From IMG/VR virus record IMGVR_UViG_3300044724_001447: a stretch of DNA of 20,000 nt, one strand, 5' to 3'. Within the stretch, counting starts at the first letter, position 1; the number at the start of each line of letters is the position of its first letter. Shown here one piece after another: positions 1 through 20,000 of this stretch. The DNA comes from an uncultured virus (IMG/VR IMGVR_UViG_3300044724_001447). Lineage: Duplodnaviria > Heunggongvirae > Uroviricota > Caudoviricetes. The notes below the pieces were generated by a model. The model worked only from the letters and a program-made list of their open reading frames with translations. It was not told the DNA's origin and searched no databases. The position numbers and the translations under genes are program-made.

Positions 1-693
1 CTTCGAGTACATGGATTGACGGATGTACACGTAGGTGCTAACGAATTTGATATGAAAAAGTTCCAAGAAGCTATAAAAATTATTTACGAAGACCCAAATG
101 CACGATGGTTTGGTAATGGTGATATGATAGAACTTATACCGCCAAATTATAATATTAATCAGCGTGGACAATGTATGTCTCCAGAACAACAATACTTAGC
201 ATTTTTAAAATTAGTACAACCAATTGCTGATAAATGTTTGTTTATTCGTGGGGGTAATCACGATTATTTACGAAGTTTTAACATATTAGACTTTGACATT
301 TGCAAAACATTAGCAAGTGAAATGGGTGTACCTTATTATAGATTACCTGGGTATGCACGTATTACTATTCAAGGTAAAGATTGGTATATGGTTAGTGGTC
401 ATGGTAAAAGTGGTGCTAAAAATGGTGATACTGAGTTAGATAAAATGGCATCAGTTTATAGTGATGGCGATGTATTTTTCTTAGGACACAATCACCAACT
501 ATATTGTAAACCTATAGATTCTTTGACGATAGATAAAGAAGGTATGGAAACTTTAAAAAGAAAGTGGTATATTAGAGGAGGTTCATTTTTACGCTACGCA
601 GATTATGCACGATATTCTTTTTACGGAATACAACGAACTGGGTGGATAACAATGGAATTTACTAAAGATAAAATAAACTGTTGGGAGAACTAA
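1..693 (+). CDS. Calcineurin-like metallophosphoesterase (5'-partial)
   Basis: Frame is open from base 1 (LRVHGLTDVHVG...), so the true start lies upstream. The five metallophosphoesterase motifs occur in order: DxH (TDVH), GD (GNGDMIE), GNHD, H (SGHG), GHxH (GHNH). Confidence 0.85.
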   Translation, partial: LRVHGLTDVHVGANEFDMKKFQEAIKIIYEDPNARWFGNGDMIELIPPNYNINQRGQCMSPEQQYLAFLKLVQPIADKCLFIRGGNHDYLRSFNILDFDICKTLASEMGVPYYRLPGYARITIQGKDWYMVSGHGKSGAKNGDTELDKMASVYSDGDVFFLGHNHQLYCKPIDSLTIDKEGMETLKRKWYIRGGSFLRYADYARYSFYGIQRTGWITMEFTKDKINCWEN

Positions 694-694
694 T

Positions 695-808
695 ATGCCA
701 TATGGTAAAGGTACTTACGGGAGTAAAAGAGGTAGACCATCAAAAAAAGCAAAAGCTGCAGGTAGAAAAAAAGGAATGAAACGTGTTAGTAAAAAAAAGA
801 AAAAGTAA
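695..808 (+). CDS. 37-aa highly basic protein with AT-hook-like RGRP core
   Basis: Manual translation MPYGKGTYGSKRGRPSKKAKAAGRKKGMKRVSKKKKK*; 17 K/R, no acidic residues. GGAG lies upstream and the ATG is 1 nt after the previous stop. Confidence 0.75.
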   Translation: MPYGKGTYGSKRGRPSKKAKAAGRKKGMKRVSKKKKK

Positions 809-962
809 AAAGAAAGGTTTATACGCTAATATACACGCTAAACGTAAACGCATTAAAGCAGGTTCAGGTGAACGTATGAGAAAACCTGGAAGCAAAGGCG
901 CTCCTACTGCAACAAATTTTAAAAGAGCCGCTAAAACTGCTAAAAAACGTAAAAAGAAATGA
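783..962 (+). CDS. 59-aa highly basic phage protein (GLYANIHAKRKR type)
   Basis: GTG start with AGGA at 772-775; MLVKKRKSKKKGLYANIHAKRKRIKAGSGERMRKPGSKGAPTATNFKRAAKTAKKRKKK*; 25 K/R. Resembles small hypothetical proteins I recall from marine phages. Stop overlaps the next ATG (ATGA). Confidence 0.75.
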   Translation: MLVKKRKSKKKGLYANIHAKRKRIKAGSGERMRKPGSKGAPTATNFKRAAKTAKKRKKK

Positions 963-1096
963 GGGGATTACGCCCACAAATAGACAAGCATAGTAATGGC
1001 AAGAAAAAAACTAGGCAAGGTCAAAGTCATAGAACAAAATATGGAACTAAAGGTAGTAAAAATTATTATAAAAAACGTAGTAGAGGACAAGGATAA
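959..1096 (+). CDS. 45-aa highly basic phage protein (KKTRQG...RGQG type)
   Basis: MRGLRPQIDKHSNGKKKTRQGQSHRTKYGTKGSKNYYKKRSRGQG*; 15 K/R; coupled at both ends (ATGA 959-962, TAATG 1094-1098). Confidence 0.72.
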   Translation: MRGLRPQIDKHSNGKKKTRQGQSHRTKYGTKGSKNYYKKRSRGQG

Positions 1097-1362
1097 TGGC
1101 TGTCAAAAAAGATTCTAGATTAAAAAGAGCTGGTGTATCTGGTTATAATAAACCTAAACGTACTCCTAGTCACAAAACAAAATCACACATTGTTGTAGCT
1201 AAAGAAGGTAGTAAAATTAAAACTATTAGATTTGGTCAACAAGGCAAAACTGGTGATAGGACTATGACTAAAAGAGCTAAATCGTTTAAAGCTAGACATA
1301 GAAAAAATATTAAAAAAGGTAAGATGTCAGCAGCTTATTGGGCTAATAAAGTTAAATGGTAG
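1096..1362 (+). CDS. 88-aa basic hypothetical viral protein (IRFGQQG...SFKARH...SAAYWA)
   Basis: ORF track; 28 K/R versus 3 D/E; TAATG coupling; motif pattern recalled from marine viral hypothetical proteins. Confidence 0.8.
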   Translation: MAVKKDSRLKRAGVSGYNKPKRTPSHKTKSHIVVAKEGSKIKTIRFGQQGKTGDRTMTKRAKSFKARHRKNIKKGKMSAAYWANKVKW

Positions 1363-1368
1363 GAGATT

Positions 1369-1596
1369 ATGCCGATACAAAGAAAAGGGGTAAGTAAAGG
1401 TGATATGGTTCGTGCTATAAAAGGTATTGAACTACATCTTATGCAACTTCAACAACACATTGTAATGATAGATAATATCTTAGATAAATATATCGTTATG
1501 AAAAAAGACAAAGACAAATTCGTAGAGTTTATGGAAAATGAACATAAACAAGAACAACGTAAGCAAAGCAGAAAAAGCACTAAAACTAGCAAGTAA
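1369..1596 (+). CDS. Hypothetical helical protein upstream of TerL
   Basis: AGGAG Shine-Dalgarno immediately upstream; 75 aa; overlaps the TerL 5' end by 59 nt. Confidence 0.65.
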   Translation: MPIQRKGVSKGDMVRAIKGIELHLMQLQQHIVMIDNILDKYIVMKKDKDKFVEFMENEHKQEQRKQSRKSTKTSK

Positions 1597-3109
1597 AGAC
1601 TTAATAGCTTTTGGTAAACTTTTTCTTCCTGATGATTTCATGAGGAGTGAAACACCTCCATTTCATTACGAAATGGCTGATGCTATTGATGATAATAATG
1701 TAAAACAATTAGCTGTTATTTTACCTAGAGGACACGGAAAAACTGTGTTAACTAAATGTTCTATTATTAAAGATTTTTGTTTTTGTCCAAAAGATGATAT
1801 GTTGTTTTATGCTTGGGTATCAGCAACGCAAAAATTAAGTACTGGTAATATGGATTATATCAAGTACCACTTTGAATACAATGAAAAAATAAAATACTAC
1901 TTTGGTAGTTTGAAGGGAAAAAAATGGACAGAAGAAGATGTGGAGTTATCCAATGGATGTAAACTTATTAGTAAATCGAATGTTGCGGGTATTAGAGGGG
2001 GTGCTAAATTACACAAAAGATACGACCTCATCATTCTTGACGACTTTGAACACGAAGCAAATACTATCACAGCTGAAGCACGGGCTAAAAATAGCAATCT
2101 CGTTACTGCTGTTGTTTATCCTGCTATTGAGCCTCATACTGGTCGTCTTCGGGTCAATGGTACTCCTGTGCACTATGATAGCTTTATCAATAACCTCATC
2201 ATTAATTATGAGCGTAGTAAAAAAAGCAAAGATGATTTTGCATGGAGAGTAATTACTTACAAAGCAATACAACCAGATGGTACATCGCTTTGGGATAGTT
2301 GGTTCCCTGTATCTAAGTTAGAAGAAAAGAAAAAGTTTTATCAAGATAGTGGAACGCCTAGCAAGTTCTATCAAGAATATATGATGGAAGTACAATCTGA
2401 AGAAGATTCAGTTTGGGGTAGAAAACACGTAAAGTACTGGGAAGGTTATTATGATTACGATGAAGGTGAAAGTCAAGGATATATCAACATTGATGGATTA
2501 AGAACTCCTGTAAATACGTTTATTGGATGCGACCCAGCAACAGACATTAATACAAAAAATGCAGACTTTAGTGTAATCATGGTAGTTGCAGTTGATGCGA
2601 ATAATAATCGTTATGTACTAGAATATGAACGCCATCGTAGTATTCCTACATTAGGAGCAAAAGATGTTGATGGAAAGATTATAGACAAAAAAGGTGTAGT
2701 AGATTATATTATAGAGTTGTATAAAAAATATAATTGCAAACAAGCTACAGTAGAAGATGTAGCTATGAATCGTAGTATTCTGCAAGCATTGAACGATGAA
2801 AGAAGAAGAATTAATCGTTATGATATAGCTGTTATACCTGAAAAACCAGGTGGACAACAAAAAAGAAACAGAATATATTCAGGTTTATCTGGTATTTTTT
2901 CTGTAGGTTCTTTATATTTAAGGGAAAATATGTTTGATTTGGTTAACGAAATTGTAACTTTCGGACCAAGAATGGCGCATGATGACACAATTGAAGCACT
3001 TTATTATGCAAATTTACACGCATTTCCGCCTAATTATTCAAACAATGGTACAGAAAAACCAAAATGGTACAAACCAAAACGTAAAGCAAAAAGCTGGATA
3101 GTAGCTTAG
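1538..3109 (+). CDS. terL: Terminase large subunit
   Basis: Walker A LPRGHGKT, Walker B LIILDDFE, coupling motif NGTP, and an RNase H-like nuclease with GCDPA and HDDTIEAL; located upstream of portal and capsid genes. Confidence 0.93.
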   Translation: MNINKNNVSKAEKALKLASKDLIAFGKLFLPDDFMRSETPPFHYEMADAIDDNNVKQLAVILPRGHGKTVLTKCSIIKDFCFCPKDDMLFYAWVSATQKLSTGNMDYIKYHFEYNEKIKYYFGSLKGKKWTEEDVELSNGCKLISKSNVAGIRGGAKLHKRYDLIILDDFEHEANTITAEARAKNSNLVTAVVYPAIEPHTGRLRVNGTPVHYDSFINNLIINYERSKKSKDDFAWRVITYKAIQPDGTSLWDSWFPVSKLEEKKKFYQDSGTPSKFYQEYMMEVQSEEDSVWGRKHVKYWEGYYDYDEGESQGYINIDGLRTPVNTFIGCDPATDINTKNADFSVIMVVAVDANNNRYVLEYERHRSIPTLGAKDVDGKIIDKKGVVDYIIELYKKYNCKQATVEDVAMNRSILQALNDERRRINRYDIAVIPEKPGGQQKRNRIYSGLSGIFSVGSLYLRENMFDLVNEIVTFGPRMAHDDTIEALYYANLHAFPPNYSNNGTEKPKWYKPKRKAKSWIVA

Positions 3110-3118
3110 GAGAAGACA

Positions 3119-3517
3119 ATGCAAGACAAAATAAAGATGAATACAGAATTTGGTCCATACGATAGTAAAGAAGAAATAGAAGGTTTACAAAAAAGACTAG
3201 CTGAAGTAGGATTCAATATAGAAGTAGATGGTATGTATGGTAAAAAAACAAAAAGAGCAGAAAAAGAGTATGCTTTATATATACAAAACAATATACCAGA
3301 AGATAAAATGTTAATGTATAATAATCCTGATTTAGTAAACATGGCTGAAAAACCTTTTCATTTATTAATGGAAGGTGATGTAAATTTATTTGATAAAGCT
3401 CTAAAAAATCCTATGTCTTTGACTGATGAAGAGTATGGTCGTGCTTTTCCTGATGCAAAAACTAATACAGAAATATTAAAAGACTCAGATATATTTGAAT
3501 TTTTGAAAAGACAATAA
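3119..3517 (+). CDS. Protein with N-terminal peptidoglycan-binding (PG_binding_1-like) domain
   Basis: LQKRLAEVGFNIEVDGMYGKKTKRA matches the LQ..L...G......DG.YG..T..A signature; AGGAG SD at 3108-3112; adjacent to the endolysin. Confidence 0.65.
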   Translation: MQDKIKMNTEFGPYDSKEEIEGLQKRLAEVGFNIEVDGMYGKKTKRAEKEYALYIQNNIPEDKMLMYNNPDLVNMAEKPFHLLMEGDVNLFDKALKNPMSLTDEEYGRAFPDAKTNTEILKDSDIFEFLKRQ

Positions 3518-3909
3518 TGCCTAAATTTGGTAAAAAATCACAACAAAAATTGAACACTTGCGACCCAAGATTAATTGAACTATTTGAAAGAGTAGTTGAA
3601 GATTTTGATTGTTCAGTACTACAAGGACATCGTGGAGAAAAAGAACAAAACGAATTGTTTGAAAAAGGTTTTAGTAAATTAAAATATCCTAAAGGTAGAC
3701 ACAATCAGTATCCATCGTTAGCTGTAGACGTAGCACCTTATCCTATAGATTGGAAAGATAGAGAACGTTTTACATACTTTGCTGGTTTTGTGATGGGAAT
3801 TGCAGCTTCAATGGGACTAACTATACGTTGGGGTGGAGATTGGGATAGAGATACTGACTTAAAAGATAACAACTTTGACGACTTACCACATTTTGAAATA
3901 AGGGACTAA
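3517..3909 (+). CDS. Endolysin, M15-family zinc peptidase (L-Ala-D-Glu peptidase-like)
   Basis: GHR..EQ.ELF.KG.SK, H...PSLAVD, IRWGGDW and DLPHFE motifs, with a His/Asp/His Zn-ligand pattern as in T5 and Ply500-type endolysins. Confidence 0.88.
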   Translation: MPKFGKKSQQKLNTCDPRLIELFERVVEDFDCSVLQGHRGEKEQNELFEKGFSKLKYPKGRHNQYPSLAVDVAPYPIDWKDRERFTYFAGFVMGIAASMGLTIRWGGDWDRDTDLKDNNFDDLPHFEIRD

Positions 3910-3910
3910 T

Positions 3911-6133
3911 ATGGCACGTAAAAGCAAAGCAGAAACAAATAAAGAGTTATTTAATAAAGCTAATAATTATTATAGAAAAAAATGGTTTAGCGATTCTCAG
4001 AAAGGAATGGACTTTTATTTAAATGACCAATTATCAGCTGAGGAAAAAGAAGATTTAAGAGAAGGTGGTATGCCAGACTTTATTATTAATCGTATTACAC
4101 CAGCGATTGATATTATGAAATTTTTTATTACGGCTAACAATCCTAGATGGCAAGCAGTTGGTGTAGAGGGTAGTGATGCTGATATAGCACATATCCATAG
4201 TATGATTGCTGAACATTCATGGCATTTGTCCAGTGGTAAAAGTTTATTTTCTGAAGTAATTCAAGACTCACTTGTTAAAGGTGTAGGGTTTTTTAAAGTA
4301 GAAATAGACCCAGATGCTGATAATGGTATGGGTGAAGTAGTTTATAAATCTATAGACCCTTATGATGTTTATGTAGACCCTATGAGTAGAGACTTTCTTT
4401 TTAGAGATGCAAACTATATTATAGTACAAAAAAATATTTCTAAGACATCTTTAATACAAATGTTTCCTGACATGAAGCGTAAAATTATTCGTGCATCAGG
4501 TATAACACAAACAAAACAATATTCTAATAGAGATATACACGAATCAGATAGTATTCAACCAGGCGATTTAGAACACGAAGCTTATACATTAGAAGGAGAA
4601 AGAGATGATATTCTTGACTTTTATGAAGTATATACAAAAGAAAAAATACCTCATGTTAATGTTTGGTTAAGAAAACCTCCTACAGAAAGAGAACTTCAAA
4701 AGATTAAAGAAGCTACACAAAAAGATATTTTAAATATGCAAGAAGAGATGGAAGTTGTTCTAAAAGAAAAAGAACAAGAATTCCAAATGTTAGTACAAAA
4801 AGGAGAAATGTTAGAAGAGAGAGCTGAAATAGAATCTCAAAAACTATTTGAACAAATGCAATCTAGAATTGAAGAACAACAAGCATTAATGGAAGCAGAA
4901 TTAATTAGGTCTCAAACAAGAACCAAACAAATTGTTATGTCAAAAGTACAATTTGAAAACTTAGTAAAAGACCCATCTTTTAGAGAGCAAGTAGTAGAAA
5001 GCGTACCATTCTTCAAAACACAAATTAAAGTAACTGCTTCTGCGGGTGATATGTTTTTATATGAACAAGTATTACCTATAGAAGACTATCCTATTGTTCC
5101 AATACCTTATCAACATACAAATACACCTTATGCTGTAAGTGCTGTTATACCAATGATAGGTAAACAAAGAGAGATAAATAAATCACATCAAATTATGCTA
5201 CACAATGCAAACTTGGCATCAAATCTTAGATGGTTATATACCGAAGGAAGTGTTGATGAAGAAGAGTGGGAAAAATATTCAAGTAGTCCTGGAGCTATGT
5301 TAAAATATAGACAAGGATTTCAACCACCTAATCCAATACAACCATTGCCTATTAATAATGCATTCTACACAGTAACCCAACAAGGTAAACAAGATATAGA
5401 ATATATTAGCGGTATATCATCAAGTATGCAAGGTATTGGTAGACCAAGTTCTGAAACATATCGTGGTTTATTAGCAATGGATGAATATGGTACAAGAAGA
5501 ATTAGACAATTTGTTAACAATGTAGTAGAACCATCACTTGAACACTTAGGTAAAGTATTTATGCAATTTGCACAATTTACTTACACTACACAAAAAGTGT
5601 TTAGAATTGTACAGCCAGAACAAGGGCAAACACAAGGTGAAGTACAAGAAGTTTCTATCAATATACCTATCTATAATGATTTTGGTAAGGTAGTAGAAAG
5701 ATTTAATGATTATGCTTCAGCTAAATTTGATGTTAGAATTATTGCTGGTTCAACACAACCACTTAATAGATGGGCATTGTTAGAAGAATACTTTAAATGG
5801 TATCAAGCTGGATTGATTGACGATGTAGCTATGCTAGAGCAAACTGATATACGTAATAAAAAACAATTACTACAACGTAAAAGTATGTATGCACAAATGA
5901 AACAACAACTAGCAAATGCAGAAAATGCTATGAAAAGTCAACGAGGTACAATTGAAACATTAGAAAGACAATTAGTACAAGCTGGTATTAAAGATAAATT
6001 AAATGAAAGTTCTAAAGTAATGGATAAAGAGCTTAATAGAAGTGTTGCAGCTCAACGACTAATTAGAAGTCGTATGCAAGACAAAGAAAAAATTCAACAA
6101 GAAAATGTTGATAATGATAAAAACGTACAGTAA
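3911..6133 (+). CDS. Portal protein (P22-like, long)
   Basis: 740 aa between TerL and scaffold; N-terminal DFY..DQ...P...INRI.P.I pattern, QREINK and EYISGIS segments, and a C-terminal coiled coil typical of P22-like portals. Confidence 0.85.
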   Translation: MARKSKAETNKELFNKANNYYRKKWFSDSQKGMDFYLNDQLSAEEKEDLREGGMPDFIINRITPAIDIMKFFITANNPRWQAVGVEGSDADIAHIHSMIAEHSWHLSSGKSLFSEVIQDSLVKGVGFFKVEIDPDADNGMGEVVYKSIDPYDVYVDPMSRDFLFRDANYIIVQKNISKTSLIQMFPDMKRKIIRASGITQTKQYSNRDIHESDSIQPGDLEHEAYTLEGERDDILDFYEVYTKEKIPHVNVWLRKPPTERELQKIKEATQKDILNMQEEMEVVLKEKEQEFQMLVQKGEMLEERAEIESQKLFEQMQSRIEEQQALMEAELIRSQTRTKQIVMSKVQFENLVKDPSFREQVVESVPFFKTQIKVTASAGDMFLYEQVLPIEDYPIVPIPYQHTNTPYAVSAVIPMIGKQREINKSHQIMLHNANLASNLRWLYTEGSVDEEEWEKYSSSPGAMLKYRQGFQPPNPIQPLPINNAFYTVTQQGKQDIEYISGISSSMQGIGRPSSETYRGLLAMDEYGTRRIRQFVNNVVEPSLEHLGKVFMQFAQFTYTTQKVFRIVQPEQGQTQGEVQEVSINIPIYNDFGKVVERFNDYASAKFDVRIIAGSTQPLNRWALLEEYFKWYQAGLIDDVAMLEQTDIRNKKQLLQRKSMYAQMKQQLANAENAMKSQRGTIETLERQLVQAGIKDKLNESSKVMDKELNRSVAAQRLIRSRMQDKEKIQQENVDNDKNVQ

Positions 6134-6136
6134 ATT
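6108..6136 (+). promoter_or_regulatory. Candidate sigma70-like promoter for scaffold and MCP
   Basis: TTGATA (6108-6113), 17 nt spacer, TAAATT (6131-6136). The AT-rich background makes chance matches likely, and the predicted start site would fall close to the SD. Confidence 0.3.
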
Positions 6137-6153
6137 AGAAGGAGAAATACAGT

Positions 6154-7017
6154 ATGGATAATAACAAGGATAACTTACTAGTAGATGATGCACAACGTGC
6201 AGAACTTCCAGTAACTCCCACTGAGAACGATACTGTGGCTGAAGATTTTTTTTCTCAGCTTGATAGACAAGTTATGGGTGAAGTGGTAGAACAGCCAAAT
6301 GTAGAAGCTCAAGTAGAACAGACAACTCCAATTCAGGACCCTGTTGCAGAGCAAAATACTGAATTTGATTCAGTAAATTGGGAAAAGCGATATAGTGATT
6401 CGTCAAGAGAAGCAAAACGACTTAACAATCAATTGCAAGACATAGAACCATATATGCCTTTACTCAATGCAATGAAAGAGGACCCAAATTTAATTTCTCA
6501 TGTGAGAGGTTATTTTGAGGGTGGTGGCTCAGCTCCTAAGAGCGTAAAAGAGCAACTTGGCTTAGATGAAGATTTCATTTTTGATTATGATGATGCTTTG
6601 TCAAACCCTGACTCTCAATCTGCAAAGTTGTTTAATGCAACAGTAGATGGAGTTGTACAAAGAAGGCTTGGTGATTTTGCAAAACAACAATCTGAACAAT
6701 CACGTAGAGCTTCTGAAGAAACTAGTTTTAAATCAAAACATAATGTTTCAGATGAAGACTATCAAGATTTGATGAAGTATGCAAAGTCCCACAAGTTAAC
6801 ATTAGAAGATGTGTATTATTTAAAAAATAGAGATAATAGAGACAATGAAGTCGCTAATAACACTAGAAATGAAGTAATACAACAAATGAAAAATGTTAGA
6901 CAAATGCCTACTAGTGTAGCGTCAAGCGGGAATACACAAAGAGAAGAAAAATCAGTAGATGATGCTGTCTTTGATAAGTTGTTAGCCGAAGGAACTGAGT
7001 TAAACAAATTGATGTAA
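6154..7017 (+). CDS. Capsid scaffolding protein
   Basis: Acidic low-complexity N-terminus, helical WEKRYSDSSREAKRL segment, position between portal and MCP, strong SD AGAAGGAG. Confidence 0.75.
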   Translation: MDNNKDNLLVDDAQRAELPVTPTENDTVAEDFFSQLDRQVMGEVVEQPNVEAQVEQTTPIQDPVAEQNTEFDSVNWEKRYSDSSREAKRLNNQLQDIEPYMPLLNAMKEDPNLISHVRGYFEGGGSAPKSVKEQLGLDEDFIFDYDDALSNPDSQSAKLFNATVDGVVQRRLGDFAKQQSEQSRRASEETSFKSKHNVSDEDYQDLMKYAKSHKLTLEDVYYLKNRDNRDNEVANNTRNEVIQQMKNVRQMPTSVASSGNTQREEKSVDDAVFDKLLAEGTELNKLM

Positions 7018-7030
7018 TAATAACTCAACA

Positions 7031-7050
7031 ACCCCGAGGAGGGTAATAAC
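7031..7050 (+). promoter_or_regulatory. MCP ribosome-binding leader (strong SD within a short ACCC/GGGT stem)
   Basis: ACCCCGAGGAGGGTAATAAC precedes the ATG at 7051; GAGGAGG SD; ACCC 7031-7034 can pair with GGGT 7041-7044. Confidence 0.6.
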
Positions 7051-8589
7051 ATGGCAGATACAAGTTATCCAGCGTCAAGTCCATTGGCGTTGTCAACAAG
7101 TACAGGCTTAAGCCAGGGTTATGCGGCATCACAAGGTTCTTCACTAGCGACAGGAGATTTACGTAGAAGATACGACTTTTCTGAAAGATTCGGAGAGTTG
7201 GCAATTGACCAAACTCCATTTTTCAGACTAGTTTCTTCATTGGCTAAGAAACCAACTGATGACCCCCAGTTTAAGTTTACCGAAAAGAGACATTCTTTTC
7301 ACAAAAGATACGCATACGTAGTAGGATTTAATAATGGAACATCTGATGTTTTTACTGATGCAACATTAGTAGATACTAGTGCAGGTGCAATAGCAGCAGG
7401 TGGTACAGTAAAGCTATTTATGGCTACTGATTACTTTAGTGCTGGTAATATTCAAAATATACAAGGTCAATCTAACGGAGCAATCAAAGTTGGAGACTCA
7501 GGTACAGCACCAGAATGGATTATGGCTAATCAAATTCTTAAAGTTCCTGTAAGTTCTACAACAGGTGGCGCAGTTAATGACTACATATTAGTTCGTGTAA
7601 CAGCAGTTGGAGCACAAGAAGCAGCAGACCTATCAGGTGGCGGTGGTTCAGGAACAGCTGAGGTTAAAGAAGTAACAGGTAAAATCTTAAGAAGTTCTTC
7701 AAGTGTAGAACTTTCTACATTTGCTAGTGATGCAGGTGCAGATTGTGTTGTTTACAATGAAGACATTGCTGAAACTTTAGAACAAAAAAGAACTTATGTT
7801 GTAGGTAATTCTTATGGCGAAGGTTCTTCTTTATCTGGAGAAAGCTTCAAAGATAACCCATATTCAACTGGATTTGGACAAACACAGATTTTTAGAACTG
7901 AGTTTGGTATGACAAATACAGCTAGAGCAACAGCTCTTAAATATGAACCAAATGAATGGGCTAGAACCTGGAGAGAAAAACTAATTGAACACAAGTGGGA
8001 AATTGAACACGCTGGTTTATTTAGTGCTCAAGCTTCAGTAGATGGTGTAGCTCATACACAAGGTGCTATTGATTATGTTCTTAACTATGGTAATATATTT
8101 GACTTAACACTAGCAACGAAAACAATTGATGATTTCTTGCAAGATATGTCACAATATCAAGACCCAAGATACAATCAAGATGCAGCTACAGTCTACATGT
8201 GTAGTACTGCAGTTTACACTTGGTTCCACAAAATTGGTGGGTTCTTTAAGAACAATATTGGAATTGATTCACAGTTCCAAGCAGACCTAGCCGTTACAGG
8301 TAGAAAGAAAGTAATGGGACTAGATGTAACTGAAATCTCTACTGTTTATGGTAACATGAACATCGCAAGATGTGTTGCTTTAGATAGTACTGATGTCAAG
8401 ATTCTAGCGTTAAATATGAACAACGTAGCTTACAGACCACTAGTTGGTAATGGAGTTAATAGAGATACTGCGGTATACGTAGGAGTTCAAAATCTTGAAA
8501 ACACAGGTGTTGACAAGAGAGTAGACATCATATTAACAGAAGCTGGTTTTGAATTTATGATGCCAGAATCACACGCTATTTGGAAATAA
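7051..8589 (+). CDS. Major capsid protein (HK97 fold, SU10/DUF5309-like)
   Basis: 512 aa after the scaffold; TPFF..., F.F.E, GN...EG, TQIFRT, EH...F, G.......I.T.YG.M and RPL....D...ILTE.G pattern; very strong SD. Confidence 0.85.
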   Translation: MADTSYPASSPLALSTSTGLSQGYAASQGSSLATGDLRRRYDFSERFGELAIDQTPFFRLVSSLAKKPTDDPQFKFTEKRHSFHKRYAYVVGFNNGTSDVFTDATLVDTSAGAIAAGGTVKLFMATDYFSAGNIQNIQGQSNGAIKVGDSGTAPEWIMANQILKVPVSSTTGGAVNDYILVRVTAVGAQEAADLSGGGGSGTAEVKEVTGKILRSSSSVELSTFASDAGADCVVYNEDIAETLEQKRTYVVGNSYGEGSSLSGESFKDNPYSTGFGQTQIFRTEFGMTNTARATALKYEPNEWARTWREKLIEHKWEIEHAGLFSAQASVDGVAHTQGAIDYVLNYGNIFDLTLATKTIDDFLQDMSQYQDPRYNQDAATVYMCSTAVYTWFHKIGGFFKNNIGIDSQFQADLAVTGRKKVMGLDVTEISTVYGNMNIARCVALDSTDVKILALNMNNVAYRPLVGNGVNRDTAVYVGVQNLENTGVDKRVDIILTEAGFEFMMPESHAIWK

Positions 8590-8599
8590 TAGCTAAATT

Positions 8600-8654
8600 G
8601 TAGATGGTCCCTTGAGGTTCTTTACCTCCTTTCTCCCTCGGGGGACTCATCTGC
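8600..8654 (+). ncRNA. Structured RNA hairpin with anti-Shine-Dalgarno loop in the MCP 3' UTR
   Basis: 18-bp stem (8600-8617 with 8636-8654, one bulged U, three G-U pairs) closing the loop UUCUUUACCUCCUUUCUC; no U-tract follows. Confidence 0.6.
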
Positions 8655-8668
8655 GTTAGGATGCAACT

Positions 8669-9535
8669 ATGAAATTGTGGGAAAAAGTTAACAATATTAC
8701 TGGGAATAGCTCGAAAGCTAGATTTTTAATTGAGTATATCAATGCTGGTTCTAAGTTTATTATGTCATCATTGCCTGAAAAATGGTTATGGACTATAGCT
8801 ACTGAAACTGAAATAAGTGGATGGAATAGTTCTGGAACAAGTTTAATAGGTTCTGGTTCTGATGTAGCGTATGATAAAATACTAGGAGTCTATAGATATG
8901 AAGGTAGCAAACGTAGAATAGCTAAAGAAATATCAGATAAGTTTATACACTCAACTGATGAAGCTGGTAGTCTTTCATTGCCAACAAAAATGTTTCCAGT
9001 TTTTTATAAGTTAAATGGCAAGATATTTATTAAGCCAGACCCAGATTATAATGCATCTTCCTCACAACAATCTTACACACCAGTAGGGGGTAGCTCTACA
9101 AATGTAGCAGCTTCAGGCGGAGACAAAGGAGTGGTAATTTATTCAGCCCCCCCAATCATTGATGAAAATACCGAAAATTGGGTATTATCAGAATATGAAA
9201 ATGTTGCATTACATTATGCAGCTTCATTAGATATGTTAAGATTAGCTAGTGTATCTGATGCTGAAAAAATATTAGAAGGTGGATATGCCAGTGTAGATGC
9301 TACAAGCAAAACAAGTTTAAGTGCTATACATTGGTTAGAAGATGAAGACCCTGAAATGGCTAATGCAGTTATTCAAGTGTCTCAGGGAGATTTAAGTTTA
9401 GCTAATCAAAGATTACAGACAGCAATGGCATTTTATCAAAGAGCAGTTGCTGAATTACGTTCTATAACTGGAGCATTTGCAGTTCCTGAAGAACAACAAC
9501 AATCACAACGTAAAGAACAAGGAATGACAACATAA
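8669..9535 (+). CDS. Head-tail adaptor / ring-like virion protein
   Basis: First gene after the MCP; N-terminal helices (EYINAG), PVFY....KIFIKPDP strand region, and C-terminal helices (YENVALHYAA) as in podovirus adaptor proteins. Confidence 0.55.
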   Translation: MKLWEKVNNITGNSSKARFLIEYINAGSKFIMSSLPEKWLWTIATETEISGWNSSGTSLIGSGSDVAYDKILGVYRYEGSKRRIAKEISDKFIHSTDEAGSLSLPTKMFPVFYKLNGKIFIKPDPDYNASSSQQSYTPVGGSSTNVAASGGDKGVVIYSAPPIIDENTENWVLSEYENVALHYAASLDMLRLASVSDAEKILEGGYASVDATSKTSLSAIHWLEDEDPEMANAVIQVSQGDLSLANQRLQTAMAFYQRAVAELRSITGAFAVPEEQQQSQRKEQGMTT

Positions 9536-9813
9536 TGAAAGTTTTAGAAGTAATGGAACGAGCGAATACACGTGATACTAACCTAGTAATTGCGTATATT
9601 AAAGATGCAATATTAGAGATACAATCTAACAATGAGTTAGATACTGCGGTAGATAAACAAAATATTGTTGAAGATACAAGAGATTATTCATTACCAGCAG
9701 GTATGATTGCATTAAAAAGTGTTAGTATATTAGATACTGAAGATGATAATAAATACAAAGCAATTAGAAGATTGCAACACGACCCATTAGTTACTGAGGA
9801 TACAAATCCATGA
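9535..9813 (+). CDS. Adaptor-like protein, N-terminal half
   Basis: AYIKDAILEI...DYSLPAGMIALKSV resembles the N-terminal part of podovirus adaptor proteins; TAATG coupling. Confidence 0.5.
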   Translation: MKVLEVMERANTRDTNLVIAYIKDAILEIQSNNELDTAVDKQNIVEDTRDYSLPAGMIALKSVSILDTEDDNKYKAIRRLQHDPLVTEDTNP

Positions 9814-10265
9814 GCTACGATACAGATAGAACATACGCATACATATATAGTGGTAAAAAGATTAGATTATATAAGATAGTACGTAGTGCTGGTAGAATTA
9901 TTGATAATCAAGGTAGAGTAACTGGTGGATTATTAGATGATATTATATATCCAGATGAAAGTATTACAAATGGATTACGTATTGAGTTTACAAAGATAGT
10001 AGAACCTTTTGTTGTAGAGGACCCAGAAACTACCTCTTCGCTAACAGAAGATACTAGTCCAAGCGAATCATCGCATTTAAATTTAAATAGAGTATTATCA
10101 CTTGCTGTGGTATGTTACGTAAAAGCACAATTAGCTGAACGTATGGGTAATATGCAATTAAAAGAATACTATATGAGAGAATTTTATAAAAAAGTAGCAG
10201 ATAACGAAAGTAATAAAAATAAAGTATTTATGGCAAGTCCAATAAAAACTTTTGCAGTTAAATAA
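9810..10265 (+). CDS. Adaptor-like protein, C-terminal half
   Basis: IIYP...GLRIEFT...LAVVCYVKAQLAERMG....EYYMREF resembles the adaptor C-terminal part; has its own SD (GAGGA) and an ATGA overlap. Confidence 0.5.
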   Translation: MSYDTDRTYAYIYSGKKIRLYKIVRSAGRIIDNQGRVTGGLLDDIIYPDESITNGLRIEFTKIVEPFVVEDPETTSSLTEDTSPSESSHLNLNRVLSLAVVCYVKAQLAERMGNMQLKEYYMREFYKKVADNESNKNKVFMASPIKTFAVK

Positions 10266-10277
10266 TAGGAGAAGAAC

Positions 10278-10520
10278 ATGGCGAACCCAAAAGGCATAAA
10301 TGATTACTTGGTACAAGAAAGTGTTGCACCATATTGTAGTGCAGTTGTAGCAACAACAAGCGACCAAGATACATGTAGAGCAATATATGTTAAAGTTGCT
10401 GGTAATTATGATTTAACAGTAAATGGTATAGCAGTTACCTTTACAGGGTTGTTGGCTGGACATATATATCCAATCGCAGCTAGTAAATCAAGTTCAGCAA
10501 ATGTAATATTTTTATATTAG
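10278..10520 (+). CDS. Capsid spike-base-like protein (RcGTA Rcc01079-like)
   Basis: 80 aa; RAIYV..AG......NG..VTF.GL.AG.IYPI and a terminal VIFLY match my recollection of that family; AGGAG SD. Confidence 0.55.
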   Translation: MANPKGINDYLVQESVAPYCSAVVATTSDQDTCRAIYVKVAGNYDLTVNGIAVTFTGLLAGHIYPIAASKSSSANVIFLY

Positions 10521-10529
10521 GAGTTTATA

Positions 10530-10883
10530 GTGATTACGGCAAATCAATATCAAGATATACAAATAATGCAAGGTACTGACTTTGTAAATACTATAACATT
10601 TGAAGTACCACACGATACAGCTAATTATGACTATAAAGTATTTATAGGAGTAGATTATGCTTCTGCGCCAGTTAAAACATTAACAGTAGGTAGCGGTTTA
10701 ACTAAAACTAGTGATACTGTATTAACAATGGCTTTAACGGATGTAGAAACTGATTTATTAGCAGATAACTTTGAAGGTGTTTGGGAGTTAGTATCTAAAA
10801 AAACTAGTGATGGTAGTGGTACTTTAACAAGAGAATTACAAGGTGATGTTGTTGTATCTCCAAGAATAGGAGACCCATTCTAA
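10530..10883 (+). CDS. Small beta-sandwich virion protein (BppU-N-like fibre anchor)
   Basis: GTG start with AGGAG SD; DI.I.QGTDF...I.F...W.L....RELQG.V.VSP pattern; directly precedes the fibre genes. Confidence 0.5.
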   Translation: MITANQYQDIQIMQGTDFVNTITFEVPHDTANYDYKVFIGVDYASAPVKTLTVGSGLTKTSDTVLTMALTDVETDLLADNFEGVWELVSKKTSDGSGTLTRELQGDVVVSPRIGDPF

Positions 10884-11599
10884 TGGCTATAAGTGCAAAA
10901 GTATCATCACCAGTAGATGTTAAAGTTGCAGTAGGTAATACAAGTGCAACAAAATCTACAGGATTACAAAATATATCTAAAGTCAACCAAACTATTACGA
11001 TTGATGCAAGTGATATACCTATAACACCAGCATTAGATAATAGTAGTGCAACAAATGTAAGAGATGCATTAAATGATTTCACTAATACTCAAGGTTCGCA
11101 AACACTTACAAACAAAACAATTGACGCTGATAACAATACTATTTCTAATTTAGAAGTAGATAATTTAAAATCAGGTGTATTAGATACAGATTTAAGTTCG
11201 GTAGCTAGTACTGATACAACATTGCCTAGTGCTAAGGCAGTTAAAACTTATGTTGATGATGTTGAATCAAATATCAATGCATCAATAACAGCACAAGATT
11301 TAGATTTTCAAGCAGATACAGGGGGTGCATTAAATATAGATTTAGATAGCGAAACGCTTATTATTGCTGGTGGTACTGGTATAGATACTACTGGTTCAGG
11401 TAATCAAGTTAGTGTAGCAGTAGATAATACTATAGCAACAAAAACGTATGTAGATACTCAAGTTGCTGGTGTAAATACTCTTGAAGAATTAAGTGATACT
11501 AATATATCTAGCGTTTCTGACGACTCTTTACTACAATATGATAATGCAAGTGAAAAATGGATTAACGTAACTGAAATAAGTGGTGGAACATTTATTTAG
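10883..11599 (+). CDS. Fibre-like structural protein 1
   Basis: T/S/D-rich; QTLTNKTI, two KTYVD motifs, LIIAGGTGI.T, LEELSDT..LQYD; C-terminus ISGGTFI. Confidence 0.65.
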   Translation: MAISAKVSSPVDVKVAVGNTSATKSTGLQNISKVNQTITIDASDIPITPALDNSSATNVRDALNDFTNTQGSQTLTNKTIDADNNTISNLEVDNLKSGVLDTDLSSVASTDTTLPSAKAVKTYVDDVESNINASITAQDLDFQADTGGALNIDLDSETLIIAGGTGIDTTGSGNQVSVAVDNTIATKTYVDTQVAGVNTLEELSDTNISSVSDDSLLQYDNASEKWINVTEISGGTFI

Positions 11600-11615
11600 T
11601 TGATAGGAAAATAAA

Positions 11616-12944
11616 ATGGCAAATAAATTAAAAATAAATAGAACGGCTCCTGGTAGCTATTCCTCTACAGGAAATCCGTCTTCACTTGATTATGGTGAAT
11701 TAGCTTTTAATAATGGTGGAGAAAAAATATTTATAGGAAAACAAACAAGTGCAAGTAACAATCCTATAGCTGGTACACATACTGATGTATTTCATTTAAG
11801 TACATTAAAAGATTTAAGTGGTGGAACTGGTATTACTTATCAAGTATCAAGTGGATTAGGAGATAATTCTGGTACAGTTTCTGTTACACCTGCTCAAACA
11901 GGTATAACTAGTATTCATAATGCATCTTTAGAAATTGGTAATGCTGATAATGATAATATTATAGATTTTTCAACAGCAAATACTATTAGTTTTAAAATGA
12001 ATAATGCGTCTCAAAAAGCAATAGAAATTACTGACACTGCTGTAACAATTTCTAAAGGTACTTCTAACATAGATTTTGACGTACAAGACACTTCAGGAGT
12101 TTCTGCTTTTAAAGTAGACTCGGGAACTGGAGAAACTACAATAGCAAATACTTTAAATTTAGATGGAGACTTATTATTACCTACTGGAGATGTGTTGGCA
12201 GATGATATAGTAGCTAATAGTTATCATTATAGAAGTTATAATTCTGGAACTGATACATATTCTGCTGGACCAGAAGCGTTTAGTATAGGAGCATCAGGTG
12301 GAGTAACCTTTAATGCAGCACTATCGCTTGACAATAATTTAACCGTAACGACTTCAACTGGAGCTATATTACGTTTAGATAGTAGCGATACAGTTATAAC
12401 AGCAAATGACGTACTTGGTAGAATTAATTTTTCAGCACCAAGTGAAGCTAGTGGTACTGATGCAGTAGCATTGGGAGCTTCTATAGCAGCAGTAGCACAA
12501 TCAGTTTTTGATATTTCTACAAATAAAACTGATATTGTATTTTATACTGCAGAAAGTGGAGTAGCTGACGAGTCTATGAGAATTGGTTGGGATAAAAAAG
12601 TTACTATTAAAGGTGATTTACAAGTAGATGGTACTACTACAACAATAGATTCTACAGTAGTTACTATTGAAGACCCTATTTTTACTCTTGGTGGAGATGG
12701 AAGTGGTATTGACGATAGTAAAGATAGAGGTATTGAATTTAAATGGAATAATGGTACAAGCGCTAAAGTTGGATTTTTTGGATTTAATGAAGATAATCAA
12801 AAATTTACATATATTAGCGACGCAACAAACACTTCTGAAGTATTTAGCGGAACATTAGGTGATGTAGAGTTTGGTACATTAGTATTAAACAATTCTGCTG
12901 GTAATTTAGATGGTGCGCATATTGATGGCGGAACATTTAGTTAA
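11616..12944 (+). CDS. Fibre-like structural protein 2
   Basis: N-terminal MANKLKINR...LDYGELAFN...KIFIG (Mtd-N-like fibre anchor), TIKGDLQVDGTTTTIDST..IEDP motif, C-terminus IDGGTFS. Confidence 0.7.
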   Translation: MANKLKINRTAPGSYSSTGNPSSLDYGELAFNNGGEKIFIGKQTSASNNPIAGTHTDVFHLSTLKDLSGGTGITYQVSSGLGDNSGTVSVTPAQTGITSIHNASLEIGNADNDNIIDFSTANTISFKMNNASQKAIEITDTAVTISKGTSNIDFDVQDTSGVSAFKVDSGTGETTIANTLNLDGDLLLPTGDVLADDIVANSYHYRSYNSGTDTYSAGPEAFSIGASGGVTFNAALSLDNNLTVTTSTGAILRLDSSDTVITANDVLGRINFSAPSEASGTDAVALGASIAAVAQSVFDISTNKTDIVFYTAESGVADESMRIGWDKKVTIKGDLQVDGTTTTIDSTVVTIEDPIFTLGGDGSGIDDSKDRGIEFKWNNGTSAKVGFFGFNEDNQKFTYISDATNTSEVFSGTLGDVEFGTLVLNNSAGNLDGAHIDGGTFS

Positions 12945-12956
12945 GGAGTTATTTTA

Positions 12957-15900
12957 GTGGCTAATCGCATTAAAATCAGAAGAGGGTCTGGTACACCTAC
13001 TACAAATAATACAGAAGCATATGAGTTAGCATACGATTATAGTGCTGATATTCTATATATACACGATGGTGCTAGTAACACTATGGTTCCAGTTGGTACT
13101 GGTACAGTAGATACAAGCGGTACTCCAGTAGATAATGACTTTGCTAAGTTTACAGATGCTAATACTATAGAAGGTAGAAGTGCAGCAGAAGTAAAAAGTG
13201 ATTTAGGATTAGGAACTGGTGCTGAATTAAACACTGCCGCAGTATCAGATGGTGCTACAACTTTAGCCACTGGTAATGCTATTTATGACCACGTGACATC
13301 TAGAATTAGTGGTTTTGTGGATAAAAGCGGTACTCCAATAGCTAGTGAATATGCACGATTTACAGATAGCAATACTATACAAGGTATAAGTGCTGCTGGT
13401 GTAAGAACTGACTTAGGTCTTGTTGTTGGTACTAATGTTCAAGCACAAAATGATTACTTACAAGATATTGCAGATTTAAGTACAGATAATGCTGCTCAAG
13501 ATGGATATGTATTAGCTTATAATAATGCTTATCCAAGATTTGAATTAGTAGAACAAAGTGGTGGTATATCTTTTAATGGCTCTACTGCTAATGGATTATT
13601 GACTTATGGTAATAGCACCACAGCAGATGTAGAATCTGCTCTTACTTTTGATGGAAGTGCATTATCAGTTACTGGAACAGCAAATGTTACAAGCACACTT
13701 TCAACTGACTATGGTGTAAGATTTAATAATGGTAATACAGACTTTATGTTTTACAACAATACTGGTGATAATTTACTTTATTTAAGAGATTTAACTAATG
13801 CACAAATGTTGCAGACTTGGACTACAAGTTCAACTACTATACATAAAAATTTAAATGTAAGTGGAAATGTAAATGCTACTGGAGATATAAATGTATCTGA
13901 TGATGTTATAATAAATGTAAATGCTAATTATATATATTCAAGAGATGCAAGTGGAACACTTACAAGAATGTTCGGTATGAACTCTGGCAATACTACTTAT
14001 ATAGGACCGATAGATAGTTATGCAGGTGGTAGTGTTATTTATGGTATTAGCTCAAATGTTTTAGCTCACTATTTTTACACAGATGGAGCTATCAGAATGA
14101 AATTAGATGGTCCTGTTTTAGATATACCTAATACTGGAGATTGGAGTTATATTAAAAATGGCACCACTTCAGGTGGATTAAGATTTGGTACAAACGATTC
14201 AAGTGGTACTTATGCTAATCAAATAGAAATATCTAATACTGGTAATTATGTTAAGTTAAATGAAAATACTACAGTAACTGGAGATTTAACAACATCTGGC
14301 TCTGCAATATTTGCAGCAGCTCACTCTTACGATAAAATAAAATTATTTGGTAGTACTGGACATGAACAAATTGGTACTGAGGGTAGTACAATAGTATTAA
14401 CTGCTTCTAATTTTAAATTTAGAGATTACAGTAGTGGTGCTACAAGATTTTTTGTTAATTCTAGTGGTGCTATTACTACTGGTGTATGGCAAGGTACGGC
14501 TATAGCTAGTTCTTATATTGCTGATAATGCTATAAATGCAGCTAAGCTAAATGTATCGGGTAATGGAAGTGACGGACAATTATTAAAATCAGACGGAGAT
14601 GGAACATTTAGTTGGTTCTCATTAGTATCTAGTTCTAACGCTTCAACTTTAGACAATTTAGATTCAACTCAGTTTTTAAGAAGTGATACTGGAGATACGG
14701 CTGCTGGAAATATTACATTTACTGGTAAATTGTTAGGAAACTCTGCTACAACATCTATATTAAACGGAGCTAGTGTTACAAATGTAAATGACGGATTTAC
14801 TAACGATATAGGAACTGGAAAAGCAGAAGGACTACAACCGTTTAGATATAGTAATAACACTACAAATACTCCATTAGGTGGTGGTGGCTCAATGGCTAAT
14901 AATGCTAATTGGGGATTAAGTTTATATTCACACGGAACTGGTGGTAGTGGTAATTACGGATTACAGATGTCTGGTGGAGATAATGATAATCAATTATTTT
15001 TTATAAGAAGAGTAACTAATGGTAGTTTTGGTAATTGGTTTGAAATGTGGCATAGTGGTAATGACGGAAGTGGTAGTGGATTAGATGCTGATTTACTAGA
15101 TGGATTACAGGGAAGTTCATACTGGACTAAAAGTGGTAGTTGGGCAGGAGATTTAACAAGTAATGGTTGGTCAAGAGTTCAAGGTGTTAGTAATGGTGGT
15201 GGAGAATTTGTATTAGCATTGAAAAATGGACAATTAAGTACATTAATAGATGGTAGTTACTTTGCTTACGAAGCTGGTACTAATACAGGTGGAGGATTTT
15301 GGAGTAGTTCAAATAGTAGTTATGGAGCAGCTACTGGTATTATTGCAAGTGGTGGCACATTGTATGTTAAACAAGCAGACGGAGGTAATGCAAGTTTATT
15401 TGTTACAGGAGATGCAATAGTAAATTCAGGTTATATATCTGGACAAGGAAATGACTTACAACTAAGAAGAACTACTAATAGTGATGATAGAATTGTTATA
15501 GAAGCATCAGAAACAAAGATTTATGGAGATGCGGTAGAAAGAGTAAGATTTGGTAGCTACGGTATTAGAAATGGATATGATGGAACTAATTCAGCTCCAG
15601 CTTATAGTTTTAAAGATGATACAGATACTGGTATGCGTAGAAATGGTAGTGGTGTTATAGATTTTATAAACGATGGTATTCGTAGACTTAGAATAGAAGC
15701 AGACGGAGATTTAGTTTTAAGTAGTGATGGTAGCACTCAAGGTGCAAGTATTCATCGTATTGGTGGATTATACTTTACTTGGGATAGAGATAGTTACGGA
15801 ACTAACCAACAACATGCTATATTATGTAGTAGTGATGATTTAATTATAAATAGTTTTGATAATGTTACTATTAATCTTGATAGTAATGATAATGATACTG

Positions 15901-16688
15901 CTGAAGCGTTTCAAGTTAGAAGACACGGTATAGATTTAACGAGTGGAGAATTGTTATATTCTATTGACCAATCTGGTAATTCTTACACAATGGCTGCATC
16001 GCAAGTAGGAAATGGTTCTGTATCTGCTCCATCATTAAGTTTTTTTAATGATACAAATACTGGTTTTTATCGAAAAGCAGCAGACCAAATAGGTTTTGTT
16101 ACTGCTGGAGAACAACAAATGTATTTAGGAGATGGTTTATTACTTATAGAACAACCAGTAAGAATACAATTTGCTAATGACCAAAGGATATTTGATGATG
16201 GTGGTGGTGGATTAAAAGTAGGTGCAGAAGCTCACAAATTGCAGTTATTTGCAGGTTCTAGTACACAGGAAATAAGATTTTTATTTGGTGGTAGAAGTGG
16301 AACAGAAAAAATGAGATTTGAGGGTGATGGTGATGGACACTTTGATGGAGATGTGATTGCATTCTCTACTACACCATCAGATATAAGATTAAAAAAGAAT
16401 TTTACAAAGATAAAAAATGGATTAGAGGTAGTCAATAAATTAGAAGGACATACTTTTAATTGGAAAAAAGGTGGAGATAGATTAAGTGCAGGATTTAAAG
16501 CACAAGAAGTAGAAAAGATTTTACCACATTTGGTTGATGAGAAGAAACTACCATTAAAAGCAGATGATGATAAAGAATACAAGATTTTACGATATGAGGA
16601 AATGATACCTTATTTAGTAGAAGCAATAAAAGAACAACAAGTTCAAATAGATGAACTTAAAACACAAATAGGAGAGCAAAATGGCTAA
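12957..16688 (+). CDS. Long fibre with C-terminal peptidase S74 intramolecular chaperone
   Basis: GTG start with AAGGAG SD; MANRIKIRRG...ELAYD anchor; G/S/T/N-rich; C-terminal SDIRLKKN...FNWK...GFKAQEVE..LP...Y..MIPYLVEAIKEQQ. Confidence 0.88.
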   Translation: MANRIKIRRGSGTPTTNNTEAYELAYDYSADILYIHDGASNTMVPVGTGTVDTSGTPVDNDFAKFTDANTIEGRSAAEVKSDLGLGTGAELNTAAVSDGATTLATGNAIYDHVTSRISGFVDKSGTPIASEYARFTDSNTIQGISAAGVRTDLGLVVGTNVQAQNDYLQDIADLSTDNAAQDGYVLAYNNAYPRFELVEQSGGISFNGSTANGLLTYGNSTTADVESALTFDGSALSVTGTANVTSTLSTDYGVRFNNGNTDFMFYNNTGDNLLYLRDLTNAQMLQTWTTSSTTIHKNLNVSGNVNATGDINVSDDVIINVNANYIYSRDASGTLTRMFGMNSGNTTYIGPIDSYAGGSVIYGISSNVLAHYFYTDGAIRMKLDGPVLDIPNTGDWSYIKNGTTSGGLRFGTNDSSGTYANQIEISNTGNYVKLNENTTVTGDLTTSGSAIFAAAHSYDKIKLFGSTGHEQIGTEGSTIVLTASNFKFRDYSSGATRFFVNSSGAITTGVWQGTAIASSYIADNAINAAKLNVSGNGSDGQLLKSDGDGTFSWFSLVSSSNASTLDNLDSTQFLRSDTGDTAAGNITFTGKLLGNSATTSILNGASVTNVNDGFTNDIGTGKAEGLQPFRYSNNTTNTPLGGGGSMANNANWGLSLYSHGTGGSGNYGLQMSGGDNDNQLFFIRRVTNGSFGNWFEMWHSGNDGSGSGLDADLLDGLQGSSYWTKSGSWAGDLTSNGWSRVQGVSNGGGEFVLALKNGQLSTLIDGSYFAYEAGTNTGGGFWSSSNSSYGAATGIIASGGTLYVKQADGGNASLFVTGDAIVNSGYISGQGNDLQLRRTTNSDDRIVIEASETKIYGDAVERVRFGSYGIRNGYDGTNSAPAYSFKDDTDTGMRRNGSGVIDFINDGIRRLRIEADGDLVLSSDGSTQGASIHRIGGLYFTWDRDSYGTNQQHAILCSSDDLIINSFDNVTINLDSNDNDTAEAFQVRRHGIDLTSGELLYSIDQSGNSYTMAASQVGNGSVSAPSLSFFNDTNTGFYRKAADQIGFVTAGEQQMYLGDGLLLIEQPVRIQFANDQRIFDDGGGGLKVGAEAHKLQLFAGSSTQEIRFLFGGRSGTEKMRFEGDGDGHFDGDVIAFSTTPSDIRLKKNFTKIKNGLEVVNKLEGHTFNWKKGGDRLSAGFKAQEVEKILPHLVDEKKLPLKADDDKEYKILRYEEMIPYLVEAIKEQQVQIDELKTQIGEQNG
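13107..13421 (+). repeat. Diverged 35-aa internal duplication in the long fibre
   Basis: VDTSGTPVDNDFAKFTDANTIEGRSAAEVKSDLGL (13107-13211) versus VDKSGTPIASEYARFTDSNTIQGISAAGVRTDLGL (13317-13421). Confidence 0.85.
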
Positions 16689-16932
16689 AGTAATAAGTGC
16701 AGTAGAAGCTGCAGTAGAATCAGTTGAATCACTAAAAATGGTATCAATTAAACATACAAGAGTTATGAAAAATCCAAATGGTAACGATGTTACTGTTTTA
16801 GATTGGGAAGAAACTAAAGATGTTAATTCAGCTATTACAGACTGCGAAACAATGAAAGCTAATTTAGAAGCACAGCTTGTAGAGTGTGAAGCAGAATTAG
16901 CAGACTATATAGCGATAAGAGACGCTGAGTAA
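16681..16932 (+). CDS. Small acidic coiled-coil protein (possible fibre assembly factor)
   Basis: 83 aa; GGAG SD; overlaps the fibre stop; C-terminal heptad pattern. Confidence 0.6.
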   Translation: MAKVISAVEAAVESVESLKMVSIKHTRVMKNPNGNDVTVLDWEETKDVNSAITDCETMKANLEAQLVECEAELADYIAIRDAE

Positions 16933-16935
16933 TAA

Positions 16936-17553
16936 ATGGCACTACCTGCATCAGGGCAAATAAGTATTAATGATATATATACTGAAACAGGCAATGAAAA
17001 TGAATTGAATGCTTCGTTAAAAGATATATCTGATGGTACGTTTGTAACTATAAATACTGTTAATCCAGCAGCAAATAGACCAGACCAGTCTGCTCCGCAT
17101 GCAATGTCTGAGTTTTATAGTTATGACCACGACTTAACTTCTTCTTCTTGGGGAGGTAGTTGGAGTGCTGGTACTCAAAACATTGGTTCTAATCCAGGTA
17201 GTACAACCTACTACAATAGAAGTATTACTTTCACAGGATTTACTTCTGATGTAATAGATGTGTATTACACATTAAATAGTGGAGTAGTTAGAGGTGGCTT
17301 GTCTGTAGCAACGTCTACCTCAGCATTTCCAGATAATAGTGCTACATATAGAACTGTAAATAGTGGTACTGGTAGTTTTGGTACTGCTGTTAGTATTAAT
17401 GGTAGTGGTACATTGTATTGTAGATTTAAATATGTACAACATAGTTCATTACATGAAACAAGTAATAGAACAATTAAAATAGTAGCAGACGGAGAAACAA
17501 CGCCAGGGTTTGCTCAAATTAATTTTGATGATAGTGGCGGAGGATTTCCATAA
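16936..17553 (+). CDS. Putative fibre-tip adhesin
   Basis: MALPASGQISINDIYTE...PHAMSEFY N-terminal module, which I recall as typically encoded after S74 fibres, followed by an S/T/G-rich beta domain. Confidence 0.55.
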   Translation: MALPASGQISINDIYTETGNENELNASLKDISDGTFVTINTVNPAANRPDQSAPHAMSEFYSYDHDLTSSSWGGSWSAGTQNIGSNPGSTTYYNRSITFTGFTSDVIDVYYTLNSGVVRGGLSVATSTSAFPDNSATYRTVNSGTGSFGTAVSINGSGTLYCRFKYVQHSSLHETSNRTIKIVADGETTPGFAQINFDDSGGGFP

Positions 17554-17565
17554 TTTTTTATGGAA
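17546..17565. repeat. Perfect 8-bp inverted repeat over the adhesin stop codon
   Basis: TTCCATAA-TTTT-TTATGGAA, followed by TATGTTGTTTT; could be a weak terminator or a protein-binding site. Confidence 0.55.
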
Positions 17566-17594
17566 TATGTTGTTTTAACTTAATAAATTAAAGC

Positions 17595-17606
17595 ACTATT
17601 AATAGT
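17595..17606. promoter_or_regulatory. 12-bp palindrome, candidate operator
   Basis: ACTATTAATAGT lies 5 nt downstream of TAAATT (17584-17589) and just upstream of the AGGAG SD (17611-17615). Confidence 0.3.
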
Positions 17607-17621
17607 AATAAGGAGAATAAA

Positions 17622-17795
17622 ATGGCTAAAGAACAAAATACAGCAAAAGAAGTAGTTCAAGAACCTCTTGATTTGCAAGAACAATTAAAGGTAATTGAAG
17701 CTCAAATTGCTGAGTTACGTGGAACACATAACTATATAAATAGTCTTTTACAACAAGGCTTTACAGTTATTCCACCAGCTAAAGCTGAAAAGTAG
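17622..17795 (+). CDS. 57-aa hypothetical coiled-coil protein (not in ORF track)
   Basis: AAGGAG SD; MAKEQNTAKEVVQEPLDLQEQLKVIEAQIAELRGTHNYINSLLQQGFTVIPPAKAEK*. Confidence 0.8.
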   Translation: MAKEQNTAKEVVQEPLDLQEQLKVIEAQIAELRGTHNYINSLLQQGFTVIPPAKAEK

Positions 17796-17827
17796 AAAGG
17801 GAGGGGGAGAAATCCCCCTAACTTTAA
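17796..17827 (+). terminator. GC-rich hairpin with GAAA tetraloop, terminator-like
   Basis: AGGGGGA-GAAA-TCCCCCT (17802-17819), extendable by AAAG/CTTT; only a weak U-tract follows. Confidence 0.55.
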
Positions 17828-17849
17828 TTATAAATAATAGGGGAATAAA

Positions 17850-18146
17850 ATGGAAGTCGGTAAAGACACTAAATTTACACTATCTATAGAAACTGCAATC
17901 AGTATCATTGTAACTATTGGTATGATTATAGGTATGTGGTTTACTCTTCAAGCAGATATTGAAGAAGCTAAACTATTACCAGAACCAGAAGTATCACGTA
18001 TGGAGTATGATTTAAAAGACCAAATGATTCGTGAATCAATTTTGAATACTGAAGGTAAAGTAGATAAACTTGAAGAAAAGGTAGACGATATTAAAGAAGA
18101 TACTAAGATGATTCAAGAAACCCTGATAAACATGAATAATAACTAA
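17850..18146 (+). CDS. Single-pass membrane protein with C-terminal coiled coil
   Basis: Hydrophobic AISIIVTIGMIIGMWFTL, then heptads (VDKLEEKVDDIKED); possible lysis or envelope accessory protein. Confidence 0.65.
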   Translation: MEVGKDTKFTLSIETAISIIVTIGMIIGMWFTLQADIEEAKLLPEPEVSRMEYDLKDQMIRESILNTEGKVDKLEEKVDDIKEDTKMIQETLINMNNN

Positions 18147-18158
18147 TGAGGTTTACAG

Positions 18159-18542
18159 ATGAACAACAAATTTATATCATACTTGGTATTAACTTTTTGC
18201 TCGTTGCTATCTTGGCTGCACTCACAATCAGTCAACTTAGATAGCTTTGAAGAAATACAAGCGCTAAATATACAAAAATGCGCAGTAGTGCAAGTTAATG
18301 CAGGATGGAATTATCAAAATAGAGTGAAGGTAGAAAAACTATCAAACTTATGTTATATAGGCGAAATAGATTTAACTAATAAAACTGTAGGTGCGGTAAT
18401 ACAAAAAGAATGGAATATTAAGGTTGTTCCTACTATTATTATTTTTAAAGAAGGAAAAGAAATTGAAAGATATGAACCTGGTATTAGTATGAGGTTTGAC
18501 GAGAAAGAGGTATTTGATAAGATTAAAAAGGAAATTCAATAG
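18159..18542 (+). CDS. Signal-peptide-bearing thioredoxin-fold protein lacking CXXC
   Basis: VVQVNAGWN replaces V.F.A.WCxxC; cis-Pro loop WNIKVVPTIIIFKEGKEIER; N-terminal basic plus hydrophobic leader; GAGGT SD. Confidence 0.72.
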   Translation: MNNKFISYLVLTFCSLLSWLHSQSVNLDSFEEIQALNIQKCAVVQVNAGWNYQNRVKVEKLSNLCYIGEIDLTNKTVGAVIQKEWNIKVVPTIIIFKEGKEIERYEPGISMRFDEKEVFDKIKKEIQ

Positions 18543-18550
18543 GAGATAAT

Positions 18551-18703
18551 ATGAATATTGTAGTTAGTAAATTACTTACAAGCCTTTTAAGTGAAAAGAT
18601 TCTGAAAGCTGTATTATTAAAACTTGGTGATTATTTTATTGCTAAGTCTGATAATAAACTAGACGATGAAATTTGGGCTGAAGTTAAAAAAGCATTGAAA
18701 TAG
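18551..18703 (+). CDS. 50-aa amphipathic protein with SDNKLDD motif (possible holin-like or membrane accessory; not in ORF track)
   Basis: AGGAG SD at 18541-18545; MNIVVSKLLTSLLSEKILKAVLLKLGDYFIAKSDNKLDDEIWAEVKKALK*. Confidence 0.75.
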   Translation: MNIVVSKLLTSLLSEKILKAVLLKLGDYFIAKSDNKLDDEIWAEVKKALK

Positions 18704-18708
18704 AGGGC

Positions 18709-18741
18709 ATGATGAATTGTGAATGTGGATGTGGATGCTAG
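18709..18741 (+). CDS. Putative Cys-rich micro-peptide MMNCECGCGC
   Basis: GAGGG at 18703-18707, tandem ATGs (18709 and 18712), four alternating Cys codons, TAG at 18739-18741; fills the intergenic gap almost exactly. Confidence 0.4.
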   Translation: MMNCECGCGC

Positions 18742-18744
18742 TCA

Positions 18745-20000
18745 ATGCCAAAAAAAGAGTATAAAATACTAGGGTTTCATGGTGGTATACATGATAACTC
18801 AGACTCAAAAGATATACGTGATATAGATTTACGTGAAGCTGATGGTGTATCTACACATAAAATAGGTAGACTAGTAGGATTAGGAAATAAAGGTAGTGCT
18901 ATTACAAGTGGTGCTACCGCTGATGTAGAACCTGGATATGGATTACATTATTTTTCTGTAGACTATGACCATACTAATGCTAATAACCCAGATGATTACT
19001 TAGCTATATATGATAAAGCGAACACTAAAGTTCGTTTTTACTATAGAGATAAAGATGGTTCTAGTCCTAGTTTTTTATCTGATGAAGTAACGTTTGGTGG
19101 TGCTATAAAACCTAACTATTATTATGGTGATGGTTTATTACGTATCGGAGATGCTTCTTTTAGTCAAGATAGTAAATGGTTTGGATATATAGACCAGTCA
19201 TTATTTTGGACTGATGATACAGGAAATACTTCTAACTTACACGATATAACTAAATGGGATAGTGGAGACCAAGAGCTTAGTCCTATTACATTAGGTGAAA
19301 TAAAACTTGTAGATATGTCCGAAGATAATCCAAATGCTACAGAAATAAGCAGTACAACTGGTAAATTAATACTAGGATATAAAACATACGAAGGCGGACA
19401 ATGGAGTGGTAATTATATTTTTGGCGCAACTCCTGTATTTATAGGAAATCAAGAAGGTGAAATATCTACTTTTTATCAAGATGTATTAACAAGGATTCCT
19501 CAATCTATTCCATTATATAATCAAGAAATAACATTTCAAGTATTTATAGGAGTAGGAACTGATACTTCAAAACCTACTTCATTATCAGGAAATAATGTAT
19601 TTGGAGATAATCGTATTATTGGATTGAATTTTTATTTTAAAGAACAAGCAACTGATGAATGGATATTTTTAATGCATACTGATTTACGTGAAGGCGGAAA
19701 AGATTATTGGTCTGTATATGACCCGCAAAACGAAACATTATATGGTAAATGGGATGGTAAAGTAACTCAAGATGTTAGTCTTAATACTATTGTAGCAGAT
19801 GGTGTAGATATTATGACAAATGCTACAACTTCTAATCACCATTTGAATTTTTCAGATAATAATGATGGAAGTGGAACTAATTGGGAAGATAGTAGTAATA
19901 CTGGTAAGAGTGATTTGACAGACCATGAAGGTCGTTCATATCAACCAGTATATTTGAAAGTCAGATTAAATAATGAAAATACAAATGGATTTGGTACAAC
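18745..20000 (+). CDS. Tail nozzle / stabilisation-like virion protein (3'-partial; not in ORF track)
   Basis: Frame checked manually as open from ATG 18745 to the window end (418 codons); starts MPKKEYKILGFHGGIHDNSDSKDIRD, an F.GG....D..DI pattern seen at the N-termini of podovirus nozzle proteins. Confidence 0.6.
   Translation, partial: MPKKEYKILGFHGGIHDNSDSKDIRDIDLREADGVSTHKIGRLVGLGNKGSAITSGATADVEPGYGLHYFSVDYDHTNANNPDDYLAIYDKANTKVRFYYRDKDGSSPSFLSDEVTFGGAIKPNYYYGDGLLRIGDASFSQDSKWFGYIDQSLFWTDDTGNTSNLHDITKWDSGDQELSPITLGEIKLVDMSEDNPNATEISSTTGKLILGYKTYEGGQWSGNYIFGATPVFIGNQEGEISTFYQDVLTRIPQSIPLYNQEITFQVFIGVGTDTSKPTSLSGNNVFGDNRIIGLNFYFKEQATDEWIFLMHTDLREGGKDYWSVYDPQNETLYGKWDGKVTQDVSLNTIVADGVDIMTNATTSNHHLNFSDNNDGSGTNWEDSSNTGKSDLTDHEGRSYQPVYLKVRLNNENTNGFGT

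What the first reader, a model, noticed from the sequence alone, without database searches (positions are those of the whole stretch)
7031..8643. The post-MCP hairpin is doubly complementary to the MCP's own ribosome-binding leader
Seen: the 3' arm CCTCGGGG (8636-8643) is the exact reverse complement of CCCCGAGG (7032-7039). Separately, the loop TTACCTCCT (8622-8630) pairs with AGGAGGGTAA (7037-7046) with one bulged G. A GC-rich 8-mer match between the two short UTRs flanking one gene is notable in AT-rich DNA. The two pairings overlap on the leader and compete with local stems. Inference: a long-range 5'-3' switch (loop toehold, then strand exchange) that autoregulates capsid translation or couples it to downstream adaptor genes.
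Basis: partly seen in the sequence, partly recalled or inferred. Interest (0 to 1): 0.7.

Follow-up and report, generated by a model that had tools for sequence, protein, structure and literature searches.

The report
Capsid-mRNA hairpin matching scaffold ribosome site
Behind the capsid gene of an uncultured phage lies a conserved RNA hairpin whose open loop probably pairs not with the capsid gene's own ribosome-binding site, as first proposed, but with that of the scaffold gene in front of it, which could set how much scaffold is made per capsid protein; this is inferred from sequence comparison only.

Summary
Both matches exist at the stated coordinates, but the capsid (MCP) switch is not supported. 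The 8-mer arm match is unbroken in 1 of 24 related leader/arm pairs and arises in 5-9% of shuffles. Across 68 phage lineages the loop fits its own MCP leader no better than a foreign one (p=0.99). The hairpin itself (8600-8654) is real: the stem covaries, the 18-nt anti-Shine-Dalgarno loop is nearly invariant, and a hairpin closes the head-gene block throughout the group. The partner that tracks the loop is the ribosome-binding site of the scaffold-like gene upstream of MCP (6138-6144 with 8626-8632). Own-genome fit is p<5e-5 in 61 lineages; MCP, auxiliary, downstream and CDS controls show none, portal at most a weak one. Scaffold ranks first of 24 window genes once accessibility is counted. 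Against this: 14 held-out lineages lean the same way without significance (p=0.06-0.47), the nearest-pair test is weak (13 vs 9), and the window's own clade cannot discriminate. Best reading (about 55%): an icaR-like 3'-to-5' brake on scaffold translation. No Rfam family matches. The scan noted similar anti-SD-loop hairpins on other phage DNA.

The parts
3911..6133 (+). portal gene; its stop codon lies 20 nt before the scaffold start
   Evidence: phrog_156, E 1e-53; ORF
6137..6147 (+). Shine-Dalgarno region of the scaffold-like gene, the proposed target: 6138-6144 pairs with 8626-8632 (7 bp, one G-U); second register 6141-6147 with 8630-8636
   Evidence: duplexes -9.7 and -9.2 kcal/mol; opening cost 0.3; rank 1 of 24 window leaders; cognate fit across lineages
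6154..7017 (+). scaffold-like gene (287 aa); name inferred from position between portal and MCP
   Evidence: no PHROG hit and no Pfam hit above cut-off; nearest named Atlas cluster 'Scaffolding protein family', score 0.91, PF09306 on 13% of members, a lead only
6996..7027 (+). local stem enclosing the scaffold stop codon
   Evidence: MFE and centroid fold; GAGTTA/TAACTC versus GGGTTA/TAACCT variants seen in relatives, not counted formally
   Evidence: 32 of 34 distinct leaders can form 3 or more such pairs, with changed stems TAAACC/GGTTTA, CTAAAC/GTTTAG, ATACC/GGTAT; opening cost 5.5
7051..8589 (+). major capsid protein gene (512 aa)
   Evidence: PF17236 SU10_MCP E 4e-17; phrog_1328
8600..8654 (+). 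conserved RNA hairpin, 7 + 11 bp, no U tract behind it
   Evidence: upper helix 99.4% paired, 6 of 11 pairs with changes on both sides in 32 sequences, frequent U-G pairs on the + strand; not among terminator-like sites
8618..8635 (+). 18-nt open pyrimidine loop with anti-SD seed CUCCUUU (8626-8632); 8624-8634 equals 11 nt of a common 16S rRNA 3' tail
   Evidence: 4 loop variants among 45 MCP-selected loci; opening cost 0.02 kcal/mol; 16S tails in PMC6288834
8669..9535 (+). next gene (288 aa), first of the presumed neck block; the gene after it (9535-9813) has a weak SU10 adaptor hit
   Evidence: PF24175 E 1e-4, below cut-off

Best explanation
The hairpin is the 3' element of the scaffold-capsid(-auxiliary head gene) message. 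Shown: a covarying stem holds a pyrimidine loop open; a hairpin closes the head block in the whole phage group; across lineages the loop sequence tracks the ribosome-binding site of the scaffold-like gene and not that of MCP. Inferred: once the hairpin, 2.5 kb downstream, has been transcribed, its loop pairs (6-11 bp) with the exposed scaffold SD of the same message and competes with 16S rRNA. Scaffold translation is then damped, while MCP, whose SD is folded into a small local hairpin and fits the loop worse, goes on being made. That would act as a timer that lowers the scaffold-to-capsid ratio. The stem probably also guards a processed or partly terminated 3' end (inferred from position only).
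For: Own versus foreign scaffold leader: -6.02 vs -5.07 kcal/mol, 0 of 20000 permutations, 61 clusters; longest perfect helix 6.28 vs 5.51 bp, 23 of 53 at 7 bp or more against 10.9 expected. The helix signal holds in within-clade permutations (p 0, 0.016, 0.007 at 62, 66, 70% MCP identity). Controls by the same energy test: MCP 0.96, first and second auxiliary genes 0.99 and 0.86, next two downstream genes 0.88 and 0.56, scaffold CDS 0.89, portal 0.45. Scaffold helix longer than MCP helix in 36, shorter in 2, tied in 15 of 53. Different loops meet different leaders: L283 11 bp, L063 10 bp, L053 9 bp, L219, L164 and L297 8 bp, L278 and L276 7 bp. In the window's clade 20 of 22 scaffold leaders but 2 of 29 MCP leaders carry RAAGGAG or AAAAGGA; background for RAAGGAG is 10 of 221 other same-strand genes and only the scaffold among 24 window genes. 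The loop variants of L016 and L019 are met by matching spacer changes in their scaffold leaders while their MCP SD and spacer are the same. Scaffold SDs are more open than MCP SDs (1.59 vs 3.3 kcal/mol, n=61, p 3e-7). Old and new clusters together, n=67: p<5e-5.
Against: The scaffold target was found on the same data that test it (one of 8 leader classes tried). 14 held-out clusters are not significant: energy p=0.47, helix p=0.18; double-centred p=0.15, or 0.055 with a post-hoc SD-restricted helix; L792 has the loop of L806 without its leader change. Disjoint nearest pairs: 13 better, 9 worse, p=0.26. Within-clade energy p rises to 0.08 and 0.27. The 18 anti-SD-loop clusters, which include the window, do not discriminate (p=0.54 energy; 0.12 helix). 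Portal helix p=0.013. Genome-wide the scaffold ranks only 5, 35, 23, 14 and 21 of 60-91 genes, and below MCP in G004. Loop variants L242 and L243 have no matching spacer change. Helices are short, no transcript end or pairing has been observed, gene starts and hairpins were picked by script, and the scaffold name is positional.
Confidence: 0.55

Rival explanations
1. Generic anti-SD seed: the hairpin, on the message end or cut out as a small RNA, masks many strong SDs in trans (early phage genes or host genes); the scaffold is only one of its targets.
For: The loop holds 11 nt of a common 16S tail, 13 nt in L230-type loops. Several other leaders, many on the opposite strand, bind it better than scaffold or MCP in complete relatives. 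The same core sits on contiguous stems of 10 bp or more in 8 of 60 unrelated viral contexts against 1 of 83 for a shuffled core (p=0.004), and on hairpins behind SSB, Hsp20 and primase/helicase genes. CU-rich loop sRNAs are predicted to cover many ribosome-binding sites (PMC5688073, passages).
Against: Only 23 of 67 clusters have the 16S-like loop; the others have loops that track the scaffold leader (35 clusters, p<5e-5) and are not 16S-like. No U tract and no promoter-like site directly in front among the 60 of 81 sites listed. No Rfam match.
Confidence: 0.2
2. Structural end marker only: a terminator-like, pause, RNase or 3'-protecting stem that sets head genes apart from low-copy neck genes; the pyrimidine loop binds a protein or is neutral.
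For: The hairpin follows the last head gene even when one or two auxiliary genes are inserted after MCP. In 8 of 67 clusters the site holds a short UUCG- or CUCGAUA-type hairpin with no SD complement. The place corresponds to the T7 terminator after the capsid gene (recalled).
Against: Does not explain the loop's invariance against a variable stem nor its covariation with the scaffold leader alone. No U tract. One RNA-library contig runs through the hairpin to 8898.
Confidence: 0.15
3. One reading: loop toehold on the MCP SD followed by strand exchange of the 3' arm with the MCP leader, autoregulating capsid translation.
For: Both matches exist. The MCP leader gives the best raw loop duplex of 24 window leaders (-12.4) and the best arm duplex (-19.1). 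5-7 of 8 positions stay Watson-Crick in most close relatives, permutation p=0.054 with the window.
Against: Unbroken in 1 of 24 pairs; the same leader 8-mer recurs in L094 and L145 with 2-3 mismatches to their arms; p=0.14 without the window. Own MCP leaders fit worse than foreign ones (p=0.96-0.9995). The leader's C run is explained by its local hairpin.
Confidence: 0.05
4. Decoy of the 16S rRNA 3' tail: an abundant mimic that titrates a host protein or nuclease acting on the anti-SD.
For: 11-13 nt identity with the tail; MazF cuts off the 16S 3' end with the anti-SD (PMC7781912, one passage).
Against: The GAUC part of the tail is absent; 44 of 67 clusters use other loops at the same site; pairing with RAAGGAG already explains the conserved letters.
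Confidence: 0.05

Closest known systems
icaR mRNA of Staphylococcus aureus, 5'-3' UTR pairing (PMC3868564; abstract, outline and section 14 read)
   Same: A 3'-UTR anti-SD motif pairs with an SD on the same message and blocks initiation; timing by late synthesis of the 3' element is discussed there.
   Different: Here the seed is shown in the loop of one covarying hairpin, the message is a polycistronic phage late message, and the predicted target is the cistron upstream of the gene the hairpin follows. icaR uses a ~40-nt complementary region and RNase III; neither is shown here.
CU-rich anti-SD small RNAs: Burkholderia double-hairpin 'toxic' sRNAs RF02278 and NmsR (PMC5688073, passages)
   Same: Unpaired CU-rich seed complementary to ribosome-binding sites.
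   Different: Those are free RNAs with a terminator and many predicted targets; the window element has no U tract and no Rfam match. One unrelated locus with the core (L485) hits RF02278 below cut-off.
P22 scaffolding-protein autoregulation (Wyckoff and Casjens 1985; title seen only in the reference list of PMC2115188; paper not held; content recalled)
   Same: Post-transcriptional control of the scaffold level relative to coat protein.
   Different: As recalled, P22 uses feedback by free scaffolding protein; here the proposed agent is an RNA-RNA pairing.
T7 terminator T-phi after the capsid gene (recalled, no call)
   Same: A long hairpin at the boundary between capsid and adaptor genes.
   Different: T-phi has a U tract and a short loop; this hairpin has none and an 18-nt conserved loop.

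Membership tests
icaR-type 5'-3' UTR pairing | anti-SD motif in the 3' UTR, unpaired and conserved | tested here: met
icaR-type 5'-3' UTR pairing | pairs with the SD of the gene it directly follows (MCP) | tested here: not met
   no cognate fit, p=0.99; 8-mer unbroken in 1 of 24
icaR-type 5'-3' UTR pairing | pairs with an SD on the same message (scaffold) | tested here: inconclusive
   p<5e-5 in 61 clusters; held-out 14 clusters p=0.06-0.47
icaR-type 5'-3' UTR pairing | element lies at the 3' end of a message that holds the target | tested here: inconclusive
   only contigs were served; one contig of an RNA library spans 6151-8898; a contig shows no single transcript and no ends
icaR-type 5'-3' UTR pairing | pairing blocks 30S binding and invites RNase III | not testable with these tools
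   needs toeprinting and cleavage assays
CU-rich anti-SD sRNAs (RF02278, ar14, SorY, NmsR) | match to the Rfam model | tested here: not met
   no such family up to E 5-10
CU-rich anti-SD sRNAs (RF02278, ar14, SorY, NmsR) | own intrinsic terminator | tested here: not met
   no U tract, not among the 12 terminator-like sites
CU-rich anti-SD sRNAs (RF02278, ar14, SorY, NmsR) | exists as a free small RNA | not testable with these tools
   no raw reads offered
intrinsic terminator | GC-rich stem followed by a U tract | tested here: not met
   stem yes, tail GTTAGGAT
16S rRNA 3'-tail mimic | identity with GAUCACCUCCUUUCU kept across the group | tested here: not met
   11 nt in the window, but anti-SD loops in 23 of 67 clusters only

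The most novel reading that the evidence does not exclude
A large group of uncultured SU10-capsid-type phages sets its scaffold-to-capsid ratio with a built-in RNA timer: the hairpin that ends the head message reaches back over 2.5-3.5 kb, past the capsid gene, to shut the scaffold ribosome-binding site, while capsid and auxiliary-gene sites have evolved to avoid the loop. The same anti-SD-loop module is reused behind SSB, Hsp20 and helicase genes of unrelated phages, making it a general, uncatalogued class of phage 3'-UTR regulators.
Probability: 0.4. Interest if true: 0.8.

Novelty: new variant of a known kind. Interest (0 to 1): 0.62.

Why it matters
How tailed phages tune the amounts of head proteins made from one polycistronic message is known for few cases, and 5'-3' pairing within a bacterial message is known mainly from icaR and toxin mRNAs. 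A compact hairpin whose loop covaries with the SD of one upstream cistron gives a directly testable RNA-only mechanism for virion stoichiometry, with natural compensatory pairs ready for swap experiments, and a portable part for delayed shut-off of one gene in an operon.

Tried and rejected
Own assembly: none held; the nearest record G001 is identical over 6900-8800. Host: no relative among annotated phages or in bacterial genome contigs (18 candidates, none confirmed), so host and its 16S tail are unknown. Rfam: nothing for the window or, above cut-off, for the motif in 19 other loci. Antisense gene using the loop as an SD: no start codon at SD spacing on the minus strand (sequence), and the minus strand folds worse (z -1.9). 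Pseudoknot of the loop with the next gene's SD: net +1.6 kcal/mol, linker too short to span the stem (inference), no cognate fit. Best raw loop complement in the window, 17789-17812 (-18.5): the 5' side of another hairpin, kept in G002 and G004 but changed in G003 and G005, not followed as a target. RNA runs (4 of 24 listed, contigs only): cover is densest over scaffold-MCP and one contig stops at 8646, but another goes on to 8898 and a third starts at 8592; uncovered parts are no evidence. Tree (quick search, L191 left out): the anti-SD label needs 5 changes; gains versus losses not tested. Literature: ten searches found no description of this element or of an RNA pairing that controls a phage scaffold gene; most subscription papers are not covered. 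In the viral structured-RNA catalogue PMC10690425 the loop strings were not found in the supplements searched, but files 1, 2 and 4 could not be searched, so the motif may be listed there.

Full report
Setting. The window is the head and tail module of a tailed phage: terminase 1538-3109, portal 3911-6133, a 287-aa gene 6154-7017, major capsid protein 7051-8589 (PF17236 SU10_MCP) and a presumed neck block from 8669. No annotated phage or bacterial genome holds a relative; hundreds of viral contigs do. The 287-aa gene is called scaffold-like from its position; the only sequence support is an Atlas lead.

Observation. Both complementarities are in the sequence as stated. The hairpin spans 8600-8654 with an 18-nt loop, -29.1 kcal/mol, z -4.75. 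In 32 aligned sequences its upper helix is paired in 99.4% of cells, 6 of 11 pairs change on both sides, and U-G pairs are common on the + strand, so it is selected as RNA on the coding strand (29 of these rows were chosen by or hold the loop pattern, so loop invariance is judged instead). Among 45 loci chosen by MCP similarity that carry the core there are 4 loop variants against 12 arm variants. An exact 21-nt loop pattern hit 70 viral stretches, 67 directly after an MCP stop; the other 3 are cut by contig ends. No Rfam family matches.

The MCP switch fails. An 8-nt match arises in 110 and 187 of 2000 shuffles. It is unbroken in 1 of 24 distinct leader/arm pairs from 115 loci; the two variable arm columns pair with their own stem in 22 of 23 and 23 of 23 variants but with the leader in 18 and 6 of 24, none beyond shuffles. 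Six positions do remain complementary in most relatives (cognate p=0.054 with the window, 0.14 without). They have local causes: CCU closes the stem, and the leader's C run pairs with the bases behind its own AGGA in 32 of 34 leaders, with compensated stems. Opening the arm costs 13.3 kcal/mol. Of 308 loci, 228 gave an MCP leader and a downstream hairpin, in 68 clusters at 80% identity; own MCP leaders fit worse than foreign ones (p=0.99; anti-SD loops alone p=0.94). In five complete relatives the MCP leader ranks 5 to 35 of 60-91 genes by raw energy.

What the element is. In relatives with one or two extra genes after MCP the hairpin follows the last of them, so it marks the end of the head block. 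Of 67 clusters, 23 have a CCUCCU loop, 6 a partial one, 30 another, mostly pyrimidine-rich, top and 8 a short terminator-like hairpin. The window's loop shares 11 nt with a common 16S tail (PMC6288834, passages), but most loops of the group do not, so tail mimicry is not the rule.

The partner. Earlier scan notes on loops that covary with an upstream leader (unchecked) and RNA-library contigs beginning near 6119-6151 led me to test the scaffold leader. It fits: -6.02 vs -5.07 kcal/mol in 61 clusters (6 lacked the leader, L191 dropped because its hairpin lay in a reading frame), 0 of 20000 permutations. MCP, two auxiliary, two downstream leaders and a CDS stretch give p=0.56-0.99, portal 0.45 by energy and 0.013 by helix length in 36 clusters where scaffold again gives p<5e-5. 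In 53 clusters without terminator-type loops the longest perfect helix is 6.28 vs 5.51 bp, and the signal holds within clades for helix length (p 0-0.016) but weakens for energy (0.0009, 0.08, 0.27). The scaffold helix exceeds the MCP helix in 36 clusters, is shorter in 2 and ties in 15. In the window's clade 20 of 22 scaffold leaders but 2 of 29 MCP leaders carry the 7-nt complement of the loop seed, against 10 of 221 other same-strand genes in five genomes. In the window 6138-6144 pairs with 8626-8632 (-9.7) at an opening cost of 0.3 against 5.5 for the MCP site, ranking scaffold 1 and MCP 9 of 24 (the cruder net estimate had them tied at -6.2).

Results against it. The target was found after the fact. 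Of 141 new loci, 73 were complete and 28 were new at 80%, giving 14 clusters: energy p=0.47, helix p=0.18, double-centred p=0.15, or 0.055 with a post-hoc SD-restricted helix. They include good matches (L795, L806, L818) and a counter-case (L792). Nearest-pair sign test 13 vs 9, p=0.26. The 18 anti-SD-loop clusters alone do not discriminate. Genome-wide the scaffold ranks 5 to 35, within the structural block 1, 12, 3, 3, 3, so specificity would have to come from being on the same message. Starts and hairpins were picked by script and some are probably wrong.

Mechanism. Shown: conserved stem, open loop, position, comparative link to the scaffold SD, exposed scaffold SD and folded MCP SD. Inferred: one message from scaffold to hairpin; pairing in cis after the hairpin is made; repression because the paired bases are the SD itself; a lower scaffold-to-capsid ratio as the outcome. 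I give this 0.55, a generic anti-SD RNA 0.2, a purely structural end marker 0.15, the MCP switch 0.05 and a 16S decoy 0.05; the first three are not exclusive.

Comparison. It works like icaR (PMC3868564: abstract, outline and section 14 read) but fails the feature of pairing with the gene it follows. It resembles CU-rich seed sRNAs (PMC5688073: passages) without being a member by Rfam or terminator. P22 scaffold autoregulation (title seen in a reference list only) and T7 T-phi are recalled parallels. Ten literature searches found no description; PMC10690425 was seen in passages, and three of its supplement files could not be searched. PMC7781912 was seen in one passage. The scan's own notes list similar anti-SD-loop hairpins in other phages, one of them matched to a scaffold leader; none was checked here and none counts as support.

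Verdict. New variant of a known kind, interest 0.62.

Noticed in passing
window 17789-17819: Second GC-rich hairpin after the tail-fibre block, terminator-like on both strands, kept in G002-G005; its 5' flank is the best raw complement of the loop in the window.
   Followed up: partly
window 6996-7044: Two small stems at the scaffold-MCP junction, one around the scaffold stop codon and one with an NNAGGA loop over the MCP SD, both with changed-but-paired variants; may couple MCP translation to scaffold termination or bind a protein.
   Followed up: partly
L381, L388, L404, L419, L424, L440, L368/L496 (motif near 1504): A three-way-junction RNA family with the same anti-SD loop, between a replication-initiator-like gene on the opposite strand and small genes, one resembling window ORF 1096-1362; no Rfam hit for L381 or L496.
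   Followed up: partly
L327, L431, L332/L452, L377, L394, L494, L399: Anti-SD-loop hairpins 20-60 nt behind SSB, Hsp20, primase/helicase and unknown genes of unrelated phages; L399 has two copies in front of a portal gene.
   Followed up: partly
L055-L079, L150-L308, after the MCP stop: Many relatives carry one or two extra genes (starting MANPLYGQNK, MAKLGA, MAKYWVA) with strong SDs between MCP and the hairpin, probably capsid accessory proteins; the window has none.
   Followed up: no
contig of L187 and L743 (111 kb): One contig holds two MCP loci about 60 kb apart: a concatemer, a chimera or two phages.
   Followed up: no
L313 6489-15278: A 2929-aa ORF with no Pfam hit in a complete relative, possibly an ejected virion protein or polymerase.
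   Followed up: no
window 783-962 and 1096-1362: Two very basic, lysine/arginine-rich small ORFs of unknown-function PHROG families before the terminase.
   Followed up: no

Follow-up and report, generated by a model that had tools for sequence, protein, structure and literature searches.

The window (the whole stretch of DNA analysed, 20,000 nucleotides) is a phage structural-gene block with a GC content of 33.4%, in which every gene lies on the + strand. The major capsid protein gene is followed by a hairpin with a long pyrimidine loop, and the features of this region are listed here in their order along the DNA.

1538–3109, + strand: terminase large subunit.
3911–6133, + strand: portal.
6154–7017, + strand: 287-aa protein.
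About 7034–7042, + strand: ribosome-binding site (RBS) of the capsid gene, GAGGAGGGT.
7051–8589, + strand: major capsid protein gene, 512 aa, SU10-like (Pfam SU10_MCP, E 4.4e-17; PHROG major head protein).
8587–8589, + strand: capsid stop codon.
8587–8599, + strand: stop codon and short linker, with stops in further frames (TAATAGCTAA...).
8597–8660, + strand: match to covariance model R1 (74.5 bits, E 4.3e-24).
8600–8617, + strand: 5′ arm of the hairpin (from fold and covariation).
8618–8635, + strand: 18-nt pyrimidine loop, UUCUUUACCUCCUUUCUC (unpaired probability 0.97–1.0; nearly invariant in relatives).
8624–8634, + strand: ACCUCCUUUCU, identical to the terminal 11 nt of GAUCACCUCCUUUCU-type 16S 3′ tails (sequence compared with Table 1 of PMC6288834).
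8636–8654, + strand: 3′ arm of the hairpin, with T8647 bulged (from fold and covariation).
8658–8661, + strand: weak Shine–Dalgarno (SD) sequence (AGGA) of the next gene, 7 nt upstream of its ATG.
8669–9535, + strand: next gene, 288 aa, MKLWEKVNN..., the first after the capsid module (from the ORF list).
9535–9813, + strand: next-but-one ORF, with a weak SU10_adaptor match below the cut-off (Pfam).
Further downstream, + strand: unannotated genes and a 1243-aa tail-fibre protein.

No PHROG or Pfam match was found for the gene at 8669–9535. When the capsid region was compared with 50,697 cultured phage records by blastn and tblastn, no match was obtained; the terminase shares at most 24% identity with those of cultured phages, and the portal gave fragment matches only. 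Two matching contigs, and no more, were found in a genome collection, in MAGs of doubtful binning labelled Dehalococcoidia and Poseidoniales. These (L162 and L163) are phage contigs with the capsid gene, filed under a Dehalococcoidia and a Poseidoniales archaeon label and stemming from a single co-assembly; L162 has an anti-SD loop and L163 a plain GC hairpin. Their placement is more likely a binning artefact than evidence for a host.

The stretch between the capsid stop codon and the hairpin is rich in stops, with TAA TAG, then TAA, then TAG at 8587–8603, upstream of the hairpin. The linker motif is semi-conserved, TAG-TAA-T recurring in relatives, and in the alignment of 30 relatives the columns T4, A5, T8, A9, A10 and T13 are near-invariant. 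Stops placed ahead of the hairpin may keep stray ribosomes from the stem.

The stem comprises 18 pairs, of which 10 are G-C, and includes U-G pairs at 8601/8653, 8612/8641 and 8613/8640. The loop at 8618–8635 (TTCTTTACCTCCTTTCTC) contains a single purine and carries ACCTCCTTTCT at 8624–8634; each of its bases has an unpaired probability of at least 0.97 in the 64-nt hairpin. It starts 29 nt past the capsid stop codon, within a 3′ UTR of ~80 nt that leads directly into the next gene. A 101-nt stretch around it has a minimum free energy of −31.3 kcal/mol (z = −2.36), which 3 of 200 shuffled sequences equal, and the 64-nt hairpin is predicted at −29.1 kcal/mol on the + strand versus −20.4 kcal/mol on the minus strand. 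The coordinates, sequence, 18-bp stem and loop reported in the initial annotation are as it gave them, and the element folds better on the + strand, the strand that it named.

It had further been stated that the hairpin is not a classic intrinsic terminator and that the perfect SD on its minus strand lacks a start codon at a usable spacing, and both statements agree with what was found. There is no T-run 3′ of the stem (GTTAGGATGC, with GUUAGGAUGC following), and the site is absent from a terminator scan. Because a U-tract is missing, the element is not a classic intrinsic terminator; its stem is GC-rich, as in such terminators, and its loop, at 18 nt, is not short. A T-run occurs in a few relatives only (e.g. 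L042). The minus strand reads AAGGAGGT, a perfect SD, and both the sequence and the ORF list show no ATG, GTG or TTG at usable spacing after its GGAGGT and no ORF of at least 60 aa overlapping the site.

As suggested in the initial annotation, Rfam was searched, and the loop and the stem were compared among relatives. A scan of 8300–8950 on both strands against Rfam 15 (4227 models, E ≤10) gave no match overlapping 8593–8668, so that no family in it matches the hairpin; three weak matches lay elsewhere in the scanned stretch, all far below the gathering score. Relatives were taken from IMG/VR, where confirmation succeeded for 287 of 288 candidate stretches; the 80 best were retained as 79 loci, 68 of them covering the capsid stop codon and sufficient downstream sequence. 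By eye, a hairpin with a CCUCC-type loop stands directly 3′ of the capsid gene in 51 of these 68 loci, and in the remaining 17 the capsid gene is followed at once by a small gene (MANPLYGQNK...) with a strong SD. The exact 21-mer made up of the loop and its closing pairs is present in 70 IMG/VR stretches; in 67 it lies no more than 150 nt behind an ORF with the capsid C-terminal motif, and the other three are cut by contig ends.

Covariation was assessed in an alignment of 30 distinct versions from relatives with 16 consensus pairs. The stem was found to covary around a near-invariant loop: for 15 of the 16 pairs both sides have changed in at least one sequence, and 94.2% of stem cells are standard pairs, compared with 82.8 ± 0.9% in shuffled alignments (0 of 500 reach the observed value) and with 39–57% when the 3′ partner was slid as a control. 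Two stem columns are mostly 5′U:3′G, combinations that the opposite strand would present as C-A, which identifies the + strand RNA as the one that folds. Loop positions are nearly all at least 90% conserved in this alignment, the exception being the base just before CCUCC, which among variants may be A, U, G or C.

Three more scans were carried out starting from distant capsid proteins (50–58% identity), which brought the total, with the first set, to 146 distinct downstream regions. With minimum lengths of 10 nt for the loop and 8 pairs for the stem, a script found a CCUCC-type loop in 40 of the 146, a conservative count that missed L244 and L323. Stems of different subgroups cannot be aligned with each other, while their loops can (e.g. 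UUUUCACCUCCUUUCU, UUUUUGCUCCUCCUUUCU, UUAUUCGCCUCCUUUCU, UCGCCUCCUUUC and UUAUUUUCCUCCUUUUUUUC). Among 19 distinct loop variants on unrelated stems, listed by ourselves with the gene-2 cases described below included, CCUCC is kept in 18 and the core CCUCCUU is fixed in 17, and all 19 are U-rich in their 5′ half. Stem lengths are 18–23 bp in the main group and 9–15 bp plus an outer helix in others. In an enrichment survey of 398 related loci (1.15 Mb), in which a hairpin loop was defined as one closed by at least 6 stacked pairs, CCTCCTT lay within such a loop at 31 of 51 distinct + strand sites versus 4 of 91 on the minus strand, and eight permuted 7-mers gave 0–1 loop site per motif. The covariation support is unusually clean, in that stems have been rewritten completely with the loop unchanged.

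The covariance model R1, built from the 30 sequences, has the hairpin as its sole significant site in the window, the next best scoring 8.0 bits (E 3.3). One strong match per contig was also obtained in five whole contigs of 52–72 kb, four of which are estimated to be at least 99% complete; in one of the five (G002, the contig behind L018) a second match lies at the contig end, the sites being 1324–1387 and 52865–52928. About 1.4 kb seems to be repeated at both ends of this ‘linear’ contig, which may reflect terminal redundancy or assembly overlap. The complete relative G003 (53.4 kb, with terminal repeats) has a P22-like portal and an SU10-like capsid, and also encodes DnaB, a Sak annealing protein, a D12 methylase, a 3-TM holin and a 2929-aa familyless protein. 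The last corresponds to the ORF at L159:6489–15278, which has no Pfam match and may encode an internal virion or ejection protein. No tRNAs were found in G003. A bS21 gene was found in 0 of 5 related contigs, and a T7-type RNA polymerase likewise in 0 of 5, in a search whose positive control gave no match either. Taken together, the element is a single-copy, + strand, strongly selected stem–loop with an exposed loop, found 3′ of the capsid module in a family of marine podoviruses that are uncultured and have SU10-like capsids.

Where the small gene 2 follows the capsid gene, the hairpin shifts to behind gene 2. An anti-SD-type loop is borne there by L059/60/61/67 and L063/66, and a GC hairpin with a UUCG tetraloop by L071 and L075/76; in L062 and L073 a CUCUCCU stretch is paired inside the stem. 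Among 59 distinct regions downstream of gene 2, GC hairpins with TTCG or TTTG loops are present in 10, and 1 was scored by script as an anti-SD loop; L479 and L470 are also anti-SD-like by eye, and a further gene comes next in 15 of the 59. Small-loop hairpins (TTCG/TTTG) occur in L163 and L336/L339 as well. Gene 2 itself (L059, L062, L063, L071, L073 and L075) encodes 67–170 aa, of which the N-terminus (MANPLYGQNK) is conserved and the rest varies strongly. The SD of gene 2 and the capsid stop codon overlap, and the gene product may be a capsid decoration or fibre protein. After gene 2 in L415, L422, L425, L447, L448, L454, L460, L475 and L482, a near-palindromic hairpin, AUAUAUGGGGG..UUCG..CCCCCAUAUAU, is found instead of an anti-SD loop, and the gene behind this UUCG-tetraloop hairpin (L415 etc.) has an A-rich leader without an SD. 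In L272, a second CCCUCCCUUU stretch lies directly 3′ of the hairpin, and the next gene has no SD.

A quick IQ-TREE phylogeny of the capsid protein (last 220 residues, 142 rows) places the window in a clade of 44 rows with an SH-aLRT value of 100, all 44 of which have the loop. The loop is found in four or five other tree positions too, and the labelled rows require no fewer than four changes between ‘loop’ and ‘plain’; rows with an unreadable label, owing to a short flank or a start wrongly picked by the script, were left uncounted. As a rule, the capsid module of this family ends with a hairpin, more distant relatives without the long loop keeping one as well, and the long 16S-tail-like loop is an addition that is strictly kept by one large clade. 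Because the hairpin kept at this same boundary is plain, often with a UUCG loop, the stem has a role of its own without the long loop, and because related phages use UUCG-loop hairpins instead, the long loop is dispensable for that role. It thus seems that the stem serves generally as a boundary or stability device, to which the 16S-tail-like loop adds a function.

Across 8624–8634, the 11 nt of identity are to the 16S tail type GAUCACCUCCUUUCU, which is printed for several bacteria (PMC6288834); the tail of the phage host itself may differ. In L245-type loops the identity to the 16S tails printed in that source extends to 12 nt (CACCUCCUUUCU; PMC6288834). Like the 16S 3′ tail, the stretch in the window is single-stranded and accessible; unlike it, the stretch is enclosed in a hairpin loop, whereas the tail ends freely 3′ of helix 45; the bases preceding CCUCC are variable, and no rRNA model matches.

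The relation of the loop to SD sequences was considered gene by gene. By eye, SD motifs at normal spacing precede about 16–17 of the 21 window genes. Predicted duplexes between the loop and the 21 window RBSs have a mean of −7.1 kcal/mol, compared with −4.0 kcal/mol for 2000 random 22-mers, energies that are generic to any anti-SD-like sequence. The best predicted partner of the 21 is the RBS of the capsid gene itself (GAGGAGGGU, −12.4 kcal/mol), and the RBS of the next gene is among the weakest (−5.1 kcal/mol). When loop variants were compared with the capsid RBSs of the same contigs, no complementarity beyond GGAG-type cores was seen. The phage SDs are mostly (U)AGGAG(A) with no AGAAA on the 5′ side, and as that AGAAA is lacking, they leave the conserved UUUCU after CCUCC unexplained; its conservation favours recognition of the tail as such, presumably by a protein or nuclease.

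A long target for the loop was also sought. The best non-self candidate in the window and in G003, 17786–17815 (−18.5 kcal/mol), turned out to be the stop codon and 5′ arm of another hairpin, and the complementarity is not kept in G005, so this candidate was rejected. The other hairpin (17791–17830) is a second conserved intergenic one (GGGGGAG GAAA/loop CCCCC), directly after the stop of a small unlisted ORF and 20 nt upstream of the RBS of the gene at 17850–18146, with z = −3.8 for 91 nt and compensatory stem changes in G002, G005 and G006. With its small loop, it looks like a conventional terminator-type hairpin.

Contigs from RNA libraries (4 libraries from 4 studies) cover the capsid gene, although they show neither ends nor strand and DNA carry-over is possible. 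One of them (run X2) bridges the hairpin as far as 8898 and others stop at 8574 and 8646, transcript ends not being readable from contigs; the absence of cover past about 8950 is uninformative. The initial annotation had also proposed that a basal extension of the stem covers part of the SD of the next gene. Such a helix, CTAA with TTAG, is predicted in the window, where it lowers the unpaired probability of 8656–8659 to 0.19–0.29; in relatives, however, 50% of its cells pair, as in the slid controls, compared with 93–94% in the two real helices. As a conserved feature, the extension was therefore discarded.

Our preferred reading has two layers, the stem acting as a boundary device and the loop providing an added function. 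From its position, the stem would mark where the heavily expressed capsid genes give way to the adaptor and tail genes; there it may end, process or stabilise the capsid mRNA and insulate the next gene, the hairpin presumably being part of the capsid transcript. The loop exposes CCUCCUU(UCU), a copy of the 3′ tail of 16S rRNA, and would pair with SDs in competition with 30S subunits. Its strongest candidate partner is the GAGGAGG site of the capsid mRNA itself, in cis or between molecules, and the consequence of pairing would be that initiation is damped or tuned late in infection, either through icaR-like feedback, in which the 3′ UTR acts on the SD of its own mRNA, or by an RsaE-like action in trans. 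We give a probability of about 0.4 to the loop pairing with SD sites in the way that the C-rich loops of RsaE and RNAIII and the icaR 3′ UTR do; more broadly, as its open loop copies the 16S tail, the hairpin probably impedes or adjusts translation initiation. The anti-SD reading of the initial annotation is still the best one, and it is one that we infer. The suggestion made alongside it, that host translation is shut off, is weakened. About 16–17 of the 21 window genes carry SDs themselves, and global host shut-off is disfavoured because the phage’s own genes use SD sites; as these genes are SD-dependent, an abundant SD competitor would hit the phage too. A wider and more tentative proposal is that a copy of the ribosome’s docking tail, placed in the 3′ end of an abundant late mRNA, serves as a stoichiometric SD competitor or as a decoy for factors that recognise the tail, and so reprograms late initiation; if true, it could mean feedback on capsid synthesis or silencing of messages with strong SDs, for instance.

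The element could also be a boundary or stability hairpin and nothing else, that is, a non-canonical terminator, a site for processing by RNase III or another enzyme, or a block to 3′ exonucleases, with the pyrimidine loop conserved for protein binding. It would then raise capsid mRNA over the downstream genes, the binder being, for example, S1, a cold-shock protein, a Nus-type factor or a phage RNA-binding protein. The wider family keeps a hairpin at the same module boundary, small-loop GC hairpins included, and the U-rich 5′ loop half (19 of 19 variants) and a UUUCU tail that pairing with phage SDs does not need are consistent with such a site. Phage processing hairpins for RNase III, of the T7 type, have about two turns of duplex, and stems of 18–23 bp, or two helices with an internal loop as in L171, resemble phage processing sites. 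Against this stand the missing T-run, which leaves no classic intrinsic terminator, and the open loop of 18 nt, which weakens the case for a pure stability element; moreover, no candidate protein is known, and a fixed core that combines an SD-pairing pentamer with the 16S tail in 17–18 of 19 variants would be a remarkable accident if the loop served to bind an unrelated protein. On balance this explanation is possible, if somewhat doubtful. Alternatively, the loop might sequester a factor of the host or of a defence system that recognises the 16S tail by binding or cutting it; a hibernation factor, a tail-binding ribosomal protein or a toxin cleaving the anti-SD would be examples. Late in infection, ribosomes would thereby be protected or reprogrammed. 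Cleavage of the anti-SD region by toxins has been described (PMC12620021, PMC13284704), and in Bacteroidetes ribosomes the anti-SD can sit in a protein pocket (PMC7797042). The identity reaching past CCUCC, over 11 nt in the window and 12 nt in L245-type loops, and the conservation of UUUCU fit recognition of the tail better than pairing with short phage SDs. We nevertheless regard a decoy of this kind as unlikely: there is no evidence for such a factor in the host, a catalytic nuclease would be poorly titrated, and the base before CCUCC varies (A, U, G or C), unlike in 16S rRNA. Since bS21 was found in 0 of 5 related contigs, there is no link to a phage-encoded S21 either.

A switch acting in cis on the next gene is less probable still. 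Here loop and SD would form a pseudoknot once the lower stem has been opened, perhaps by a ribosome that terminates at the capsid stop, or the SD would be covered by the basal helix; in both cases the first gene after the capsid would have its translation set. The SD of the next gene begins 2–6 nt past the stem in most relatives, the basal helix does reduce the accessibility of 8656–8659 in the window (0.19–0.29), and relatives with UUCG loops mostly have A-rich leaders without an SD, whereas loop-bearing ones have AGGA-type SDs, a contrast that was drawn by eye and is confounded by relatedness. However, the basal helix is no better paired in relatives than slid controls (50% of cells), the RBS of the next gene is among the weakest predicted partners (−5.1 kcal/mol), no alternative comes near the stability of the main stem, and the full 18-bp stem would geometrically forbid pairing of loop and SD. 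That the element is not an RNA at all, and is instead a DNA-level signal, a small coding region or the start of a minus-strand gene at the perfect SD, is scarcely credible. The minus-strand reading AAGGAGGT speaks for it; the absence of a start codon at usable spacing and of an ORF, the stop codons upstream of the hairpin, the compensatory stem changes with 5′U:3′G pairs that fit a + strand RNA, and stems that differ wholly between subgroups with the loop kept all argue for an RNA.

With this hairpin, a new RNA family is added for marine podoviruses, in a group that is abundant and uncultured; the part of the element that stays fixed is the same sequence that ribosomes use for finding messages. 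If the loop competes for SDs or for 16S-tail factors, initiation would be tuned or hijacked from a structural-gene mRNA by RNA alone, in an element of only ~60 nt. The hairpin is also a ready marker of the end of the capsid module in metagenomic contigs.

No description of the hairpin or of its loop motif was found in the literature. In a catalogue of 8,495 candidate RNAs from IMG/VR, the SD is unmentioned in the text (PMC10690425); a search covering part of its supplements gave no match, and the motif may be listed among them without being described. The hairpin is a new RNA family, putatively of a known functional kind. Intrinsic terminators and other inter-gene hairpins are familiar behind phage capsid genes, the T7 late terminator being an example. 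The present element resembles that type as a stable GC-containing hairpin behind a highly expressed late gene, at the boundary to less-expressed genes, and differs from it in the absence of a U-tract and in its sequence-conserved loop of 18 nt. Hairpin loops of RNAIII are C-rich and of the anti-SD type, akin to the phage loop. Small RNAs of the RsaE class, known from Staphylococcus and Bacillus, carry unpaired C-rich (UCCC) motifs, and that of RsaE blocks the formation of initiation complexes (PMC2790875). With this class the phage element shares a stable hairpin and a conserved, unpaired C-rich motif complementary to the SD, a block of initiation being only proposed here; unlike RsaE, it shows no sequence or structural homology to that RNA, presents CCUCCUU(UCU) and not UCCC, and belongs to the 3′ UTR of a phage mRNA and not to a separate sRNA gene. 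In the icaR mRNA of S. aureus, a 3′ UTR motif pairs with the SD of its own mRNA, a pairing that was shown by experiment and that creates an RNase III substrate (PMC3868564). Here too an anti-SD motif in a 3′ UTR is complementary to the SD of the same gene, on what we infer to be a single transcript, whereas the pairing is predicted and the 3′ UTR is ~80 nt, with the next operon gene following at once. In its putative function, the hairpin is most like the SD-binding RNAs with C-rich loops and the icaR 3′ UTR.
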